A stretch of 64,000 bases of DNA. Origin: an uncultured Candidatus Saccharibacteria bacterium. GTDB taxonomy: Bacteria > Patescibacteriota > Minisyncoccia > Phycocordibacterales > UBA2100. Of this stretch, positions 1-64,000 are shown piece by piece. Positions within the stretch are counted from its first letter, which is position 1. Every line of letters begins with the position of its first letter. The stretch spans positions 2,315 through 66,314 of the forward strand of contig CAYNRJ010000001.1 in assembly GCA_964399865.1 (NCBI GenBank), written 5' to 3'. The notes beneath the pieces were generated by a model. It had not been told where the DNA came from. It searched no databases and worked only from the letters and a program-made list of their open reading frames with translations. The position numbers and the translations under genes are program-made.

Positions 1-3000
1 CGAAATGCATACTTTGCCGGAAGCGTCGGTATCGGTACTACATCTCCTGCGTATGCCCTCGATATAGCGGGATTTATAAACATTAATGAATATTCTGGAT
101 ACAAACAGAACGGTTCGACGATCCTCTTCGCCACAACGACAACAGGTCTTCTAGGGGTAGGCATCAATGCTCTTGCCAGCGCGATCTCAACTTCGACAGA
201 TGCCACTTCCGCTACGTACAGTGTAGCGGTTGGTGAGAACGCGCTTCGCTACGCGACCTCTTCAGACTTTAATACTGCCGTGGGCTGGAGCGCACTTCGA
301 GGGAGTTCTAGTGCTACGGCTAATAACTCTGGTGAACGTAATGTTGCTGTTGGATATGACTCGCTTCTTGCAAATACAACGGGCTCTCGAAACGTAGCGT
401 CAGGGTTTACCTCAATGTTGAACAATACGACAGGTTCAGACAATGTTGCTATCGGAAATGGTGCGCTCATGATTGCTACAAGTTCTTCTAATAACATAGC
501 TATTGGCACAGAGGCTCTTATTTCTCTGAGGACAAGCTCGGTCAACGATCTAGAGGGGAGTATAGCGATAGGATATGACGCTGGCGCAAGCGTAGTCTAC
601 GGAGGTGCAAACATCTTCATCGGTCATCTCGCTGGAGATAATCTCACCGGGGGCAGCAACAATATTATTATGGGGTATAGCATTGATGCTCCTTCAGCAA
701 CTCTTAGTGGCCAGCTCAATATTGGCAATATAATCTTTGGTACAGGCGTTGATTCAACAGGTACGACAATCGATACAAACGCACTTATAGGCATCGGGAC
801 ATCGACACCATGGGGTCGTTTGTCGGTCACTAATGTCGGAACAGAGCCATCTTTTGTTGTTCAGGACGAAGCCTCGCCAGACAACAGTCCGTTTATCATC
901 GACGCCACGGGGAACGTCGGAATCGGCACCACTTCTCCGTTCGCAAAACTCTCCGTCGTCGGTCAAACCGTAGGTGAATACTTCACCGCAACATCTACGG
1001 CTCGTGTATCTACGTTCCCATACGCATCAACCACCGCTATTACTGTTTCTGGTACCGCATCCTCTACATTACTTGTTGTCTCCGGTCTCAATGCAGCAGA
1101 CTGTGACGTGAAGGCGAGTGTGAACGGAGTCTTTTCTTGTGGCACTGACGCAGGAGGTGCCGGCGCGTCTCTCCAGGGTTCCTATGATGCAGGAGATACG
1201 ATTGAGACATCGGATGCAAACCCGATCGTTATTACCGAAACAGCCGCTGCGGCAAGTTCGCACAATCTGCTTGAGCTCGCTCCGAATCCGGCAGCTGGGG
1301 GCACGTTCTCCGGTAGCGCTCTGCAGATAACGATGGACGCAACTGACGCGAATGCGTATGCCGGTAATGGTCTCCGCATCGTCGTCGATCAATCACAAGT
1401 CGCATCGACGGCATACCCAATTCTTATTGAGGATGATGCTGGTGTAGACATATTCGCAGTTGCAGAGAACGGCGGACTCACCATCAACGGCGCGAATAGT
1501 GACGTCGTGCGCAGTTCGACCGCAGATTTCGCGCTCGGCACTGTCGGAGCAGGGCTCTCGAATGCAAATGGTCAGCTAAGTATGTCGAATGGAACAGTGC
1601 TGACCTCTAGCAACGGCATCATTACGACAGGGAGTCAGCCATCCGTGGATGCAGCCGTAAGCACCGGTGCACTTTCGATCGCAATTGCGAACGGGAAATA
1701 TCTAGTCATACGTGGAGGTGGAACGAATGCGATGTCTATTTATGATTCTGTAGCAGGCACGTTCACTGCTTCTTCGAGAACCTTGAACGGAACAGCTGGC
1801 GGTGGAACGCTCGCACTACCTCGTCCAGGAGGTACATACCGCATTCTTCATGGAAGCGGCTCACAGACGACCACGACTCTCATTGATCCTCAGGGGAATA
1901 TGTACCTCGGGTTTGGAACAACTACGGCCATGAACGCAGCCGTCGCGACTGGCACCGTCGCGTTTAGGCGACCTGACGGAAGATTCTTGATCGCAAACGG
2001 ACAAGGTGCCGGCACGACTCAGATTTATGATCCAATCGGTGATGTGTTCGTCGCAGGTCCTACGAACAGCGGTGGTGTCACTTGGGGCGCGGGAGCACTC
2101 GTCATCCCTATGGCCTCAAGTACGAGCGGAATCAGTTCAAGAGCACTATTTGTAACAGGGGGTGCGGCCGGCACAACTCAGATTTATAACAGCAGTGACG
2201 GTTCGGTATCAGGCATTGGTCCTCGCGGCTCATTCACTGTTGGACCACCGCTCGGTACGGGATGTGAAATAAACAACTGGGGTTCCGTAGCGATTGGGCG
2301 ACCAGACGGTAAATATGTGATTCTCTCCAAGATAAATGCCTCAGCGGTCTTCGATCCGATATTGGGTACGATGACGTGCCGCACATCTAACGGTCCTGGT
2401 GTCGCACTCGGTGTCGGCGCGCATGCGATTCCCCTCCAGAACGGTACTTTCCTCATCATCGTTGGTAGTGGTTCGACCGCATCGTATATTTACAATCCAA
2501 ATACCGACACGTTTACTTCACACGGGACCGCTCTCTCTGTCATCGGTGATGGCGCGCACTCTATTCTGAGGCAGGATGGCACATGGCAGATTCTCGCCGG
2601 AGGTACAACTACTCCAACAACCACAAATAATTTCGACACTGGTCTCCCAATGGCAGGCTCTGCTACGCGCTACACCTCAGATGATATTTCAACGACTGCT
2701 TTGAATCTCTCGTCAACGCTTAAGTGGGTAGCAGACGCACAAACGGCAATGGTTGGAAACGTAAACGCTACGTCCAGTCTCCAAATACTGGTACGCACGG
2801 CTGTAAATAGTGGCGGCTGTACAGCCCCCCTTGATGCAGCAACTGATAGGGAAATCCGTAACTCAGGAGACTTGATTGGTGCTGGTTCGACCGACAATTG
2901 TATCCGTATTACGGTTAACATGAGTCGACCAATACCAAAACGCATTATAGATGAACGCGGTACATTTACAGGAAACGGCTCAACTGTCACAGCGCTCGAT

Positions 3001-6000
3001 TATTACAACGTAAGTCTCCAGGAGCTCGTCGTCGATAACTCCTCGTTCCTCCGTCGTAACAACTTTGCATTTAATGTGGCAAGCGCTGATGCCGCCGCTC
3101 CACAGAGTGACGCTTCTGGTCCGGTCCTCACGAGAGCTGAAGCTCTTTCGGACAGAGTCTATCTTCCTTGGGGTCGTATTAATCCTACAACAGCGTCAGG
3201 AAGTACAGGATATTACTTTGGTACAACAACAATTGCTCATCCGCCAATTCCGCAAGCGCAGGCAACGACGAGTACAATTGTCATTGAACGGCCTAACAAA
3301 ACGTTCGTGATTATTGCTTCTCTTACGACTCCAGCCGCAAACGCTGCTCTGTATGATCCGAACACGCAGACGTTCACATCTCAGTCTGGAAGTAATATTC
3401 CAACCGCCGCGAATGGTCCTGGAGGCTTTGCGCTGAAACTCCCTAGCGGCAAGTTCCTAGTTGTTCTCGGAAATAATACTGTAACCACGAACTTCTACGA
3501 TCCTATTACGAATACCTTTAGCGCCGGGCCAGATCTTACTGTCGCGGCAAACCTTGGTGCAATCGCGATTCCGAATGCCGATGGAACGTACACCATTACC
3601 CACGGTGCTGGTGCTACAACATCGTCAATATTCGATCCAATACGCTACACGACGCAAAGAATGGCAACTGGCCCTACACAAACAACAGGCACTGCCTGCG
3701 GTGCTGCGGCTATACCGCTTCGTAACGGAAATTACAAGATTATCGTTGGTGCTGCAGACGGGGCAGCTGCAGCAGCAACAACGATGAACTATGATCCGCG
3801 CGCGAAAGTGTTTATTGCAGGTACAAATATGGTTACAAACGCCGTTGGCTGTGGATCGCAGGTCTTCCAAAGGGCAGACGGATTCTGGGAAGTGACTGGC
3901 GGCGGTACGACGTCAGGTGCAGGTACGCTCGTCACCAACATCATTAACCCAGACTCTGGTCAGACATCCATTGGTGCTCCGATGACTACTAACACCGCTG
4001 GAAAGGGTCAACTTCTCATTCCAAGACCTGACGGCACATTCTTACTTATCAGCGGTAACAACACAGTCAACACCAACATCATCATTCCGTATGGTGTCGG
4101 ACCTGCAGCATCTGCGGTCTCAGGCGTATCACAGCTCGGCGTTGCTCCAATTGGTCCTCCGCTTAACTTAGCTGTTGGTAATGGCTCTGTTGCCTTCCAA
4201 AGACCGGATGGTAAATTCGTTATCATTAACGGAAATGCAACAAGCAGCACACAGCTCATTGACGTTGGATGGTATCCGGACGGGCAGTATCTTTCTGAGC
4301 AGATTCAAATTCCTGCGCTCCCAGCAAACGCTGTACTTAACTGGAAGCAGACACCAGATAACTTTGTCTCAATGCGTGTGAGAGTTGCCTCATCACAGGC
4401 AAATCTCGCAACCTCGACATTTATTACTGTCGGGAAGCCTGGAACCAGTATCGCTAATGCGGGTGGCGAGACGTGGGCACAGATAGAAATTAACTTCCGC
4501 CGCGACTTCCCTGCATATAGTGGCGCAAAAGATAGCGTGTATGGAGGTTCCAGCAACAACGTCTATCCGTACCGCAATATCTCAACTCCGTCAGTATTTC
4601 AATTCCAGCTCAGTAATGGCCAGGATCTCCTCACACTCCAGACGAACGGTCGTAATCTGATGCGAGTTACATCTGATGGAAACATCTACTCTGCCGCCAA
4701 CGGTGGATTCTATAGTGGTGGTGCTGACTTGGCGGAAAATTACACTTCCACACAGACGCTCGTTGCTGGTGAGGTCGTGATGATCGATCCATCGAACGCA
4801 CAGGGTGTCATTCGCGCGACTGGTCAGTATCAAAATACGATACTCGGCGTTGTTTCGACTGAGCCAGGCTTCATTGCCGGCGCATTTACTGAAAATTCCT
4901 ACCCAATCGGTCTTATCGGTCGTGTACCTGTGAAGATCTCAACCGAGAATGGCCCAATTCGCTCAGGTGACATCCTCACTTCTGCGTCGATTTCTGGTTA
5001 TGCAATGCGCGCAACACAAGCTGGCCGCTCCCTTGGTAAGGCACTCGAGAATTTCGATGAGAGTACGGCGACCCCATGTCCTGCCGAGGGGCTCGGGAAT
5101 GTCGAATCTACAAAATGCGGAACGATCATGATGTTCGTTAACCTAGTCGATTACCTTGGTTCGCCAATAGAGCTAATGATGGATGAGGCAGGATTCTCAA
5201 TAGACGAGCCAGTACTAGCTTCCGAGGTTTCTGCGGACGAGGACGTACTCGAGGGCCTAGCGCTCGTCGCAGAGGCTCCGTCCGCTGACGAAAAGGCTGC
5301 CGCACGGAGAGCGCGCATACTCGCGTTCCTCCAGAACCTGAAAGAGCAGCGGGGAGCAATGGGCATAAGTTCTGAGATATTCACTGATCGCATTAGTTCT
5401 GCGTTCGAGATTGTCTCGCCACAGCTAACGACGGACACGCTTTCCGCAAATACGATCGCCGGGGTCTCAGGTGGTGTATCAGTCGCACTTGCTACAGGTA
5501 CACAATTCGCGATTATCAATAAAGACGCGTCGGGAAGCGCCTCTTCAACACCAGTAGCATCGTTTGATGCTTCTGGAAACCTATTTATCGGCGGTGATCT
5601 CGTCATTTTTGGTCGACCGTACTTTACAACTGACACTGCGGGCTTTGCTGTCGTGAAGGCGGGGAGTTCAAAAGTTGAAGTTATATTCGACCGAGAATAT
5701 CTCGAGCAGCCAATTGTAAACGCAAACATCTCGCTCGACGCTCTCCCTGACGAAGCGCAAGCGGCTGCTGCTGCGGAAGCAATCTTTTCGGATGATATCC
5801 GTTACCTTGTCACGGAAAAGAGCGCAAAAGGCTTCACGGTGCTTCTCAACAAACCGGCTTCTAAAGACATTCAGTTTAGTTGGATCGCTCTCGCGGTGAA
5901 GGGAGCTAAGACGTTCCAGTCAGCTGCTCCAGAAGGCGTTGATGTCGAAAACCCAGAACTTCCTGTTGAACCACAAGAATCTCCGGTGGAAGAAAACGAG

Positions 6001-6483
6001 GGTGGAGGCGAGTCGGAGCAGTCGGTCGAGGAGGAAATTGCGGAGGAGGAAACAGGGGGCTCTGGAGATGCGCCCCCACAAGTGACGGTGATAGGAGAGA
6101 GTCCTGTACGTATTGAAATAGGAACGGGGTATTCCGATCAGGGGGCGCTCGTTTCCGATGACCATGATACTGGGATCGGTCTCACGACGTTTGTAAACGG
6201 AGCGTTTTCCCTCGCAGTGCAATTGGACACCTCAACAACGACTTCATACGAGATCAAGTATCGCGCAACGGATTCAGCAGGGAACGTGACAGAAAAGACT
6301 CGCATTGTAGAAGTATATGAACCCGAAATACCAGTTTCTGAGGCGCAACCAGAATCTCTACCAGAGCCTGAGTCAGAACCAGCTCCTGAGCCGGAAGTAG
6401 TCGTAGGCTCAGCTCCTCAGTCAGAGTCCGCGGTAGAAGCTGAACCTAGCCCAGAACTTTCCTCTGAAATTGTAGAAGAGTAA
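1..6483 (+). CDS. Giant surface protein, 5'-partial. The frame is open from nt 1 (…YFAGSVGIGTTSPAYALDIAG…), so the gene starts upstream of the window. Mosaic: N-terminal tail-fibre-like G/N/T/S-rich repeats; about 12 repeats of ~45 aa carrying (I/F)YDP motifs (beta-propeller/Kelch-like); an internal phage tail-fibre intramolecular-chaperone / peptidase S74-like domain; a DUF5011-like Ig domain; an acidic P/E-rich tail.
   Basis: No stop codon in frame 1 from nt 1. Repeats such as NVAVGYDSLLANTTGSRNVASGF..DNVAIGNGAL; periodic TQIYDPIGDVF / SYIYNPNTDTFTSHG / ALYDPNTQTFTSQSG / TNFYDPITNTFSAGP / SIFDPIRYTTQ / MNYDPRAKVFIAG; the segment GGADLAENYTSTQTLVAGEVVMIDPS…LGVVSTEPGFIAG…IGRVPVKISTENGPIRSGDILTSASISGYAMRAT; the segment PQVTVIGESPVRIEIGTGYSDQGALVSDDHDTGI…YRATDSAGNVTEKTRIVEVYE; and a C-terminal run PESLPEPESEPAPEPE. 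Confidence 0.75.
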   Translation, partial: RNAYFAGSVGIGTTSPAYALDIAGFININEYSGYKQNGSTILFATTTTGLLGVGINALASAISTSTDATSATYSVAVGENALRYATSSDFNTAVGWSALRGSSSATANNSGERNVAVGYDSLLANTTGSRNVASGFTSMLNNTTGSDNVAIGNGALMIATSSSNNIAIGTEALISLRTSSVNDLEGSIAIGYDAGASVVYGGANIFIGHLAGDNLTGGSNNIIMGYSIDAPSATLSGQLNIGNIIFGTGVDSTGTTIDTNALIGIGTSTPWGRLSVTNVGTEPSFVVQDEASPDNSPFIIDATGNVGIGTTSPFAKLSVVGQTVGEYFTATSTARVSTFPYASTTAITVSGTASSTLLVVSGLNAADCDVKASVNGVFSCGTDAGGAGASLQGSYDAGDTIETSDANPIVITETAAAASSHNLLELAPNPAAGGTFSGSALQITMDATDANAYAGNGLRIVVDQSQVASTAYPILIEDDAGVDIFAVAENGGLTINGANSDVVRSSTADFALGTVGAGLSNANGQLSMSNGTVLTSSNGIITTGSQPSVDAAVSTGALSIAIANGKYLVIRGGGTNAMSIYDSVAGTFTASSRTLNGTAGGGTLALPRPGGTYRILHGSGSQTTTTLIDPQGNMYLGFGTTTAMNAAVATGTVAFRRPDGRFLIANGQGAGTTQIYDPIGDVFVAGPTNSGGVTWGAGALVIPMASSTSGISSRALFVTGGAAGTTQIYNSSDGSVSGIGPRGSFTVGPPLGTGCEINNWGSVAIGRPDGKYVILSKINASAVFDPILGTMTCRTSNGPGVALGVGAHAIPLQNGTFLIIVGSGSTASYIYNPNTDTFTSHGTALSVIGDGAHSILRQDGTWQILAGGTTTPTTTNNFDTGLPMAGSATRYTSDDISTTALNLSSTLKWVADAQTAMVGNVNATSSLQILVRTAVNSGGCTAPLDAATDREIRNSGDLIGAGSTDNCIRITVNMSRPIPKRIIDERGTFTGNGSTVTALDYYNVSLQELVVDNSSFLRRNNFAFNVASADAAAPQSDASGPVLTRAEALSDRVYLPWGRINPTTASGSTGYYFGTTTIAHPPIPQAQATTSTIVIERPNKTFVIIASLTTPAANAALYDPNTQTFTSQSGSNIPTAANGPGGFALKLPSGKFLVVLGNNTVTTNFYDPITNTFSAGPDLTVAANLGAIAIPNADGTYTITHGAGATTSSIFDPIRYTTQRMATGPTQTTGTACGAAAIPLRNGNYKIIVGAADGAAAAATTMNYDPRAKVFIAGTNMVTNAVGCGSQVFQRADGFWEVTGGGTTSGAGTLVTNIINPDSGQTSIGAPMTTNTAGKGQLLIPRPDGTFLLISGNNTVNTNIIIPYGVGPAASAVSGVSQLGVAPIGPPLNLAVGNGSVAFQRPDGKFVIINGNATSSTQLIDVGWYPDGQYLSEQIQIPALPANAVLNWKQTPDNFVSMRVRVASSQANLATSTFITVGKPGTSIANAGGETWAQIEINFRRDFPAYSGAKDSVYGGSSNNVYPYRNISTPSVFQFQLSNGQDLLTLQTNGRNLMRVTSDGNIYSAANGGFYSGGADLAENYTSTQTLVAGEVVMIDPSNAQGVIRATGQYQNTILGVVSTEPGFIAGAFTENSYPIGLIGRVPVKISTENGPIRSGDILTSASISGYAMRATQAGRSLGKALENFDESTATPCPAEGLGNVESTKCGTIMMFVNLVDYLGSPIELMMDEAGFSIDEPVLASEVSADEDVLEGLALVAEAPSADEKAAARRARILAFLQNLKEQRGAMGISSEIFTDRISSAFEIVSPQLTTDTLSANTIAGVSGGVSVALATGTQFAIINKDASGSASSTPVASFDASGNLFIGGDLVIFGRPYFTTDTAGFAVVKAGSSKVEVIFDREYLEQPIVNANISLDALPDEAQAAAAAEAIFSDDIRYLVTEKSAKGFTVLLNKPASKDIQFSWIALAVKGAKTFQSAAPEGVDVENPELPVEPQESPVEENEGGGESEQSVEEEIAEEETGGSGDAPPQVTVIGESPVRIEIGTGYSDQGALVSDDHDTGIGLTTFVNGAFSLAVQLDTSTTTSYEIKYRATDSAGNVTEKTRIVEVYEPEIPVSEAQPESLPEPESEPAPEPEVVVGSAPQSESAVEAEPSPELSSEIVEE

Positions 6484-6504
6484 AGAGGTTAGCAGCTTCT
6501 CTTA

Positions 6505-7506
6505 TTATCGATACTGCGAGTCTATTTTTTTATAAACAAATTCTGAAATGTCGGCGACGGCTCTCTCGAGAGTAGGCACTTCTTCGCCCCGAGTCATGAT
6601 GCAGAGAAGGTAGGGGTGTTTGGGATAATAGACTATACCGCAGTCGTGCAAATGACGCTCACCATCGTTGATTTGTCTTTCGCCGAATTTATGAGCTACG
6701 AGAATTTTGTCTGGCACACCCTTACGCAAGCCTTCGGTGAAATCGATTTTCGAAAGTAGCGACAGTGCCTGCTCTGAATGTGCTTGGGAGAGGAATGACG
6801 CGTTATAAAGGATTCTAAAAAAAGCGGCGTATTGTTTTACGGAAAGAGCTGAACTCGGATCGTTTAGTACATTTGCGTCGACATCCAATAGATCGTACAG
6901 GTGTCTAATATCATCTCCTGGGAGATCCGTAAGTAGGAGAAATAACGACTCGTTGTCGGAGTAGATGATCATTCTCTCGATAAGCTCACTTACCGTATAT
7001 GCTTTCCCGACTTCAAGAGTCTCCTCTGGCAAAATCGTTTGCTCGACAGGTGACGCGCGTTTTTCTTGAAATGTAATTTCTTTCTGCAAGATGCTCGGGT
7101 TGTCCTCAGCGGCGCGGAAAAATGCCATCATGACCGGTACCTTCAATAAGCTCGCAGGAATGAATGGATCATCTTGTTGAATACCAAAGGTCGGGCCGTT
7201 GTTCAGGTCACGGAAATATACTGCTATCTCACTCGCGGAAGTTTTTTTCTCTAGAGAGGTTACTAGTTTTTCAAGGTCCGACCGGAAGTTTATTTTTTCT
7301 GCGTCGATCGTTCCTTGTGCAATCTCGCATTCAAGGAGTGGATTGGTAAGCACACCTTCACCTGAGCGGACCTGTGCTGATGTGCTGGAGTGCGGTGTGG
7401 ACTTGTGAAGGTTTGCGTATCCGATCGCTCCGAGGGCTGCTCCGAGCGCAAGCGTTACGGTGAAGGAAAATACCCTACGCATGTGCCACCATGCTAGCAC
7501 AGGCAA
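6505..7506 (-). CDS. Secreted serine hydrolase, class A beta-lactamase / PBP-like. An alternative start at the internal Met (MRRVFSF…, about nt 7482) gives a cleaner signal peptide.
   Basis: N-terminal hydrophobic signal; SxxK (ASLLK), SDN (YSDNES) and a KTG-like (HKFGE) motif in the class A order. Confidence 0.5.
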   Translation of the reverse strand: MPVLAWWHMRRVFSFTVTLALGAALGAIGYANLHKSTPHSSTSAQVRSGEGVLTNPLLECEIAQGTIDAEKINFRSDLEKLVTSLEKKTSASEIAVYFRDLNNGPTFGIQQDDPFIPASLLKVPVMMAFFRAAEDNPSILQKEITFQEKRASPVEQTILPEETLEVGKAYTVSELIERMIIYSDNESLFLLLTDLPGDDIRHLYDLLDVDANVLNDPSSALSVKQYAAFFRILYNASFLSQAHSEQALSLLSKIDFTEGLRKGVPDKILVAHKFGERQINDGERHLHDCGIVYYPKHPYLLCIMTRGEEVPTLERAVADISEFVYKKIDSQYR

Positions 7507-7551
7507 GACTCTCTCTCTACGTTTTCAACAAAGTACATATCGACCTTCCGC

Positions 7552-8037
7552 ATGCCCGTGAAAACGTGCTTTAATTACAGCGATATAGAGCGAGCTATTG
7601 ATTTTTTTATTATGCCAACCCCAAGCGTTTCGGTCCCATGGATGAATTCAAAAATTGTCATCGCTATTCTAGTTTTTCTACTAGTTGGGGCTGGTGGGGC
7701 AGCATATTACTTTTACTCAAAGGCATCGGTTGTGCAGACAGAATCACAGGAAGACACGCAAAAAGAAGTTCAATCACTTATTGATGAAATAGGGAAGTTA
7801 ATCATGCTTCCTGAAGGTGAGACGCCGACAATTGCAACGGTTTCTAACCCAGAGCGTCTCAAGGATCAACCTTTTTTCGCCAAGGCAAAAGCGGGAGATA
7901 AAGTTCTCATTTATACGATAGCGAGGAAAGCGTTTTTGTATGATCCTGTCGCAGGAAAACTCATAGAAGTCGCACCTCTTAGTACGGCCACGGGCGCTGA
8001 AGTGGAGACAGATGTTTCAGGAGCGATTTCTGAGTAA
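7552..8037 (+). CDS. Hypothetical single-pass membrane protein; the likely true start is the internal Met near nt 7642 (MNSKIVIAILVFLLVGAGG…).
   Basis: ORF with one N-terminal TM helix followed by a soluble domain. No recognisable motif. Confidence 0.4.
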   Translation: MPVKTCFNYSDIERAIDFFIMPTPSVSVPWMNSKIVIAILVFLLVGAGGAAYYFYSKASVVQTESQEDTQKEVQSLIDEIGKLIMLPEGETPTIATVSNPERLKDQPFFAKAKAGDKVLIYTIARKAFLYDPVAGKLIEVAPLSTATGAEVETDVSGAISE

Positions 8038-8060
8038 GTCTAATACGCATACAGGTATTT

Positions 8061-9401
8061 ATGGCATACCGAACAAACACTATAGCGATCGGTATTATGC
8101 TGGGACTATTTTTTCTGTTTTCTTCCGTTTCTCTTGCGGATGAATTTACTTCCGGTGATTATAAAATAGTCGATCCCGTCATCGTGCCGTCGGGATTCGC
8201 GACGTCTTCTAGCTTTCAGTTGTGGAGCACCATCTCTGAATTAGCAACAGGAACAAGCACGGCGACAACGTTTTCTCTAAGTTCCGGATTTCTTACATTC
8301 CCATTCGTCTCTACCCCGGTAGTTTCTGCAACTGCTGGTGACGCTCAAGTATCAATTTCGTGGAGCGCTTCGGAAGGATTCCTCGGATGGAGTATATCGG
8401 GGTATGACATCGCTCGGGCCACGGTTTCTGGCGGTCCATACACATACTCAGATGTTGGAAATGTTCTTAGTAGTACAAGAACCGGCCTCACTAATGGGAC
8501 CACGTACTATTTTGTTGTCGTTCCGAAGGATATATTTGGGAATAGAATCGCCACTTCGACAGAAGTATCCGCGACGCCGGTTGCATCAAGTGGGGGCGGA
8601 GGTGGTGGTGGAGGAGGTGGTGGCGGGGGCGGTGGAGGAGGCGGTGGAGCAGCAGCGCCGTCCGGTGCGAATGTATTCTTTTCAGGACGCGCGTATCCTG
8701 GAAGTACCGTAGTTCTCCTTAAGGACGCGCAGGTGGCCGCTACAACTGTTGCAGGAGCAGATGCGAAATTCCAAATCGCCCTCGGAGGGCTTTCAACCGG
8801 GAACTTTATATTCTCAATGTATGGTGAAGATAAAGCTGGCAATCGCTCCTCGCTCCTGTCGTTTCCGGTGAGCGTAACAGCCAATGTGTTTACGAATGTC
8901 GGTGGTATTTTCATTTCACCATCGATTACAACTGACAAGGCTGAGGTGAGAAAAGGAGACAATATAGCAATCTTCGGACAATCATCGCCAAAGTCAGACA
9001 TAGTCATCGCGGTGAACTCTGAAGAAGAATTATTCGCGCAGGTAAAGGCGGATGATAGTGGAGCGTATCTCCTAAATTTTGACACATCGGTTCTCGAGAT
9101 GGGAAGTCACACAGCAAAATCAAAGGCGGCATTGGCAGGGGAGATAAGTACATACAGCAAAGCTGCCGCGTTTACCGTAGGAACAAAAAATGTGGTTGCT
9201 CTCGTTACTACGAAGAAAGCCACAAAGGGTGACGCAAGTGGAGACGGAAAAGTGAACCTCGTAGATTTTTCAGTTGCTGCCTATTGGTATAAACGCCCGC
9301 TCACCCCAGCCTTTAGGGAAATCGAGAAGACGATGCTCAACGGCGACGGACAAGTAACACTCGCTGACTTCTCCATCATAGCCTATCACTGGGGAGGATG
9401 A
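8061..9401 (+). CDS. Secreted dockerin-containing protein: signal peptide, FN3 domain, 20-residue poly-Gly linker, two Ig-like / CarboxypepD_reg-like domains, C-terminal type I dockerin (two Ca-binding F-hand repeats).
   Basis: FN3 signature (QVSISWSAS…LTNGTTYYFVV). Dockerin repeats GDASGDGKVNLVDFSVAAYWY and LNGDGQVTLADFSIIAYHW at the C-terminus. Confidence 0.7.
   Translation: MAYRTNTIAIGIMLGLFFLFSSVSLADEFTSGDYKIVDPVIVPSGFATSSSFQLWSTISELATGTSTATTFSLSSGFLTFPFVSTPVVSATAGDAQVSISWSASEGFLGWSISGYDIARATVSGGPYTYSDVGNVLSSTRTGLTNGTTYYFVVVPKDIFGNRIATSTEVSATPVASSGGGGGGGGGGGGGGGGGGGAAAPSGANVFFSGRAYPGSTVVLLKDAQVAATTVAGADAKFQIALGGLSTGNFIFSMYGEDKAGNRSSLLSFPVSVTANVFTNVGGIFISPSITTDKAEVRKGDNIAIFGQSSPKSDIVIAVNSEEELFAQVKADDSGAYLLNFDTSVLEMGSHTAKSKAALAGEISTYSKAAAFTVGTKNVVALVTTKKATKGDASGDGKVNLVDFSVAAYWYKRPLTPAFREIEKTMLNGDGQVTLADFSIIAYHWGG
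8592..8651 (+). repeat. GGN trinucleotide tract encoding 20 consecutive glycines (low-complexity, slippage-prone coding repeat).
   Basis: ggg ggc gga ggt ggt ggt gga gga ggt ggt ggc ggg ggc ggt gga gga ggc ggt gga read directly; translates to G20 inside the dockerin-protein ORF. Confidence 0.9.
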
Positions 9402-10324
9402 TATTGAGTATGCAGATAACAACAAAAAAAATTAGTATGTACGGATTGCTCTCTCTGCTCGTTGGCGTTTTGTACGTCTTAAGTATGACGGATGTTTACG
9501 CAGCAGAAATCATCGCTAGAACTCCGTCCGGAGTCGGCGTGGGAGATGCATTTACTGTCTCGGTTTTGCTCGACACAGAAGATGAGCGCATCAATGCTTT
9601 AGAGGGAACTCTCCAGTACACACGCTCTACACTCGTGCTCCGAGAATTGCGCACGGGTAATTCGATCGTTAATTTCTGGGTTGAGCAACCTAGTATAGAT
9701 AAACCTGGGTCCGTACGCTTTGCAGGGGTAACTCCGGGAGGCTTTCATGGAAATGAGGGAGAGATCTTTACTCTCGTATTTGAAGCGGTTAAAAGCGGTC
9801 GGGCGGAGATATCTCTTCAAGATGGAAAAGCGTATAGAAATACTGACGATGGAATTGCCTTCCCGCTCGTAGCTCGCATCCCCGCGTTTGCAATTAGCGA
9901 AAAGGGAGGAGGGATGTCGGTGCAGTCAATTTTAGAAACTGACAAGACACCACCTGAGTCCTTTACTCCCATGATTGCCACGGATCAATCTCTTTTTGAG
10001 GGGCGATCATTTATCGTTTTTGCAACGCAAGATAAAGGATCAAGTGTCGATCATTATGAAGTAGCAGAGCGCAAAGGATTTCCGTTTGCCCTCTTACGAA
10101 AAATGGTTTGGCAAAAAGCGGTGAGCCCGTTCGTGCTCTCTGATCAGTCGCGTATGTCATATGTATACGTGAAAGCTGTCGACAAAGCGGGAAATGAGCG
10201 CATCGCGCGGTTATCCCCTTCGCATCAATTTTTCTACTTTAGTAACACAGCGCTTATCGCTATACTTCTTGTATTGTTCGGCTCGGTGTTACTTTTTTAT
10301 GTACGAAAACGCAAGATTCGGTAG
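9398..10324 (+). CDS. Type I membrane protein with an extracellular cohesin-like domain (signal peptide, cohesin, C-terminal TM anchor); start ATGA-overlaps the upstream stop.
   Basis: AEIIARTPSGVGVGDAFTVSVLLDTEDERINALEGTLQYTRSTLVL…GSVRFAGVTPGG…EIFTLVFEAVKSGRAEISL matches the cohesin pattern. C-terminal hydrophobic helix ALIAILLVLFGSVLLFYV followed by RKRKIR. Confidence 0.6.
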   Translation: MILSMQITTKKISMYGLLSLLVGVLYVLSMTDVYAAEIIARTPSGVGVGDAFTVSVLLDTEDERINALEGTLQYTRSTLVLRELRTGNSIVNFWVEQPSIDKPGSVRFAGVTPGGFHGNEGEIFTLVFEAVKSGRAEISLQDGKAYRNTDDGIAFPLVARIPAFAISEKGGGMSVQSILETDKTPPESFTPMIATDQSLFEGRSFIVFATQDKGSSVDHYEVAERKGFPFALLRKMVWQKAVSPFVLSDQSRMSYVYVKAVDKAGNERIARLSPSHQFFYFSNTALIAILLVLFGSVLLFYVRKRKIR

Positions 10325-11513
10325 GCTGTTAGGGTATGTAAGCATAGGATTTGTCGCGAGCCTATGTTTTTTTATATCTGCAGGGGTGACACACGCTGCG
10401 ACTCTCTCGCTTTCACCATCATCCGGCTCATATTCGGCCGGAGATACTCTGACAGTATCAATCCTAGTTTCGAGTACGGATCAAGCCATCAATGCTGCGT
10501 CTGGTACCATACATTTTCCCGAAGATGTATTGCAGGTACTCTCCATCTCTAAAGCGAATTCAATTTTGACCCTATGGGTACAAGAGCCTTCCTTTTCCAA
10601 TACTTCTGGCACGGTAGATTTTGCCGGCGTAGTGCCCAATCCAGGCTATACCGGTAGTGGAGGTAATCTCATAACCGTACGCTTCCGTGCTCGTTCTCCG
10701 GGTACTGCAAACCTTACAATTTCACCTGCCGAGACGCTTGCAAACGACGGCAGCGGCACGAATGTATTAGCCGGTGCTTCTGGTGCAACGATCACGATTA
10801 CTTCGGCAAAGGCAACCATACAAGATTCACAAAGGCCACCTGCTGAAGATCTGGAGGAATCGGCAGAGGAAGTTGAGTCTGACACCGGTATACAACCACC
10901 GATTATAACGAGCTCAACGAAACGTGTCCCCCTCGGAGGGGCAGCTGAAGTAACAGGTTCTTCTATTTATCCTGGTGCTACGGCGGAGCTTACACTTCAG
11001 GGTTCTGGCGGTATTATTCTCACGGTTAACGGTTCCGTCGGAGAGAACGGGGTATTTTCTCTAACCCAACAGCATTCCATAATTCCAGGTGAGTACATTG
11101 GATCAGTGGTTGTCCATCAGGGCAATGCCCAAAGCTCTCCCTCTGAGCCGTTCGTCATAACGTTTGAAGGGGAGCCATTCCTTTCAAAAGCGCTCGATTT
11201 TCTGATGCAGCCGATGCTTCTTATCACGTATGGCTTTATAGCGGCATTCGGGATAGGACTTGTGCTCGGCAGATACTTCTTTAGGTCGAAAAAACTTACC
11301 GTGAACGATGCCCTCTATGATGTAGATGTTGAGGTGCATAAATCGTTCCTCAAGCTTCGCGAACGTATTAATCAGTCAATTGCAGAATTACAGCGAGAGA
11401 GTGAAAATCGTGAACTCACCGATGCGGAAGCGCGATTCATTAAGCAAATGACGGGAACCATTAAAGATACCGAGAAGGCAGTCGAGAAAGATATACACCA
11501 GGCCGAGCATTAA
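10299..11513 (+). CDS. Second cohesin-domain type I membrane protein (signal peptide, cohesin, Ig-like region, TM, charged coiled-coil cytoplasmic tail). Start chosen at ATG 10299 (MYENARFGRLLGYV…); the ORF track extends upstream to 10194.
   Basis: AATLSLSPSSGSYSAGDTLTVSILVSSTDQAINAASGTIHFPEDVLQVLSISKANS…GTVDFAGVVPNPGYTGSGGNLITVRFRARSPGTANLTI is paralogous to the upstream cohesin. TM LLITYGFIAAFGIGLVLG; C-terminal E/K-rich tail. Confidence 0.6.
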   Translation: MYENARFGRLLGYVSIGFVASLCFFISAGVTHAATLSLSPSSGSYSAGDTLTVSILVSSTDQAINAASGTIHFPEDVLQVLSISKANSILTLWVQEPSFSNTSGTVDFAGVVPNPGYTGSGGNLITVRFRARSPGTANLTISPAETLANDGSGTNVLAGASGATITITSAKATIQDSQRPPAEDLEESAEEVESDTGIQPPIITSSTKRVPLGGAAEVTGSSIYPGATAELTLQGSGGIILTVNGSVGENGVFSLTQQHSIIPGEYIGSVVVHQGNAQSSPSEPFVITFEGEPFLSKALDFLMQPMLLITYGFIAAFGIGLVLGRYFFRSKKLTVNDALYDVDVEVHKSFLKLRERINQSIAELQRESENRELTDAEARFIKQMTGTIKDTEKAVEKDIHQAEH

Positions 11514-11584
11514 TCGAGGAAGGGAGGTGTACTCGATTTCCCCTCCGTGCTGATTTCGGCAAGTCAAAATGGTAAAATTGCAAT

Positions 11585-11719
11585 ATGGAAGGCTTAAATA
11601 CTTTTTTGAAAATGCTGATCGATTTTCTCGTGCAGATACTCACGCTTTTTGTTAATTTTTTTATCGCCCTTCTCAATCTTATTTTGGACTTCGCACGTAG
11701 TATTGCGGGAATGGTATAG
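11585..11719 (+). CDS. 44-aa hydrophobic micro-protein (MEGLNTFLKMLIDFLVQILTLFVNFFIALLNLILDFARSIAGMV), not in the ORF track because it is under 60 aa.
   Basis: ATG at 11585 to TAG at 11717-11719; a single predicted TM helix; followed 10 nt later by a perfect GC hairpin. Confidence 0.35.
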   Translation: MEGLNTFLKMLIDFLVQILTLFVNFFIALLNLILDFARSIAGMV

Positions 11720-11720
11720 A

Positions 11721-11748
11721 AACAAAACGCGGGGCCATTTGGCCCCGC
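11721..11748 (-). terminator. Rho-independent terminator hairpin (gcggggcc-attt-ggccccgc) with the U-run on the minus-strand side. Terminates the minus gene 11779..11970; it also lies just 3' of the plus micro-ORF.
   Basis: Perfect 8-bp GC stem at 11729-11748; AAACAAAAC on the plus strand gives a U-rich tract on minus-strand RNA. Confidence 0.6.
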
Positions 11749-11778
11749 GTCGTCACACTTCAGAAGAGAATAGAGAAA

Positions 11779-11970
11779 TTATTCTTCTGGTGTTGGATTC
11801 GTTCCGATATTCACCTCAAGTCCGTTGTTCGTTTCCTCAACGGGTGCAGCTTTGCCGTACTTCATATACCACCATACTCCGCCACCCACCAAAATGAGAA
11901 GCACAAGCACGATGAGGATCGTGTTCACTCCGCTTCCGCTATTCACATTTCCTGTATTTGTATCGTCCAT
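11779..11970 (-). CDS. Small signal-anchored protein with a TM helix followed by a GGGVWWY motif.
   Basis: ILIVLVLLILVGGGVWWYMKYG; shares the TM-GGVWW(W)Y module with the divergent gene at 12059. Confidence 0.4.
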   Translation of the reverse strand: MDDTNTGNVNSGSGVNTILIVLVLLILVGGGVWWYMKYGKAAPVEETNNGLEVNIGTNPTPEE

Positions 11971-12058
11971 GGATATAGATTAATTATTAATATTTGTATG
12001 TTCCTCATAGTATCACGCACTGAAGAGCACGATTCAGCCTTGAATATTCAGGGAGTGG

Positions 12059-12640
12059 ATGTACAGTTTATACATGATAAAAAACGTTTACATTCCCACG
12101 ATACTCATCACGGTCTTCCTCACAATTGCCGGAGGAGTGTGGTGGTGGTACCTAGGATCTCCTTCGCTTGACGAATTGAAAGCGCGCATACGTACCCCGA
12201 TCGCACGTGAAGAAGAGACGCCTGCCGCAGAGACGTCGCAAGTTTTCGTTGCGTTCTTGGATACCGCAGGAACGACAAACGGAAAGGAGAGGGGTTGCGA
12301 CAAGGTGGTTATGGTTCCGTATACGATAGATAAGACGAGAGCACCGCTTACGATCGCTCTCTTTATCTTGTTCGATATTGATGAGGAGAACGCCAATGGA
12401 CTCTTCAGCTACATCGCGCGCACGAATGATACACTCGCTTTCGACCGTGCGACCGTGGTAGATGGCACAGCTCATATCTATCTCACGGGATCTCTCACCG
12501 GGCTCGCAGGAGTCTGCGATGATCCACGTGCTGCAATTCAAATTGAGGAGACAGCCCTCCAATTCCCAACGGTGCAGCGAGTGCAGCTATACCTGAACGA
12601 AGAGCCTACAACCCTCATCCCTGACATGCGTGGGGAATAG
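12059..12640 (+). CDS. Signal-anchored protein with a possible GerMN-like domain.
   Basis: N-terminal TM plus AGGVWWWYLGSP. The C-terminal segment TVVDGTAHIYLTGSLTGLAGVCDDPRAAIQIEETALQFPTVQRVQLYLNEEP resembles GerMN (sporulation/germination M) domains; weak. Confidence 0.35.
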   Translation: MYSLYMIKNVYIPTILITVFLTIAGGVWWWYLGSPSLDELKARIRTPIAREEETPAAETSQVFVAFLDTAGTTNGKERGCDKVVMVPYTIDKTRAPLTIALFILFDIDEENANGLFSYIARTNDTLAFDRATVVDGTAHIYLTGSLTGLAGVCDDPRAAIQIEETALQFPTVQRVQLYLNEEPTTLIPDMRGE

Positions 12641-12651
12641 TATCTACAAGT

Positions 12652-13047
12652 ATGAAAACAACACGAGAAAAACTAGCTGACCTGTTTGGGTTCGGGTTCG
12701 CGCTGTGGCTCTTCGGATTTGTCCTCGGTATGATGCTGTTCTCTATCGTTCCAACAGCATATCTCGGTCTTGTCATTACACCGTTCGCGTTTGCCGCCGC
12801 TCTCTGGGTTTGTCTGAGACGTTTTCGAGGGAGAGGTGATAGTGGCTTGTACCTTCTCTCTGTGGGCGCTGTATGGCTCTTTATCGCCGTTTCGTTCGAC
12901 TACATATTTCTTGTAAGAGCGTTTTCTGTGGCGAATTATTACGATTTTGATGTGTTTTTGTATTATTTCATTACATTTTTCCTCCCTATTGCGGTGGGGC
13001 GAAGAAATACACAGAGTGCGCCTATACAAGCAGAAGAGGGTATATAG
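12652..13047 (+). CDS. Hypothetical polytopic membrane protein (3-4 TM).
   Basis: Hydrophobic helices, no motif. Confidence 0.4.
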   Translation: MKTTREKLADLFGFGFALWLFGFVLGMMLFSIVPTAYLGLVITPFAFAAALWVCLRRFRGRGDSGLYLLSVGAVWLFIAVSFDYIFLVRAFSVANYYDFDVFLYYFITFFLPIAVGRRNTQSAPIQAEEGI

Positions 13048-13056
13048 TTGTGGTAT

Positions 13057-13227
13057 ATGGCAATGGAAAAGATAAAGATTGAGCAGCACACCGTTTCGGG
13101 AGGTGTATGGATCGCATTCTGGCTCTTCACGATCGGGTACCTCAAGCTGACGTTTTGGCAGGGAGTACTCGCAGTTGTGATTTGGCCGTATTACCTTGGC
13201 AACGCGCTCAGCTCAGTAGCACAGTAG
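13057..13227 (+). CDS. 56-aa two-helix membrane micro-protein (MAMEKIKIEQHTVSGGVWIAFWLFTIGYLKLTFWQGVLAVVIWPYYLGNALSSVAQ).
   Basis: ATG 13057 to TAG 13225-13227; in an operon-like position between membrane-protein genes. Confidence 0.3.
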   Translation: MAMEKIKIEQHTVSGGVWIAFWLFTIGYLKLTFWQGVLAVVIWPYYLGNALSSVAQ

Positions 13228-13266
13228 TTCGAAAATCGCCGCTCTTGGTGCGGTAGAATAAAGAAA

Positions 13267-13821
13267 ATGGAATCCAAAGCGACTTTTAAGCGCCATCTAA
13301 AGAGGGATCTTGTTCTTATCGCGCTCAGTACCGCTGCGGCTATAGCGGTAAGTCAGAGTGGGCTGTTTGAGCAGCTCTTTCACATGGACGTGCAGAGTAA
13401 ATATATCGCTGCATTTATCGCAGGAGTATTTTTTACTTCATTTTTCTCAACTCCCTTTGCGATCGCGATGTTCATATCACTTGCGCCCGATATGAGTGTG
13501 CCGGTCATGGTTTTAATTGGCGCGACGGGCGCGCTCCTCGGAGACCTATTTCTTTTTGGATTAATACGAAATACGTTTGCTGCGGATGTTGAATATCTCC
13601 TCGGAAAGAAGCATGTACATAAAAGATTTAAAGCAGCATTTGATCGGCGAGTGTTTCGCTGGATATTGCCATTTGTAGGTGCGCTCATCATCGCTTCACC
13701 GCTTCCCGATGAACTTGGCATTACCCTGATGGGAGTCTCCACTATGAGTGTACGGACCCTGCTTCCCATTTCTTTTGCAATGAATGCGCTTGGAATCTCA
13801 CTTATTGCGCTCATTGCATAA
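13267..13821 (+). CDS. Hypothetical polytopic membrane protein (about 5 TM).
   Basis: Hydrophobicity pattern only. Confidence 0.4.
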   Translation: MESKATFKRHLKRDLVLIALSTAAAIAVSQSGLFEQLFHMDVQSKYIAAFIAGVFFTSFFSTPFAIAMFISLAPDMSVPVMVLIGATGALLGDLFLFGLIRNTFAADVEYLLGKKHVHKRFKAAFDRRVFRWILPFVGALIIASPLPDELGITLMGVSTMSVRTLLPISFAMNALGISLIALIA

Positions 13822-13838
13822 AGGGGTATAGTTTTTAC

Positions 13839-14144
13839 ATGACGAAAAACCCTTACCTAAACGCGGTTTTTGCGGGCCTGTATATCGTCGCTATAGTTCT
13901 CTTCATCACCGTGGTACTTGAGAACACAGAAGGTCCAGATACGATCCTTGCCCCTATCACCATGCTCTCATTATTGGTGCTATCTGCTGCAACAATGGCA
14001 TACCTCTTTTTCTACCAACCGCTCATGATGTATCTCGAAGGGAACAAGCAGGACGCTGTTCGATTTTTCGTCAAAACTCTGGCCGCCTTTGCGGGCGTTA
14101 CGGGTATCGTGATAGTTGCGCTACTTATCACGTCAACGAAATAG
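13839..14144 (+). CDS. Hypothetical membrane protein (3 TM).
   Basis: Hydrophobicity pattern only. Confidence 0.4.
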   Translation: MTKNPYLNAVFAGLYIVAIVLFITVVLENTEGPDTILAPITMLSLLVLSAATMAYLFFYQPLMMYLEGNKQDAVRFFVKTLAAFAGVTGIVIVALLITSTK

Positions 14145-14189
14145 CGCATATTAGATATTACTTATAATCATTCTTAATTAATACATCGT

Positions 14190-14825
14190 ATGAAAAGTTC
14201 ACTACTTATGATGCTTATCGGCGGCGCAGTCATTGTCGCAGGAGGCGGATATCTCATTTTAAATAACTCAAACTCCGATGGAGCAAATGAAGAGATGAGT
14301 CAGCAGGCACCTGATGCATCTGGCACTTTTGCTTCAGTGATGCAGAGCAACAAAGATCTCGAATGTAGTTTCGAATATAACGATGGGGACGGAAATGTCT
14401 CGTCGGGTATCGTCTACATGACTAAAGGAGCGCAGCAGATACGTGGCGATTTCAACATACAGCAAAGCGGCGCGGGGGCCATGGAAATGCATGTTATTCG
14501 CTCTGGTGGGTACAATTACATCTGGGGCCCGGCACTTCCGCAAGGAATTAAAACAAGAGTAGAAGCTGGAGATGAAACAAAATTAATAGAAGGAGGTGAA
14601 GAGGGTGGGGGCATTAGTGAAGACACATCATATTACTGTGAGTCCTGGACACCCGATCAAAATAAATTCTCACTCCCCGTCGACATAGAATTCTCGGATA
14701 TTAGTGCCCGTATTGAAGGAAGCGCATCCATTAGTGACACAACTGCACTGCGATGCGTCGCATGCAATCAAATACCAGCGGGCAGCGGTAGAGAGCAATG
14801 CCTCGCAGCGCTCTCGTGTAATTAA
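14190..14825 (+). CDS. Hypothetical secreted/anchored protein with a Cys-containing C-terminal region.
   Basis: N-terminal TM / signal (LLMMLIGGAVIVAGGGYLIL); six Cys. Confidence 0.4.
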   Translation: MKSSLLMMLIGGAVIVAGGGYLILNNSNSDGANEEMSQQAPDASGTFASVMQSNKDLECSFEYNDGDGNVSSGIVYMTKGAQQIRGDFNIQQSGAGAMEMHVIRSGGYNYIWGPALPQGIKTRVEAGDETKLIEGGEEGGGISEDTSYYCESWTPDQNKFSLPVDIEFSDISARIEGSASISDTTALRCVACNQIPAGSGREQCLAALSCN

Positions 14826-14871
14826 TTGTTTCTTCACGCGAATGTGTTTCTCTTGTTGAGGGTGTTTCGAG

Positions 14872-14898
14872 CCACAACACAGTGTGGGGGATTTTTTG
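14872..14898 (+). terminator. Hairpin (ccacaacac…gtgtgg) plus a T6 run; it terminates the upstream operon and overlaps the ORF-track GTG start at 14884, which argues for the downstream ATG start of the GH18 gene.
   Basis: ccacaacacagtgtgggggattttttg. Confidence 0.4.
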
Positions 14899-14931
14899 TA
14901 TGATTTTCGCGACTGGTTCGTCGTATATACT

Positions 14932-16389
14932 ATGAGTAACATGAAAACGCAGGTATTACGTGGTTTTGTAGCGGCGATGGCGGTAGTTCTTGCTACTCCG
15001 CAAGCGGTTTTTGCACAGACAGCGCCTTTTGAGGTTTCGGGTTGGATACCGTATTGGCGAGCTGATAAGGGTGTAGAAAGTATCCTTCCGCACCTAGGGA
15101 AATTCACGGAAGTGAATCCTTTCGTCTATACCGTAAAACAAGATGGCTCGTTATTTCTCCCCGAACCTTTGGATACAGGTGCATGGGCCACGCTTCGTGC
15201 GAAATCAAAAGAGCTGAATGTACGATTCATGCCGACAGTGATGTGGGCGAACGCGGACGCAATCCACGACGTTCTTAGTAACCCCGAGAAGCGTGCTGAA
15301 CACATCCGCGGCATTGTAAGTCAGGTGTATGGCCGAGGATTTGAAGGTATCGATATCGATTATGAAGGCAAATACGCCAAAACTCGTCCATACTTTTCCC
15401 TGTTCTTGAAAGAACTTAGTACCGCGATGGGCTTCGATAAATGGATCATGTGTACGATAGAAGCGCGCACACCGCTTGACTCGCGTTACTCGTCACCGGA
15501 ATCTATTCCAAAGGACATTGAATATGCGAACGATTTTGTGGAGATAAACAAGTACTGTGATCAGGTGCGCGTTATGGCGTATGACCAGGGTAGGTATGAC
15601 TTGAAACTTAATGATGCGAACACTGATCCGTACATACCGGTCGCCGACAGTAAGTGGGTTGAGAAAGTGATGCGACTGACGATGCAAGATATTGATAAAA
15701 ATAAACTCCTTATCGGTGTTGCAACATATGGATATGAATACGATATGTTCCCCTCGACAGACGGCAGCGGAGATATGTCTTACTCTCGCTTGTGGTCGTT
15801 CAATCCCGGATATGTCGCAGAAACCGCAACAAAAACAGGTATTGCTCCTATACGTAATTCCGCCGGTGAAATGTCACTCGTATATCCTGCGTCTCAGTCT
15901 GTAGATCCCGCCATACCGCTCCCGAACGCCACACGTGTCATGACATGGAGCGATGCGGAAGCCATTCGTCAAAAAGCTGAGCTTGCAAAAACGCTCGGAC
16001 TTGCCGGTATCGCGATATTTAAAATTGACGGAGGACAAGATCCAAAACTCTGGGATGTGCTTGCGAGCTATAAGGGGGACACCTCAAATGCGAGCGCAGT
16101 TCGCACGGCGCCATCGCCTGCAAGCGGGCTTATTGCATCGTCACTTATTGTGCCAGCAGTCGATCTTCAGTTTGGCGCGCGACGAGAAGAGGTGCGAGCT
16201 CTCCAAAAAATCCTCAATGCCAGTGGGCATATTATAGCGACGACAGGCGGTGGGTCACCTGGTAACGAAACCACATACTTTGGACCTGCGACACGAGCTG
16301 CACTTATCAAATTCCAGAAGGCAAAAAATATTACCCCTGCTGTCGGATACTTTGGTCCAAAAACTCGCGCAGCCTTTGCCTCGCTCTAA
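14932..16389 (+). CDS. Secreted GH18 (chitinase-like) glycoside hydrolase with a C-terminal peptidoglycan-binding (PG_binding_1-like) domain.
   Basis: Signal peptide MSNMKTQVLRGFVAAMAVVLATPQAVFAQ. GH18 catalytic motif FEGIDIDYEG (DxxDxDxE). C-terminal LQKILNASGHI…TYFGPATRAALIKFQKAKNI…GYFGPKTRAAF. Confidence 0.7.
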   Translation: MSNMKTQVLRGFVAAMAVVLATPQAVFAQTAPFEVSGWIPYWRADKGVESILPHLGKFTEVNPFVYTVKQDGSLFLPEPLDTGAWATLRAKSKELNVRFMPTVMWANADAIHDVLSNPEKRAEHIRGIVSQVYGRGFEGIDIDYEGKYAKTRPYFSLFLKELSTAMGFDKWIMCTIEARTPLDSRYSSPESIPKDIEYANDFVEINKYCDQVRVMAYDQGRYDLKLNDANTDPYIPVADSKWVEKVMRLTMQDIDKNKLLIGVATYGYEYDMFPSTDGSGDMSYSRLWSFNPGYVAETATKTGIAPIRNSAGEMSLVYPASQSVDPAIPLPNATRVMTWSDAEAIRQKAELAKTLGLAGIAIFKIDGGQDPKLWDVLASYKGDTSNASAVRTAPSPASGLIASSLIVPAVDLQFGARREEVRALQKILNASGHIIATTGGGSPGNETTYFGPATRAALIKFQKAKNITPAVGYFGPKTRAAFASL

Positions 16390-16445
16390 GCTATCCAGAG
16401 TGTCTTCATGAAAAACGCGTAAAACGCGTGTAGTACTATAGGCAT

Positions 16446-17645
16446 ATGGATCTAGAGAAGGCCGCACACGAAGTATTTTTGAAAAATCGACGGAATATAA
16501 ACGGCCATCACTACACTCTTCCTTCCTCTGATCACTACCCGTATCAATGGCTTTGGGATTCTTGCTTTCATGCAATTGTACTCGCGCGCACAGAGCCGCA
16601 GATAGCACGGGAAGAAATACAGGCACTTCTATCACGCCAATTCGAGAACGGACTTGTTCCACACATTATCTATTGGACTCCAGGCATCCTTCATCTGTTT
16701 AGGTGGGGGACTGAAGGCACGAGCTCACTTACGCAGCCCCCGATGCTCGCGTACGCGGTATGGGAAATACATACGAAATCTCCCGATATGCCCTTCTTGG
16801 AGTCGGTGTTCCCAGCACTTCTCCGCTACTATAAATTCCTGTTAACGGAACGCGATCCGCGCGGGCATCACCTGGCGGGAATTATTAACCCTGACGAATC
16901 TGGCGAGGATAATTCGCCGCGCTTTGATGAGCCTCTTGGGGCAGGCCCGGATATATCTCTCGATGATCATCTCCAAAAACGGCATGAGCTCGTGGATGAG
17001 AATCGTGTCTGTAAATTTGATGCCGCGACCTGCATGCGATATCACTTCTGGGTCAAAGACGTTCTATTTAATACGGTCTTGGTAGAGAATTTGAGAGCCC
17101 TGGCACGAATTGCTTCTGCGCTCAATCGCGAGGACGAGGCACACTTACTTTATAAAGACGCCAATAGTGTGGCGGCAGCGATGCGCGAGCATATGTTTGA
17201 AGATGGCGTGTACTGGTCCACGAGCGGCGCTGACTTTAAAAAACTTAAAGTGAATACCTGGTCACATTTTGTTCCGATGTTTGCGGGGCTGTACTCAAAG
17301 GAAGAGGCGGAGGATGTTATGCGTACACATTTTCGTAATGACAATACTTTCAAGGCGTCCTTTGGTATTCGTACTGTATCAAAACAGGAACAATCCTACC
17401 GTTCCTCGTCCGCTGTCGATGATTTTTCTTGGCGGGGACCCATATGGTTCGCATCACAGTGGTTTATTTACAAAGGTCTCCAGCGGTACGGATACATTGA
17501 AGATGCTGCATGGATACGGGAAACAAGTATTCGGTTATTGGAGAAATCTGGGTTTCGGGAATGTTTTAACCCGGACACTGGAGTCGGGTATGGTGCACGG
17601 CACTTCACATGGGGTGCATTAATCCTTGATATGATGGAGGAATGA
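16446..17645 (+). CDS. Six-hairpin (alpha/alpha)6 glycoside hydrolase (GH63/GH37/GH15-superfamily-like; possibly a trehalase or mannosylglycerate-hydrolase-type enzyme).
   Basis: HYPYQWLWDSCFHAIVL motif near the N-terminus, typical of (alpha/alpha)6-barrel glycosidases; sits in a sugar-metabolism cluster. Confidence 0.45.
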   Translation: MDLEKAAHEVFLKNRRNINGHHYTLPSSDHYPYQWLWDSCFHAIVLARTEPQIAREEIQALLSRQFENGLVPHIIYWTPGILHLFRWGTEGTSSLTQPPMLAYAVWEIHTKSPDMPFLESVFPALLRYYKFLLTERDPRGHHLAGIINPDESGEDNSPRFDEPLGAGPDISLDDHLQKRHELVDENRVCKFDAATCMRYHFWVKDVLFNTVLVENLRALARIASALNREDEAHLLYKDANSVAAAMREHMFEDGVYWSTSGADFKKLKVNTWSHFVPMFAGLYSKEEAEDVMRTHFRNDNTFKASFGIRTVSKQEQSYRSSSAVDDFSWRGPIWFASQWFIYKGLQRYGYIEDAAWIRETSIRLLEKSGFRECFNPDTGVGYGARHFTWGALILDMMEE

Positions 17646-18442
17646 GTCATATCGCGTTCGATATAGGTGGCACATCTGTGCGAGTCGCTGTCGCGAAGGA
17701 AGATGGATTGGGAGAAGTAAAGAAGCAGCAAACACCGCAATCTCCCCAGGAAGCAGTCGCTCTCATCGCATCCCTTGCTCGCGAACTTTGCGGAGAAGAG
17801 AAAATTGATGCTGCAGCGGGCTGTATTCGCGGCCGCGTCGTCGACGGTGTGTTCCTCAAAGACAAGGGACTTCCAGAATGGGAAGGATTCGAACTTGTAA
17901 AAGAACTATCAAATGCACTCGGTAGCTCAGTGAGTGTCTCTCATGATGCGAGCCTCGCAGCTCTTGGAGAGGCGCGATATGGCGCTGGGGCGGGATCTGA
18001 TATTTGTGTGTTCGTTACGGTTTCGACTGGAGTCGGTGGTGGACGCGTGGTCGCGGGCGAAATGGATCGCACCACTTACAACCCAGAAATCGGGAGACAG
18101 CTTATTAATGGGCAAGAACTCGAGGATCTAGTCTCGGGGAGTGCGGTCCACAAAAAATTTGGCATTCACCCGCGCGAACTGGACTCGGAAGAGGAGCGTA
18201 ACAATCTTGCAGATATTCTTGCGATCGGACTCTACAACACGACGCTCCATTGGTCGCCGGAAACAATCGTTCTGGGAGGTTCAATGATTCTCGGTGTGAA
18301 TCCGATTCCGCTTGAAAGAGTGGAGAAGTCCTTTGTCTCTCGAGTAACAATGTATCCAAAGGCACCGTCCCTTAGAATGGCAAAACTTGGCGATAATGCA
18401 GGCCTGGAAGGTGCCCGCGCCCTACTTTTTAGAGGCAAATAG
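17642..18442 (+). CDS. ROK-family sugar kinase (glucokinase-like).
   Basis: N-terminal IAFDIGGTSVRVAVA motif; ROK-like glycine-rich segments; ATGA overlap with the upstream gene. Confidence 0.65.
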   Translation: MSHIAFDIGGTSVRVAVAKEDGLGEVKKQQTPQSPQEAVALIASLARELCGEEKIDAAAGCIRGRVVDGVFLKDKGLPEWEGFELVKELSNALGSSVSVSHDASLAALGEARYGAGAGSDICVFVTVSTGVGGGRVVAGEMDRTTYNPEIGRQLINGQELEDLVSGSAVHKKFGIHPRELDSEEERNNLADILAIGLYNTTLHWSPETIVLGGSMILGVNPIPLERVEKSFVSRVTMYPKAPSLRMAKLGDNAGLEGARALLFRGK

Positions 18443-18581
18443 TATCCCCGCGTCCATCTTTGAGGAAACCTCGATTTACTGTATAATTGGCTAGTTCTGG
18501 AAATTCGAGAAAAATCCTGATATTTGGCCGTAAAATCCGCCTTTCCCGCATTGAACTGGCAGAAAAAGAGGACAAGCAAAA

Positions 18582-20831
18582 TTGTCCAAAAACGTCCTAA
18601 AAATCACCCCAATGAAGCATATCCTTTTGATAATCGGCGGAGGTATCGTGGTACTGAGCGCGATGACCTTTGTCTTTACGATAACGCAGGTAGAGCAGGA
18701 GCGTGCATCGCTTTCTGCCGATCTTCAATATCGCACACGACTTCTCGCGGACTCACTCAAGGAATCAGTAGAGCCCTCATATCGCGCAGGAATGATGGAA
18801 TCTGTTGAGGCACTCGTCGCGAAATTTACTGACCGCGAACGTCTTGCTGGACTCGCAGTTCTCGATCGTGACGGAGTTATTCTGACGGCGTCTGGAGAAA
18901 TTCCGGAGCCAGTGCAGAGTAATATGCCGCTCGTGACTCGGGCCATGGACTTCAACGCCTCAGAGGGTGAGTTTTTGCGAAGCGGAAGGAGTCATTTCTA
19001 CGTATTTGCTTCACCGCTTAGAGCCAATGAACTACCAGAGGGAGTGCTTCTCGTCATTCAGGACGCAGACTACATTGATAGTGCTGTTCTCAGTATCTTG
19101 TGGAACAACTTTGTTCGTTTTGCGGTGCAGGTGCTGTTCTATTCAGCAGTTGTTCTTCTGATCGTACGCTGGATCATCGTTAAACCACTTTCGCGCCTTG
19201 CAGAATCGGTGAAATCCGTGCGCGCAGGAAAGGGGGGAGCGGATTCTACGCTCGAGCACCCGTTCTTCTTTCAGCCGCTTGCGCACGAAATATTCAAAAT
19301 GTCTAAAAGTCTCACTCAGGCGCGATCTGCTGCGAGCGAGGAGGCGCGTATGCGATTGGAGAAACTCGACACACCTTGGACCGCGGAGCGATTAAAGGAA
19401 TTCGTGAAAGGTCATCTTAAAGATAGACCGATCGTACTCGTCTCAAATCGCGAGCCGTATGTGCACAACAGGGTAAATGGGGAAACGCAGTTCACTGTTC
19501 CTGCGAGCGGTCTAGTTACAGCGCTTGAGCCGGTCATGGAAGCGTGCGGCGGCCTTTGGATAGCGCATGGAAGCGGATCTGCAGATAGAGAAACTGCCGA
19601 TGAGGGCGGCAAGTTACAGGTCCCACCGGAAGAACCACACTACACACTAAAGAGAGTTTGGCTTACGCAAAAGGACATCCAGGGATTTTATACTGGCTTT
19701 TCCAATGAAGCTTTGTGGCCTCTTTGTCACACGGCGCACAATCGCCCCATATTCCGAAAAGAAGACTGGCTCGCGTATCGCCGCGTAAATGGAAAATTCG
19801 CTGAGGCACTCCTCGGCGAGATCAAGAATCTGCAGAATCCGATCATTCTCGTCCAGGATTATCATTTCGCACTCTTGCCGCACATGATCAAGAAAGCGCG
19901 ACCGGATGCGAGCGTCGGTCTTTTCTGGCACATTCCATGGCCGGGTGCCGAAAGTTTTAGTATCTGTCCTTGGAGAAAAGAATTACTCGACGGTATGCTC
20001 GGCGCCGACCTTATCGGCTTCCACACGCAGCAGTACTGCAACAACTTTATGGATACCGTGGGTAAGGAAATTGAAGCTCGTATAGATTTCGAACGATTTG
20101 GCATAAGTCGTGATGGGCATATTTCTCAGATCGAGGCTTTCCCAATTTCGATCGCCTTTACGAATGTGGATGCTCCTCACGACGAGACTGAAAATAAGGG
20201 CGTCTTTAAAAATCTTGGTATCGAGACCGAATTTATTGGTCTGGGTGTAGATCGTCTCGACTACACGAAGGGTATACTTGAGCGCTTTAAGGCGATCGAG
20301 TTCTTCCTTGATGCGCACAGAGATTATGTCGGGAAATTCACCTTCCTTCAGATTTCATCACCCTCAAGAGAAACGTCACAAAAATATCGTGAATACTCAG
20401 AAGAGTGCTCAGAAGCGGCGCAGCGCATCAATGATAAATTCGCAACAGGTGATTGGAAACCGATCGTATTCGAGAAACGACACTTTTCGCATGAGGAGCT
20501 TCGTCCTCTGTATGCGAACGCGGATTTCTGTCTTGTAACCTCCCTTCACGATGGCATGAACCTTGTCGCAAAGGAGTTCGTTGCTGCGCGAAACAATGAG
20601 AGTGGAGTACTTATCCTCAGTCAGTTTGCAGGTGCATCACGTGACCTCAAGGGATCGATCGTCATTAATCCCTATAGTGCCGAGGATGGTGCGGAGGCGA
20701 TCCATTCGGCTCTTACCATGTCACCCACAGAGCAACATCGTCGTATGAAAGCAATGAGAAATATCGTACGCGATAACAACGTCTACCGATGGTCCGCAGA
20801 ATTCCTAAAGACGCTCGCAAACCTCGTGTAA
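18582..20831 (+). CDS. otsA: Fusion protein: N-terminal TM, ~140-aa extracytoplasmic (Cache/PDC-like) domain, TM, HAMP-like linker, then trehalose-6-phosphate synthase (GT20, OtsA).
   Basis: TM1 HILLIIGGGIVVLSAMTFVFTI; TM2 FVRFAVQVLFYSAVVLLIVRWIIV; then IVLVSNREPY…WIAHGSG…LWPLCH…FWHIPWP…GADLIGFHT…, a canonical OtsA. Confidence 0.8.
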   Translation: MSKNVLKITPMKHILLIIGGGIVVLSAMTFVFTITQVEQERASLSADLQYRTRLLADSLKESVEPSYRAGMMESVEALVAKFTDRERLAGLAVLDRDGVILTASGEIPEPVQSNMPLVTRAMDFNASEGEFLRSGRSHFYVFASPLRANELPEGVLLVIQDADYIDSAVLSILWNNFVRFAVQVLFYSAVVLLIVRWIIVKPLSRLAESVKSVRAGKGGADSTLEHPFFFQPLAHEIFKMSKSLTQARSAASEEARMRLEKLDTPWTAERLKEFVKGHLKDRPIVLVSNREPYVHNRVNGETQFTVPASGLVTALEPVMEACGGLWIAHGSGSADRETADEGGKLQVPPEEPHYTLKRVWLTQKDIQGFYTGFSNEALWPLCHTAHNRPIFRKEDWLAYRRVNGKFAEALLGEIKNLQNPIILVQDYHFALLPHMIKKARPDASVGLFWHIPWPGAESFSICPWRKELLDGMLGADLIGFHTQQYCNNFMDTVGKEIEARIDFERFGISRDGHISQIEAFPISIAFTNVDAPHDETENKGVFKNLGIETEFIGLGVDRLDYTKGILERFKAIEFFLDAHRDYVGKFTFLQISSPSRETSQKYREYSEECSEAAQRINDKFATGDWKPIVFEKRHFSHEELRPLYANADFCLVTSLHDGMNLVAKEFVAARNNESGVLILSQFAGASRDLKGSIVINPYSAEDGAEAIHSALTMSPTEQHRRMKAMRNIVRDNNVYRWSAEFLKTLANLV

Positions 20832-20835
20832 TCGC

Positions 20836-21597
20836 ATGAATGAGGATTTTTCTTCCGTACTAGATATCGTTCGCTCCGTGCGGCCGCTACTTCTGCCGCA
20901 CTGGGGAAAGGCGGGGACTGTGGAGTATAAGGAAGCAAACAATCATGGCGCAGTAACGTATTACGATCGTGAGTCGGAGAGGATCCTTTCAACTGCATTA
21001 CGAGAGAAGTATCCCGACATTGGATTTGTAGGGGAAGAGAGCGGTGGGGACAGAACGGTCTCGCGCTTTTGGCTTGCAGACCCGATAGACGGCACAGTCG
21101 CTTTTATCGAAGGAAAGCCGTATTGCACCACGATGCTTGGGCTCATTGAGGAGGGAAAGCAACGGTTAGGAGTTATTTATGATTTCGTTACCGACACTAT
21201 GTATCACGCCGAAAAGGGAAAAGGGGCGTATGAAGAAAATACTCGCATTCATGTGAGCGATCGTATGCCGCCAGACATCCAGCTTGGTGTAGAAACTCAT
21301 GATGGAGAGCTACTGCAAAGAGTTTCTGCCAAGTATCCACTTTTTAAAACCATGACCGCGGGTCACGAATTCGTTCAAGTAGCTAAAGGCGCGATAGAAG
21401 GTCGAGTTTGTTTCAATCCGTTTGGTAAAGACTACGATTTTGCGCCGGGGACATTACTCGTGGCGGAGGCAGGAGGAATTGTCGCAAACATTGGAAAGAA
21501 TACGTACGATTATACAAATTTGAATTTTATAGCAGCGAATAAGCCCGTATATGAGGCTTTAACAAAGGGGTCGGAGGCGATATTTCCGATTGCTTGA
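20836..21597 (+). CDS. Inositol monophosphatase family protein (IMPase/SuhB-like).
   Basis: FWLADPIDGT motif and overall IMPase pattern. Confidence 0.7.
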   Translation: MNEDFSSVLDIVRSVRPLLLPHWGKAGTVEYKEANNHGAVTYYDRESERILSTALREKYPDIGFVGEESGGDRTVSRFWLADPIDGTVAFIEGKPYCTTMLGLIEEGKQRLGVIYDFVTDTMYHAEKGKGAYEENTRIHVSDRMPPDIQLGVETHDGELLQRVSAKYPLFKTMTAGHEFVQVAKGAIEGRVCFNPFGKDYDFAPGTLLVAEAGGIVANIGKNTYDYTNLNFIAANKPVYEALTKGSEAIFPIA

Positions 21598-21615
21598 GGG
21601 AGGGTACAATAAGAC

Positions 21616-24303
21616 ATGCTCGGAGCATGGCACACAGAGGAGGTCTCAGATATTTTGCACGCGTTAAAGGCCTCTGAAAATGGGCTTAGTACTGAAGAAG
21701 CCTCACGAAGACTTAAAGAATCGGGCCCCAACTCCCTACCTGAAGCAAAGAGCGAGAGTATCGCGCTCCTATTTGTCCGCCAATTCAAGAGTTCCCTCAT
21801 TTACGTTCTCCTGGGCGCAAGCGCAGTCATGTTTCTTATGGGGGAATCCGTTGACGCCCTCATCATCCTCGCGGTCCTTCTTTTCAATGCGATCGTGGGA
21901 GCGATTCAGGAGGGGCGCGCGCAGAATACGCTGCGCGCGCTAAAACATTTCGTCGAAACTAACGCGACCGTGATGCGAGGAAATGTTGAGACAATAATTC
22001 CGGATACAGAAGTTGTCGAAGGCGATAGTATTATCTTGCAGGAAGGAGAGAAAGTGCCTGCGGACGCGCGTCTCATGCTTTCACACTCACTTCGAGTGGA
22101 TGAGGCGGCGCTCACCGGTGAATCAGAGCCTGTCACAAAAACTGCCGCGGTACTCTCGAAAATTGATTTGCCGATCACGGATCAGGACAACATGCTCTTT
22201 AAGGGTACGTATGTAGTTGCGGGAAATGGTAAAGCTGTCGTTGTTGCAACAGGTGAGAGAACAGTGATCGGAAAAATTGCAGAAGAGATATCATCTTCAG
22301 CTGTTGAGATCCCACTTGCCGCAAATATCAGATCTCTTTCTCATCTCATCATTGGCGCCGTACTTGCAATATGCGTTGTACTTTTTTTCTACGGGCTTGC
22401 GGTCGGCTATTCAATATCACTTATGTTTGGCACGGCGGTCGCGATCGCAGTGTCAGCGATTCCCGAGGGACTTCCGATCGTTCTTACTCTCGTCCTCGCA
22501 ACCGGCGTGTGGCGAATGGGTAAACGGAACGCACTTGTGAAGCGTCTGCCTGCCGTCGAAGCACTGGGACAAGCGAGGGTCATCGCGGTCGATAAAACAG
22601 GAACACTTACCAAGAACGAAATAATTGTTGAGAAGTTATACATACACGGAGAAGCAAATGGTAAAGGTGATCTTTTTGATATCTCGGGCGTTGGATACGC
22701 CCCAGAGGGTAATGCATCGATCGGTGGCACCAACACGACTCCCGAAATGCATCATGGACTTGCACGGGCCGGGCGAATCGCAGCACTTTCGGCGAATGCG
22801 CGTGTTTTATATTCGGAGGAACTTTCACGTTGGCGTGTGACTGGGGACCCCACAGAAGCAGCACTTCTTGTATTTGCACAGAAGCTGGGACTTAGTAAAG
22901 AGGATATTGAACGGGGCTCGCCTCTTATCGCGGAATTGCCGTTTGACTCTGCAGTCAAATATCACGCACTCGTACATCGTGATGGAAGAGAGCTTTTCTT
23001 ATCAGTCGTAGGGGCGCCGGAAGTCATTCTTTCGATGTGCAACGCGTCTCTGCAGAACGGTGAGCACAAGCATTTATCGGAAACTGAACGAGCGAAAATC
23101 GAAGAGCAATTCCTACGACTTTCCGAAATGGGTCTCAGAGTAGTCGCGCTAGCTGAGAAAAGGCACATTAAAGAAACCTTGGCCGCTGAGGATGTGGGTG
23201 CGCTCACGTTCGTCGCGCTTGTTGGCATGAAAGACGGACTTCGTCCCGAGGTTCCGGACGCGATGCGAAGAGCGATAGCGGCGGGTATTCGCGTGGTCAT
23301 GATAACCGGCGATCATGCCGTCACCGCGCGAGCCATCGGCAAGGAAGCGGGGATATTTCAGGAGGGGGATGCAGTTCTTACGGGTGAGGAAATGAACGCA
23401 CTGTCGGACAATCAGCTTTCACAAAGGATCGGGAAGGTGAGTGTGTTCGCGCGCATGACTCCGGAGCATAAGCTCCGCATCATCAAAGCGTATCGTTTGC
23501 GCGGAGAAATTATTGCGATGACAGGCGATGGTGTGAACGATGCCCCGTCCCTCGTTGCTGCGGATCTAGGTGTCGCTATGGGTGGTATTGGTACGGAAGT
23601 CGCAAAAGAAGCGTCGGACATTATTCTTCTTGATGATAATTTCGGATCGATCGTTTCCGCCGTTGAGGAAGGAAGAAGTATTTATAAAACACTTAAGAAA
23701 GTGATCCTATATCTTTTCTCTACAAATATTGGTGAGGTGCTCGTGATAACAGGCGCACTTATACTTACCCTCCCACTTCCACTCCTCCCATCGCAGATCA
23801 TTTGGCTCAATTTCGTTACAGATGGTTTTCTTACAGCGGCGCTTGCTATGGAGCCAAAAGAGAAAGGGCTTCTGACGAAAACATTTGAGCGGCCAAAAAA
23901 GTATCTCATTGATGGCCTCATGACGAGGCGGATGGTTCTTATGGCGATTACCATGGCGATCGGCACCCTCGGGCTCTTTGTGTTCTATGTCGATGATATT
24001 GCAAAAGCGCTTACTGTGTCTCTTACAGCGCTCGCGGTATTCCAGTGGTTTAACGCATGGAATGTGCGATCAGAAACGGAATCCGTATTTACAATGAATC
24101 CATTCTCGAATTTGTTTCTCGTGGGTGCGACACTCATTGTTGTCGTCTTGCAGGTTCTCGCAGTCTACACATCATTCCTACAGGGCGTGCTTCACACGGT
24201 GCCGATCTCTCTTTCAGAGTGGGCGCTCATCGTTGGCGTAGCGTTCTCCATTGTTATTGTGGAAGAAGTACGGAAAATCTTTGCAAGACAGCGGGCACTT
24301 TGA
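21616..24303 (+). CDS. Cation-transporting P-type ATPase (type II, Ca2+/Mg2+-like).
   Basis: DKTGTLT phosphorylation motif, TGDGVNDAPSL hinge, about 10 TM segments. Confidence 0.85.
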   Translation: MLGAWHTEEVSDILHALKASENGLSTEEASRRLKESGPNSLPEAKSESIALLFVRQFKSSLIYVLLGASAVMFLMGESVDALIILAVLLFNAIVGAIQEGRAQNTLRALKHFVETNATVMRGNVETIIPDTEVVEGDSIILQEGEKVPADARLMLSHSLRVDEAALTGESEPVTKTAAVLSKIDLPITDQDNMLFKGTYVVAGNGKAVVVATGERTVIGKIAEEISSSAVEIPLAANIRSLSHLIIGAVLAICVVLFFYGLAVGYSISLMFGTAVAIAVSAIPEGLPIVLTLVLATGVWRMGKRNALVKRLPAVEALGQARVIAVDKTGTLTKNEIIVEKLYIHGEANGKGDLFDISGVGYAPEGNASIGGTNTTPEMHHGLARAGRIAALSANARVLYSEELSRWRVTGDPTEAALLVFAQKLGLSKEDIERGSPLIAELPFDSAVKYHALVHRDGRELFLSVVGAPEVILSMCNASLQNGEHKHLSETERAKIEEQFLRLSEMGLRVVALAEKRHIKETLAAEDVGALTFVALVGMKDGLRPEVPDAMRRAIAAGIRVVMITGDHAVTARAIGKEAGIFQEGDAVLTGEEMNALSDNQLSQRIGKVSVFARMTPEHKLRIIKAYRLRGEIIAMTGDGVNDAPSLVAADLGVAMGGIGTEVAKEASDIILLDDNFGSIVSAVEEGRSIYKTLKKVILYLFSTNIGEVLVITGALILTLPLPLLPSQIIWLNFVTDGFLTAALAMEPKEKGLLTKTFERPKKYLIDGLMTRRMVLMAITMAIGTLGLFVFYVDDIAKALTVSLTALAVFQWFNAWNVRSETESVFTMNPFSNLFLVGATLIVVVLQVLAVYTSFLQGVLHTVPISLSEWALIVGVAFSIVIVEEVRKIFARQRAL

Positions 24304-24333
24304 GCCCACTAATAAGAGAGTACAATGTACTAG

Positions 24334-24732
24334 ATGAAAGGATACATATCGAACATAGAAGAGGAGTCACTCAGTAACGACAATTTTAGAAGAGTCGTCT
24401 ATACCGCGAAGAACTTCCAACTCGTCGTGATGTCGCTCGAACCAGGAGGCGAAATCGGCGAAGAAACGCATGACGTCGATCAATTCATTCGCATTGAGAA
24501 GGGAGAAGGTAAGGCAATTCTCGATGAAGTCGCGCACTCAATAAGTGATGGGTACGCAGTCATTATTCCTGCGGGAACGACGCATAACATCTTGAATACG
24601 GGAGGAGAGCAGATGAAGATTTACTCACTCTACTCGCCCCCTCATCATAGGGATGCTGTTGTACATAAGACAAAGGAGGATGCGGAAGCAGATTCGGAGG
24701 AATTTGACGGTAAAACGACAGAATCGCTCTAA
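24334..24732 (+). CDS. Cupin-domain protein.
   Basis: Small beta-barrel pattern …AVIIPAGTTHNILNTGGEQ…. Confidence 0.45.
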   Translation: MKGYISNIEEESLSNDNFRRVVYTAKNFQLVVMSLEPGGEIGEETHDVDQFIRIEKGEGKAILDEVAHSISDGYAVIIPAGTTHNILNTGGEQMKIYSLYSPPHHRDAVVHKTKEDAEADSEEFDGKTTESL

Positions 24733-24791
24733 ACGCTACTAAGCGCGGTAGGGGGCGACAAAGCCTAGAGAATACGGTATATTGAGGCTAT

Positions 24792-24810
24792 CTCCGGTAC
24801 GGAGTTTTTA
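24792..24810 (+). terminator. Hairpin ctccg-gta-cggag plus T5; it ends 5 nt before the typA ATG and its 3' arm contains the GGAG that is the likely typA RBS.
   Basis: tctccggtacggagtttttattttATG. Confidence 0.35.
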
Positions 24811-24814
24811 TTTT

Positions 24815-26596
24815 ATGGAAATTCGAAACATAGCGATTATTGCTCACGTCGACCACGGAAAGACAACACTTACGGATGCGCTTTTGAAGCAAACGGGAGT
24901 TGGTGAGGAAGGAGTATCAATGGACTCAAACGATCTTGAGCGTGAGCGCGGTATTACGATTTATTCCAAAAACGCCTCGATTCCATACAAGGGCACAAAG
25001 ATAAACCTTGTAGATACTCCTGGGCACTCCGACTTCGGTTCAGAAGTGGAGCGCGTGCTCCGATCGATCGATTGCGTGCTCCTCGTGGTTGATGCTCAGG
25101 AAGGCCCCATGCCTCAGACACGATTCGTTCTTAAGAAATCACTGGAACTCGGCATTAAACCGATCGTCGTTATAAATAAAATCGACAAGCCGGCGGCTGA
25201 CCCAGCTCGCGCTGAAGAGCAGGTTCTCGAACTCTTCCTCGAGCTCGGTGCTTCAAATGATCAGTCAAACTTCCCTGTCGTATACGCGATCGGCAAACAG
25301 GGTATCGCAAAAATTAAATTGACCGACGATTCAAAAGATTTGACCCCGCTTCTTGAGACTATTCTCACTCACGTGCCTCCTGCAAATAAAGAAGCTGTTG
25401 GGGTTCCTGCGCGCCTACAACCATTCAACCTTGCGTACGATAACTTCCTCGGTCGTCTTGCGATCGTTCGTGTATACGACGGCACTCTGAAGACGGGGGA
25501 TTCTGTATTCGTCAAAAAGCCAACAGGCGAGGCACGTCCCGGGAAGATCACAAAGATGTATACCTTTAAGGGTCTACAGAAAGTAGAAAGTACCGAAGTA
25601 GGTAGCGGAGACATCGCGCTTATCGCAGGTCTTCCAGATATTTATATCGGAGAAACAGTGACGACTGACCAAAATGCTGAAGCGCTCCCAGCTATTGCCA
25701 TCGATGAGCCAACAATTACGCTCAACTTCTTGGTTAACAACTCGCCTTTTGCTGGTCGCGAAGGTAAGTTCGTCACATCACGCCAGATTCGCGAGCGCTT
25801 GGAAAAAGAGCTCGAAGTGAACGTCGGTCTTCGCGTTGCATTTGATAGTGGAGATACATTTAAAGTATCAGGCCGTGGCGAACTCCATGTCGCGATCTTG
25901 CTCGAAAACATGCGTCGTGAGGGATACGAAATGCAGGTCTCTCAGCCGCAGGTAATTTTCCGTGAAGAGAATGGAAAGAAGCTAGAGCCTTTCGAGGAAG
26001 TCATCGTTGATACTCCACAGGAATACCAGGGCTCCATTATGGAGAGACTCGGTACTCGTAAATTTGTCATGAAAGATATGAAGATGCACGAAAATCAGGT
26101 GCGTCTCATTTTTGAAGGTCCTACTCGTGGACTCCTTGGCTACCGCAACCAATTCATTCTCGACACTCGAGGTGAAGGAATACTCTCTTCTCGCGTTATC
26201 GGTTTCCAGCCGCATGCGGGCGAGATAAAGAAGCGTGCAGTTGGCTCGATGATCTCTATGGCTGCCGGCAAGGCGCTCGGCTTCTCACTCTGGAATCTTC
26301 AGGAACGCGGTGTTCTCTACATCGGACCTGCAGTTGAAGTGTATGAGGGTATGGTTATCGGCAACACGTCAAAGGGAGAGGAAATGTCCGTAAACCCTAC
26401 AAAAGGAAAACAGCTCACCAACATGCGAGCATCTGGTTCTGACGAAGCAATCCAGCTTATCCCACCATACGAACTCACTATCGAAAAAGGTCTTGAAGTC
26501 ATGTCTGAGGACGAATACTTGGAGATCACTCCTCTCAGCGTGCGCCTACGTAAGCAGAAGTTGTCTGAAACCGAGCGTTCAAAAGCGAAAAGATAA
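24815..26596 (+). CDS. typA: GTP-binding protein TypA/BipA; start moved to the internal Met (MEIRNIAIIAHVDHGKTTL).
   Basis: G-domain AHVDHGKTTL, DTPGH, NKID; length and C-terminal domain typical of BipA. Confidence 0.9.
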   Translation: MEIRNIAIIAHVDHGKTTLTDALLKQTGVGEEGVSMDSNDLERERGITIYSKNASIPYKGTKINLVDTPGHSDFGSEVERVLRSIDCVLLVVDAQEGPMPQTRFVLKKSLELGIKPIVVINKIDKPAADPARAEEQVLELFLELGASNDQSNFPVVYAIGKQGIAKIKLTDDSKDLTPLLETILTHVPPANKEAVGVPARLQPFNLAYDNFLGRLAIVRVYDGTLKTGDSVFVKKPTGEARPGKITKMYTFKGLQKVESTEVGSGDIALIAGLPDIYIGETVTTDQNAEALPAIAIDEPTITLNFLVNNSPFAGREGKFVTSRQIRERLEKELEVNVGLRVAFDSGDTFKVSGRGELHVAILLENMRREGYEMQVSQPQVIFREENGKKLEPFEEVIVDTPQEYQGSIMERLGTRKFVMKDMKMHENQVRLIFEGPTRGLLGYRNQFILDTRGEGILSSRVIGFQPHAGEIKKRAVGSMISMAAGKALGFSLWNLQERGVLYIGPAVEVYEGMVIGNTSKGEEMSVNPTKGKQLTNMRASGSDEAIQLIPPYELTIEKGLEVMSEDEYLEITPLSVRLRKQKLSETERSKAKR

Positions 26597-26792
26597 GGGG
26601 AACGAAACTCTTTTTCGCCATATGTTCTCCGGAGCACGGATATTTTTCTGCTGAAAAATTCCTCGAGCTCGCGCCGCCGCGCTCGCTGGGCTCCGTCAAA
26701 CACATGCCGAAGCGAGTTTCTAAAGGGAGGAGCTGGGGGAAATACAAAACCGGCAGGGACCGGCACGCCTCGTTAAATGGTATGATTTTCAT

Positions 26793-27188
26793 ATGACAAA
26801 ACGCGCAATGCCAGAGTCGGAGGAAGAGTGGCAGAAGATGCTTACACCCGAGCAGTATAAAGTGCTGCGTGAGAGGGGAACTGAAGCACCCTTCTCCGGC
26901 AATTTTCTAGATGAGAAAGCGGATGGTACATACGCATGCGCAGCATGCGGAAATCCTCTGTTTGCGTCGGATGCAAAATTTGATTCAGGGACTGGCTGGC
27001 CTTCTTTTGACGACGCTCTTCCTGGGGCTGTGGAAACTCACCGCGACGGAACGCTCGGTATGGAGCGAACAGAAATAACCTGCGCTCGCTGCGGGTCACA
27101 CCTCGGTCATGTGTTTGATGACGGTCCCACAAAGACGGGTAAGCGCTACTGCATTAATTCAGTTTGCTTGGACCTCGAGGAAAAATAA
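26793..27188 (+). CDS. msrB: Peptide-methionine (R)-S-oxide reductase MsrB.
   Basis: CxxC…CxxC zinc site (CAACGNPLF … [16 protein letters not shown]) and GWPSF. Confidence 0.9.
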
Positions 27189-27190
27189 CC

Positions 27191-27748
27191 ATGACATTGA
27201 ATCGCGTCCTTATCGGAGCAGGGTTACTAATTGCTCTCCAAGCGATCGTTCTTTTTCTATTCGGGCAACCCGCTATTTGCGAATGTGGCGTCGTGAAAGT
27301 GTGGGAAGGTGCGGTCCTCAGCTCGGGAAATTCTCAGCACATAAGCGATTGGTACACGTTTTCCCACGTTATTCATGGATTCCTGTTCTATTTAGCGCTT
27401 TGGTATTTCTTCCCTCGCATGTCGATTGGGCTCCGTTTTCTTCTTGCCCTTGGTCTCGAGATCGCTTGGGAGATCTTTGAGAATACTCCAATGATTATTG
27501 AACATTACAGACAACAGGCGCTTGCACAGGGGTACACAGGAGACAGTATCCTCAACTCGGTCATGGATACTGCCGCAATGGCACTTGGATTTCTGTTGGC
27601 TCGAAAATGGGCGGTATGGACGATCATTCTCTCTGCCTTAGTGATGGAAATTTTTGTCGGCTACTCCATTCGGGATAACCTTACGCTCAATACGATTGGT
27701 CTAATTCACCAATTCGAATTCATTAGTGAGTGGCAAATGGGAGGATAA
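27191..27748 (+). CDS. Hypothetical polytopic membrane protein (DUF2585-like), start at the internal Met MTLNRVLIG….
   Basis: 5-6 TM helices; no catalytic motif. Confidence 0.4.
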   Translation: MTLNRVLIGAGLLIALQAIVLFLFGQPAICECGVVKVWEGAVLSSGNSQHISDWYTFSHVIHGFLFYLALWYFFPRMSIGLRFLLALGLEIAWEIFENTPMIIEHYRQQALAQGYTGDSILNSVMDTAAMALGFLLARKWAVWTIILSALVMEIFVGYSIRDNLTLNTIGLIHQFEFISEWQMGG

Positions 27749-27848
27749 TGAATGGTAACTATCGAATAATGAAGTACACTGTGGTGATGCATGCACTTCA
27801 TGAAAGAGAAGGAAAGTGCGTGCGTCTTACTAGCAGAGAATATTCATC

Positions 27849-28136
27849 ATGAGTGATTTCCTAAAGATGGATGTGTTCTTCTTCGTTTCGACGATCGCAG
27901 TTGCGATCGTAACATTGCTCATCGTTCTCATCATGATCCGTGTTTTCCGGATACTTGGTCATGTGGAAGAGATATCAAAAATCGTAAGTGAGGAGGGCAA
28001 TTTGGTGCGCGGGGATATCGCAGAGCTTAGAGCATCCATCAAGACAGAAGGATTCAAGCTTTCCACGACGATTGGATCTTTCGGAAAAATTATTCAGCGT
28101 ATATTCATTAAGAAAAGTAATAATAAAAAAATATGA
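27849..28136 (+). CDS. Small membrane-anchored protein (DUF948/YtxG-like, weak).
   Basis: One N-terminal TM plus an amphipathic C-terminus. Confidence 0.3.
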   Translation: MSDFLKMDVFFFVSTIAVAIVTLLIVLIMIRVFRILGHVEEISKIVSEEGNLVRGDIAELRASIKTEGFKLSTTIGSFGKIIQRIFIKKSNNKKI

Positions 28137-28543
28137 AAACAAAAGGAAAAGTGGGGTTAGGGCTTCTAGCAGCAACAGCTACCGCAGCGGGGGTTGCCGC
28201 TGGGTACTATTTTTACGCCAGTAAAAATGCCAAGAAGAATCGTAAAATCGTCTCGAAATGGGCAGTCGATCTAAAAAAAGATGTTATCAAACAGGCAAAG
28301 AAAGTAGGTAGCATAGATCAAGCTACAATCGCGAATATCATAGATAAGGCTTCGGAGACGTATCAGACGGTTAAGAGCGTAGGTCCAGCAGAACTCTCCC
28401 GCGCGACGAAGGAATTGAAAAATAATTGGAAGGAGCTGGTAGATGAGCTTTCCTCAGGAGGAAAGCGGGCCACATCTGCGGTCAAGAAATCAGTCAAAAA
28501 AGCAAAATCGACATCCACGAAAGTTAAGAAGATCACCTCGTAG
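28133..28543 (+). CDS. Lys-rich small membrane-anchored protein (ATGA-coupled to the upstream gene).
   Basis: N-terminal TM (GLGLLAATATAAGVAAGYYFY) and a K-rich helical tail. Confidence 0.3.
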   Translation: MKTKGKVGLGLLAATATAAGVAAGYYFYASKNAKKNRKIVSKWAVDLKKDVIKQAKKVGSIDQATIANIIDKASETYQTVKSVGPAELSRATKELKNNWKELVDELSSGGKRATSAVKKSVKKAKSTSTKVKKITS

Positions 28544-28572
28544 CCCCGCTGACTGCCGGGGTCCGGTTCTTT
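28543..28572 (+). terminator. Rho-independent terminator (gccccg…cggggt followed by ccggttcttt).
   Basis: tagccccgctgactgccggggtccggttcttt. Confidence 0.45.
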
Positions 28573-28592
28573 ACTCATGGTATATTCATGCC

Positions 28593-29315
28593 ATGAATGA
28601 AAAAGCACGCCTGAACTCTAAGGAGATTGAGCGGAGGAGGCGGGCCAAAATGCCGGAAAAAAGTCCGCTAAAGCTTCAGAGAGAAAATGAACAGCTGAAA
28701 GCAGAAAATATTGACCTATCGGCGAATAATGCCGAATTAGAATCTCAGGCTACCCACGACCCACTGACAGGTCTCTTAAATCGACGAGGTTTGGCACAGG
28801 GTTTTAATCAAAATATTCGACTACTCAAACATTCGTTTGGGTATGATCGCGTCGCGTATTTCCTTATCGATGTCGACGATTTTAAGATCTTCAATACGCA
28901 ATTCGGTCAGCCGGGAGGCGACAAGGTACTCGCGAGTATGGGGAAAGTGTTGTCAGAATTATTCAAGCGTCACGGCGAGGACCCCAGAATGATATCTCGA
29001 AGAGGTATTGATGTCGTAGCGCGCCTCGGTGGGGATGAATTTGTGTTTTGTTGCTTGGTGAAAGGTGATGAAGAGGTAGACATAATCGCTGATATGATAA
29101 TTTCTGCAGTGCAAGAAAATGCAACTAAGCTTGCGGGGCTAGAAGGAAGTCCCGATGTAACAGTAAGTATCGGTGTTGGAGCAGTAGATAATTCTTCTCT
29201 AGGCGAAGAAGACGTATATAAAAGAGTCGCCTCCGCACTCTTGGAGGCCAAAGCTGGGGGTAAGAATTCTTTCGTGAACATCGGTCTTGTAGAATCTGAT
29301 GAAATAAAATCATGA
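28593..29315 (+). CDS. GGDEF-domain diguanylate cyclase with only an N-terminal coiled coil (no sensor domain). Start placed at the internal ATG 28593, after the terminator.
   Basis: RLGGDEFVF active-site motif; upstream heptad-like EKSPLKLQRENEQLKAENIDLSANNAELESQ. Confidence 0.75.
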   Translation: MNEKARLNSKEIERRRRAKMPEKSPLKLQRENEQLKAENIDLSANNAELESQATHDPLTGLLNRRGLAQGFNQNIRLLKHSFGYDRVAYFLIDVDDFKIFNTQFGQPGGDKVLASMGKVLSELFKRHGEDPRMISRRGIDVVARLGGDEFVFCCLVKGDEEVDIIADMIISAVQENATKLAGLEGSPDVTVSIGVGAVDNSSLGEEDVYKRVASALLEAKAGGKNSFVNIGLVESDEIKS

Positions 29316-30349
29316 GATTATATTCGAAAATTGTTTTACCTCTCGTGCACCTGCTCTCAGGTTTTGATGGAGAGCGGGCGCATTACATTGCGCTTTTCAT
29401 GCTGCGCCTCTGTGGTATCTGGCCGCTTAGCCGAATTATCTCGCTTTTTACATTCGTTCGAAATGAGCGAACGGTGTTCGGCATCACCTTCCCAAACCCC
29501 GTAGGGACTGCGGCTGGGTTTGATAAGCATGCCGAGGCGCTCAAAGGTATCAAAGCATTTGGCTTCGGCTTTGCCGAAGTTGGTTCCGTAACACCGCTTC
29601 CACAAGCGGGCAATCCAAAGCCTCGACTGTTTCGTCTCGATAAAGACCGAGGCGTTATCAATCGCATGGGATTCAATAGTAAGGGCGTGGGTTTTATGGC
29701 GAAACAGCTCAAGAAATATCGTTCACTCGGGATTCCCGTTGGTGTTAACTTGGGAAAAAATAAAGACACTCCGATCGAGAATGCTGCGGACGATTACGAA
29801 AAAGGGATCAGAGCTCTGTATCAATATGCCGATTATTTTGCCATTAATATAAGTTCTCCAAACACGAAAGACCTTCGCTCGCTCCAGGAAAAAGATAAAT
29901 TAGTCGCACTCCTCGATCGAGTAAATACTGCACTTCGTGACATGGCAGGAGGAGATCGAGTAAAGCCCGTACTCCTCAAGATCGCTCCTGACCTTACAAC
30001 TGGAGAATTAGATGACGTACTTGAAGTTTGTCGAGGTCGTGTTCAGGGAATCATTGTTCACAATACAACGATCGAGCGACCGGATTATTTGCGTTCCCCG
30101 CATAAGTCAGAAACGGGTGGACTCAGTGGTAAGCCACTTACAGAACGTTCTGTCGAGCTCGTGAAATACGTACATAAGACGCTTCCAGACACTCCAATAA
30201 TTGGCGTAGGTGGCATCTTTACAGCAGAGGATGCACTTCGCATGCTGGACGCTGGCGCATCCCTCATTCAGCTGTATACGGGCCTCGTATTTGAAGGTCC
30301 GCTTCTTGCGCACCGCATAAATAAAGCCATCAAGAAACGCAATGCCTGA
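29312..30349 (+). CDS. pyrD: Dihydroorotate dehydrogenase (quinone), class 2.
   Basis: GFGFAEVGSVTP, NRMGFNSKG, IIGVGGI motifs. Confidence 0.85.
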   Translation: MRLYSKIVLPLVHLLSGFDGERAHYIALFMLRLCGIWPLSRIISLFTFVRNERTVFGITFPNPVGTAAGFDKHAEALKGIKAFGFGFAEVGSVTPLPQAGNPKPRLFRLDKDRGVINRMGFNSKGVGFMAKQLKKYRSLGIPVGVNLGKNKDTPIENAADDYEKGIRALYQYADYFAINISSPNTKDLRSLQEKDKLVALLDRVNTALRDMAGGDRVKPVLLKIAPDLTTGELDDVLEVCRGRVQGIIVHNTTIERPDYLRSPHKSETGGLSGKPLTERSVELVKYVHKTLPDTPIIGVGGIFTAEDALRMLDAGASLIQLYTGLVFEGPLLAHRINKAIKKRNA

Positions 30350-31316
30350 GGAAGTAACAGCGCGTGTGGAGAGGGCGATCGCGGAAAAAGTATTTCCTGG
30401 CGCTGTAATTGGCGTTGTTCGAAAAAACGGTATTCGCGAAATTCGTGCATTCGGAAGTCACACGTATGAGAAGGACTCGCCACCAGTGGAAGAAGATACC
30501 GTATACGATGTAGCTTCTGTCACAAAATCTATTCCGCTTGCGTCGCTTGCCCTTATGCAGATCGGAAATGGAAAGCTCGAGCTCGAAGACCCTATTTCCA
30601 AGCATTTGCCGGAATTAAAGAACGACCATGGAGCAACTATCGGGGATCTTTTGACGTATCGTGTCACGGGGGTACGTTTTTCGACCTTGCAAGATAAAAG
30701 CGCTGACGAAATTATTCAGTACGTGTTCACTCATGGCTTCGATGGTCCCTCGGGCGCCTCAAAGTACACAAATCTACCCGCGTTCGTTCTCGGGCTTATT
30801 GTGGAGCGTCTTGAAGGCAAGTCCCTTGAGACGCTCGGACGGGACTCTTTTTTTAAGCCACTTCGCATGACGAGTACCACATTCTTTCCTTCCGGGAATG
30901 CAAATATAGCGCCTACTGAAATTGATAACGGGGAGACCATTCAGGGAATTCCGCACGATGAAGGTGCACGTGTTTTTGCGAAGGCGAATCGAACCGTAGG
31001 GAATGCTGGACTATTTTCAACTGCACCTGATCTTCTCAATTTTCTCGATGCTCTAATTGAAGGTGATTTTGCAGCGGTCACCCTTGGTGCTAGGAACGGT
31101 CTTGGTTGGCAGTTAAATGATCCGAATTTCATGGGGAAGCACACAGGGCTTGCGACATTCGGCAAGACTGGGTTTACCGGGACGAGCGTCCTCTGTGATA
31201 TCGAAAGAAAGATAGGACTTGTGATCCTCTCGAACCGTACGTACCCGAAACGCCCTCCGACGGACGCTGCGATTTTCGAGCTCCGAAGGGACATCGCTGA
31301 TATTGTCTTAGGATAA
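30342..31316 (+). CDS. Serine hydrolase of the beta-lactamase family (class C / PBP-like).
   Basis: SVTKS (SxxK) near the N-terminus; overall PF00144-like pattern. Confidence 0.6.
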   Translation: MPEEVTARVERAIAEKVFPGAVIGVVRKNGIREIRAFGSHTYEKDSPPVEEDTVYDVASVTKSIPLASLALMQIGNGKLELEDPISKHLPELKNDHGATIGDLLTYRVTGVRFSTLQDKSADEIIQYVFTHGFDGPSGASKYTNLPAFVLGLIVERLEGKSLETLGRDSFFKPLRMTSTTFFPSGNANIAPTEIDNGETIQGIPHDEGARVFAKANRTVGNAGLFSTAPDLLNFLDALIEGDFAAVTLGARNGLGWQLNDPNFMGKHTGLATFGKTGFTGTSVLCDIERKIGLVILSNRTYPKRPPTDAAIFELRRDIADIVLG

Positions 31317-31318
31317 GT

Positions 31319-32026
31319 ATGATTATTCCTCACGATAAACAGCGAAAAAAGTGGGAGAAGGAACATGCTGAGCCGTACGCGTTGAAACAAATGAATGTGC
31401 GTAAAGGGTCCAGCAGCCTTGTGTCCTTTCTACAGTTCTTAAAAGATCGACATTTACAAAACCTTACCGGAATTGAAATGGGGTGTGGAAAGGGGCGAAA
31501 TGTGATCTGGTGTGTCGAGCAGCCAGAGATCAAGCAGATGACTGGATTCGATTTTTCGGATACGGCGATCAAAGTCGCTAAAGAGCGAGCTGGGAATGAA
31601 GGTGTGTTAAATAAGACCAATTTTTTGGTCGCCGATGCGACTACCGAATGGCCATTTGCAGATTCAACATTTGATTTTGGAATAGATTGCACAGCGTCGA
31701 CCGATATAGAAAATCCTGCCGGTAGACAGTTTGCAGTTTTAGAAATGAAACGGGTCTTAAAGTCTAAAGGCTACTTTCTTGTGTACGTTATGTCTACGGA
31801 CGATGAGTATCATCAGTTAATGATCGCGCGTTCCCCGGCAGAAGAAAAAAATGCTTTTTATCACGCAGATACTGGGAAATTTGAAAAAGTATTTGATGAT
31901 CGGGAGCTGGATAGTATGTACTCTGACTTTACTCTCGCAGAGGCACGCCGCGTAGAGAAGAAAAGTATATTTTTTGGGAAAGAGTATAGGAATAAAATGC
32001 ATTGGCGCGTGTACCAAAAACCCTGA
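31319..32026 (+). CDS. Class I SAM-dependent methyltransferase.
   Basis: Motif I GIEMGCGKGRN plus an acidic motif II. Confidence 0.65.
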   Translation: MIIPHDKQRKKWEKEHAEPYALKQMNVRKGSSSLVSFLQFLKDRHLQNLTGIEMGCGKGRNVIWCVEQPEIKQMTGFDFSDTAIKVAKERAGNEGVLNKTNFLVADATTEWPFADSTFDFGIDCTASTDIENPAGRQFAVLEMKRVLKSKGYFLVYVMSTDDEYHQLMIARSPAEEKNAFYHADTGKFEKVFDDRELDSMYSDFTLAEARRVEKKSIFFGKEYRNKMHWRVYQKP

Positions 32027-32067
32027 TATTTCGCAATAAATATGGTAAAGTGGCTCTCTAATCCTTT

Positions 32068-33894
32068 ATGTGCGGTATTTTTGCTTATACAGGCGCAAAT
32101 GGAAAAGAGGCCAGCAACCTTCTCCTCGAGGGCCTCACATCCTTGGAGTACCGCGGCTATGATTCAGCGGGCATCTACACGCCCGAAAGTGGTCATATTA
32201 AGACTCCCGGCGCCGTAGCTGAGCTGCGCGCAAAGGTACCGAAAGCTTTCGTTGGGAAAAGTGGCATCGCGCATCTTCGCTGGGCAACTCACGGCGAGCC
32301 GACGGAAGTAAATGCGCACCCACATACAGGAAATGAGGGAGACGTGTGGGTAGTACATAACGGAATCATAGAAAATTTTAAAGAACTAAAGAAAACACTG
32401 GAAGCAAAAGGTCACACCTTTCTTTCGCAGTCTGATACAGAAATTTTAGCGCACCTCGTTGAAGAGTATTTGAAGACTGAGAAAAATTTTGAAGAGGCGG
32501 TGTTAAAGGCCCTCAATGAAGTGCAGGGAACATACGGTATTGCCATTCAATATAAGGGCGAACCGGACAAGCTTATTGCAGCACGCATGGGATCCCCGAT
32601 CGTCGTAGGAGTCGGAGAAAATGAGCACTTCATTGCCTCTGACCCATCACCTATCCTTAAGCACACAAAGAAAGTAATCTTCCTTAACGATGGAGAGATC
32701 GCTGTCCTAACACCCAAAACTCATACCATCTATAAACTTTCGAGCGAAGAGATAACGCGAGCTCCTGAGACGCTAGATTGGAATGCTGAGGAGGCACAAA
32801 AAGGCGGTCACGAACATTTCATGATTAAAGAAATCCTAGAAGCTCCCGAAGTTGTAGAAAACACACTTCGAGGTCGCCTGCTACCTGCAAAAGGTATGGC
32901 AAAGCTCGGCGGACTCGAGCAGGTGGCCGATGAATTAGCGAAAATCGAGCGCATCATAATCGTTGCGTGCGGAACGGCCTATTACGCGGGATTGGTTGGA
33001 GAATATATGTTGGAGGAATTCGCCGGGATTCCCGTCGAAGTGGAGCTTGGGAGCGAGTTTAGATACCGCAGTCCCGTCTTGAATCAAAAGACTGCCGTAA
33101 TCGCGATCTCACAATCTGGTGAGACGGCCGATACACTCGCAGCTATCCGCGAGGGAAAAGAAAAGGGCGCTCTTACTCTCGGCATAGTAAACGCGGTAGG
33201 CTCGACCATAGCGAGAGAAACAGATGCAGGTGTCTACAATCACGCAGGTCCTGAAGTTGGTGTTGCTTCAACAAAAGCTCTCATTTCACAGCTCACCGCG
33301 CTCGCGCTATTTACGATCTTCCTCGGTCGGCAGCGGAACATGAGTGAGAATACTGGAAAGGAGATCGCGACAGAACTTAAGGCGCTACCTAAGAAGATCG
33401 AGAAGATATTAGCTGCTCGTGCAGAAATTGAAAAGCTAGCGAAAAAATATGTAAGTGCCCGCGACTTTTTATTCATTGGCAGAAAATACAATTACCCAAT
33501 CGCGTTCGAAGGCGCTTTGAAATTGAAAGAGGTTTCTTACATTCACGCCGAAGGATATGGCGCAGGGGAGATGAAGCATGGTCCTATCGCGATGATAGAT
33601 GAAAATTTCCCAACACTCGCGCTCGCGCTGAAGGATTCCGTATACGAAAAGATGATCTCGAATATTCAGCAATTGAAGGCTCGAAAAGGTCCCGTGGTAG
33701 CACTTGCGACAGAAGGGGATGCGGAGATCGCAAAGCTAACCGATGATGTTATGTATGTACCAGAAACCTCAGAAATGCTTTCGCCGATCCTGAACGTCAT
33801 CCCGTTGCAACTGTTTGCCTACTATTTCGCAAAGGAAAAGGGATTGAACGTTGATCGTCCAAGAAACCTCGCAAAGTCTGTGACAGTCGAATAG
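32068..33894 (+). CDS. glmS: Glutamine--fructose-6-phosphate aminotransferase.
   Basis: N-terminal MCGIFAY (Cys2 nucleophile), two SIS domains, C-terminal …SVTVE. Confidence 0.95.
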   Translation: MCGIFAYTGANGKEASNLLLEGLTSLEYRGYDSAGIYTPESGHIKTPGAVAELRAKVPKAFVGKSGIAHLRWATHGEPTEVNAHPHTGNEGDVWVVHNGIIENFKELKKTLEAKGHTFLSQSDTEILAHLVEEYLKTEKNFEEAVLKALNEVQGTYGIAIQYKGEPDKLIAARMGSPIVVGVGENEHFIASDPSPILKHTKKVIFLNDGEIAVLTPKTHTIYKLSSEEITRAPETLDWNAEEAQKGGHEHFMIKEILEAPEVVENTLRGRLLPAKGMAKLGGLEQVADELAKIERIIIVACGTAYYAGLVGEYMLEEFAGIPVEVELGSEFRYRSPVLNQKTAVIAISQSGETADTLAAIREGKEKGALTLGIVNAVGSTIARETDAGVYNHAGPEVGVASTKALISQLTALALFTIFLGRQRNMSENTGKEIATELKALPKKIEKILAARAEIEKLAKKYVSARDFLFIGRKYNYPIAFEGALKLKEVSYIHAEGYGAGEMKHGPIAMIDENFPTLALALKDSVYEKMISNIQQLKARKGPVVALATEGDAEIAKLTDDVMYVPETSEMLSPILNVIPLQLFAYYFAKEKGLNVDRPRNLAKSVTVE

Positions 33895-33896
33895 CT

Positions 33897-34961
33897 CTAG
33901 ATCTTTTCGATCTTCTCCCAAGGGCGGCCAGCGACACCAAAGTGTCCGTACGCAGCGGTAGCTTGATAGATCGGACGACGTAGATTGAGGCGTTCGATGA
34001 TAGCGCGCGGTCGGAAATCGAAATTCTTAGTGACGATGTCCGTGAGATTTTTTCCAGTGTCGCTGAAAGCTTCCACCATGACAGGTTCAGCTCGGCCGAT
34101 TGCGTACGCGACGGAAACAAGGACTTTATCACCATAGCCATTCGCGACGAGGTTCTTCGCAACGAAGCGACACATGTATGCAGCAGATCGATCTACCTTA
34201 GACGGGTCTTTTCCTGAGAAACAGCCGCCGCCGTGTGGCATAAGACCGCCGTATGTATCAACCATGATTTTGCGGCCTGTAAGCCCTGCGTCAGCTGCGA
34301 AGCCTCCGATCTCAAATTTACCCGTAGGATTGACGAGAATCTCAATATTTTTTACTGACCCAAGTACCGGAGTGAATAGGTGCTTAATGAGTCCCGCGCG
34401 AATATCCTCTTGAGTGACATTTTTCGCGTGCTGAGTCGATGTGAGTCCTGTTATGACCTTACCTTTGCTTATGGTTACCTGAGTCTTCCCGTCTGGCTTA
34501 AGCCATTTTAGGGTCTTCTCGCGGCGCAATTTTTCAAGACGTCGAGCGAGTGCGTGTGAAAGCACCACTCCAAGCGGGAGCATCTCTTTCGTCTCGTTGG
34601 TCGCGTAGCCATACATGATGCCCTGGTCGCCCGCGCCTTCTCGGTCGACTCCCATCGCAATGTCTGGGGATTGCTGCGCTACCTTTACTAAGATATCTAG
34701 TTTTTCAGTGTAGCCGATATCTTTATAGACCTTCTCCGCAATTTTCTTGTAGTTAATTTTTGCTTTTGTCGTGACCTCACCGCCGATCATTAAAGTTCCG
34801 TGGCTGCCGAATGTTTCTACAGCAACGCGTGAGTACGGGTCTTGTCGGAGGCATTCATCAAGAATTGCGTCCGAAATCTGGTCACAGACTTTGTCTGGAT
34901 GTCCCGAGGTTACGCTTTCCGTTGTGTACCTATTTAATAGGTGAAGCATGTATATCAACAA
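33897..34961 (-). CDS. metK: S-adenosylmethionine synthetase (the Met at 34949 is possibly the true start). Its stop is 2 nt from the glmS stop (convergent).
   Basis: GHPDKVCDQISDAILD, GAGDQG, GGGCFSGKDPSKVDRSAAY. Confidence 0.9.
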   Translation of the reverse strand: MLIYMLHLLNRYTTESVTSGHPDKVCDQISDAILDECLRQDPYSRVAVETFGSHGTLMIGGEVTTKAKINYKKIAEKVYKDIGYTEKLDILVKVAQQSPDIAMGVDREGAGDQGIMYGYATNETKEMLPLGVVLSHALARRLEKLRREKTLKWLKPDGKTQVTISKGKVITGLTSTQHAKNVTQEDIRAGLIKHLFTPVLGSVKNIEILVNPTGKFEIGGFAADAGLTGRKIMVDTYGGLMPHGGGCFSGKDPSKVDRSAAYMCRFVAKNLVANGYGDKVLVSVAYAIGRAEPVMVEAFSDTGKNLTDIVTKNFDFRPRAIIERLNLRRPIYQATAAYGHFGVAGRPWEKIEKI

Positions 34962-35178
34962 AATATCTCCCCGACGGGAGATTATTGTTAAAGATATCTT
35001 CCCATACGGGCTGGATGGAGCACATTACTCTTACGAGCACGCTGCTGGTGGTTGGGAGCCAGAAACTCCTTTGCCTCGCTGAAACTTCAGCGAAAGCGGG
35101 TAGCCACACTCTCGATACGATATTTAGTTGTAAGGGAATAGTAGCAGTCCTTCCGAGTGCATGCAATACTGGCCGATA

Positions 35179-35754
35179 ATGAGAAAAGTCATTCTGGCCT
35201 CGGCCTCAAAGTGGCGCAAAATCCTTCTCGAAAGAGCGGGGGTACGGTTTTTGGTTGAAGTGAGCGGTCACCCGGAGGATCTCAAACAGAAACTCTCGCC
35301 AAAAAACTTAGTTCAGAAACTTGCTCTTGAAAAAGCAATGGTCGTTGGCAGTCATCACAAAGATGCGATCATCATCGGCGCAGATACCGTGGCAGTTTTT
35401 CGTGGGAAGGCTATTGGGAAACCCAAAACAGCTGTAGAGGCAAGAAAAATTCTGACTGGACTGTCAGGATCCGAGCACAGCCTTGTTACAGGCTTTGTGA
35501 TTCTCGATACTAAAACAAACCGAATTGTCAGAAAGAGTGTTGAAACAAAAGTGTGGTTTCGAAAACTAACTGCTGATGAAATCAATGCATACGTAAAAAC
35601 AAAGGAGCCTTTAACGGTCGCAGGGGGATACGCAATACAAGGGGGTGGCTCAAGCTTCGCGTCTCGCATTAGCGGTGATTTTTATAACATCGTGGGACTG
35701 CCTTTGTCAGAAGTAGTAACAGAGCTAAGGAAATTCGGGGTTAAAATACCATAA
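35179..35754 (+). CDS. maf: Maf-like nucleoside-triphosphate pyrophosphatase.
   Basis: VILASAS…R, ADTVAV, GKP motifs. Confidence 0.8.
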   Translation: MRKVILASASKWRKILLERAGVRFLVEVSGHPEDLKQKLSPKNLVQKLALEKAMVVGSHHKDAIIIGADTVAVFRGKAIGKPKTAVEARKILTGLSGSEHSLVTGFVILDTKTNRIVRKSVETKVWFRKLTADEINAYVKTKEPLTVAGGYAIQGGGSSFASRISGDFYNIVGLPLSEVVTELRKFGVKIP

Positions 35755-35803
35755 CTCCTCATTGCTGAGGGCCCAATAACAGGATAGAGTTTCCTACAAT
35801 ACT

Positions 35804-36748
35804 ATGAAAAAGGTCGTCACGATCGGCGGTGGCACGGGTAGTTATACGGTACTACGCGGCCTCAAGGAGTTCCCACTCGATATCACCGCAGTAGTTTCGA
35901 TGTTCGACTCTGGTGGATCGTCAGGAATTCTGCGCGATGAATTCGGTGTACTTCCCCCAGGAGATGTTCGACGATGCCTGGTCGCCCTTTCTGATGGATC
36001 TCGTGCGGAAATCCTCCGTCAGCTTTTTAATTATCGTTTCGAGAATGGAGGGTCTCTCAAGGGACATAGTTTCGGCAACCTACTTCTCGTCGCGCTCTCC
36101 TCAGTGTATGGAAGCGATATCGAAAGTATTCGCAAGGCATCGGAGCTCCTTGATATTAAAGGAAAGGTGCTCCCTGTGACTCTCGACAAGGCCGATCTTC
36201 ACGCGATCCTCGAAGACGGTACGGAAATTGTTGGCGAGACGAATATAGATATTCCAAAGCATAATGGCGACCTACGGATCAAGAAGCTATTCCTCAGTCC
36301 TGAGGCGAAGATCTTTGAAGAAACCGACAAAGCTATACGAGATGCGGACCTCATTGTTATTGGCCCTGGGGATCCATATTCTTCGGTTATTCCGAATCTC
36401 TTGGTCGGTGGCATGAAAGAAGCGTTGAAAGAAAGTAAGGCAAAGAAAGTGCTGATTTCAAACCTGATGTCCGAGTGGGGAGAGACGAATGAATTTTCTG
36501 CATCCGATATTGCCCGCGAACTTCTCGCCTACAGCGGATTCGCAAAATTTGATTACGTAATCTGCAACACCGCACCGATGGATGCGGGACTCATAGCAGC
36601 ATATGCAAAGGAAAAGAAGGTTCCAATTACATGCGATCCGGGATTGGACTCTTGCGGAGAAAAAGTCATTACGGGAAACTTTTTCTCGGAGGCTGATATC
36701 GCTCGCCATGACTCTACAAAACTTGCGAAAGTAATAGCCGAATTATAA
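35804..36748 (+). CDS. YvcK / gluconeogenesis-factor family (CofD-like, UPF0052).
   Basis: VVTIGGGTGSYTVLRGLK and LPPGDVRRCLVAL motifs. Confidence 0.7.
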   Translation: MKKVVTIGGGTGSYTVLRGLKEFPLDITAVVSMFDSGGSSGILRDEFGVLPPGDVRRCLVALSDGSRAEILRQLFNYRFENGGSLKGHSFGNLLLVALSSVYGSDIESIRKASELLDIKGKVLPVTLDKADLHAILEDGTEIVGETNIDIPKHNGDLRIKKLFLSPEAKIFEETDKAIRDADLIVIGPGDPYSSVIPNLLVGGMKEALKESKAKKVLISNLMSEWGETNEFSASDIARELLAYSGFAKFDYVICNTAPMDAGLIAAYAKEKKVPITCDPGLDSCGEKVITGNFFSEADIARHDSTKLAKVIAEL

Positions 36749-36767
36749 ACGTGATAAGCTCTACCAT

Positions 36768-37199
36768 ATGAATCTCAGAATAAGTATCGCGCTCATAGTT
36801 TTCTTGATCGTCATAGCACTCGGTGTATTTCTTATTGTTGCCCCTTCGCCCGAAGAGAACGAAGCACTACCACCGTTTACGTCTGAAATGGTAAAAGTAT
36901 CGTCACCTCTTCCGGGGGCGACTGTCTCGAAGACCTTTACGGCGACAGGGTTTGCTCGTGGCATGTGGTTCTTCGAGGCGTCTTTCCCCGTAGAAATTCG
37001 TGATCCACAAAACAATCTTGTTGGGCAGGGTATAGCACAGGCAAACGGCGATTGGATGACTGAGGAATTTGTGCCATTCACCGCGCCAATCACGGTGAAT
37101 GCCTACACGGGACCTGCGACCCTTGTACTCAAAAAAGATAATCCATCAGGCTTACCAGAGAATGACGCGTCGGAATCCTTTGACATCGTAATTCAGTAA
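36768..37199 (+). CDS. Secreted/anchored protein with a Gmad2-like Ig domain.
   Basis: N-terminal TM; …GFARGMWFFEASFPVEIRDPQNNLVGQGIAQANGDWMTEEFVPF…. Confidence 0.35.
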   Translation: MNLRISIALIVFLIVIALGVFLIVAPSPEENEALPPFTSEMVKVSSPLPGATVSKTFTATGFARGMWFFEASFPVEIRDPQNNLVGQGIAQANGDWMTEEFVPFTAPITVNAYTGPATLVLKKDNPSGLPENDASESFDIVIQ

Positions 37200-37205
37200 A
37201 CCAAC

Positions 37206-37550
37206 ATGGAAGAACCGACCGAGAGCCCAGCGAATTTTGAAAAAAGGTTAGCTGAGGTGCGAGTCTTCACCGCAGAGTTCTCACAGTATTTGGATACGCT
37301 AAAAGCATGGATCAAGAGTGAACAGGGCCTCTTAGGTATTGAAAATTCGCCTGAAATCTCAAAGACTGCGCTTTCTAAGCTTCAAGAGAGATACGACACC
37401 GCAGAAAGAGAATTGGATGAGCTTGAAATGGATCCGGCTAATAAGAGGAAGTTCGTGACTACCAAGGAGGCGAAAGATCAGATTCGCCTCTGCATCATCG
37501 AAAACTCAGAGCACTTTTTGAATCCTCCGGAAGAACCTTCGGCGGAGTAA
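37206..37550 (+). CDS. Hypothetical coiled-coil protein.
   Basis: ORF only. Confidence 0.3.
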   Translation: MEEPTESPANFEKRLAEVRVFTAEFSQYLDTLKAWIKSEQGLLGIENSPEISKTALSKLQERYDTAERELDELEMDPANKRKFVTTKEAKDQIRLCIIENSEHFLNPPEEPSAE

Positions 37551-37559
37551 CGCGGAGCC

Positions 37560-38228
37560 ATGTCTAAAGATAGACAAGACAAACTTATCCGCGCTAAAAA
37601 GATTGTCGCGTACCTCAAACGTACATATCCAAAACCAAAAAGTGAGTTGAAATATGCGACACCATTTCAGTTTGTTGTTTCGGTCATCCTTTCTGCGCAG
37701 TGCACGGATAAAACAGTGAATCGGGTGACGGAGGCTCTGTATAAGAAATACAAGACGTCCAGTGATTTCGCCGCCGCCGATCCGAAAGTATTTGAGAAGG
37801 AGATATCGTCGGTGACGTTTTTCAAGAATAAAGCCAAATACGTAATTGAAGCAGCAAAAATCGTGTCTCGTGATTTTGGTGGCGAGGTCCCGAGAACGGC
37901 AGAAGAACTCCAAAAAATGCCGGGAGTCGGGTACAAAACCGCCCACGTTGTTTTAGGAGAGTTGTTTGATGAGTGGGAGGGGATTCCGACAGACACACAC
38001 GTAAAGAGGTTTGCGCATCGATTTGATCTTACAAATCAGCAGGATCTGAAGAAAATATCGAAGGACCTTGAATCGCTGGTTCCGAAGAAAGACTGGAAGT
38101 ACGTAAACAATGGTCTCGTTCTATACGGTCGTTATGTGTGCAATGCACGACCTCATGAGTGTGATAAACATCCTCTGACTAAGTTATGGCCGGAGGCAGG
38201 AAAGAGGTGGCCAAGAGTGTCGAAGTAA
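37560..38228 (+). CDS. nth: Endonuclease III-like HhH-GPD DNA glycosylase.
   Basis: HhH LPGVGYKTAHVVLG, catalytic D, C-terminal Cys cluster (only part of the 4-Cys FeS pattern is visible). Confidence 0.75.
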   Translation: MSKDRQDKLIRAKKIVAYLKRTYPKPKSELKYATPFQFVVSVILSAQCTDKTVNRVTEALYKKYKTSSDFAAADPKVFEKEISSVTFFKNKAKYVIEAAKIVSRDFGGEVPRTAEELQKMPGVGYKTAHVVLGELFDEWEGIPTDTHVKRFAHRFDLTNQQDLKKISKDLESLVPKKDWKYVNNGLVLYGRYVCNARPHECDKHPLTKLWPEAGKRWPRVSK

Positions 38229-38297
38229 GCAGATTGACGAATAGGTAAAATTAAGGCATAATATTAGCCGCGTAATAGTGCAAATTGGGAGTTACAG

Positions 38298-38918
38298 ATG
38301 CGGAAAATCGTCATGCATGGCGCCACTGTGTGCGTCATTGGCCTCTCCGGGGTCGCGGCGCTCTTCTATAACATCATGATACTGCAGGATGAGGTGCAGC
38401 CCGTCCTAGCAATGTGGCTGCTCGCTGCGGCTGGGTCTGCGATGAGTTTCGCAACGTATTGGTCAACAGTACGCCAGCGACTGCCCCCGTCTCTGAGAAT
38501 CCTTCAGAACGTGGGCAACGTTGTCGATGTTGTCGCCAATACCTCGGTCCTCGCCACGACCCTGTTCGCGGGATGGGTGCTCGACCACGACATTCGCTTC
38601 GTCTTCTCGAACTTCGAGCACGGCTGCATCGTCGCTGTGGCGATCCTGTTCGTCTTTTGGCGGATCACCAAGTGGCATGTGCTGGCGAACGTGATGGTCC
38701 AGGTTGTGATGACGGTCGCCTACGTGCCGCTCATCGTGTATCTGTGGAATGCGGCCGAGACGAGCGAGCCGGTCGTGCTCTGGGGCATGATCTGGCTTGC
38801 GGCGCTTCTCGCGATGGTGCCCGCCGTCATGTCAGGCAACAAGCTCGCAATGCTCTACAACGGGCGGCGGCTTATCGTGATGTCCGTCGTCATCGTTCTT
38901 ATACTTCGACTCGTCTAG
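38298..38918 (+). CDS. Hypothetical 6-TM membrane protein encoded with markedly high GC / GC3 (atypical for this window).
   Basis: Codons end overwhelmingly in G/C (ctc, gcg, gtc, ggc …); multiple overlapping long ORFs in other frames are a side-effect of the high GC. Confidence 0.5.
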   Translation: MRKIVMHGATVCVIGLSGVAALFYNIMILQDEVQPVLAMWLLAAAGSAMSFATYWSTVRQRLPPSLRILQNVGNVVDVVANTSVLATTLFAGWVLDHDIRFVFSNFEHGCIVAVAILFVFWRITKWHVLANVMVQVVMTVAYVPLIVYLWNAAETSEPVVLWGMIWLAALLAMVPAVMSGNKLAMLYNGRRLIVMSVVIVLILRLV

Positions 38919-38928
38919 GCGAGTCTTC

Positions 38929-38975
38929 GAGGGCCGCGGCAACTTCGGTTGCCCGCGGCCCTCTCGCTTTTTGTC
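38929..38975 (+). terminator. Strong GC-rich rho-independent terminator (gagggccgcgg…ccgcggccctc followed by tcgctttttgt).
   Basis: Sequence read directly; 11-bp GC stem followed by a T5 run. Confidence 0.65.
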
Positions 38976-39014
38976 CCTACCGTATTCGTCAGAGTATTGC
39001 TATTGTATTGATAC

Positions 39015-39764
39015 ATGAAGGTTATCGTCGATGGTCTCGCGACCGAATACCGCGATGAGGGGCAAGGACTCGTCATTCTCATGCTTCATGGGTGGATGAA
39101 CGCAGTCGATAGTTTTGATGAAATCACGAAGCGTCTACATAACTCCCATCGCATAATTCGCGTGGACTTACCCGGATTTGGCGGTACAGAAAGACCCCAA
39201 GATTCGTGGGATGTCGGAAAGTACGCCTCATTCGTTGCGCATTTTATAGAGAAAATAGGCCTTGGCACGTATGCTTTAGTCGGGCACTCGTTTGGAGGAA
39301 GAATCACAATTAAAGGAGCTTCTGAAGGCATTTTGCGCCCCTCTCGCATAATTCTGATCGGTGCTGCAGGTATTCCACGAAAGCGGACTTTGTACCACAA
39401 GCTCTTAACAGCCTTGGCAAAAATCGCGAAATTCTTTACAGCAATCCCGCCGCTCTCAATTTGGCGTCAACAAATAAGGAAGAAGGTATACGAGCGAATT
39501 GGGAGCGATTATTTTCTCGCGGGCAGGCTTTCGGATATTTATCTAAAGGTCATTAAAGAAGATCTAAGCGTACATGCAACAAATATCTCGGTTCCGACTT
39601 TGCTTTTGTGGGGAGAGAACGATACAGCTACACCTGTCGCTGATGGAAAGAAGTTCGCAACGCTCGTTAAAGGCTCGATACTCAAAACATATCCAAATGT
39701 TGGACATTTCGTGCACCAAGAAAGGCCTGATGAAGTAGTAGCTGAAATAAAGAAATTCGTATGA
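39015..39764 (+). CDS. Alpha/beta-fold hydrolase.
   Basis: HGW…, GHSFGG nucleophile elbow, C-terminal GHFVHQERP. Confidence 0.75.
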   Translation: MKVIVDGLATEYRDEGQGLVILMLHGWMNAVDSFDEITKRLHNSHRIIRVDLPGFGGTERPQDSWDVGKYASFVAHFIEKIGLGTYALVGHSFGGRITIKGASEGILRPSRIILIGAAGIPRKRTLYHKLLTALAKIAKFFTAIPPLSIWRQQIRKKVYERIGSDYFLAGRLSDIYLKVIKEDLSVHATNISVPTLLLWGENDTATPVADGKKFATLVKGSILKTYPNVGHFVHQERPDEVVAEIKKFV

Positions 39765-41185
39765 AGAAGTTTCTCTCTCGTTATCACCCACGTGCGATAC
39801 GCTCACTCGTATATATGCTTCAGGCGAGTGAGTACGGGGTCCGTGAGTATCTACACTGGCTTCACCGCACTTCCGATTTTCTTGATGTGGAACGCAGAAA
39901 GCAGCTTACTTTTACCAAAAAGGCGTTGATACTTCTCGGTATAGGTTGGGGGATCGTATTGGCGGTCATTGTTGCGATTGTTTTTGCATTCATATTATTT
40001 CCTCAGCCGTGGAACATCGCAGCCTCAATACTTCTGGTGTTGCTTACGCCCTTTATGCTCTCGTATGGGCTTGCGCTCGCGGTATGGAAGCTACGCCTCT
40101 TACAATTTCCAATTGAATACATTTTTACAAAGCTCGCCCATCTTTCCCTAAAGCGCCATAAGGGAGTGAAAATTGCGATAGCAGGAAGCTATGGCAAAAC
40201 AAGTATGCGGGAGATCCTCAAGACTGTTCTTTCAGAAGGGAAGAAAGTGGCCGCTCCTCCTGGGAGCTACAACACACCACTAGCTGTCGCGAAATTTGTG
40301 CGCGGATTAAAGGGGGACGAAGACGTTCTTATATTTGAAATCGGAGAATATTATCCCGGAGATGTGCGAAAGCTTGCGCGGATAGTCTGTCCCGAATGGG
40401 GCATCATTACGGGGATCAATGAAGCGCACCTCGAGAAATTCAAAACACTCGAACGTACCGCCAGAACTATTTTTGAGCTGGCCTACGAAGTGAAGCCGAC
40501 GCATTTATACGTAAATGACGAAAGTACGCTTGTGCGCAAACATGCCACGATCGGAAACATTCTCTACACACGTCTCGGAACAGAATCATGGCTCGTGAGT
40601 GACCCTACGACGGGACTTACCGGAACTACGTTTAAGATCTCAAATGGACCCGAGGTAATACAAGGCGAGTCGAAACTTCTCGGACTTCATATGCTCGGGC
40701 CCCTTTCCGTTGCCGTCGATTTAGCTAAGCGACTCGGACTCACAACTGAGCAGATCCAGAAAGGCATTGCGAAAACGAAGCCGTTCGACCATCGCTTGGA
40801 GGTCAAACAGTGGGAAGGTGGTGTTACATTTCTTGATGATAGTTATAACGGTAATCCAGATGGCGTAAAGGCGGTTATTTCGTTCCTCTCAGGGCTCAGT
40901 GCGCGGAGATTTTATGTGACTCCCGGACTAGTAGAGGCTGGTTCTCATGTGCGAGAAGTGCACGAAGAAATAGGCAAACAGCTCGCGAAAGCGAATATTG
41001 AAAAAGTGGTTCTTATCCGCAATTCTGTTACGCCTCATATTCGGAATGGCCTTAAGGAAGCTAGCTTCAAGGGTGATCTACTCGAATATCACGACATGCC
41101 TACAGCTCTTAATGCCTTGCGCTCTCTAACGCTCCCGGGAGATGTTGTATTGATCCAGAACGACTGGCCCGACCAGTATAAGTGA
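39761..41185 (+). CDS. murF: Mur ligase family protein (MurF-like UDP-MurNAc-peptide ligase) with an unusual N-terminal ~115-aa membrane domain (2 TM).
   Basis: IAIAGSYGKTSMREIL P-loop, Mur ligase middle and C-terminal pattern; TMs LILLGIGWGIVLAVIVAIVFAFILF and ILLVLLTPFMLSYGLALAVW. Confidence 0.6.
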   Translation: MKKFLSRYHPRAIRSLVYMLQASEYGVREYLHWLHRTSDFLDVERRKQLTFTKKALILLGIGWGIVLAVIVAIVFAFILFPQPWNIAASILLVLLTPFMLSYGLALAVWKLRLLQFPIEYIFTKLAHLSLKRHKGVKIAIAGSYGKTSMREILKTVLSEGKKVAAPPGSYNTPLAVAKFVRGLKGDEDVLIFEIGEYYPGDVRKLARIVCPEWGIITGINEAHLEKFKTLERTARTIFELAYEVKPTHLYVNDESTLVRKHATIGNILYTRLGTESWLVSDPTTGLTGTTFKISNGPEVIQGESKLLGLHMLGPLSVAVDLAKRLGLTTEQIQKGIAKTKPFDHRLEVKQWEGGVTFLDDSYNGNPDGVKAVISFLSGLSARRFYVTPGLVEAGSHVREVHEEIGKQLAKANIEKVVLIRNSVTPHIRNGLKEASFKGDLLEYHDMPTALNALRSLTLPGDVVLIQNDWPDQYK

Positions 41186-41330
41186 GGGTAGCGACGCTCG
41201 CCGACACTGCACTCTTCGGGTCGCTATCTGACCGTGCTCTGTCAGCGCTCGGGCTTGACGCCGATGCGTCTGCGCAGACCCTCAGAGCGCACCGTCGACT
41301 CGCTTTGCATGGGATGGAATCTAGAGAAAT
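41186..41330. repeat. GC-rich multi-hairpin spacer between murF-like and ddl; it shares the 15-mer ctgcgcagaccctc(a/g) and other short motifs with the element after groEL.
   Basis: Hairpins gcgac…gtcgc, ctgac-cgtgctct-gtcag, gacgc-cgat-gcgtc, tgcgc-agaccctcaga-gcgca read directly. Confidence 0.4.
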
Positions 41331-41383
41331 ACCACAGAAATATACCCTTCGACGGGCTCCTCTGGTGGGGTAGAATGAAGTGT

Positions 41384-42550
41384 ATGAAGACGATAGCGGT
41401 CATTTTTGGGGGTAAAAGTGCAGAGCACGACGTTTCCATAATCACTGCTCATATTCCGATAATCGAAACACTTATTGCGAGTGGAAAGTTTGATGTGTGG
41501 CCCGTATACATTGCAAAGGATGGTGCGTGGTACGCCGATAAAGTGATGAACGATCTAGCGTTCTTCAAGCAGGCAGGATGGGAAGGAAAGGTAGGTAAGA
41601 TGAAGAAGGTAGAGTTATTGTTCGATAACGGATTGAAATTAAAGTGGCCGGGCCTTGTGCAGAAGAAAGTCGCAATTGATGTGGTATTTCCAGCGATGCA
41701 TGGAACGTATGGCGAAGACGGTTCGCTTATGGGGCTGCTTCGCATGGCCGGAGTTCCCTTCGTTGGGTGCGATATTTTTGCCTCCGCTGTTGCGATGGAT
41801 AAAGTCCTCACGAAGCAGGTGATCGCGGCAGAGCTCATCCCGATAGTGCCGTACATATGGTTTACTCGTTCCGAGTGGGAAAAAGATAAACATACAATAC
41901 TTGAAAAAGCTAAAGCGCTGCATCTTCCAGTTTTCGTAAAGCCTGTGCACCTCGGGTCTTCGATTGGCATAACGAAAGCAAAAACAGAGCATGAGCTCAT
42001 TAATGCTATTGATGTAGCGTGTCACTATGATGACAAGGTTCTTGTCGAAATTGCAATCGAGCCTCTCATCGAGATCACACTCCCAATAATGGGAAATGAT
42101 GAGCCTCGTACAGCTGAATGCGAACAGCCGCTCAACAAGACAGAATTTTTTGACTTTAAAGATAAGTATCTCTCAGGTGGCGGTAAAAAAGGCGGGAGCG
42201 GTGGAGCAAATAATGCCTATAGTGACATTCCTGCCAAAATTGGTGACGAGCTCACGAAAAAGGTAAAGGAGATGGGTCTTAAAGTGTATCGGGCGCTAGG
42301 GCTTGCAGGAACCTCTCGCGTAGATTTCCTTATACATGCGGACACGAAAGAGGTGTATGTGAATGAAGTAAATACATTGCCAGGCAGTTTGTATCATCAC
42401 AATTGGAAAAAGGCCGGGGTCTCTAATATGGATCTCGTGCTCGAACTTGTCCGTCTCGCAGAAGATCGTTTTCAAAAACAGAAGGATACGACTCACACAT
42501 TCACCTCCGATATATTGCAAAAAGTAGGCGGACCAAAACTTCAGAAATAG
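41384..42550 (+). CDS. ddl: D-alanine--D-alanine ligase (start at internal Met MKTIAVIFGGKS).
   Basis: IAVIFGGKSAEHDVSI, ATP-grasp motifs, Gly-rich insertion GGGKKGGSGG. Confidence 0.8.
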   Translation: MKTIAVIFGGKSAEHDVSIITAHIPIIETLIASGKFDVWPVYIAKDGAWYADKVMNDLAFFKQAGWEGKVGKMKKVELLFDNGLKLKWPGLVQKKVAIDVVFPAMHGTYGEDGSLMGLLRMAGVPFVGCDIFASAVAMDKVLTKQVIAAELIPIVPYIWFTRSEWEKDKHTILEKAKALHLPVFVKPVHLGSSIGITKAKTEHELINAIDVACHYDDKVLVEIAIEPLIEITLPIMGNDEPRTAECEQPLNKTEFFDFKDKYLSGGGKKGGSGGANNAYSDIPAKIGDELTKKVKEMGLKVYRALGLAGTSRVDFLIHADTKEVYVNEVNTLPGSLYHHNWKKAGVSNMDLVLELVRLAEDRFQKQKDTTHTFTSDILQKVGGPKLQK

Positions 42551-42553
42551 AAC

Positions 42554-43264
42554 ATGTCCGAAAAGAGAAAATTCGCGGTATTTGATGTCGACGGGACCAT
42601 TTTTCGATCAAGCCTATTAATCCAAGTTGTAGATAAGCTTATCGATACTGGGGCGTTCCCTCCTGAAGCTCAAAAAATGTATGAGCGAGAACATGAAAAA
42701 TGGCTTGATCGGGAAGGTGATTACGAAGAGTACGTAGATGGTGTGGTACGAACCTTTCGCCAGCATTTGAAGGGGATTCACTACAGTGTGCTCGCCGATA
42801 CTGCAGATGCCATGGTCGAGAGACAATGGAAAAGAACATACCGCTACACTCGCGACCTTTTAAAGAGTTTAAAAGAAAGGGGTTATTTTCTCCTTGCAGT
42901 CTCGCATTCCCCCAAAACTGTCCTCGATAAATTTTGCCCACGACTTGGATTCGATAAAGCCTACGGCATTGTGTATGAGATCGGGCCGCAGGAGTGCTTC
43001 ACAGGAGGGATCGTCGACGAACATCTCATTATGAACAAGGCGAATATCGTTCGTCGTGCCGTTGAAAAAGAGGGGCTCACGCTCTCCCATTCTATCGGAG
43101 TTGGAGATACGGAATCTGATGTTCCATTTCTAGAGCTAGTAGCAAAGCCACTTTGCTTTAACCCAAACAAAAAACTCTACCGTTATGCAAAACGCATGGG
43201 TTGGAAAGTGATAGTTGAACGGAAAGATGTCGTATACGAGCTTGGGAAGAGTGATTTGGTATAG
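42554..43264 (+). CDS. HAD-superfamily hydrolase (HAD-IB / phosphoserine-phosphatase-like).
   Basis: FAVFDVDGTIF motif I, GVGDTESD motif IV. Confidence 0.65.
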   Translation: MSEKRKFAVFDVDGTIFRSSLLIQVVDKLIDTGAFPPEAQKMYEREHEKWLDREGDYEEYVDGVVRTFRQHLKGIHYSVLADTADAMVERQWKRTYRYTRDLLKSLKERGYFLLAVSHSPKTVLDKFCPRLGFDKAYGIVYEIGPQECFTGGIVDEHLIMNKANIVRRAVEKEGLTLSHSIGVGDTESDVPFLELVAKPLCFNPNKKLYRYAKRMGWKVIVERKDVVYELGKSDLV

Positions 43265-43282
43265 GGGGGGGTGATGCTGACG

Positions 43283-43393
43283 TCGCGACAGCCAGTGCAT
43301 ATTTTGCCGTCGCTGTCTGTGCCTGCTGGCACAGCGCTGCCTCTCGGCTCGTCAGCCTGCGAGACACGGCAAAATACGCACCGGTTGCCACTC
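43283..43393. ncRNA. Copy A of a repeated GC-rich structured element (candidate structured RNA): a long closing helix around two internal hairpins. It is preceded by a G8 homopolymer directly after the stop codon.
   Basis: Core 43297-43379: gcatattttgccg | gtcgctgtctg tgcc-tgct-ggca cagcg | ctgcc tctcg ggct-cgtc-agcc tg cgaga | cac cggcaaaatacgc. Homologous to 51303-51383 with compensatory changes. Confidence 0.45.
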
Positions 43394-43458
43394 CTTACAA
43401 TGCAGGTTGGTGAGTTAAGAGATGGGGGCGAAGGACGGATTTGATATAATGGTGTTGT

Positions 43459-43692
43459 ATGAACAAAAAGCTATATCGAATACCACAAAAAGCCATGATC
43501 GCTGGCGTTATAGCCGGTTTTGCCGACTACTTTAAGGTTGATGTAACGATGTTGCGCATAGTCTTTGTCCTCTTCGTTCTGGCGACAGGTTTGTTTCCAG
43601 GGGTGATTGGTTACATAGTTGCCGTCCTCATTATGCCTATTGAATCGACTGTCATTCATGAGGTCAAAGACGAATTCTCACAGCAGGGATAG
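43459..43692 (+). CDS. PspC-domain membrane protein.
   Basis: KLYRIPQKAMIAGVIAGFADYFKVDVTMLRIVFVLFVL matches PspC domain consensus. Confidence 0.65.
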   Translation: MNKKLYRIPQKAMIAGVIAGFADYFKVDVTMLRIVFVLFVLATGLFPGVIGYIVAVLIMPIESTVIHEVKDEFSQQG

Positions 43693-44461
43693 GGAGATCA
43701 TCGCATTCAGACAGAACGTCTGGAAACATTACCAGGCGAATGGTCGTCACGATCTTCCGTGGAGAAAAACAAAAAATCCGTATCGGATACTAGTGTCAGA
43801 AGTGATGCTCCAACAGACGCAGGTATCCCGTGCATTGTCGAAGTACAAAGAATTTTTGAGATCGTTCCCAACGGTACGCGCACTCGCACATGCACCACTT
43901 CAGGATGTCTTAAAGATTTGGAGCGGGCTTGGATACAATCGTCGCGCAAAATTCCTCTACGAAGCCGCAAAAAAGGTCACCACGCAATATAAAGGGCGCT
44001 TTCCTAAAGAGTATTCTGCCTTGCGCACTCTTCCAGGCGTAGGTGATTACACGGCGAAGGCAGTTCGCGTGTTCGCCTTTAATGAGCCCGAGACTCTAAT
44101 TGAGACGAACGTACGCACTGTCTTTATTCACACCTTCTTTCCCACAAGGAAGATATCTGACACCTCAGTGCTTAAGCTGGCGCGTATAGCGGCAGAGGGC
44201 CAGGATCCGCGTAGGTGGCATTCTGCACTGATGGATTACGGCGCGCATTTAAAGCAATCCGGCGTACGTATAAACTCACGAAGCAAGCACTATGTTAAGC
44301 AATCCAAATTTGAAGGGTCGCTTCGGCAGGTCCGTGGAGCGATCTTAAAAGCAGTTACACAAATGACTCCCATTGAGGAAGTGCGTAGTCGATACACTGC
44401 TCAGTTTGATTCAGTATTTGCGACACTTGTGAGAGAGGGGCTTATTACACGCTCACAATAA
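43658..44461 (+). CDS. MutY/EndoIII-family HhH-GPD glycosylase (A/G-specific adenine glycosylase-like N-terminus), apparently lacking the C-terminal 4Cys FeS cluster; it overlaps the end of the PspC gene.
   Basis: FRQNVWKHYQANGRHDLPWRKTKNPYRILVSEVMLQQTQVSRALSKYKEFLRSFPTVRALAHAPLQDVLKIWSGLGYNRRAKFLYEAAKKV closely follows the MutY N-terminal pattern; no Cys cluster near the C-terminus. Confidence 0.65.
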   Translation: MRSKTNSHSRDREIIAFRQNVWKHYQANGRHDLPWRKTKNPYRILVSEVMLQQTQVSRALSKYKEFLRSFPTVRALAHAPLQDVLKIWSGLGYNRRAKFLYEAAKKVTTQYKGRFPKEYSALRTLPGVGDYTAKAVRVFAFNEPETLIETNVRTVFIHTFFPTRKISDTSVLKLARIAAEGQDPRRWHSALMDYGAHLKQSGVRINSRSKHYVKQSKFEGSLRQVRGAILKAVTQMTPIEEVRSRYTAQFDSVFATLVREGLITRSQ

Positions 44462-46409
44462 CCGGGATCACGATAGGGCGCTTTGTTGTTCTCTGAAGAA
44501 GGAAGCGAGACACAGATTCAGCGAGATCTTCACGAGCTGCATCGAGGTCTGCTGCGCGAGGATTTCTCATTGAGGTCTCAACACTCTTGCGGATAATAAG
44601 ACGTGTCTGGTCCATCAATTCCTTGTTGTCACGAAGGTACACGAATCCGCGCGAGATAATGTCGGGCGACTTATGGAGACGGCCGCTACGGCGATCAACT
44701 GTCGCAACAACCACGCAGAAACCTTCTTGCCCAAGTGCCTTGCGGTCACGCATGAGGACATCGGAGAGGGTGGATACTGTGTTGCCTTCAACGACATGTA
44801 ATTCAGAAGGCGCTTTAACGGGAAGCTTCACGATCTTTTCTCCGCCGTTCTGGATCTCAATAAGAGAGCCGTTGTCTGGGACCATAATGTTCTCCGGCTT
44901 TACGCCCATTTCAACAGCAAGGTCTACGTGGACACGAAGCATGTAGTGATAGCCGTGGACTGGAATAAAGAATTTTGGTTTGATCTGACGATGGATCCAC
45001 GCGGCTTCCTCACGGTTGCCGTGACCCGAGGCATGCACATCGCTCGCGTGATAGGTGATGATGTGTGCACCCTGACGGGAGAGGTTGTCTTTCAATTTCT
45101 GCACAGCACGCTCGTTTCCTGGGATGACGGAAGATGAAAGCACGACTGTGTCAGTCGGCTGAAGACGGATGTATTTGTGCGTCTTGTTACCAATACGAGC
45201 AAGAGAAGCGAATTCGTCGCCCTGAGCACCCGTTGCGAGGATAATTATCTTTTCTGGTGCGTACTGTGCGAGATTCTCGACAGCAACCACGGTATCGTCT
45301 TTGTATTTGATGAGTCCGATCTCGCGAGCGATCTCAATGTTGGTGCGCATAGACCTTCCGTCGATGACGATCTTCTTGCCGTTCTCTTCAGCGAAATGGA
45401 CGACGCGGATAAGACGCTCAAGGTGGGAGGCGAACATCGCGACGATGAGTCGGCCCTTTGTCTTTTTAATTATGTCTTCAAGCGTGCGGTACACGATCGC
45501 TTCTGGGATGGACCAGCCAGGCTGCCATACGTTGGTGGAGTCCATGAGTAGGGCAAGCACTTTGCGATGATGGAACACAGAGAATTCCTGATGCTCCTCT
45601 TCGCTTGGCTCGCCTGCGTCGTGGTTCAGCTTGATGTCTCCAGTGAAAACAACGTCACCGTAGGGAGTTTCGATGATGATACCCATGGAATCCGGCACAG
45701 TGTGAGTGACACCGAAGAATCGGATCGTCGTCGCACCAAGTTTGATGACCTCATCCTTTTCAACTTCGCGAATGTTGAGTTGTGGCAGGTGAGAGAATTC
45801 TTCCTGGCGTTTTTTTACCATCATGCCGGTCAGTTTTCGTGTGTAGATAGTCGGATTCCCAATACGATCAATGATGTAGGGAATACCGCCTATGTGGTCT
45901 AGGTGACCGTGCGAAATAAGTAGACCTCGGATCTTGTCGCGACGCTCTTCAAGGTATGTTGTGTTGGGAAGGATGTAATCAACGCCGGGCGTCTCGTCCT
46001 CGCGGAATTGGAAACCACAGTCGAGAATAAAAATATCATTTCCGACTTCGACTGCTGTCATGTTGCGACCGATCTCCTCGACTCCACCGAGAGGAATTAT
46101 GCGGACTGTGTCTTCAGCAGGAATAGGAAGAGGAGCTGATGCGGGTCTGACTTGGCCCTCTCGCTTGTGTTCTACGCGAGTTTTACCGCGTCGTGGTGGA
46201 TGCATACCGCGTCCTCCGCCACCCATGCGGCGGGGTCCACGGCTCGGTCCACGGTCTCCGAAACCTCTCCTCATTGGAGGGCGAGCTGTGCCTGGACGAC
46301 TTGGCTGTGGCGGACGAGCGCCTCCTCGGGTGTCGCCAGAAGCAGCGCCTTCGGATTTCTCAGAAGGAGGAACGTAGGAGTTTGTTGGATTAGGTTCGTT
46401 AGGGGTCAT
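44445..46409 (-). CDS. rnj: Ribonuclease J (beta-CASP metallo-beta-lactamase) with a ~100-aa R/G/P-rich N-terminal extension.
   Basis: HGHLDHIGG, beta-CASP motifs; N-terminal …RGGARPPQPSRPGTARPPMRRGFGDRGPSRGPRRMGGGGRG…. Confidence 0.85.
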   Translation of the reverse strand: MTPNEPNPTNSYVPPSEKSEGAASGDTRGGARPPQPSRPGTARPPMRRGFGDRGPSRGPRRMGGGGRGMHPPRRGKTRVEHKREGQVRPASAPLPIPAEDTVRIIPLGGVEEIGRNMTAVEVGNDIFILDCGFQFREDETPGVDYILPNTTYLEERRDKIRGLLISHGHLDHIGGIPYIIDRIGNPTIYTRKLTGMMVKKRQEEFSHLPQLNIREVEKDEVIKLGATTIRFFGVTHTVPDSMGIIIETPYGDVVFTGDIKLNHDAGEPSEEEHQEFSVFHHRKVLALLMDSTNVWQPGWSIPEAIVYRTLEDIIKKTKGRLIVAMFASHLERLIRVVHFAEENGKKIVIDGRSMRTNIEIAREIGLIKYKDDTVVAVENLAQYAPEKIIILATGAQGDEFASLARIGNKTHKYIRLQPTDTVVLSSSVIPGNERAVQKLKDNLSRQGAHIITYHASDVHASGHGNREEAAWIHRQIKPKFFIPVHGYHYMLRVHVDLAVEMGVKPENIMVPDNGSLIEIQNGGEKIVKLPVKAPSELHVVEGNTVSTLSDVLMRDRKALGQEGFCVVVATVDRRSGRLHKSPDIISRGFVYLRDNKELMDQTRLIIRKSVETSMRNPRAADLDAAREDLAESVSRFLLQRTTKRPIVIPVIVSV

Positions 46410-46444
46410 ATAGGAATTTCTAATACGTAATTAATAGATATCTG

Positions 46445-48238
46445 TTACTCAGACACATTTGTAAAGATGCTCCACACTCTCTCTGTGTCTGTGTACCACT
46501 CGTGTACATTAAGAAAGCGTTCACTTGCTGAAACTAGCGCGCCAAACTCAGCACCCTGCACTTTTGAAGGAAGTACATAGATAAGGTGGGGGGCAAAGAG
46601 GAAGATAGCAGGTCGCTCCTCCTCAATGATTTCTGCAAACGATCCGTAGAGGGCTTCGCGTTCCTTTCGGTTGGTCGTTGCGCGGGCGTCCGCCAAGAGA
46701 GTATCAGCTTTCGAGTTCGTGTAAAGAGCTAAGTTGAGACCAGGATCATTTCTCTGACTTGAGTGCCAGAACGCAAAGAGGTCGAGGGAACGTCCGACAA
46801 CTTCTCCGAAAAGCAGTGCGTCATACGCACGTGGGCGGATGATATTCGTGTTCAATTCAGAGATCGGATATACGTGCAGCTCGACATGGATACCTGCTGC
46901 CTGCCACATTGAAGTAAGAGTTTCTGCAACGGCGGTGAGCTCGGGAGAATCTGCAGTCGATATAGCAAACTGGAGTTTTTGCTCACCGTTTTTGCCGCGT
47001 ACCCATAGTCCGGCCTCCTCATCGAATGTCCAACCGCCCTCCTCTAAAATCGCTCGTGCGTCTTCCGCGCCGGTGAAAGTCTCGGTTACCTCTTCTGATG
47101 TGCTGGTGGAAGCCTGACTCAGTACACCTACAGGAATTGGACCTGAAAGCGGAGACGCGTAGCCGTGCAGGACTGAATCAATGAGTTCTTGTTTGTTGAC
47201 GGCCACCGCCAAGGCTTCACGGACCGACGCATTCGCGAGCACGGTCGCGTGACCTTGATTCAAAAATACTCCAAAGACGCGTGGAAGCGGGGTCTGTATA
47301 ACACGCGCACTGTCGTCGAGGCGGACAAGCTCTGAAGGGGACGCTCCGGCAAAACTATCAATCACGCCGGAATTCCACGCATCAACCAAAGCTGTTTCGT
47401 TTGGGAAAAAAGTGATGAGTATTTTCTTGATATGTGGTTTTCCGAGCGCGAATTTCTTAAATGGACGGAGTTCGTATCCTGTCGTTACGTCTGTGGGATC
47501 CGTATGCACCGCATGTATGCGGTACGGCCCACTGCCAATAGGTTTTATATTGACTGGTGAAAATGGGAACTCTTCCGTCGAAATGTCTTGCCATACATGC
47601 GCAGGAAGAATTCCTAATGTCGTGTTCTCAAGGAACGGTGCATATGGGCGAGGGAGCGTAAAAATTACCGTGTGATCATCCGGCGCTGCGACAGTCACGC
47701 CATCCCAATCGGCCCTTCTTGGGCTTCGTATATCAGCATTTTGTGCGGCGTGCACCGTGAACACAACGTCTGATGCGGTAACAGGCGTACCATCGTGGAA
47801 TTCTAGGTCGGGACGGAGGGTGAATGTGTAAGTCAGACCGTCAGGAGATATTTCATATGCGGAAGTAAGGTCAGGAATGATAGAACCATCAGGTGATACC
47901 CGAGTGAGTCCCGAATACACAAGCGCGGTCAGGTCTTTGTCAGCTTCGGATATGGCAAGAAGAGGGTTAATAAACCGTGCTGAGCCCATGACTCCTTCTT
48001 CAATAGCGCCACCGTCGACAGGGACAGTGACTGATGAGGCCGCGTTTAATTTCGCGAGGAATACGAGCGTGCTTGCCGCGAGCGCTACGGTAAGGATATA
48101 TAAAAGGAATCTTTCACTCGGAGAAAAACGTGGAAGCATGTTCTCCAGACCGAGGAACAGTTGAACATCGCGCGGTTTTGTGAGCGCAGATCGAAGATCT
48201 TTTGATTCTGTGGTGTATACGTTCTGATTTTGGTCCAT
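46445..48238 (-). CDS. ABC transporter substrate-binding protein, family 5 (peptide/nickel type), membrane-anchored.
   Basis: N-terminal TM anchor; size and the Dpp/Opp-SBP-like pattern. Confidence 0.65.
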   Translation of the reverse strand: MDQNQNVYTTESKDLRSALTKPRDVQLFLGLENMLPRFSPSERFLLYILTVALAASTLVFLAKLNAASSVTVPVDGGAIEEGVMGSARFINPLLAISEADKDLTALVYSGLTRVSPDGSIIPDLTSAYEISPDGLTYTFTLRPDLEFHDGTPVTASDVVFTVHAAQNADIRSPRRADWDGVTVAAPDDHTVIFTLPRPYAPFLENTTLGILPAHVWQDISTEEFPFSPVNIKPIGSGPYRIHAVHTDPTDVTTGYELRPFKKFALGKPHIKKILITFFPNETALVDAWNSGVIDSFAGASPSELVRLDDSARVIQTPLPRVFGVFLNQGHATVLANASVREALAVAVNKQELIDSVLHGYASPLSGPIPVGVLSQASTSTSEEVTETFTGAEDARAILEEGGWTFDEEAGLWVRGKNGEQKLQFAISTADSPELTAVAETLTSMWQAAGIHVELHVYPISELNTNIIRPRAYDALLFGEVVGRSLDLFAFWHSSQRNDPGLNLALYTNSKADTLLADARATTNRKEREALYGSFAEIIEEERPAIFLFAPHLIYVLPSKVQGAEFGALVSASERFLNVHEWYTDTERVWSIFTNVSE

Positions 48239-48386
48239 GTTTGCTGTTCACAATTGGCTTTTTCTTCAACCTCGTGTGTACAGACCTTTGAGCTACAGAG
48301 CGCGAATAGGCGCTGCTAAGCAGGAGAAGCGGGAAGTTGAGGAGGTGTAAGGTCTGCAAGAATGCAGAAAAAACCGATTGAAAGGT

Positions 48387-48620
48387 TTAACTAATAATTA
48401 AATTGACGAATGCTGATACCGCGAAGAGAATTCCGAGTGCAATGGTAGCACGAAAGAGGGTCTTCTCCATTCCGCGACGGGTGTGGAAACCAGTAGAAAA
48501 GTTGTCAGAGCCGAACGCGCCTCCAAGGGATGCTCCTGTGCGCTGCAAAATGATGGCACCGATAAGAAGTATGCCGAGCACGATTTGCACGTAAGGAAGG
48601 ACCGTATGGAGGAAACTCAT
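48387..48620 (-). CDS. secG: Preprotein translocase subunit SecG.
   Basis: MSFLHTVLPYVQIVLGILLIGAIILQRTGASLGGAFGS…, two TMs with the G-rich loop. Confidence 0.75.
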   Translation of the reverse strand: MSFLHTVLPYVQIVLGILLIGAIILQRTGASLGGAFGSDNFSTGFHTRRGMEKTLFRATIALGILFAVSAFVNLIIS

Positions 48621-48725
48621 TGCAAATATACTAGCACAGCACGAAAGAGAGGGCAAATAGAGTAAAAATATGAAAAATCTGGCCGCGGCGGACTCCTCGC
48701 ACTGAGGAAGTCCGCCGCGAAGCCA

Positions 48726-49199
48726 TCAATCGCGCAGCCCGTGGTTCAGGAAGCTCGCACAGATCGTGCCGCCGATCACGCTCGCGAGAGCGATCACCGT
48801 CCATTCAGTGAAGCCGAGCGCTTCGATCCCGCGGAGGTTGATCGTGATGAACGAAATGATTCCTGCCGAGACGACCGAAAACACGCCGACCATGACGAGC
48901 CTCCACGCCGACCATAGTGGGCCCATACCTTTCTTGATGAGGGCTCGGATCTGGATCAAGCCGAACCAGAGGCTCGAAATAGTGGCGGCTCCAGCGCCGA
49001 GCCACCATTGCCAGCTCTCCGCCGGGCTCGCCATTGCAAGAGCGATTGCCGTGACGGCAGCAATCGCGAGAGTGATTTCCTTTGCGGTCATTCTATCACC
49101 TTTGTTGTCGATTGCGACGCCATATCCCAGGCGTCTTGGGTACCCTATTTTCATTACAGCATCTTCAGAGCAAGAGGTCAAGTTGACCCATCTCTTCAT
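48726..49199 (-). CDS. Hypothetical 4-TM membrane protein (probable start at internal Met MTAKEITLAIAAV, about nt 49091); elevated GC relative to its flanks.
   Basis: Hydrophobic helices; G/C-rich codons. Confidence 0.4.
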   Translation of the reverse strand: MKRWVNLTSCSEDAVMKIGYPRRLGYGVAIDNKGDRMTAKEITLAIAAVTAIALAMASPAESWQWWLGAGAATISSLWFGLIQIRALIKKGMGPLWSAWRLVMVGVFSVVSAGIISFITINLRGIEALGFTEWTVIALASVIGGTICASFLNHGLRD

Positions 49200-49274
49200 T
49201 TTCCGTATATTTTCCGAGCAGCGCGCAAGCGCTTATCTACTCGAGATTTATTAAAAGACCTAGCAATTTTTCTT

Positions 49275-49607
49275 ATGAAGAAAACACAGAAAAAAGCCGC
49301 TCCTGTTAACGGATTTAAATTCAGACCAGCCGGCGATCGCATACTTGTGAAGCCACAGGCAGTCGAAGATGAGAAATCTCCGTCCGGAATCATTATTCCT
49401 GACACCGCGCAGAAGGAAAAGCCAGAGCGAGGTGTGGTTGTTGCGGTAGGACCTGGAAAAGTCGGAGACGATAACGAAGTCGTTCCAGTTTCTATAAAAG
49501 TTGGAGACAAAGTTATGTTCTCAAAGTATGGGTACGACGAAGTAACGATCGATGATGTCGAGTATTACATCGTTTCCGAGTCCGGAATCCTCGGCACCTT
49601 CAAATAA
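49275..49607 (+). CDS. groES: Co-chaperonin GroES with a ~14-aa basic N-terminal extension (start at internal Met MKKTQKK).
   Basis: …[14 protein letters not shown]…[28 protein letters not shown]…. Confidence 0.9.
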   Translation: [110 protein letters not shown]

Positions 49608-49631
49608 TCATTATTCCTTAACGAAAATACT

Positions 49632-51281
49632 ATGGCAAAACAAGTAATCTTTGATCAAGACGTACGAAATGCACTGAAGCGCGGCATAGATATCGTCGCA
49701 GGCGCAGTGCGCGTGACGATCGGCCCTCGCGGAAGGAATGTTGCGATAGGAAAGTCATGGGGCGGGCCCACGATCACCAATGATGGTGTTTCAATTGCAA
49801 AAGAAATCACGCTCGCGGACAAATTTGAAGACATGGGCGCTTCCATTGTCAAGGAAGTTGCAACAAAGACGAATGACAAAGCAGGAGACGGCACCACAAC
49901 AGCGGTCGTCCTCACTCAGGCGATCATTCACGAGGGTTTGAAGCGCACAGCACTCGGTGCGAACGCGATGATGGTGCGTCGTGGTATCGAAGCAGCAGCA
50001 AAGGACGCCGTTGAAGAGCTGAAGAAAATGGCGAAGCCGATAAAGACAAAGGAGGAAAAGCGTCAGATCGCTACAATTTCTGCGGAATCATCTGAGCTCG
50101 GCATCACTATCGCTGACATCGTAGACAAGGTCGGCAAGGACGGCGTGGTGACTGTCGAAGAATCGCAGTCCATCGGTATTGAATCTGACTACGTCGAAGG
50201 AATGGAGTTCGACAAGGGGTATGTGTCTGCATATCTCATCACGAACGCAGAGCGAATGGAGGCAGAAATGAAAGATGCACCGATCCTCATCACTGACAAG
50301 AAGATTTCTACGATTAAAGATATTCTTCCGCTCCTCGAGAAGGTCGCGCAGTCTGGAAAGAAGGATCTCTGCATCATCGCAGATGATGTTGATGGAGAAG
50401 CTCTTGCAACTCTCATCGTCAACAAACTTCGTGGTGTATTTAATGTGCTCGCGATCAAAGCGCCAGGATACGGCGACCGCAAGAAAGAGATGCTCGCGGA
50501 TATCGCAGTCACTGTTGGGGCATCGGTTGTGTCCGAAGACCTTGGTGTGAAGCTTGAGAATACAGAACTTGCAATGCTCGGGAAGGCAAGTCGTGTCGTT
50601 GCTACAAAGGATTCGACTATTATCGTCGGAGGTAAGGGAAAGAAAGGAGATATCGACAAGCGCGTATCGCAGCTTAAGAAGCAACTCGAAAATACGGACT
50701 CGAAATTCGACAAAGAAAAATTGGAGGAGCGAGTTGCGAAGCTCTCGGGTGGCGTTGCAGTCATTCGTGTAGGAGCTGCGACTGAGACAGAGATGAAATA
50801 TTTGAAAGACAAGATCGAGGACGCGGTCAATGCAACGAAAGCCGCAATTTCCGAGGGTATCGTCGCTGGAGGTGGAACTGCGCTCGCAAAAGTCGCTGAC
50901 AAACTATCAAAGAAAGTAGATCCAAATGCTCACGACGAGCACACGATAGGCTACCGGATACTTGTATCCGCGCTCACCGCGCCATTTCTCCAGATTGTAA
51001 AGAATTCCGGTCGTGAAGATGGCGCAGTGCTCCTTCGCGATGTTGTCGCAAAGGGCGGCGCATGGGGATTTGATGCAGCTGCAGAAAGTGTCGAAGGAAA
51101 GATCGTCGACATGTATGAAGCTGGCATCATCGATCCGGTGAAAGTAACTCGTAGTGGTGTTGAAAATGCAGCATCTGCCGCTGCAGTACTTCTCACTACA
51201 GAAGCTGCCATCGCAGATATTCCAGAAGAGAAGAAGGCTCCAGTAGGAGGTGGTATGGGGATGGGAGGGGACATGGAGTAG
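49632..51281 (+). CDS. groEL: Chaperonin GroEL.
   Basis: Canonical sequence throughout, C-terminal GGM repeat (GGGMGMGGDME). Confidence 0.97.
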   Translation: MAKQVIFDQDVRNALKRGIDIVAGAVRVTIGPRGRNVAIGKSWGGPTITNDGVSIAKEITLADKFEDMGASIVKEVATKTNDKAGDGTTTAVVLTQAIIHEGLKRTALGANAMMVRRGIEAAAKDAVEELKKMAKPIKTKEEKRQIATISAESSELGITIADIVDKVGKDGVVTVEESQSIGIESDYVEGMEFDKGYVSAYLITNAERMEAEMKDAPILITDKKISTIKDILPLLEKVAQSGKKDLCIIADDVDGEALATLIVNKLRGVFNVLAIKAPGYGDRKKEMLADIAVTVGASVVSEDLGVKLENTELAMLGKASRVVATKDSTIIVGGKGKKGDIDKRVSQLKKQLENTDSKFDKEKLEERVAKLSGGVAVIRVGAATETEMKYLKDKIEDAVNATKAAISEGIVAGGGTALAKVADKLSKKVDPNAHDEHTIGYRILVSALTAPFLQIVKNSGREDGAVLLRDVVAKGGAWGFDAAAESVEGKIVDMYEAGIIDPVKVTRSGVENAASAAAVLLTTEAAIADIPEEKKAPVGGGMGMGGDME

Positions 51282-51295
51282 AGGGCCACTCGGCT

Positions 51296-51392
51296 TGCGA
51301 TCAGCATTTCTGCGGTCGCTGTCTGCCGCTGGTGCGGCAGCGCTGCCTCTCGGCCCGCCGGCCTGCGAGACACCGCATAAACGCTGATCGCA
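51296..51392. ncRNA. Copy B of the repeated structured element, immediately 3' of groEL.
   Basis: Closing helix ttgcgatcagcatttctgcgg / ccgcataaacgctgatcgcaa; hairpin cgctg tctg ccgc-tggt-gcgg cagcg; hairpin tctcg ggcc-cgcc-ggcc tg cgaga. Confidence 0.45.
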
Positions 51393-51466
51393 ACCCTCGC
51401 TTTAGGTTGAAAAAATTACATCGTCGTGCCTGCGCAGACCCTCGAAAAACAATTACTCCCTCGCTA

Positions 51467-51515
51467 GAAGTTTTAAAAAGTTGAAGCTCCGGCCGCAGCG
51501 TGCGCCCGGAGCTTC
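51467..51515 (-). terminator. Terminator for the minus-strand gene 51534..51851 (10-bp stem gaagctccgg / ccggagcttc; U-run on the minus side).
   Basis: agttttaaaaagttgaagctccggccgcagcgtgcgcccggagcttc. Confidence 0.55.
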
Positions 51516-51533
51516 GAGTCGCGAAGAGTGTTC

Positions 51534-51851
51534 TCACGACAGGTGACCTGCTTCATCGGCGATGACTCTTCTGGCCATGTCTTCACAGCCCATGTCGAAT
51601 AAGCCGAGATCGTCTGCGTCATAGCGCGAAAGGTACTCTGCCGCTTCAGCGAGCCATTCGAGTGGCGATATCCCGTCCTTTTCGCCGACAGGGATCATTC
51701 GATCTCCACTTTCTGTGCGGAAGACGTACAGGATTTGAATGAGAGGCCTACCCCGCTCCTCCTTGGTAACGAGTGCATCTAATAGTCGGACCGCACCCAC
51801 GCAGCCCGCATCGCTGAACAGTTTTCTTGCCCGCTCTACTTCTGGAGCCAT
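51534..51851 (-). CDS. Hypothetical 105-aa cytoplasmic protein.
   Basis: ORF only. Confidence 0.35.
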   Translation of the reverse strand: MAPEVERARKLFSDAGCVGAVRLLDALVTKEERGRPLIQILYVFRTESGDRMIPVGEKDGISPLEWLAEAAEYLSRYDADDLGLFDMGCEDMARRVIADEAGHLS

Positions 51852-51945
51852 CCGTTTCTCCCGTCGTAACCTTCTCGCAAGAAGGACACTATTTTTACAG
51901 TACTACCTTCATTAAGTAGAGGCAAATATGCTATAATTTCTTTAT

Positions 51946-52506
51946 ATGACAATCATCTATATTCTATTAGGAGTCTTTGTAGTAGTCGCCCTGTGGGTCA
52001 TCTGGGCCTACAACCGATTCGTTTCGCTTACCAACCGTACTGAGGAAGGATGGTCGGATATTGAGGTGCAAATGAAGCGTAGATACGACCTTATTCCGAA
52101 CCTCGTCAACACAGTTAAGGGATACGCTTCTCACGAAGCAGGAACCCTGCAGAAGGTGACAGAGGCTCGTACACAGGCAATGGGAGCACAGACTGTTGCG
52201 CAGCACGCACAGGCAGAAAATATGCTTACTGATGCTCTCAAATCTCTCTTCGCCGTTTCGGAGGCATATCCGGATCTCAAAGCGAATACGAATTTCGTCG
52301 AACTTCAGCGCGAGCTTTCTGACACTGAAAATAAAATTCAGGCAGCACGACGTTTCTACAACTCTGTTGTTATTGAACTTCAGAACGCTCTCGAGCAATT
52401 TCCAACGAACATCGTTGCGGGGATCTTCAAATTCAAGACTCGTGAATTCTTTGAACTCGCAGGAGATGAGCAGGCAGCTCGCCAGCCTGTGAAAGTTAGC
52501 TTCTAG
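51946..52506 (+). CDS. lemA: LemA family protein.
   Basis: N-terminal TM; YNRFVSLTNRTEEGWSDIEVQMKRRYDLIPNLV. Confidence 0.85.
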   Translation: MTIIYILLGVFVVVALWVIWAYNRFVSLTNRTEEGWSDIEVQMKRRYDLIPNLVNTVKGYASHEAGTLQKVTEARTQAMGAQTVAQHAQAENMLTDALKSLFAVSEAYPDLKANTNFVELQRELSDTENKIQAARRFYNSVVIELQNALEQFPTNIVAGIFKFKTREFFELAGDEQAARQPVKVSF

Positions 52507-52511
52507 TCAGA

Positions 52512-53402
52512 ATGGCGTCTCTCTATACACATCAATCCGCAAATATTAGAAAGACCTGGATGCTCATGGGTGGCTTTCTGATTTTGATTATCGGGATCGG
52601 TTGGCTTATCTCACAGATATACGGTAACTCATACATTCTCTACGGAGCTGTCGCATTCTCTCTCTTTATGAATGTGACGGCGTACTGGTTTTCTGACAAG
52701 ATCGCTCTCGCTTCGACAGGAGCGAAACAGGCGGACGAAGCTCAGTATCGTGAGCTGCATCGCATTCTTGAAAACCTTGCCATCACTGCGGGGCTCCCTA
52801 AGCCACGACTTTATGTGGTGAATGATCCAGCACCGAACGCATTTGCAACGGGCAGAAATCCGAAGCATGCGGTTGTCGCAGTAACCACAGGACTACTCGA
52901 GCGACTCGACAGAAGTGAACTTGAGGGCGTTATCGCCCACGAACTTTCTCACATCGGAAATCGCGATATTCTCGTGATGACCGTCGCAGTCGTTCTTGCA
53001 GGAGTGGTGGCCATGATCGCAGATCTGTTTTTACGTATCAGTTTCTTCGGAGGAGGGGATAGAGACAATAAGAATCCGGTCCTCCTTATCGCAGGAATCG
53101 TTGCAATAATCGTTGCGCCGATTGCTGCGCAATTAATACAACTCGCAGTCTCTCGTCGTCGAGAATTCCTCGCAGACGCTTCTGGCGCTCTTCTTACGCG
53201 GTATCCGGATGGTCTTGCTTCCGCACTCCAAAAAATTTCCTCATACGGAGCGCCAATGAAGCGCGCGAATCACGCGACTGCACACCTATTCATATCGAAT
53301 CCGTTCGGTGCGCACGAAGCGGGCCGATTTATCGCAAAGATATTTGCAACGCATCCTCCGATGGAGGATCGCGTCGCAGCTCTCACGGGAATGCGTGTTT
53401 GA
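52512..53402 (+). CDS. htpX: Zinc metalloprotease HtpX (M48).
   Basis: HELSHIGNRD (HExxH), 4 TM. Confidence 0.85.
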   Translation: MASLYTHQSANIRKTWMLMGGFLILIIGIGWLISQIYGNSYILYGAVAFSLFMNVTAYWFSDKIALASTGAKQADEAQYRELHRILENLAITAGLPKPRLYVVNDPAPNAFATGRNPKHAVVAVTTGLLERLDRSELEGVIAHELSHIGNRDILVMTVAVVLAGVVAMIADLFLRISFFGGGDRDNKNPVLLIAGIVAIIVAPIAAQLIQLAVSRRREFLADASGALLTRYPDGLASALQKISSYGAPMKRANHATAHLFISNPFGAHEAGRFIAKIFATHPPMEDRVAALTGMRV

Positions 53403-53477
53403 CCACCGTATTGTTTCGTGTTTAAATAAGAACAAGTCACCAACCGGTGGCCTTTGCACATTTGGAGGGCGAAGAAA

Positions 53478-53723
53478 GTGGCACTCGATAGGAATGGGAA
53501 GGCGGAGAAGCAACTCAAGGTGGTCAACGATCCCGAGGGTCGCGCTGTGCCGGTCTACATACTGGTCAACGTCGCGGACCTCAAACGTGGTCAGTCGTTC
53601 CGGGTAACGACAACTTCGGTGACAACCGTGGAGGTCGTGCGCAAGAAGAGGCCGGCGAAAACGATCGCCTCAGTTCGGCCTGGTTCAAACACTAAAAGCT
53701 ACCGACCTAGGAAGAAGAAGTAG
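53478..53723 (+). CDS. Small basic protein (GTG start with a GGAGGG RBS; the ORF-track ATG at 53454 is an alternative).
   Basis: K/R-rich C-terminus (RKKRPAKTIASVRPGSNTKSYRPRKKK). Confidence 0.35.
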   Translation: MALDRNGKAEKQLKVVNDPEGRAVPVYILVNVADLKRGQSFRVTTTSVTTVEVVRKKRPAKTIASVRPGSNTKSYRPRKKK

Positions 53724-53799
53724 CTCCTTCGCGAACGGGCGGCCCTCTCTGGAGGGCCGCCTGCGACTTTTTATGAGTATTCAGAAACCGAAATTTCTG

Positions 53800-53805
53800 T
53801 ATAAT
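53800..53805 (+). promoter_or_regulatory. TATAAT -10 hexamer 9 nt upstream of the tRNA 5' end.
   Basis: ctgtataatgcgccgatc|GGAGGG…. Confidence 0.3.
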
Positions 53806-53814
53806 GCGCCGATC

Positions 53815-53899
53815 GGAGGGTTCGCATAGTGGTCTAGTGCACACGCTTGGAAAGCGTGCGTGCCGCAAGGCACCGAGAGTTCGAATCTCTCACCCTCCG
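53815..53899 (+). tRNA. tRNA-Ser (anticodon GGA), class II with a long variable arm; no encoded CCA; followed by a T8 run.
   Basis: GGAGGGT-TC-GCA-TAGTGGTCTAG-TGC-A-CACGC-TTGGAAA-GCGTG-CGTGCCGCAAGGCACC-GAGAG-TTCGAAT-CTCTC-ACCCTCC-G folded by hand. Confidence 0.85.
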
Positions 53900-53931
53900 C
53901 TGAGATTTTTTTTAGCGCTCCTGCGCTTTAA

Positions 53932-54213
53932 GTGTTACGATTTCAATACCAACGAAAGGAGGTGAGTTCTTTGCATCTCAAGGTAAACCTCTTCCTTACG
54001 GGGGATGGGTTTGTCGAAGAGGCGGCTAGGCTCGACGAATTACTTCTATCGCTTGGTCGAGTAAGCCTCTTCAACCGAAGTCCAGGGATCGCTCAATTCG
54101 AGCTAGATACTGAAAACGGTATCGACTCGATCCGACGTGCGATCACCGGCCATCGGTTCGATGGATCCGTAACGTGTGAGGAAGTACATGAAGAAGAAAT
54201 GGAACCGGCGTAA
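53932..54213 (+). CDS. Hypothetical small acidic protein (possible TTG start near 53971 after an AGGAGG RBS).
   Basis: ORF only. Confidence 0.3.
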   Translation: MLRFQYQRKEVSSLHLKVNLFLTGDGFVEEAARLDELLLSLGRVSLFNRSPGIAQFELDTENGIDSIRRAITGHRFDGSVTCEEVHEEEMEPA

Positions 54214-54335
54214 GTCGGCATTTCAGGGGCTCGGAAACGACGCATGGTGCACATACATGCGCACGTCCGAGCCCTCCAACTTATACTGTTTGCACACTCT
54301 CTCCTTCGCGCGGCTATCTTGTTTCGCTACATGAT

Positions 54336-54758
54336 ATGCTCATAGTATCTATGACATCATTTCTTTTTGCCTACCCTTTTTTGGTTCTTACAATAGTCGC
54401 ACTCGATCTCTTGTGGCTTGGAGTTGTGATGAAGGATTTTTATCGAGCTAATCTCGGGCACTTGATGGGAGACAGCGTTGTGTGGGGCGCAGCAATTGCT
54501 TTTTATTTTCTATTTGCCGCAGGTCTATTGTATTTTGCTGTCATGCCTGCAGTCGAAACAGCGTCTCTTGTTCGAGCGATTTCGCTCGGCGCTCTCATAG
54601 GTTTCCTATCATACGCAACGTATGACCTCACTAACCATGCAACACTCCGTGATTGGCCGCTCATCGTAACTATCGTTGATATTGCATGGGGAGCAGTCCT
54701 GTCTGCCACGGCGGCAGGAGTAGGGTTTCTGGCAGTGAAGATACTTGGGTCTTTTTGA
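54336..54758 (+). CDS. DUF2177-like membrane protein.
   Basis: 4 TM; LDLLWLGVVMKDFYRANLGHLM. Confidence 0.45.
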   Translation: MLIVSMTSFLFAYPFLVLTIVALDLLWLGVVMKDFYRANLGHLMGDSVVWGAAIAFYFLFAAGLLYFAVMPAVETASLVRAISLGALIGFLSYATYDLTNHATLRDWPLIVTIVDIAWGAVLSATAAGVGFLAVKILGSF

Positions 54759-54825
54759 CCTCTCGTATCTGGCCTGATGGATACGGAGGTATATACTCTA
54801 GGGACTTATAAGTAATTTTTTATAT

Positions 54826-55248
54826 ATGGATATTGCAATAAATTATTGGGCAGTAATCGCGTGTGGTGTATCAGCGATGGTGCTGGGATTCCTCTGGTAC
54901 GGACCAATATTCGGTAAGCAGTGGAAAGCCCTCATGGGGTATACCGATGAATCCATGAAGGCTATGAAGATGAAGCCGAATACCGCGTATGCCCTTATGG
55001 CTGTCGCTGCGCTTATTGAGGCATATGTGCTTGCTCACATGCTCGGAATTTCTGAGAAAGCCTGGGGAATGATGGATCTTTCTCTTGCGCTTCAGGGAGG
55101 ATTCTGGCTGTGGCTAGGTTTTGTTGCAACGACACAGATTGGTGCAGTGCTCTGGGAAAATAAGTCTTGGAAACTATTCTTTCTTAACGCTGCGTACTCG
55201 CTTATTTCTGTTGAGATAATGGCGACAATTCTTGCGCTTTGGAAATAA
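54826..55248 (+). CDS. DUF1761-like membrane protein.
   Basis: INYWAVIACGVSAMVLGFLWYGPIFGKQWKALMGY. Confidence 0.45.
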   Translation: MDIAINYWAVIACGVSAMVLGFLWYGPIFGKQWKALMGYTDESMKAMKMKPNTAYALMAVAALIEAYVLAHMLGISEKAWGMMDLSLALQGGFWLWLGFVATTQIGAVLWENKSWKLFFLNAAYSLISVEIMATILALWK

Positions 55249-55279
55249 AAACTCGAAGTAGGAAAGTATAAAAAGAAGT

Positions 55280-55332
55280 GGAGGTCGCCGTTGGGCGACC
55301 TCCGTTGTTTGGGATGGCGCGGTTGCGCCATC
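55280..55332. terminator. Two tandem GC hairpins (ggaggtcgcc-gttg-ggcgacctcc and gatggcgc-ggtt-gcgccatc); the first is a bidirectional terminator for the convergent genes.
   Basis: Perfect 10-bp and 8-bp stems; T/A-rich runs on both sides of hairpin 1. Confidence 0.6.
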
Positions 55333-55364
55333 CGCTTGTGCGAACGGGAGCTCCAGACGCGTAG

Positions 55365-55835
55365 CTAGCCGGCCGCGAGGCCGAGGCCACGGGCGCCGCC
55401 GGCACTGCCGCTGTCGCCGAAGGCGAGACGCGCCGACGCATGTGGCGCACTCCGGAGGCCGTCGGCGATGCCGCCGAAGAGCGCGTAGAACGGAGCGACG
55501 AGACCCGCCATGGCGACGATCGCGTAGTCGACCAGCGTCGGATCGAGACGGACGCCCTGGAGCCAGTCATTGACGGCCATGGCGACGTTGTCGGCGAGGT
55601 CGAGCGTGTAGCCGCTGATGGCGAGCGCGAGCATCGCAAACGGATCGGTGCCGCCGGTGTCGTTCAGGGCCGGCATCTCGAGCACGTTCTCGGTGTAGTA
55701 GACCTGGCCGGTGTCGTTGCCGAAGATCATCGGCGACGGTTCGTTCGGAGCCGTGATCGTCACTGCCGACAGGGCGGTCGAACCGGCGAGTACCACAGCC
55801 AGACCTGCGAGGCCCAGCGTTCGTGCGAGTTTCAT
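55365..55835 (-). CDS. Secreted protein (signal peptide) encoded at about 65% GC with extreme GC3; atypical for this genome.
   Basis: MKLARTLGLAGLAVVLAGSTALSAVTITA…; codons ctc/gcc/ggc/acc/gac dominate; the other long ORFs spanning this interval (four of the five in the track) are spurious. Confidence 0.5.
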   Translation of the reverse strand: MKLARTLGLAGLAVVLAGSTALSAVTITAPNEPSPMIFGNDTGQVYYTENVLEMPALNDTGGTDPFAMLALAISGYTLDLADNVAMAVNDWLQGVRLDPTLVDYAIVAMAGLVAPFYALFGGIADGLRSAPHASARLAFGDSGSAGGARGLGLAAG

Positions 55836-56064
55836 CGTAGTCCTCGTTCAAGTTAGACCCTCGACGACCGATTATCGGTCGTAGTAGGGCAGCTCACGTC
55901 CCTCCGTCCGCATGTTTCCATGAGGTGAGCGGCGTGTATCTCAACCGTACTGCTGAGGCCATAATGCGTCAAGAAGAGGTTGGGAGTAGCTACGCGGGTG
56001 CTTTTTGTAGTTGACTTCGGGAATTTATTTGATAAGATGCTTACCTATTTAGTATCTTACATAT

Positions 56065-56499
56065 ATGAAAGATCGCGAACAGAAGGTGGCCGAGCTCATG
56101 GAAGATTTTCATTCCTTGAAGCATTCCATGGCGTTTCAGCCACCCCGAAATACCTCTGTGCCTCATATCACCCCCTCTCAGTGGAGCGCGCTTATGGTCG
56201 TAGGTACTCATATTGGCAGTACGGTAAAAGATGTTGCCGCCTCTTTGTGCATCACAAGCAGTGCTGCCACTCAGCTAGTGGACGGATTGGTAAAAAGCGG
56301 ATATGTTTTGCGCCAGCCAAGCAAGAAAGACCGCCGAACAGTGCAACTCATCCTTCCAAAGAAGACTTCTGTACAAATGGAGAAAATGAAGAGGCAATTT
56401 TTACGCAAATTTGTCGACCTGTTCGACGTACTAGACGACGAGGAGTTTGATCTATACCTGAAACTTAATAAAAAAATTACTCACAAATTTAAGAAATAA
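56065..56499 (+). CDS. MarR-family transcriptional regulator.
   Basis: wHTH: LTPSQWSALMVVGTHIGSTVKDVAASLCITSSAATQLVDGLVKSGYVLRQPSKKDRRTV. Confidence 0.75.
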   Translation: MKDREQKVAELMEDFHSLKHSMAFQPPRNTSVPHITPSQWSALMVVGTHIGSTVKDVAASLCITSSAATQLVDGLVKSGYVLRQPSKKDRRTVQLILPKKTSVQMEKMKRQFLRKFVDLFDVLDDEEFDLYLKLNKKITHKFKK

Positions 56500-56500
56500 T

Positions 56501-58057
56501 ATGAATATACTTCGCAAAATCGTTCAGTTCATAAAGAACCTTCAACTCTGGGCAAAGATTGTGGGAGGAATACTCCTTGCGGTTGTTCTCATCTTGATTG
56601 TGAGCGCCATAACAAAATCTGGCGATGCTACAGATACGCCCCTAAACGTTGCCCATGTGCAAGTCTCAACAGTCGCGAGCTTGTCTGACGAAGCAGGTCC
56701 ACTTCCTGTTACTGGCAAAGTGACCTCTGTAAATAAGGCAAGTATTCTTGCGGTCTCTTCTGGTGAGATCGTAAGTCTCAGACGCTCCCTCGGCGATCGT
56801 GTTGCAGCTGGCGAAGTGATCGCAAGTTTTGAGAATAGTAGCCAGCGAGCTGCCGTGCTCCAAGCCCAGGGTGCATATGAAGGTGCTCTTGCCGCTCTCG
56901 CTAAAGCAAAGGGAAGTCAGAGCGGATCAAATGCTACCGTGTCGGCAAACGCAGCGCTAAAGAGTGCATACGCTACGCTAGACGATGCAGTGCATACGAA
57001 AGCAGATACGCTTTTCACTAACCCTCGCACAAGCATTGCTGACCTCATCCTACTTGTGCCTGATGATCAGCTCGTACGACGTATTGAAAGTCAGAGAGTT
57101 CAGCTCGAACCTCAGCTTCAGAGCGTAAGTACGTTTGGCTCCGATCCATCGAACGCCAATATCGACTCAAACATTACAACTATGACAGACCGTGCCAGAG
57201 TAGTTGAGGCACTTCTCAGTGATCTAGTTTCAGCTCTCACAAAGGCTATTCCGACAACGGACGTGACGTCAACCGAAATTGCGACTTATCAAGCATCAAT
57301 CGGAGCTGCTCGGAGCGCTGTTATAGGAGTCATGTCGTCTTTGTCGGCTGCAAAGAGCGCCTACAACAGTACCGTCTCAGGAACATCATCAAACATAGAG
57401 ACAGCAAATGATATCGCAAGTGCTGAAGCAAATGTAAAAACTGCTCTTGGCGGGTTGAATGCGGCTAACTCAAATCTTGAAAAAACAATAATTCGCGCAC
57501 CAATTTCGGGCACCATCGTAAGTCTCCCGATCACGCGAGGTGGGTACGTGTCTGCATTTACGCAGGTTGCTCAAATATCAAACCCGAGCGCGCTTGAGAT
57601 CGAGGCATACGTGACTTCAGCCGACGCTAAGACGCTCGCAGTCGGCGGTAAAGTTCTGATCGAAGGAGGAGCAAACGGCGTGATCGTGTTTATCGCACCA
57701 GCAATCGATCCATCGACAGGTAAGATCCAAGTGAAGATCGGAATTCCAGGGAGTCAAAGCACTCTCACAGATGGTGATACTGTGACTCTTACGCTTAGTC
57801 GCGCCACCGCAAACAATGCAAAAACTACGGTACAGAAATCGATCAGCATTCCTCTAGCCGCTACAAAAATTACACCGAACGGACCAATAGTGTTTACGGT
57901 GAGTTCGAGCACGCTTGTTTCAAAGCAAATAAAACTAGGCGCGATTCTAGGCGGGAAGGTGACTGTGACCGAAGGTCTTACTCTCGATATGGAGATCGTG
58001 ACTGATGCCAGAGGACTTTCCGATGGGCAAAATGTGATCGTCGATCAAACAGAGTAA
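56501..58057 (+). CDS. Efflux RND periplasmic adaptor (MFP/HlyD-like) with a long coiled-coil hairpin.
   Basis: N-terminal TM; IIRAPISGTIVSLPITRGGYVS lipoyl/beta-barrel motif. Confidence 0.7.
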   Translation: MNILRKIVQFIKNLQLWAKIVGGILLAVVLILIVSAITKSGDATDTPLNVAHVQVSTVASLSDEAGPLPVTGKVTSVNKASILAVSSGEIVSLRRSLGDRVAAGEVIASFENSSQRAAVLQAQGAYEGALAALAKAKGSQSGSNATVSANAALKSAYATLDDAVHTKADTLFTNPRTSIADLILLVPDDQLVRRIESQRVQLEPQLQSVSTFGSDPSNANIDSNITTMTDRARVVEALLSDLVSALTKAIPTTDVTSTEIATYQASIGAARSAVIGVMSSLSAAKSAYNSTVSGTSSNIETANDIASAEANVKTALGGLNAANSNLEKTIIRAPISGTIVSLPITRGGYVSAFTQVAQISNPSALEIEAYVTSADAKTLAVGGKVLIEGGANGVIVFIAPAIDPSTGKIQVKIGIPGSQSTLTDGDTVTLTLSRATANNAKTTVQKSISIPLAATKITPNGPIVFTVSSSTLVSKQIKLGAILGGKVTVTEGLTLDMEIVTDARGLSDGQNVIVDQTE

Positions 58058-58062
58058 ATCGT

Positions 58063-61000
58063 ATGGTGAAATTTTGGAATTTCTTTCTGCTCAGGAAACA
58101 GTTCAGCTATGTGCTCATAGCCGTGCTTCTCATTGCGGGAGCATACTCACTCCTGAATATTCCGAAGGAGAACTTCCCTTCAATAAACATTCCACAAGCT
58201 TTCGTTACAGCGTCTCTTCCAGGGGCATCCGCCGAAGACATGGAGACCTTGGTAACTAATAAACTTGAGGCTCAGATTTCCGGCATCAGCAATATTGACA
58301 CGATCACTTCAACCTCGGGGGAAGGAATAACTCAGATCATCGTGCAGTTCACAGGGAATGCGGACACCAATCAATCCATCCAGGATTTGCGTGATGCGGT
58401 CGCAAGAGCAACTCCGAACCTTCCCTCTGACGTCACGACCCCGCAAGTCATCAAACTCAATTTCAGCGATCAGCCAATAGTAGTCGTCTCGATATCCGGT
58501 AATTTGTCCCCCCTTGAATTTTCTGATCTTGGTCAGGAGATCTCTGATGAGCTTTTAAATATCTCAGGTGTGTCAGAAGTCAGTGTCGCGGGTATTCCGA
58601 AGCGTGAAGTGAACGTTATCGTGCGCAAGGAGCGCCTGGAGCAGTACGGACTACGTATTACCGACGTCATCGGTGCAATTAGTGGAAGTAATGCTGCGCT
58701 GCCTGCGGGCCGCATATCAATAGAAGGGATCAATTACAACGTTAATTTTAAGGGTGGGATTACTGACCCGGATCAACTAAGGGACATAGCAATCTCTACA
58801 CGAAGTGGGGTACCTATATATTTGAGAGACATTGCGGAAATATCGGATGGGTTAGCGGCAGCAAGTACGTACTCTCGCGTTTCCCTCCACGGAAAGCCAA
58901 GTGAACAAGCGATCACGCTTCAGGTCTTAAAACAGTCCACGGGAAGCGTGCAGGGCGTCGCAAATGCAGTAAAGGAGAAAATTGTTGAATTACAGAAAAC
59001 ATCTCTTGCTGGCCTTGATGTCTTCGTCCCGCCTTCAACGGACCAAGGAATACAGGTGAGCGAGCAGCTCGGGTCTCTTACAGAAACTGGTGTCATTACA
59101 GTTATTCTCGTTATCTTGGTCCTATTAGTGACGATCGGATGGCGCGAATCTCTTGTTGCTGCGCTCGCAATCCCTCTCTCATTCCTCATCGCATTCATCG
59201 GACTTCACTTCACAGGGAACACTCTCAACTTCATAAGCCTTTTCGCGCTTATTCTTGCCGTGGGTATTTTGGTGGACTCTGGCATTGTCGTTACGGAAGC
59301 CATACACGCACGCATGAAAGTATTCCCGACTGCAATCGAGGCGGCGTTTGCTGCGCTCCGTGACTACGCATGGCCGCTCGTGGCAGGGACGTTCGCGACG
59401 ATCGCTGTCTTTGCTCCGTTATTCTTCATTTCGGGGATCGTCGGTAAATTTATCGCAGGTATTCCGTACACCCTTATCTTCGTCCTCATTGCATCAATTT
59501 TCGTGGCTCTCGGCATCGTGCCTCTCATTGCGGTCATGTTTACAAAGAGAAATCCAAACCGCATGGAACAAATGCAGGAGGAGTACACTTCGAAAGTAAC
59601 GGTTTGGTATACGGAAAAATTGCGTGCATTCCTCGGGAAGCGACGCTTACAAAAAATATTCCTTACGTCCCTGATCGGCTTACTGTTTGTATCGTTCACG
59701 CTTCCGATGATAGGTCTTGTGTCCGTGACCTTCTTCCCGCAAGACGATTTGGATTTCGTGTATATCAACATCAAAAAAGCAGAAGGCACTGTTCTTGCTC
59801 AGACTGACCTGACTGTACGCGCTATCGAGGAAATACTCTACCAGGATGAGGATATAGAGTCGTTCCAAACGACTGTTGGGCAAAGCTCGATGCTTACGGG
59901 AGAAGGCTCATCCGGTAGCAATCAAGCGAACATAACAATAAATCTTCCAGAGGATCGTAAGAAAACGAGTACGGAAGTCTCAAATGACATCCGAGAAAAG
60001 CTTGCGGTAATTACTGACGCGGACATTCAGGTGCTGCAGCCAAGCAATGGACCCCCTGCGGGAGCGCCTATCCAGATCCAATTCGTTGGAGACAATACCG
60101 ACGAATTGATTCTAGCAACAGAAAAGGGTAAACAACTTCTTTCGTCACTCCCTAATGTACACACGATAACTTCAAGTACAGAAAAGAATGGCATCGAATT
60201 CAATCTCACGATCGATCGTGCAAAGGCAACTGCGCTCGGACTTAATACACAGCTCATCGCTCAGACCCTGCGTGCTGCCGTAAACGGCACAAAAGCGACA
60301 AGCATCACACAGACGAATCAAAACATCGATGTGGTCGTCAAGATGAATCTCAACCCTGCATACACTGATCCTTCGAATACTGCTGAAGCGACAATAGATA
60401 GTATTAAAAATCTCACAATTCAGGGGCCATCCGGGCCGGTACTACTTGGTTCAATTTTGAAGGACAGCCTAGATATGAGTAATGCGACAGTTTCTCACAA
60501 GGATAAAAAGCGCATTGAGACCATCTCTGCATATCCAAATGACACGACCACAGCGACCGCAGTTGTTGCTGAGTTCCAGAAACGATCAGGTGAGCTCAAC
60601 CTACCTTCTAGCGTCACGATCTCGTATGGCGGAGAGAGCGAGAGTATCAATCAGTCGTTTACGGAGATGTTCATCGCCCTCATTGCTGGATTAGTTCTCA
60701 TGTTCGTTATCCTCGTCATATCGTTTAACTCCATCCGCTACACATTGCAATTGTTATCCATCGTCCCGCTCGCACTCATCGGGGTCCTATGGGGGCTCGC
60801 AGTTACGGGACAATCACTCTCGTTCACATCGCTACTCGGTGTCATTGGTCTTGGCGGCGTTATAATTAACCACGCCATCATTCTCATGGATTCCCTCATT
60901 AAGAATCTGCACGCTGAGCCGGATAAAGATCTCTTGGATATTGTCGTTGAATCAAGCGAAACAAGATTCCGACCGATCGTGCTTACAACGATCGCAACGG

Positions 61001-61194
61001 TGATTGGCATGATCCCGCTTGCGATATCTAATCCTACCTGGGGACCATTCGCGTTCACGGTCATGTTCGGTCTGGCGTTCGCAATTTGTCTCACACTTGT
61101 ACTCGTCCCGATGATGTTCTATCGCTCAGTGCAGAAGCAGCGGGCTAAGATTGCAAAAAAGACACTCGCTGGTGCAACAAGTGCGACGAATTAA
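58063..61194 (+). CDS. RND-superfamily efflux permease (AcrB/MMPL-like, 12 TM, two large periplasmic loops).
   Basis: 1043 aa; characteristic TM1, large loop, TM2-6 duplicated; GILVDSGIVVTEAIHARM motif. Confidence 0.85.
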   Translation: MVKFWNFFLLRKQFSYVLIAVLLIAGAYSLLNIPKENFPSINIPQAFVTASLPGASAEDMETLVTNKLEAQISGISNIDTITSTSGEGITQIIVQFTGNADTNQSIQDLRDAVARATPNLPSDVTTPQVIKLNFSDQPIVVVSISGNLSPLEFSDLGQEISDELLNISGVSEVSVAGIPKREVNVIVRKERLEQYGLRITDVIGAISGSNAALPAGRISIEGINYNVNFKGGITDPDQLRDIAISTRSGVPIYLRDIAEISDGLAAASTYSRVSLHGKPSEQAITLQVLKQSTGSVQGVANAVKEKIVELQKTSLAGLDVFVPPSTDQGIQVSEQLGSLTETGVITVILVILVLLVTIGWRESLVAALAIPLSFLIAFIGLHFTGNTLNFISLFALILAVGILVDSGIVVTEAIHARMKVFPTAIEAAFAALRDYAWPLVAGTFATIAVFAPLFFISGIVGKFIAGIPYTLIFVLIASIFVALGIVPLIAVMFTKRNPNRMEQMQEEYTSKVTVWYTEKLRAFLGKRRLQKIFLTSLIGLLFVSFTLPMIGLVSVTFFPQDDLDFVYINIKKAEGTVLAQTDLTVRAIEEILYQDEDIESFQTTVGQSSMLTGEGSSGSNQANITINLPEDRKKTSTEVSNDIREKLAVITDADIQVLQPSNGPPAGAPIQIQFVGDNTDELILATEKGKQLLSSLPNVHTITSSTEKNGIEFNLTIDRAKATALGLNTQLIAQTLRAAVNGTKATSITQTNQNIDVVVKMNLNPAYTDPSNTAEATIDSIKNLTIQGPSGPVLLGSILKDSLDMSNATVSHKDKKRIETISAYPNDTTTATAVVAEFQKRSGELNLPSSVTISYGGESESINQSFTEMFIALIAGLVLMFVILVISFNSIRYTLQLLSIVPLALIGVLWGLAVTGQSLSFTSLLGVIGLGGVIINHAIILMDSLIKNLHAEPDKDLLDIVVESSETRFRPIVLTTIATVIGMIPLAISNPTWGPFAFTVMFGLAFAICLTLVLVPMMFYRSVQKQRAKIAKKTLAGATSATN

Positions 61195-61195
61195 T

Positions 61196-61654
61196 ATGCC
61201 CGAAGGATCTGTAGCTCTCTCCTGGAAAGACATCGAGAAGCTTGCAAAGGATCTCGCAGAGAAGGTGCGAGGGAGCGGATTTGAAGCTGATTGGCTCATT
61301 GGTATCGCAAACGGTGGTCTTGTCCCGCTTCTTTTAATGACGCGTGCACTCGGTGCTAAAAACACAACGACTATCTCCGCACGCTCATACGACGGCAAAG
61401 TACAAGGCGACGTGCTCGTGACGGCTCTCCCGGACATCGATTTGAAAGGTAAGAAAGTACTGTTGATTGACGAGACAGCGGAACACGGCACCACTCTAAG
61501 ACACGTATCCGACATATTGAAGAAACAGTATGAGGTAGGGGAATTAAGAACGGCTGTACTTGTCCGCAAAAATCATTGCGCGCTCGAAATTGATTACCAC
61601 GTTATGGAAACTAGTGCCTGGATCGACTTTCCGTGGGACGAGGCGAGTGGTTGA
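61196..61654 (+). CDS. Xanthine/guanine phosphoribosyltransferase-like type I PRTase.
   Basis: SWKDIEKLAKDLA, PRPP-binding loop VLLIDETAEHGTTL, C-terminal WIDFPWD; architecture like Gpt. Confidence 0.7.
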   Translation: MPEGSVALSWKDIEKLAKDLAEKVRGSGFEADWLIGIANGGLVPLLLMTRALGAKNTTTISARSYDGKVQGDVLVTALPDIDLKGKKVLLIDETAEHGTTLRHVSDILKKQYEVGELRTAVLVRKNHCALEIDYHVMETSAWIDFPWDEASG

Positions 61655-61782
61655 CAGAAAATAGGCGACTGATACATTTTTTGTATGCAAAAGAATGTGC
61701 AGGTAATGATGATGGCGATGATGACCCTCAAAGCGGAGGCGTTTTGCCTGCATATCTAATCTCAAACAGACATTCAGACAAA

Positions 61783-61808
61783 AACCCTCCGCTCGGAGGG
61801 TTTTTTGT
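61783..61808 (+). terminator. Rho-independent terminator (aaaaccctcc-gctc-ggagggtttttt).
   Basis: Sequence read directly. Confidence 0.7.
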
Positions 61809-61828
61809 TCTTTACATGGGAGGATGTC

Positions 61829-62038
61829 ATGCAATGTTCTGTATGCGGATATCCCGCGAAGATTTCGTTCTGGTCTCGGCCGATTCAAGGAGGCGCTCGC
61901 AAGGCCGTTTTCGTGTGTGACGAATCATGCAAGGCCCAGAAATTGGAGCTCCTTGCCGAAAACGGCTATAGGGAAGCCCCTCCAACTGAGATCTTAGGGT
62001 GGGATGTGTTTCGTCCACTTTTTACGGGGGACGAATAA
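61829..62038 (+). CDS. Small zinc-ribbon protein (CxxC…CxxxC).
   Basis: MQCSVCGYPAKISFW…VFVCDESCKAQ; GGGAGGA RBS. Confidence 0.4.
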   Translation: MQCSVCGYPAKISFWSRPIQGGARKAVFVCDESCKAQKLELLAENGYREAPPTEILGWDVFRPLFTGDE

Positions 62039-62072
62039 GCCGGCGACACAGGGAGTCGCCGGCTTCTTCTTT
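62039..62072 (+). terminator. Rho-independent terminator (gccggcgac-acaggga-gtcgccggc followed by ttcttcttt).
   Basis: Sequence read directly. Confidence 0.7.
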
Positions 62073-62099
62073 ATACGCACTGTGGTAGTATGAAGACTA

Positions 62100-62933
62100 A
62101 TGAGTCGTAGTTTCCGCGCACTTCTGGAAGACCGTTGGGCAGAAGGAAAGTTTTTGTGCGTGGGGCTCGACAGTGATCTCGCGAAAATACCTGAAAGCGT
62201 CCAGAAAGAAAATACTCGTGCAACGATCGTGGCCTTCAACCGCGCCATCGTGGATGCGACAAAGGATCTTGTATGTGCATACAAGCCGAATTCGGCGTTT
62301 TACGAGGCATATGGCGACGAAGGGGTTGCAGCTCTTCGAGAGACTATTCAATACATTAGAGATGCTGCTCCCGAGGTGCCGATCATCCTTGATGCTAAGC
62401 GGGCCGACATCCTGAGTACTAATGAACTCTATGCGCGCTCTGCATTCGATCATCTACAAGCAGACGCTCTCACTATCCAGCCATACCCAGGAAAGGCAGC
62501 GCTACAACCTTTTCTAGACCGCAAGGAAAAAGGCATCATTGTATGGTGCCGCACTTCAAATGAAGGGGCAGGGGAATTTCAAGATCTAAAAATCGATGGT
62601 AAGCCGCTGTATAAAGTTGTTGCAGAGCATGTGGCGCAAGAGTGGAATGCAAACGGCAACTGCCTCATAGTCGTAGGTGCAACATACCCAGAAGAATTGA
62701 GAGAGGTCCGAGCAATAGTGGGAGAGATGCCGATACTGATTCCAGGCGTCGGCGCGCAAGGGGGCGATATTCAAAAGGTGACGGAGGCTGGTCGGACTGC
62801 AAACGGTAAGGGCTTAATTGTGAGTGCCTCTCGCTCAATCATTTTCGCGTCCTCAGGTACAGACTTTGCAGAACAGGCACGAGTTCAAGCCACAGAACTT
62901 CATAGCCAACTTAAGAAGGCGATGATAGGATAA
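62100..62933 (+). CDS. pyrF: Orotidine 5'-phosphate decarboxylase (type 2, long form).
   Basis: LCVGLDSDL, ILDAKRADI, PGVGAQGG motifs. Confidence 0.8.
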   Translation: MSRSFRALLEDRWAEGKFLCVGLDSDLAKIPESVQKENTRATIVAFNRAIVDATKDLVCAYKPNSAFYEAYGDEGVAALRETIQYIRDAAPEVPIILDAKRADILSTNELYARSAFDHLQADALTIQPYPGKAALQPFLDRKEKGIIVWCRTSNEGAGEFQDLKIDGKPLYKVVAEHVAQEWNANGNCLIVVGATYPEELREVRAIVGEMPILIPGVGAQGGDIQKVTEAGRTANGKGLIVSASRSIIFASSGTDFAEQARVQATELHSQLKKAMIG

Positions 62934-62941
62934 TCCCTAAT

Positions 62942-63574
62942 ATGATGACCGATCAGGAGGTGCTGGAGACACTCGAGAATGTAGGAGCATTCCGTGCAGG
63001 TCATTTTGTGTATACGTCGGGAAGGCACGGTGATTCATACGTAAACAAGGACGCTCTCTATACCCATACACACGAACTCTCGAAGTTGTGCCGTTCTATT
63101 GCGGAGCGTTTTGCTGACAAAGGTATCGAAGTTGTCATTGGGCCCGCTGTTGGCGCTGCAATTCTCTCACAATGGGTAGCATATTTTCTTACGGAAATAA
63201 CAAAGAAAGAAGTTTTCGCGACATTCGCGGATAAAGATGGCCAAGGTGGGTTTATCGTTAAGCGCGGATACGAGAAGATAATTGCCGGAAAGAAAACCCT
63301 CGTCGTCGAGGATCTTACAACGACCGGCGGCTCACTGAAGAAAGTTGTAGAGGTCGCACGCGCAGGTGGTGCAGACGTGGTAGCAGCGGTTGTAGTCTGT
63401 AATAGAGGCGAAGTGAAGAAAGAGGACGTAGGTAATCCGACGGAATTTGTATCGTTGGTAAGTCTCGAGCTCGAGTCGTGGGCAGAGTCAGAATGCGAAC
63501 TATGTGCGAAGAATATTCCAGTAAATACGGATATTGGCCACGGAAAAGACTTCTTGGCCAGACAGAAAAAGTAG
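62942..63574 (+). CDS. pyrE: Orotate phosphoribosyltransferase.
   Basis: PRPP loop LVVEDLTTTGGSL; OPRTase length. Confidence 0.8.
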   Translation: MMTDQEVLETLENVGAFRAGHFVYTSGRHGDSYVNKDALYTHTHELSKLCRSIAERFADKGIEVVIGPAVGAAILSQWVAYFLTEITKKEVFATFADKDGQGGFIVKRGYEKIIAGKKTLVVEDLTTTGGSLKKVVEVARAGGADVVAAVVVCNRGEVKKEDVGNPTEFVSLVSLELESWAESECELCAKNIPVNTDIGHGKDFLARQKK

Positions 63575-63615
63575 TCGTGATATACTATTTTCATACCAGT
63601 TTAGTCTAAATTCCC

Positions 63616-64000
63616 ATGAAGAACTTTCTTATAGCCCTAATTGTTTTAGCAGTTCTAGGTGGGGGGTATCTTTGGTGGAAAAATGGCAATACCGAAGAAA
63701 CTCCAACACCAACAGACACGGTTTCTGGCGAGACCTCAGAAACGCCAGCAGGAATACCTGAAGGCGCTGTTATGGAAGACGGCACTATCCCAGACGAGAG
63801 CACTGGCTCTGGAAGTACGTTCACGATGACTCTAGTATCTTCTCACAATACCAACGCTTCATGCTGGAGTGTTATCGACGGTAACGTATACGATCTCACC
63901 AAATGGATCGGTCAGCACCCAGGAGGAGCTCAGGCAATCTCACAGCTCTGCGGTAAGGATGGTACGGCCGCATTTCATGGTCAGCATGGAGACCGGAAAC
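63616..64000 (+). CDS. Signal-anchored cytochrome b5-like heme-binding domain protein, 3'-partial (runs off the window).
   Basis: MKNFLIALIVLAVLGGGYLWW…; HNTNASCWSVIDGNVYDLTKWIGQHPGGAQAISQLCGKDGTAAFHGQHG matches the cyt-b5 HPGG pattern. Confidence 0.55.
   Translation, partial: MKNFLIALIVLAVLGGGYLWWKNGNTEETPTPTDTVSGETSETPAGIPEGAVMEDGTIPDESTGSGSTFTMTLVSSHNTNASCWSVIDGNVYDLTKWIGQHPGGAQAISQLCGKDGTAAFHGQHGDRK

Follow-up and report, generated by a model that had tools for sequence, protein, structure and literature searches.

The stretch of DNA analysed here, 64,000 nucleotides in its entirety and referred to below as the window, carries two GC-rich palindromic copies of one element at the positions given in a preliminary description: copy A, between a HAD-family gene and a PspC-domain gene, and copy B, downstream of groEL. 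A covariance model (R1), built from 108 members of the wider family, found two further, diverged copies (C and D) that were absent from that description, bringing the number in the 64 kb to four, all on the + strand. The features are given below in order of position.

26605..26719, + strand: copy D, diverged (36.9 bits, E=1.4e-07); AT-rich P2 subfamily, TGCT loop kept
41191..41308, + strand: copy C, diverged (48.3 bits, E=1.2e-10), sharing the GCTCG ... CTCGCT flanks
42554..43264, + strand: HAD-family hydrolase gene (Pfam PF12710/PF00702), with its TAG stop 19 nt before copy A
43283..43393, + strand: copy A, whole element (model match 43280-43396; R1 105.7 bits, E=3.9e-26), between the HAD-family and PspC-domain genes
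43289..43309, + strand: copy A, 5' arm of helix P1 (inverted repeat I14, 22 nt, 86% complementary)
43310..43366, + strand: copy A, 57-nt conserved core TCGCTGTCTG...CTGCGAGACA (near-invariant columns in the 108-sequence alignment A2, where sampling by an exact core pattern exaggerates apparent core conservation)
43312..43337, + strand: copy A, hairpin P2 (tip 43319-43323 paired with 43328-43332; loop TGCT, 43324-43327)
43341..43363, + strand: copy A, hairpin P3 (CTC-GGCT-CGTC-AGCC-TGC-GAG; 99% of cells paired)
43367..43387, + strand: copy A, 3' arm of P1 (from the inverted repeat and the fold)
43459..43692, + strand: PspC-domain gene, downstream of copy A (Pfam PF04024)
49632..51281, + strand: groEL, upstream of copy B (Pfam PF00118)
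51286..51402, + strand: copy B, whole element (about 51290-51398; 102.9 bits, E=2.3e-25)
51292-51316 and 51372-51396, + strand: copy B, arms, with the core at 51316-51372 (inverted repeat I2/I5, 25 nt, 88% complementary)
51483..51515, no strand assigned: separate short GC-rich hairpin, not part of the element (inverted repeat I9, 15 nt, 93% complementary)

Copies A and B have in common a 73-nt block (43302-43374 and 51308-51380, 81% identity) and a 57-nt core, and each forms a three-way junction with a long closing stem that is unlike between the two. The three conserved stretches singled out previously are identical in both copies, and the chance expectation of the 17-mer CAGCGCTGCCTCTCGGC in the window is 0.16. 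The inner 12 nt or so of the arms recur in copies A, B and C (GCAYnTTTYGSSG), while the outer arms are unrelated; in the 5' arm of copy A the inner part, GCATATTTTGCCG, is semi-conserved and the outer part locus-specific. The closest homologues of the window GroEL are labelled Kaiserbacteria/Patescibacteria (83-89% identity).

Each of the four copies begins 5-20 nt past the stop codon of a + strand housekeeping gene and lies in sense orientation: copy B starts 5 nt past the groEL stop, copy C 6 nt past that of a Mur-ligase gene (with ddl downstream) and copy D 9 nt past that of typA/bipA (with msrB downstream). The run of eight Gs reported directly after the stop codon upstream of copy A is present at 43264-43271, with the correction that its first G is the G of the HAD TAG stop; other intergenic copies, too, are often G-rich on their left side (TAGGG...). 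The placement of the copies speaks for a cis-acting structured RNA of the 3' UTR or intercistronic spacer, selected as a stabiliser of mRNA 3' ends, an RNase site or a terminator-like barrier, and stabilising, processing and terminator-like roles have been proposed for REP, ERIC and Correia elements. In REP-rich genomes most repeats are located 3' of coding regions, and a role as RNA is assumed for many of them (PMC3733652). At the window copies, however, neither a terminator nor a promoter consensus was found and no U-tract follows, and copy B is succeeded by the separate hairpin at 51483..51515, which stands before a convergent gene, is likely an ordinary terminator and has counterparts in relatives with and without the element. 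An intrinsic terminator was rejected as an explanation, since the hairpin lacks a U-tract at the window copies and copies also lie within essential ORFs.

Two other repeats were seen in the window. A 34-nt imperfect inverted repeat at 61724-61801 (79% complementary), overlapping a short GC hairpin and T run (ACCCTCCGCTCGGAGGGTTTTTT), looks like an ordinary terminator unrelated to the element; GGN-rich tandem repeats at 8592-8648 (GGTGGTGGAGGA...) are probably a glycine-rich coding stretch.

Fold and covariation of the element

One unit of about 115 nt consists of arms of 20-30 nt, pairing as P1, and of the 57-nt core with two hairpins, P2 (loop TGCT) and P3 (loop CGTC). P3 is the most conserved module across subfamilies: when the model was run over 98 loci, full-length AT-rich variants, down to 31% GC, displayed the same architecture, and P3 was kept in them as the best-preserved piece (CTCGGCTCGTCAGCCTGCG). 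The compensatory differences previously noted between copies A and B are all present, that is GTGCC/GGCAC against GCCGC/GCGGC, GGCT/AGCC against GGCC/GGCC, and the closing stems. Covariation was evaluated on a gap-free alignment (A2) of 108 family members with 500 shuffles. Paired cells amounted to 80.8%, compared with 62.6% in the shuffles, and the covariation score was 0.465 compared with 0.156; none of the 500 shuffles reached the observed score, which fell to 0.22 or less when partners were slid by 1-3 columns. All Watson-Crick types occur in the five pairs of the P2 tip, where 98% of cells are paired, and in the tip pairs of P3 (99%). The proposed covariation in three helices is real across the 108 members, further copies exist elsewhere, and the element is, as proposed, not a simple duplicated spacer.

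The two strands differ in their folding. On the + strand, copies A and B reach -51.7 and -59.0 kcal/mol (z-scores -3.5 and -5.0), and the high stability of these sense-strand hairpins, like the strong conservation of the junction nucleotides, favours a cis-acting RNA. The - strand does better by about 14-18 kcal/mol, at -70.2 and -72.6 kcal/mol (z-scores -8.2 and -7.1), because several A.C mismatches of the + strand turn into G.U on the other; this was overlooked in the preliminary description. In the window, the better-folding strand is antisense to the flanking genes, which counts against a cis-acting RNA, and across the family it is the reverse complement that has the better fold in 99 of 110 copies, regardless of which way the host gene runs. 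G.U makes up about 1% of cells in the covarying hairpins and is not commoner than other mismatches, and the arm mismatches on the pattern strand comprise 70 G.T, 146 A.C and 319 others. Hence, there is no sign of the wobble tolerance expected under selection on one RNA strand. A model in double-stranded DNA only does not account for the difference between the strands in folding and mismatches.

A reading of the element as a multi-copy family of small RNAs with transcription of their own, a protein binding to the junction and the variable stem carrying copy-specific information, could draw on the energies and z-scores of the - strand and on the preference for the reverse-complement strand. It could also draw on two loci in which P2 is expanded and branched by about 30 extra nt, as in RNA families, with P3 and the arms kept (L042:802-949 and L045:3300-3450). 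We consider this reading very improbable: no promoter-like sites adjoin the window copies, G.U pairs are rare, no Rfam family matches, and copies are embedded in ORFs, in a fixed frame and without stops, as described below. A different reading would make the element a host-beneficial DNA site for a Patescibacteria-specific machine, its junction kept by host-level selection; candidates are an invertible recombination site, a replication or DNA-uptake site folded as single-stranded DNA, and a nucleoid or segregation signal. Covariation by Watson-Crick pairs only fits a need for both strands or for double-stranded DNA to fold, and the strand asymmetry resembles single-strand substrates such as the bottom strands of attC sites.

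Searched against Rfam 15 at the gathering threshold, the whole window gave no family for the element, and around copy A a search at E up to 10 returned chance-level matches only, far below threshold. The question of a known Rfam family, raised in the preliminary description, is thus answered in the negative. The sole match in the window at the gathering threshold was an 85-nt tRNA at 53815-53899, the length of which suggests a long variable arm. A hammerhead-like reading of CUGACGAG on the reverse strand was discarded, the motif being missing in copies with GGCC/GGCC, the GAAA/stem arrangement being absent and Rfam giving no match.

Distribution of the family and copies inside genes

One genome per species was scanned for the exact pattern GCGCTGCCTCTC-N(8-16)-CTGCGAGAC, which occurred at 118 loci at least. 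Four of the 118 loci listed are chance matches in a dehydrogenase-like coding region of Chloroflexi and Alphaproteobacteria, so that true family matches number at least 114, in at least 76 assemblies. Among the matches listed, the organisms are labelled Nomurabacteria, Kaiserbacteria, Vogelbacteria, Paceibacterota, Minisyncoccia, Parcubacteria, Patescibacteria or Saccharibacteria, or are 'bacterium' metagenome-assembled genomes, and a single assembly has up to five copies or more. In several TPA_asm records labelled Saccharibacteria (L004, L028 and L099 among them), the TsaD and Tgt genes and their inserts resemble those of Nomurabacteria, and the label 'uncultured Candidatus Saccharibacteria' may be a generic placeholder there. 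The reach of the family beyond Paceibacteria/Parcubacteria is therefore uncertain, and we do not rely on the label.

Viral contigs contained no match to the core pattern and thus give no sign of a phage vector. A peptide search of a word-indexed protein database produced no candidates; the copy A peptide, a 33-residue query that lacks power, obtained just two matches among 1.84 billion representatives, both unrelated to the element. These two proteins (P0241 and P0242) consist of 9-10 identical tandem units and are probably assembly artefacts. No description was found in open-access full text on palindromic or in-frame elements in Patescibacteria or on the motifs of the element; as far as that literature shows, the element has not been described before, and an earlier description is possible.

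Of 117 matches among those listed, 55 are embedded in long ORFs, the ORF extending 150 nt or more to either side. These coding copies use a single fixed frame in each orientation: GSLS-x5-ALPLGSSACETP in 28 forward copies and GVSQADGPRGSA-x5-DSDP in 27 reverse copies. All three frames of the core are without stop codons, and the fixed frame therefore reflects selection or geometry. The hosts are unrelated protein genes of at least 11 families: Pfam identified Tgt, UvrD/PcrA, UvrB, the CCA-adding enzyme, class I aminoacyl-tRNA synthetases, Fmt, Def (peptide deformylase), an RluA-type pseudouridine synthase, KsgA and MnmA, and TsaD was identified separately. The insert divides the Pfam domain of the host in two stretches and adds 27-40 residues, of which GALPLGSSACETPR is an example; ORFs across the element are host genes reading through and nothing else.

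Orientation relative to transcription is even, with 28 forward and 27 reverse copies in coding sequence and 16 sense and 13 antisense copies between genes. The intergenic copies, therefore, follow stop codons in either orientation and about half of all copies lie, again in both orientations, in the ORFs of essential genes, where a terminator or cleavage site would be harmful. With these observations, and with G.U not favoured over other mismatches, we judge selection as a cis-acting RNA to be quite unlikely.

Orientation, insertion and movement

TsaD offers the fullest view of one coding site. Between its SKLA and LPRPM motifs the element is found in either orientation in 12 genomes, always as 41 residues. 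The pattern-left arm is always 1 nt longer than the right arm, so that turning the whole element round moves the core by one base and produces precisely the second frame seen. Among 120 TsaD homologues, 24 have the forward peptide and 23 the reverse one, 64 have other inserts of about 40 residues, four have inserts that are tandem doubles and five have 14-16 residues only. The 'other' inserts bear P2 and P3 signatures (IFQQEN, for instance, is ATTTTTCAGCAGGAAAAT) and are related subfamilies read in different frames; in two short forms, the DNA resembles what a deletion would leave behind and not a virgin site. The tandem double insertions (P0006, P0084, P0087 and P0091) are 75-81 residues long and combine mixed subfamilies or orientations at the same site, which suggests that new insertions are drawn to the site or to the element already there. 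One TsaD was modelled with AlphaFold2: mean pLDDT is 82 and falls below 50 in insert residues 194-223, a prediction that fits a tolerated surface loop.

On a UPGMA tree of 54 TsaD proteins, at least 20 changes of orientation are required, compared with a mean of 18.3 for shuffled labels, and the nearest neighbour is in the same orientation in only 24 of the 54; orientation at the TsaD site is random relative to TsaD phylogeny. An assembly artefact was rejected as the source of the mixed orientations, given that exact inverted stretches do not exceed about 12 nt and that the 1-nt arm bulge moves with the orientation of the core. The canonical core is nonetheless unchanged in approximately 40% of TsaD orthologues at 62-80% protein identity, where neighbouring synonymous sites differ. 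Such persistence is not predicted by the neutral decay of selfish DNA and points to selection or continual replacement, although choosing loci by an exact core pattern makes the core look better conserved than it is.

Both the persistent core and the rapid flipping of orientation would suit a host-beneficial site. Individual copies are dispensable, however: one genome has none at the groEL site (L124, below), and five TsaD orthologues carry inserts of 14-16 residues. Decayed copies exist too, among them the diverged window copies C and D. Point mutation can build an uptake sequence on the spot but not a 57-nt junction, no protein associated with the element was identified, and the combination of terminal inverted repeats with direct repeats points to transposition. 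A host-beneficial site, taken over all of its candidate forms, is in our estimation unlikely.

That combination is found in assembly MFVF01, where identical 29-nt arms (CTGTCCGGGGAAAATTCTCTTTTTGGGGG) occur at four unrelated loci with unrelated flanks (L038, L060, L110 and L080). Direct repeats of 3 bp flank L038 (CTA/CTA) and L110 (TAG/TAG), and none flank L080; they are clear for two copies only, older copies lack them, and an automatic boundary call scored a target-site duplication in 1 of 38 well-paired copies. The MFVF01 repeats might instead represent a duplication of TA, with an end base that can be assigned either way. Neither a transposase nor an autonomous parent came to light, and among the collected loci the 29-nt arm occurs solely as element termini.

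The site 3' of groEL is polymorphic. A relative with a GroEL of 89% identity (L126) has the element there, its contig breaking inside it, and a syntenic relative at 85% identity (L124) is without the element and has a short terminator only. In a third (L122:2860-2895), only the outer arms of copy B follow groEL, head to head (GGCCTGCGA joined to ATCGCAAGC), which would be the scar of a symmetric excision or else a palindromic target that was there beforehand. In a fourth (L125:2152-2290), flanks like those of copy B (GCTCG ... CCTCGCT) and palindromic arms enclose an unrelated interior of about 88 nt (-70 kcal/mol), possibly a different foldback family with the ends or the target in common. 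Contigs frequently break off within the element (L035, L039, L048 and L126), as is typical of repeats.

Conserved, non-palindromic flanks were observed at 22 intergenic loci and in the window at 51282-51420, with GCTCG on the left and CTCGCTnnAGnTGG on the right; in the window, a second CCTCGCT lies about 75 nt further right, at 51441-51447. TAG (or TAT) stands 0-10 nt to the left of GCTCG, at about eight loci within CATAG, the CAT being the start codon of a divergent gene. TAG was rejected as a general target-site duplication of this intergenic subfamily: a left TAG is almost always present and a right TAG within 25 nt in about 8 of 22, which is near chance. The flanks of L110 are also palindromic around the TAG direct repeat and, with the joined arms of L122, hint that arms are inverted duplications of host flanks or that the element inserts into the centres of existing palindromes. 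The identical full-length arms of MFVF01 and the remnant-like short TsaD forms argue that the arms travel with the element.

Relation to known mobile elements

This is a foldback element with multiple copies and insertion polymorphism, and terminal inverted repeats and short direct repeats mark its young copies. It persists in short spacers immediately behind stop codons or in frame in tolerant loops of essential proteins; both orientations occur at the same site and inversion is frequent. We conclude that it is probably a non-autonomous, palindromic mobile DNA of Patescibacteria, MITE-like in its anatomy and like the palindromic elements (RPEs) of Rickettsia in its behaviour, and not a dedicated functional RNA. 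The preliminary description had proposed a functional structured RNA or structure-selected element: a structure that is maintained and covaries is borne out, and a dedicated RNA is not favoured on account of the rare G.U pairs, the equal orientations, the in-frame copies in essential genes, the MFVF01 repeats and the presence/absence polymorphism. Textbook covariation in three helices is not, on its own, proof of a functional RNA.

RPEs are likewise palindromic repeats of about 100-150 bp that encode no transposase and occupy a reduced genome (PMC10969869, PMC3733652). They insert in frame in metabolic genes (PMC10969869), and REPs have been found inside repair genes, uvrA, uvrB and recB among them (PMC3733652). 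Like RPEs, the present element occurs both between genes and in frame in unrelated housekeeping genes, its peptide falling in a tolerated region, and in-frame insertion with a conserved peptide was found in 55 copies and two frames. It differs in belonging to another phylum, in being spread over many deeply diverged lineages as opposed to one genus, in taking both orientations at one site with one open frame each, and in having a conserved centre with variable arms. Because the phylum is another, membership in the described RPE families is unlikely, and the resemblance is one of behaviour.

With MITEs such as Correia/NEMIS, ERIC and RUP, the element shares small size, lack of coding capacity, multiple copies, terminal inverted repeats, polymorphic insertion among relatives and long hairpins when transcribed; the short direct repeats at two copies may correspond to the target-site duplications of MITEs. 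At about 115 nt without a transposase gene, it is well within the usual bound of about 300 bp; copies share terminal inverted repeats in MFVF01, and the inner 12 nt or so only in the window; and polymorphism is seen 3' of groEL and in TsaD with and without the insert. In an ordinary MITE, however, the terminal repeats are the conserved, transposase-binding part, whereas here the arms are conserved only in the recently amplified set and it is the central junction that is conserved across lineages. A central repeat is conserved in ERIC as well, but that element is restricted to enterobacteria and vibrios, and we know of no parent insertion sequence for the present element. It had been held against a structured element that it might prove to be a known REP or MITE with conserved, non-covarying inverted repeats. 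This does not literally apply, the family being undescribed and its arms covarying.

REP/BIME sequences mobilised by RAYT (IS200/IS605 type) are also hairpins recognised by structure, with stems that covary between families; most are found 3' of genes, and copies occasionally sit within repair genes (PMC3733652). A single-strand substrate of this kind would fit the strand asymmetry of the element. A REP, however, is one hairpin of 20-40 nt that carries a GTAG or CGTC tag at its end (PMC3733652), whereas the element is a three-way junction of about 115 nt in which CGTC is the P3 loop only and no end tag, and the MFVF01 direct repeats are not expected for IS200/IS605-type movement. Integron attC sites are imperfect palindromes of similar size that fold on one strand, keep structure over sequence and lie right after stop codons; the element differs in having no R and L boxes (GTTRRRY), no integrase and no cassette array, in its housekeeping neighbours, in its two orientations and in its copies inside ORFs. 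No GTTRRRY ends were found on reading the window sequences.

If the element is a mobile foldback DNA, the enzyme moving it would act in trans and recognise the core in its folded form and not the arm sequence, which would explain why junction nucleotides are conserved and arms need only to pair. Pairing may be kept at the level of DNA, by hairpin or cruciform formation and template switching during replication, and switching could yield the compensatory changes, the extension of arms and the inversion of the interior. Template switching makes and maintains hairpins and inverts loops, with multi-base compensatory changes and stem extension (PMC8794818). It would thereby account for covariation without wobble intermediates, for locus-specific outer arms and for flipping. 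The window copies are probably co-transcribed as passive 3'-UTR or intercistronic hairpins of the upstream genes, and any effect on mRNA stability would be secondary.

The pattern of conservation is the opposite of that of a normal MITE, with a core conserved across distant lineages and variable arms. Along with the persistence of the TsaD core and the strand asymmetry, it leaves room for a function at the level of the host or specific to a single strand. A bolder proposal, which we regard as doubtful when all its parts are taken together, is that the 57-nt junction is a functional module under purifying selection across Patescibacteria, bound as a folded single strand by a putative lineage-specific protein, and that flipping in tsaD, tgt and uvrD switches between two alternative surface loops, so providing reversible protein variation.

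Few known genomes are as small and streamlined as those of Patescibacteria (CPR), which are usually called repeat-poor, and the colonisation of housekeeping genes by in-frame palindromes has been regarded as largely a peculiarity of Rickettsia. What appears to be new is an element of the MITE- and RPE-like class with a structured, conserved centre and two-way in-frame use. If our interpretation is correct, it would explain part of the puzzling insertions in CPR proteins, as well as contig breaks in CPR metagenome-assembled genomes, and would provide a lineage marker and a model for annotating protein insertions in these bacteria. It would furthermore offer a natural system for the creation, maintenance and inversion of hairpin DNA, in which orientation flips faster than the host proteins diverge.

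Follow-up and report, generated by a model that had tools for sequence, protein, structure and literature searches.

What is the folded sequence that lies directly behind groEL in this DNA, and does it act on groEL? From the letters of the window, by which we mean the whole 64,000-nucleotide stretch that was analyzed, it had been predicted to be one of two copies of a structured element, possibly with a groEL-specific role as a small RNA, a stability element or a terminator-like insulator. We arrived at a different answer. This sequence, copy B of the element, is probably one insertion of a non-autonomous, mobile palindromic DNA repeat that resembles the Rickettsia palindromic elements (RPEs), and its effect on groEL mRNA would be incidental at most. 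The repeat is not a dedicated groEL regulator. It belongs to a multi-copy, dispersed family with a branched conserved core and complementary, copy-specific arms. A given site may hold an intact copy, a decayed one or none, and copies can be inverted in place.

Copy B and the other copies in the window

The structured repeat behind groEL is real. A covariance model matched copy B (Table 1), and folding is strong in both strands, with -59 kcal/mol (z = -5.2) for the + strand and -70.6 kcal/mol (z = -6.9) for the - strand. The fold consists of a long outer stem that closes a three-way junction with two GC-rich inner hairpins. As predicted, the repeat sits in the groEL 3' untranslated region, where it starts 14 nt 3' of the TAG stop codon (51279..51281). 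The 11-bp closing helix that had been described is indeed perfect (ttgcgatcagc, 51295..51305, pairing with gctgatcgcaa, 51383..51393), but on each side it ends one base outside the 51296..51392 first given.

A second copy of the structure had been placed at 43283..43393, and copy B indeed has its core in common with that sequence, copy A (Table 1). The two copies share GTCGCTGTCTG-[hairpin]-CAGCGCTGCCTCTCGGC-[loop]-GCCTGCGAGACAC, with identical junction and lower-helix sequences, while their helix tips and outer stems differ through compensating changes. One 17-mer is common to both and has no other exact occurrence in the window, although allowing up to 3 mismatches would give an expectation of only 0.16 matches. 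A covariance-model search, the check proposed with the original prediction, recovered copies A and B and also copies C and E. All four matches to this model (R1) lie on the + strand, each directly behind a + strand gene. Together with a partial copy D, they form a decay series of two intact (A, B), two degenerate (C, E) and one partial copy (D). The fold of copy C is no longer significant (z = -1.1) and copy D does not fold (z = +1.9). Copy E has drifted in sequence and has kept the three-way junction fold (z = -3.8).

Table 1. Copies of the repeat, parts of copy B and neighboring features in the window
Feature	Position	Strand	Remarks
Copy E, diverged	26613..26712	+	34.8 bits, E = 8e-7; directly 3' of typA/bipA stop (24782..26596)
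Copy C, degenerate	41199..41300	+	35.9 bits, E = 4e-7; murF-ddl spacer, same GCTCG and CTCGCT flanks
Copy A, intact	43288..43388	+	103.9 bits; directly 3' of TAG stop of HAD-hydrolase gene (42554..43264)
groEL (context)	49632..51281	+	ORF; Pfam Cpn60_TCP1, E = 8e-64; 81% identity to L114 GroEL
5' flank of copy B	51282..51292	+	G-rich spacer and CTCG (51289..51292); from sequence and flank table
Copy B	51294..51394	+	Covariance-model match, 104.3 bits, E = 3.5e-25
5' arm, outer stem of copy B	51295..51316	+	Alignment columns 2-23; distal 11 bp (51295..51305) and T-rich proximal part
Conserved core of copy B	51317..51371	+	Three-way junction, P2 and P3
Hairpin P2 of copy B	51318..51346	+	Loop TGGT
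Hairpin P3 of copy B	51347..51369	+	Loop CGCC
3' arm, outer stem of copy B	51372..51393	+	Columns 79-100; pairs with 51295..51316 except one A.C and one C.T
3' flank of copy B	51396..51415	+	CTCGCT and ttAGGTTGaaaaaa
Copy D, partial, decayed	51420..51480	+	Remnant of core 3' half cgtcgtgCCTGCGcAGACcC, then CTCGCT (51460..51465) and tail AAGTTttAAAAA
Terminator-like hairpin of convergent gene	51483..51515	-	Not part of the repeat; U-run = + strand 51470..51482
Convergent ORF (context)	51534..51851	-	105 aa, no Pfam family
tRNA	53815..53899	+	85 nt, long variable arm; sole Rfam match in the window

The CTCG on the 5' side of copy B and the CTCGCT on its 3' side make up a direct repeat. The further GC-rich sequence that had been noted downstream exists, and it now resolves into a conserved 3' flank (CTCGCT..AGGTTG) followed by copy D. 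The 15-mer ctgcgcagaccctcg lies inside copy D at 51430..51444. It had been reported as shared with the murF-ddl spacer; the two are related and not identical, as the counterpart at 41270..41284 matches in 14 of 15 positions and differs in one base (...ctcA). The 15-mer is the decayed end of such repeat copies, and its murF-ddl match is the equivalent stretch of copy C. Two further loci (L081 and L040) likewise have an intact copy beside a stop codon and a decayed one after it.

No U-run follows copy B, where the sequence after 51393 is cccucgcuuuagguug, and a terminator scan gave no match there; the repeat was rejected as an intrinsic terminator. Our Rfam search, which takes in small ribozymes such as hammerhead and twister, returned a single match in the whole window at the gathering threshold, a tRNA, and none at the repeats; at E <= 10 on 51200..51560 the best matches were at chance level. 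The terminator predicted farther downstream fared better. The hairpin at 51483..51515, which AACUUUUUAAAAC follows on the - strand, plausibly serves the convergent ORF as an intrinsic terminator. A simple terminator scan missed it, and Rfam gave a weak terminator-like 'sar' match at this position.

A dispersed family between and within genes

Few known genomes are as small and streamlined as those of CPR/Patescibacteria, which are thought to be poor in repetitive DNA. Scanning one genome per species for the exact pattern GCTGTCTG-N10-16-CAGCGCTGCCTC gave at least 116 loci. The second half of the core, which lies outside the search pattern, was present in about 100 of the matches listed. All complete-core copies listed came from Parcubacteria/Patescibacteria MAGs, on up to 6 contigs per genome, and these MAGs are labeled Nomura-, Kaiser-, Vogel- or Zambryskiibacteria, Paceibacterota, Parcubacteria, Patescibacteria or 'uncultured Saccharibacteria'. 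The few matches in other phyla are due to chance and do not have the second half of the core. The specific pattern had no match in 2.9 million viral contigs and none in plasmid and phage collections. A looser DNA pattern gave only chance matches in the viral contigs, for example to phage Ogr-like genes. As far as sampled, the family is confined to Parcubacteria-type CPR bacteria. The literature that we covered, which is incomplete and does not prove novelty, held no description of such a palindromic, MITE or structured-RNA family in CPR/Patescibacteria, and these palindromic repeats of ~100-130 bp, scattered through small Parcubacteria genomes, are apparently undescribed.

An ungapped alignment of 92 copies gave the consensus GGGTC-GCTGTCTG-NNNN-TGCT-NNNN-CAGCGCTGCCTCTCGGCyCGTCrGCCTGCGAGACACCC. 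The arms around this core (20-30 nt) differ in sequence in every copy and keep their mutual pairing, and conservation drops outward from the center of the repeat. The core is conserved across genomes of 30-58% GC, including loop and junction bases that pairing does not explain, so a sequence-specific partner must exist. It is much better conserved than the arms or the host genes (UvrD, 66-78% amino-acid identity). Part of this apparent ultra-conservation arises because the copies were chosen by an exact pattern, and unbiased copies score 79-96 bits. The conservation left after this selection effect still requires a conserved partner.

Several contigs end within or beside the repeat (L052, 1-85; L096, 1-139; L116, 1-76), and two further copies lie near contig ends (L090 and L101), as expected if a dispersed repeat breaks short-read assembly. 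A variant with an extra GC-rich hairpin of ~35-40 nt in P3 (..CCTCcccgcccgctttcgccagagcgaagcgatggcgggcaggtc..) was seen at four loci (L044, L058, L096 and L106) and is still in-frame in L058 and L106.

The setting of the copies follows genomic GC content. In genomes of 47-58% GC, including that of the window, they are intergenic and lie directly behind stop codons. A same-strand ORF precedes 28 of the 38 intergenic copies, and the arm starts a few bases from the stop codon. The 5' flank in a Kaiserbacteria-like subfamily runs from TAG through 1 to 14 mostly G-rich nucleotides and (G)CTCG to the arm, and related genomes share the 3' flank consensus CTCGCTnAAGyTGGrAAA. Of 24 listed copies, 17 have TAG as the stop codon ahead of them, compared with a background of 23-36%. 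Behind murF in the window (41183..41200), the TGA stop codon is followed by GGGTAGCGACGCTCG; a TAG is present there and is not used, which suggests that the TAG belongs to the 5' flank of the repeat. The CTCG direct repeat on both sides occurs in the Kaiserbacteria-like subfamily only and is absent from low-GC genomes and from in-gene sites.

Parcubacteria bacterium GW2011_GWA2_51_10 (L114), whose GroEL is 81% identical to that of the window, carries the repeat at the same place behind groEL. The flanks are the same (TAG..CTCG and CTCGCT), the arms are unrelated and the helix tips are compensated. A canonical + strand terminator comes after the repeat, then a convergent ORF (6526..6852, 108 aa). 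Since this terminator lies downstream of the repeat, the repeat is inside the groEL transcript there. The shared position may have been inherited from an ancestor, or the same target may have been used more than once. That position would also fit, as would the intergenic sense bias, a selected role as RNA: a cis-acting 3'-UTR module (a REP-like stabilizer, a terminator or insulator, or an sRNA precursor) reused behind many genes, with the in-gene copies as by-products. Such a module would account for copies that start a few bases from a stop codon and are mostly in sense (28/38 intergenic, 4/4 in the window), and for the very stable fold and strong covariation. It would also fit the absence of any flipped core within CTCG...CTCGCT flanks, compared with ~40% flipped among in-gene copies. 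We return to this reading with the covariation.

Where genomic GC content is 30-44%, nearly every copy lies within a long ORF and leaves its frame unbroken. Among the matches listed, 49 in-gene copies lie in real ORFs, in either orientation, at no fewer than 12 sites in at least 9 genes. Pfam confirmed UvrD/PcrA and tRNA-guanine transglycosylase (Tgt) as hosts, and Fmt, UvrB, IleRS, TsaD, peptide deformylase and others were judged from conserved motifs. Only two reading modes occur, GSLS-x6-ALPLGSSACETP (29 copies) and, in the reverse orientation, GVSQADGPRGSA-x6-DSDP (20 copies). Most of the remaining frames are likewise free of stops in most copies (+0, for example, is open in 95%), but no real gene uses them; the peptides that they would encode are rich in Arg and Cys. 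In-gene copies have no target duplication and no conserved termini. A census of host proteins by peptide gave no candidates in a word-index search, and an exhaustive search returned two unrelated repetitive proteins. One contig (L050) holds three copies within 2.2 kb (3947-4048, 5010-5109 and 6009-6110), two of them in one UvrD gene; the third, AT-rich and decayed, lies just downstream of that gene.

Could the in-gene copies be removed from the RNA, as a mini-intron or as a spacer excised by RNase III like an rRNA intervening sequence, and never be translated? RNase III would accept the long perfect stem as a substrate, and insertions are known in the rRNA genes of CPR bacteria. However, all 49 in-gene copies keep the frame and use two of six reading modes, though most of the others are open in most copies. 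A spliced element would be free of any constraint on frame, so the preserved frame and mode argue against excision and for translation of the insert. The repeat is also not in rRNA, and its intergenic copies have nothing to splice. We consider excision highly improbable. An rRNA intervening sequence in the strict sense was ruled out, as there is no rRNA at the loci.

Turnover of the repeat and selection on DNA or RNA

The UvrD orthologs recovered via the pattern all carry the repeat, in a sample that is biased toward pattern-matching copies. An unbiased sample was assembled by collecting metagenome loci with the C-terminal 302 residues of UvrD only. In this sample, relatives with 72-84% identity differ widely in the loop between ..KILEILD and SEIAILYRANFQS. 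It can be empty (16-27 residues), hold an intact copy in the + (L145, L151) or the - orientation (L147, L148, L150, L154), or hold a decayed copy (L156, 48.9 bits). It can also hold what appears to be an arms-only remnant (L155) or a member of two other insert families (..ERTLGSRDGDGQRKFSAENF.. and ..FSQVLGSPR..). Kaiserbacteria UvrD has an empty loop. Compensated changes occur in the unbiased copies (79-96 bits) even in the stem that had seemed invariant because the pattern required it. A single ancient insertion under purifying selection is ruled out by the empty, decayed and otherwise-filled sites in this sample.

The UvrD loop is an insertion hot spot that takes inserts of different kinds. 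The 27-residue loop of L155 (~2420-2500) has DNA that resembles two arms without a core, and it looks as if the core had been deleted and the arms left behind. The second in-frame insert family, ..ERTLGSR(D/N)GDGQRKFSAENF(R/C)GE.., occupies the UvrD loop just upstream of ..AILYRANFQS in L146, L149, L153 (at ~2390-2500) and L083, and its DNA contains the hairpin AGAAAATTTTCAGCAGAAAATTTT. The third family, ..FSQVLGSPR.. with a variable Pro/Ser-rich sequence, was seen in the same UvrD loop in L149, L157, L163 and L089.

Two further lines of evidence concern inversion and exchange. Two loci (L051 and L092) share one Fmt site, at which they carry the repeat in opposite orientations. Because the inner arm segments, which are asymmetric, have turned around together with the core, this is an in-place inversion between the arms. 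Copies from separate loci of the same genome have an arm identity of 0.68, and copies from different genomes 0.59 (p = 2e-8); for the helix tips, the values are 0.82 and 0.66. Two copies from one genome (L108 and L125, MFLP01) have arms that are 96% identical in unrelated flanks. Their helix tips are wholly different and fully compensated (CGGT/ACCG and TGCG/CGCA; GCGC/GCGC and GGCC/GGCC), and like arms with unlike tips suggest mosaic exchange between copies. The states of the UvrD loop, the inversion and the likeness within genomes indicate that copies turn over and decay, and that they proliferate within genomes, undergo gene conversion or both. A repeat family behaves in this way, and a fixed regulatory site does not. 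Mobility is inferred from comparisons between species; among near-identical strains, we saw no insertion polymorphism.

Covariation bears on whether DNA or RNA is the selected form. With the structure defined here, 89% of pairing cells pair in the 92 copies, compared with 68% in column shuffles and 35-48% with slid partners. Both-sided changes occur in 29 of 41 pairs, and in 21 of the 22 pairs of helix 1. The changes almost all lead from one Watson-Crick pair to another, and G.T accounts for ~1% of pairs in the helix tips. Counted in the + orientation, the ratio of A.C/C.A to G.T/T.G mismatches in the arms is 40:4 for intergenic copies, 39:10 for in-gene + copies and 10:5 for in-gene - copies. 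In 80 of 99 copies, the better fold is that of the reverse strand, which is the strand that tolerates wobble. Four points thus speak against selection on the sense RNA: the scarcity of G.U pairs, the A.C mismatches, the better fold of the reverse strand and the occurrence of both orientations within genes. Deamination of cytosines in the coding or leading strand would give the opposite mismatch asymmetry. Either it is the folding of the reverse strand that counts, or repair in forward-strand hairpins acts preferentially on G.T mismatches.

These observations weigh on the 3'-UTR RNA module introduced above. Its covariation should not be almost purely Watson-Crick, and 40 A.C/C.A against 4 G.T/T.G mismatches on the sense strand of intergenic arms is the reverse of what selection on sense RNA would leave. 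The antisense strand folds better, intact cores lie in both orientations within genes, copies are dispensable and decay, and the repeat has neither a U-run nor an Rfam family. We regard the module as unlikely, though the position of the L114 copy ahead of a canonical terminator, and hence within the mRNA, speaks for it.

The same data can be read as a DNA signal domesticated by the host, that is, a recombination, replication-priming or DNA-uptake-type site that is folded as a single strand or cruciform and read by a conserved Parcubacteria protein. Core loops and junction that are conserved beyond pairing in genomes of 30-58% GC would fit such a signal, as would covariation confined to Watson-Crick pairs and the strand-asymmetric mismatches that point to folding of one DNA strand. 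Orientation relative to transcription would not matter to it, and either orientation is tolerated in genes; copy E has kept its fold despite a drifted sequence. On the other hand, copies are lost or decayed at the same site without replacement. Their density is low and uneven, with 4 copies in the 64 kb of the window and ~7 extra in 745 kb of flanks. Unrelated insert families in the same UvrD loop look like tolerance of junk and not like placement of a signal, and no partner protein is known. A domesticated signal seems to us quite improbable.

We favor the mobile repeat. In the model that we propose, the repeat would spread as selfish DNA through a putative trans-acting enzyme that recognizes the core when it folds within one DNA strand. 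The subfamily of the window would insert next to the tetranucleotide CTCG, by the logic of IS200/IS605 and REP-RAYT systems, and insertion beside CTCG would explain both the CTCG direct repeat and the tandem young-then-old copies. Copies would survive only where they are harmless, either behind a stop codon or, in surface loops of proteins, in one of the two modes, which are stop-free and hydrophilic. Arms and helix tips may be kept complementary by palindrome correction or gene conversion at the DNA level and not by selection on RNA. Behind groEL, the repeat would be transcribed as part of the 3' UTR, where the great stability of its hairpin may hold up 3' exonucleases as a side effect. A REP-like effect of this kind on groEL mRNA decay is possible. 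The insertion chemistry is a guess, as the CTCG flanks occur in one subfamily only and the in-gene sites have neither duplication nor termini. ORF clustering identified no transposase or other candidate enzyme near the copies and nothing recurrent among 697 ORFs in flanks of 8 kb, and the 25 Pfam families listed, out of 125 with matches in 148 neighboring ORFs, were all housekeeping.

A bolder extension would have the core serve as the recognition site of a Parcubacteria-wide nucleic-acid machine, with the arms turning in-gene copies into flip-flop switches and the repeat being maintained and not junk. We rate this as rather unlikely. If such a machine existed, it would represent a new system for single-strand DNA transposition or recombination, or an RNA-binding system. 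If the switches did, UvrD, Tgt, Fmt, IleRS and other proteins would reversibly be given two alternative surface loops.

Taken together, the functional reading in the original prediction was partly supported. Its structural basis held, and an incidental effect on the transcript is possible. The proposals of a groEL-specific sRNA, stability element or terminator-like insulator are disfavored by the evidence from the family as a whole: the same repeat lies in-frame in unrelated housekeeping genes in either orientation, close relatives have it intact, decayed or not at all at a given site, G-U pairs stand at ~1%, the A.C mismatches weaken the sense fold and there is no U-run.

Significance and relation to known systems

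As a single locus, copy B is ordinary. Its importance lies in giving entry to an apparently unreported, CPR-wide family of protein-invading palindromes with a three-way-junction core. 'Protein-coding palindromes', which are mainly known from Rickettsia, would be extended to a second, very large group with reduced genomes. We know of no enzyme that moves RPEs, and the conserved single-strand structure described here could be used as bait, or for phylogenetic profiling, toward a mobilizing enzyme. For routine genomics, the repeat breaks MAG assemblies and adds 35-45 residues to phylogenetic marker proteins. It could also be mis-annotated as regulatory RNA, and the structure 3' of groEL should not be read as a groEL-specific regulator.

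We compared the repeat with known systems that combine short palindromes and mobility. Integron attC sites have conserved R''/R' core sites (RYYYAAC...GTTRRRY) at the foot of an imperfect hairpin and occur in cassette arrays. They were rejected, given that the stem bases of the repeat are not conserved, that it has no GTTRRRY and that its copies are scattered among and within housekeeping genes. The G+C-rich clusters and double-hairpin elements of fungal mitochondria are short and multi-hairpin, reside in AT-richer genomes, are intergenic and occasionally coding, and form tandem arrays at preferred targets. Our family is likewise made of short GC-rich multi-hairpins, in intergenic and coding positions and in tandem at preferred target sites. 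The fungal elements differ in being organellar, shorter and devoid of a long closing stem, and the relation is one of analogy only.

REPs are 20-40 nt long, have a conserved stem and a variable loop, and are not known to occur in-frame within genes. The present family resembles REP/REPIN-RAYT and IS200/IS605-derived elements in its extragenic hairpins behind stop codons, the conserved tetranucleotide beside the hairpin in one subfamily and the proposed folding of a single strand. Like these elements, it lacks the usual terminal inverted repeats, forms within-genome populations that co-evolve and may stabilize the mRNA upstream. A layout (CTCG-arm...arm-CTCG(CT)) with tandem young and old copies that would fit the IS200/IS605 type was found in this subfamily and is absent in low-GC genomes. 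Unlike REPs, the family shows the reverse pattern of conservation, with the core kept and the arms variable, and in-frame copies exist. The flanking ORFs also contain no RAYT or TnpA gene near the copies.

MITEs such as Correia, ERIC and RUP are described as small non-autonomous repeats that can form in-frame ORF fusions and affect neighboring transcripts (PMC10969869). In size, lack of autonomy and ability to fuse in-frame with ORFs, our family is similar. MITEs are further marked by conserved terminal inverted repeats, target-site duplications and a parent IS that can be recognized. Our family differs in that conserved terminal inverted repeats are absent, the arms being inverted but copy-specific, and in that flanking ORFs and flank comparison revealed no parent IS and no clear target-site duplication.

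According to the same source, RPEs (Ogata et al. 2000) are repeats of ~150 bp in several families; nearly half of the repeats lie in-frame within unrelated genes and encode a conserved peptide, and other copies are intergenic (PMC10969869). They belong to a reduced-genome lineage, and no transposase is known for them (PMC10969869). RPEs are the closest described phenomenon. Both groups consist of multi-copy palindromes of ~100-150 bp that are restricted to one lineage and occur in-frame in housekeeping ORFs with conserved peptides. Both come in several families, judging here by the two further insert peptides at the UvrD loop. The present family occurs in another phylum, so sequence homology to Rickettsia RPEs is unlikely, and the two are likened by their traits and not by sequence. 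What sets our family apart is a branched double-hairpin center that is conserved while the arms are copy-specific, the occurrence of both orientations at one site with two alternative peptides, and an almost purely extragenic life behind stop codons in GC-richer genomes.

Follow-up and report, generated by a model that had tools for sequence, protein, structure and literature searches.

The block at about 55276-56005 of the window, the 64-kb stretch of DNA analysed here (64,000 nucleotides), is probably a horizontally acquired single-gene islet, which came from a source of about 63-68% GC, has hardly been ameliorated and forms a complete unit on the minus strand. By the compositional definition, which takes in GC, GC3, codon usage, tetranucleotide frequencies and sharp boundaries, it is a horizontal acquisition. 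We infer the transfer itself from composition alone; the coding frame, the junctions, the structural elements and the foreign composition were established directly. The positions of all features in the window are given in Table 1.

Table 1. Features of the high-GC islet and of the surrounding genes, with positions in the window.
Feature	Position	Strand	Basis or remark
LemA	51946-52506	+	
HtpX	52512-53402	+	
tRNA-Ser	53815-53900	+	
DUF2177	54336-54758	+	
DUF1761	54826-55248	+	
Inverted-repeat left arm, AAATAAAAACTCGAAGT, 17 nt	55243-55259		overlaps the DUF1761 stop codon; host-like AT-rich DNA
High-GC islet, whole	~55276-56005	none (gene on -)	GC 0.649, ~0.73 kb
GC-rich hairpin 1, perfect 10-bp stem (8 GC pairs), 4-nt loop	55280..55303		minus-strand tail ACTTCTTTTT
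GC-rich hairpin 2, perfect 9-bp stem, 4-nt loop	55312..55333		first hairpin downstream of the ORF
Orphan ORF, 156 aa, ATG to TAG	55365..55835	-	GC3 periodicity
Predicted transmembrane helix, codons 101-124	55464..55535	-	Kyte-Doolittle 1.97
Acidic extracytoplasmic segment (predicted), codons 27-95	55551..55757	-	weak repeat-domain similarity
Signal-peptide-like N-terminus, codons 1-24: MKLAR, hydrophobic core, ALSA	55764..55835	-	hydropathy and sequence inspection
Shine-Dalgarno GAGGA, 5 nt before ATG	55841..55845	-	sequence
Perfect 9-1-9 palindrome, ACGACCGAT-T-ATCGGTCGT	55864-55882	none	between candidate promoter and Shine-Dalgarno
Candidate promoter, TTGACG (55972-55967), 17 nt, TACGGT (55949-55944)	55944..55972	-	by eye
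Inverted-repeat right arm, ACTTCGGGAATTTATTT, 17 nt	56014-56030		overlaps the promoter-like site of MarR at 56011-56038 (-35 and spacer)
MarR	56065-56499	+	
Membrane-fusion protein (MFP)	56501-58057	+	
RND pump	58063-61194	+	
Phosphoribosyltransferase and pyrimidine genes	61151 onward	+	

Compositional analysis

The minus-strand ORF 55365-55835 has a GC content of 0.684 (GC1/GC2/GC3 0.69/0.51/0.85), against a mean GC of 0.486 (sd 0.032) and a mean GC3 of 0.489 (sd 0.073) in the other 52 scored ORFs of the window. An earlier note on this DNA had described a high-GC gene with codons ending in G/C, as these values bear out, and its figure of about 65% GC fits the whole block 55275-55975 (0.653; the ORF itself 0.684). 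The flanking genes for which it had reported mixed third positions were host-typical in GC and GC3 (GroEL, 0.505 and 0.507; HtpX, 0.506 and 0.481; RND gene, 0.481 and 0.518), and the GC3 of the islet's neighbours lay at 0.41-0.52.

Whole-window GC is 49.0%. Sliding windows of 500 bp (mean GC 0.490, sd 0.033) showed one extreme value, 0.684, in the 500 bp that begin at 55301 (about 5.9 sd above the mean). The segment 55301-56000 was also the top outlier in tetranucleotide distance from the window profile (z = 7.4, the window maximum). The GC-normalised dinucleotide signature of the islet was no outlier, at a length of 700 bp over which this measure is noisy.

For a null distribution of GC3, synonymous codons were redrawn from host usage with the amino acids held fixed, in 20,000 draws. 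The redrawn 156-aa ORF had a GC3 of 0.479 (sd 0.039, maximum 0.65) against the observed 0.845 (z = 9.4), and a total GC of 0.556 against the observed value of about 0.684-0.688. Since amino-acid composition alone gives only 55.6% GC, the richness of the protein in Ala, Gly and Leu does not explain the bias of the ORF. The non-coding parts of the islet are GC-rich as well (0.652 at 55276-55364 and 0.553 at 55836-56005), and its 700-bp flanks have a GC of 0.461 and 0.439. The foreign composition thus extends to synonymous sites and to the non-coding flanks within the islet, and protein composition cannot account for it. The left edge is sharp, with GC going from 0.32 to 0.64 within 50 bp; on the right, GC comes down to 0.26-0.30 by 56001-56075, over about 100 bp. 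Together, the GC3 and tetranucleotide z values support the proposal, already made from the sequence, that the gene was acquired horizontally, and fairly recently, from a higher-GC genome.

Milder GC3 outliers also occur elsewhere in the window, e.g. at 38298-38918 (GC3 0.79).

Verification of the junctions in independent assemblies

In the protein collection, the exact 156-aa sequence had a single entry, from a Logan contig (run SRR13076588) which matches window positions 54798-57563 with 100% identity. Four further Logan contigs were located by exact look-up of both flanking proteins. All five contigs (SRR13076587, SRR13076588, SRR14271366, SRR14271372 and SRR14271373) agree with the window at 100% identity; the full islet with both junctions is covered by three of them, and the junction on the MarR side by a fourth. 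A 613,030-bp NCBI contig records the flanking genes together with a plus-strand ORF inside the islet. All islet copies recovered were identical, with no polymorphism.

The extreme contrast in composition would also be expected of an assembly chimera, or of a contaminant fragment joined into the contig. This explanation is most improbable, as both junctions are crossed at 100% identity in three de Bruijn assemblies made independently from separate runs, the one on the MarR side is crossed in a fourth, the same arrangement stands on the 613-kb contig and the flanks are colinear on both sides. One Logan assembly (SRR14271373) is interrupted within the islet, at 55353-55376, which could speak for a chimera, but this sole break is internal and does not fall at an islet border. 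A chimeric join, which the earlier note had held to be the less likely reading, is very unlikely and effectively excluded.

Genomic neighbourhood and relatives of the host

The host is an ultra-small, Kaiserbacteria-like Patescibacterium. In a GroEL search, the best named relatives were Candidatus Kaiserbacteria with 83-84% identity, and other metagenomic relatives reached 85-89%. On the contigs of the GroEL relatives, colinearity with the window stretches from about 42.5 kb until HtpX ends (53402), and different genes follow; in the five closest long GroEL contigs, synteny was lost after HtpX or earlier. No empty DUF1761-MarR site was found in these relatives, whose synteny with the window ends at HtpX. 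A scan of genome contigs with DUF1761 had a best match of 49% identity, and a scan of metagenome contigs with the MFP a best match of 49% identity over the full length; the islet gene was at neither place.

None of the annotated neighbours of the islet codes for an integrase, a transposase or a phage protein. Two genes of native composition separate the islet from the nearest tRNA gene, tRNA-Ser, at a distance of about 1.4 kb. The islet has neither the mobility genes nor the tRNA gene at the point of integration that characterise a mobile genomic island.

Relatives with an 85% identical GroEL have a GC of 57-58% and gene GC3 values of 0.62-0.79, which means that base composition changed quickly within the clade. 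The islet might then be a vertical relic of a higher-GC ancestor that was spared the drift to 49% GC, or a gene whose bias is intrinsic to it. These relatives share the islet's preference for CTC over CTG, and the milder GC3 outliers in the window would fit such a history too. We nevertheless regard it as an unlikely one. A GC3 of 0.85 lies above that of every gene measured in the relatives, and mutation pressure hits all synonymous sites and would not exempt one gene and its non-coding flanks among neighbours with a GC3 of 0.41-0.52. The edges, moreover, are sharp to about 50 bp, and no orthologue was found in the relatives or in the databases searched. Homologues of similar GC in related low-GC genomes, which the earlier note had named as the finding that would speak against acquisition, were looked for and none was found in the databases searched.

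Gene model and transcription unit

Horizontal acquisition of a single gene remains the preferred reading, and the islet carries the parts of one gene. In the minus frame, GC3 stays at 0.80-1.00 from codon 13 to codon 156, and this frame is therefore coding along its whole length. The ORF is preceded by a Shine-Dalgarno motif and, further upstream, by a candidate promoter (TTGACG-17 nt-TACGGT) that falls under the promoter-scan threshold and whose -10 hexamer fits in 3 of 6 positions.

The palindrome noted earlier upstream of the gene start is present at 55864-55882. These 19 nt are unique in the window (0.03 chance matches expected); in a transcript they would pair into a stem of 8 bp, within a leader that is moderately structured (z = -2.3), and they may act either as an operator-like site or as a stem-loop of the 5' UTR. 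A further palindrome, which is AT-rich, lies at 56054-56073. Downstream of the gene, the two tandem perfect hairpins of the same description were located at 55280-55303 and 55312-55333, and the RNA fold of the islet tail that contains them had a z of -5.2. On the minus strand, the hairpin at 55303-55280 leads into the T-run tail ACTTCTTTTT and was picked up as an intrinsic terminator, and it has the features of a Rho-independent terminator in that orientation. On the plus strand its tail is GTTGTTTGG, and it could also terminate DUF1761. With these predicted elements, the islet looks like a complete, self-contained monocistronic unit with a weak promoter-like site. A search of Rfam over 55150-56150 at E <= 1 returned nothing.

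The NCBI record and four of the five Logan contigs carry a different call, a plus-strand ORF of 138 aa at 55440-55856. Its selection by automatic gene callers in most assemblies and its direction, which is that of the neighbours, would favour it as the real gene. It is very improbable that it is, or that the block is non-coding. In the plus frame the GC-richest base is at codon position 1, not 3, as is characteristic of a shadow ORF that lies antisense to a high-GC gene. The plus-strand product is rich in Arg, Asp, Glu, His and Val and matches no family, and there is no Shine-Dalgarno motif at a usable distance, whereas the minus ORF has a Shine-Dalgarno motif, a signal sequence, a transmembrane helix and a terminator in the right orientation, and is alone in showing any similarity in the databases. 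The public annotation of the islet gene is probably on the wrong strand.

Predicted protein

Hydropathy analysis of the 156-aa protein revealed two hydrophobic segments, at residues 6-28 (Kyte-Doolittle 1.5-1.97) and 101-124. To judge from the sequence, the N-terminus fits the pattern of a Sec signal peptide, and a cleaved peptide and an uncleaved anchor would both be compatible with it. The protein has no Cys and is therefore not a lipoprotein. The stretch of roughly 75 residues between the hydrophobic segments is acidic (over the whole mature protein, Asp+Glu number 13 and Lys+Arg 4), and residue 124 is followed by a 32-aa tail with 3 Arg and 1 His.

The earlier note had taken the product for a secreted protein with a signal peptide. 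Its signal-like N-terminal segment was recovered; the second hydrophobic segment, at 101-124, changes the rest of the claim. On the predicted topology the protein is probably exported and anchored in the membrane by its C-terminal helix, not freely secreted, and its most likely role would be that of a small cell-surface or envelope protein. A single-sequence AlphaFold model was uninformative (pLDDT 42.6).

Homology searches

Searches with the 156-aa protein in Pfam, NCBIfam, PHROGs, PADLOC and PDB sequences gave no significant match, and in a search of 5.8 billion protein clusters it matched itself only. The plasmid searches (blastn and tblastn) and the phage search (blastn) with the islet found nothing, nor did the IMG/VR protein scan or the palindrome scan.

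An exhaustive phmmer search of 1.84 billion representatives returned, besides the protein itself, two multi-repeat proteins with E = 4.6e-10 and 4.7e-8, values that are inflated by the summing of near-identical repeats. Single-pair BLASTP of the islet protein against the repeat proteins gave E values of 1e-5 to 1e-7, which are valid for one comparison only. The alignment pairs residues 27-95 with the first half of a repeat of about 115 aa (DTGQ...SGY.D.AD.VA..ND.LQG), with an hhalign probability of 74%. In this first half the repeat proteins (P0002-P0013) and the islet protein are alike (DTGQ..., SGYxxDxADxVAxxxNDxLQG), although several invariant positions of the repeat domain are substituted in the islet protein, and where the repeat has its second half the islet protein runs on into the transmembrane helix. 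The ORF was also considered as a frameshifted fragment of the repeat domain and rejected as such, since no remnant of the second half was found in any frame of the islet and GC3 periodicity is confined to one frame.

The repeat family is rare and consists of ten clusters, all of hypothetical secreted proteins, with one cluster from a Gammaproteobacteria MAG; in one member, the repeat is accompanied by an M10-like zincin motif and an InlB B-repeat. The modelled repeat domain (pLDDT 73) matches carbohydrate-binding beta-sandwiches of the CBM35/CBM6 type with a TM of 0.57-0.68. The islet protein may be truly homologous to this domain, and we give the presence and the absence of such a relationship about the same weight. 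With its half-length alignment, it is not a full-length member of the CBM-like repeat family. As the partial match might suggest, it may have been derived from a CBM-like beta-sandwich repeat and function as a binding module.

Flanking inverted repeat

The islet is bracketed by two 17-nt arms (55243-55259 and 56014-56030) that are complementary at 14 of 17 positions. This was the only such pair within 3 mismatches in the 64-kb window, where 0.25 were expected. A match of 14/17 was reached by shuffled flanks in 5-21 of 2000 trials and by 1 of 640 control flank pairs taken from other parts of the window, which corresponds to a post hoc P of about 0.003-0.01. The two arms could be the terminal repeats that end a cassette or the halves of an older intergenic hairpin into which the insertion fell, or their match could be a post hoc coincidence.

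If the arms were terminal inverted repeats, the 788-bp unit 55243-56030 would be a non-autonomous mobile element of a MITE-like or cassette-like kind. The exact bracketing of the islet and the rarity of the pair, both in the window and in the shuffled and control flanks, favour this reading, but we consider it improbable. The repeat was spotted post hoc, and its arms lie in host-like AT-rich DNA, the left one over the stop codon of DUF1761 and the right one over the -35 box of MarR. Neither arm adjoins a visible target-site duplication, the 64-kb window contains the unit just once, and the neighbourhood has no transposase or integrase gene. The same picture would result if the insertion had split an older intergenic hairpin.

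Integron cassettes and MITE-like elements resemble the islet in that they are small and have a single ORF of foreign composition with structured repeats at the ends; unlike them, the islet has no nearby integrase or transposase, lacks both a recognisable attC and a target-site duplication, and occurs just once in the window. When it was assessed as an integron cassette, no tyrosine recombinase was found among the annotated neighbours, and the hairpins, inspected by eye, were without separated R''/R' core sites. A 10-nt perfect inverted repeat (55358-55367 and 55987-55996) was rejected as being at chance level, with about 0.5 expected per kb. A wider proposal is that the islet is a minimal mobile cassette that would shuttle orphan surface-protein genes among Patescibacteria, or from a high-GC host to its episymbiont, with a half-CBM ectodomain serving for partner attachment; we hold this to be quite improbable.

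Source and fate of the acquired gene

For the acquisition of a single gene from a higher-GC genome, the preferred reading, codon usage offers some indication of the source. The codon log-likelihood of the ORF was -189.9 with host codon usage, -150.9 with a Kaiserbacteria-like table of 57% GC and -146.0 with one of 64% GC, i.e. 39-44 units better under the high-GC tables than under that of the host. Among its Leu codons, CTC occurs 16 times and CTG 5 times, and the counts in the Kaiserbacteria-like relative are 229:64. Under the table of the CTG-preferring 64% GC contig, the islet's CTC:CTG usage is improbable (P = 7e-6). No homologue that would identify a donor was found in the searches of 5.8 billion clusters and 1.84 billion representatives.

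In 125 Patescibacteria genomes from an aquifer, most of the detected transfers were between Patescibacteria (PMC12455944). Given these transfers and the Kaiserbacteria-like codon preference, a higher-GC donor from the same phylum is plausible, and the gene may have come from such a member of the candidate phylum rather than from a distant high-GC phylum. The published transfers likewise have a Patescibacterium as the recipient and comprise individual genes as well as islands. They were detected through homologues in donor and recipient, whereas the islet was called from its composition alone.

The course of events can be pictured as follows. A single-gene block would have passed from a high-GC genome (about 63-68%) into the chromosome of the Kaiserbacteria-like Patescibacterium. 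The gene would be transcribed there from the weak promoter-like site, with the 19-nt palindrome in its leader, and the 156-codon ORF would be translated from the GAGGA Shine-Dalgarno motif; the transcript would stop at the second of the two GC-rich hairpins downstream, the intrinsic terminator. The product would be exported by way of its N-terminal signal sequence, so placing the acidic segment of about 75 residues outside the cell, and the C-terminal transmembrane helix with its positively charged cytoplasmic tail would anchor it.

In the amelioration framework of Lawrence and Ochman, horizontally acquired ORFan genes or 'genomic islets' are compositionally atypical. The islet resembles such atypical ORFan islets in being a single gene with deviant GC, GC3, codon usage and oligonucleotides, in its sharp edges and its own regulatory flanks, and in having no detectable homologues. 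Bacterial ORFans are usually AT-richer than their host, and the islet gene differs from them in being much GC-richer. It also departs from known genomic islets in that there are no mobility genes near it, the tRNA-Ser gene is about 1.4 kb off and no donor was found.

Significance

The islet is ordinary in kind, a compositionally foreign single-gene acquisition of a familiar type. With an orphan product and no donor identified, it opens no new question by itself; the phenomenon is a known one. For annotation, it is an instance in which gene callers trained on a host of 49% GC choose the antisense shadow ORF within a high-GC insert, and the public record therefore probably carries the wrong protein. 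For the organism, it is a clean case in which a streamlined genome of the candidate phyla radiation has probably taken up a single gene that is barely ameliorated. Such genomes carry little spare DNA, and a foreign envelope protein that has been kept in one of them is therefore a reasonable candidate for a part in cell-cell interaction.

Synteny and flanking genes

The gene order RNase J, SBP, SecG, GroES, GroEL, LemA and HtpX was common to the window and to the contigs of its nearest relatives, picked by GroEL (L039-L041 and L044). Synteny with these contigs ended directly after HtpX, and the window differs from 53403 onward. The segment comprising tRNA-Ser, DUF2177, DUF1761, the high-GC islet and MarR-MFP-RND has no counterpart at this place in the same contigs, and is therefore a variable region of the clade. 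Within the GroEL-LemA interval, a gene of 1253 aa or 107 aa carried by relatives is missing from the window, so the long gap there may be a decayed remnant.

Relatives of the DUF1761 protein (42-51% identical) were found in contigs binned as archaea (Woesearchaeota and Methanosarcinales; L006, L014, L015, L017, L018) and also in many Patescibacteria, a distribution which suggests cross-domain spread or binning errors. On the other side of the islet, a promoter-like motif lies just upstream of a palindrome that overlaps the start codon of MarR and is a candidate MarR autoregulatory operator.

Features of the window (nt positions)
Feature	Position	Strand	Properties
Hydrophobic ORF, multi-pass	38298-38918	+	206 aa; GC 0.588; GC3 0.79; tetranucleotide z ~3.5
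Unusually long gap	48621-49289		GC raised, ~0.55-0.57
Unusually long gap	51282-51945		GC raised, ~0.55-0.57
Islet gene	55365-55835	-	156 aa
Overlapping ORF in islet	55440-55856	+	138 aa
Promoter-like motif	56011-56038		TTGACT-16-TAAGAT
AT-rich palindrome	56054-56073		ATCTTACATATAT / ATATATGAAAGAT; arms 92% complementary

Gene calling and assembly of the islet

The plus-strand ORF was called, and the minus-strand islet gene passed over, in the NCBI record (613-kb contig) and in four of the five Logan assemblies. The plus-strand ORF is a shadow of the minus-strand gene; because the sequences are identical, the differing strand calls are a gene-caller effect of a high-GC insert in a lower-GC genome.

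The assembly of run SRR14271373 has a break close to the stop codon, within the islet and away from either of its borders, where contigs L020 and L024 overlap by 24 nt (55353-55376). Low coverage or a local variant could be the cause.

Base composition

Besides the islet, the hydrophobic ORF was the second, milder compositional outlier of the window. Pfam and PADLOC searches gave no matches for its product, and records of the exact protein came from Logan contigs only, being absent from NCBI annotation. The two long gaps hold only overlapping ORFs without a family.

L039-L041, with 85% identical GroEL, had a GC of 0.573-0.579 versus 0.490 in the window (~8-9 GC points and ~20 GC3 points away), and shared with it an unusual leucine preference, CTC over CTG. 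The GC and GC3 differences amount to a fast shift in composition inside Kaiserbacteria-like lineages.
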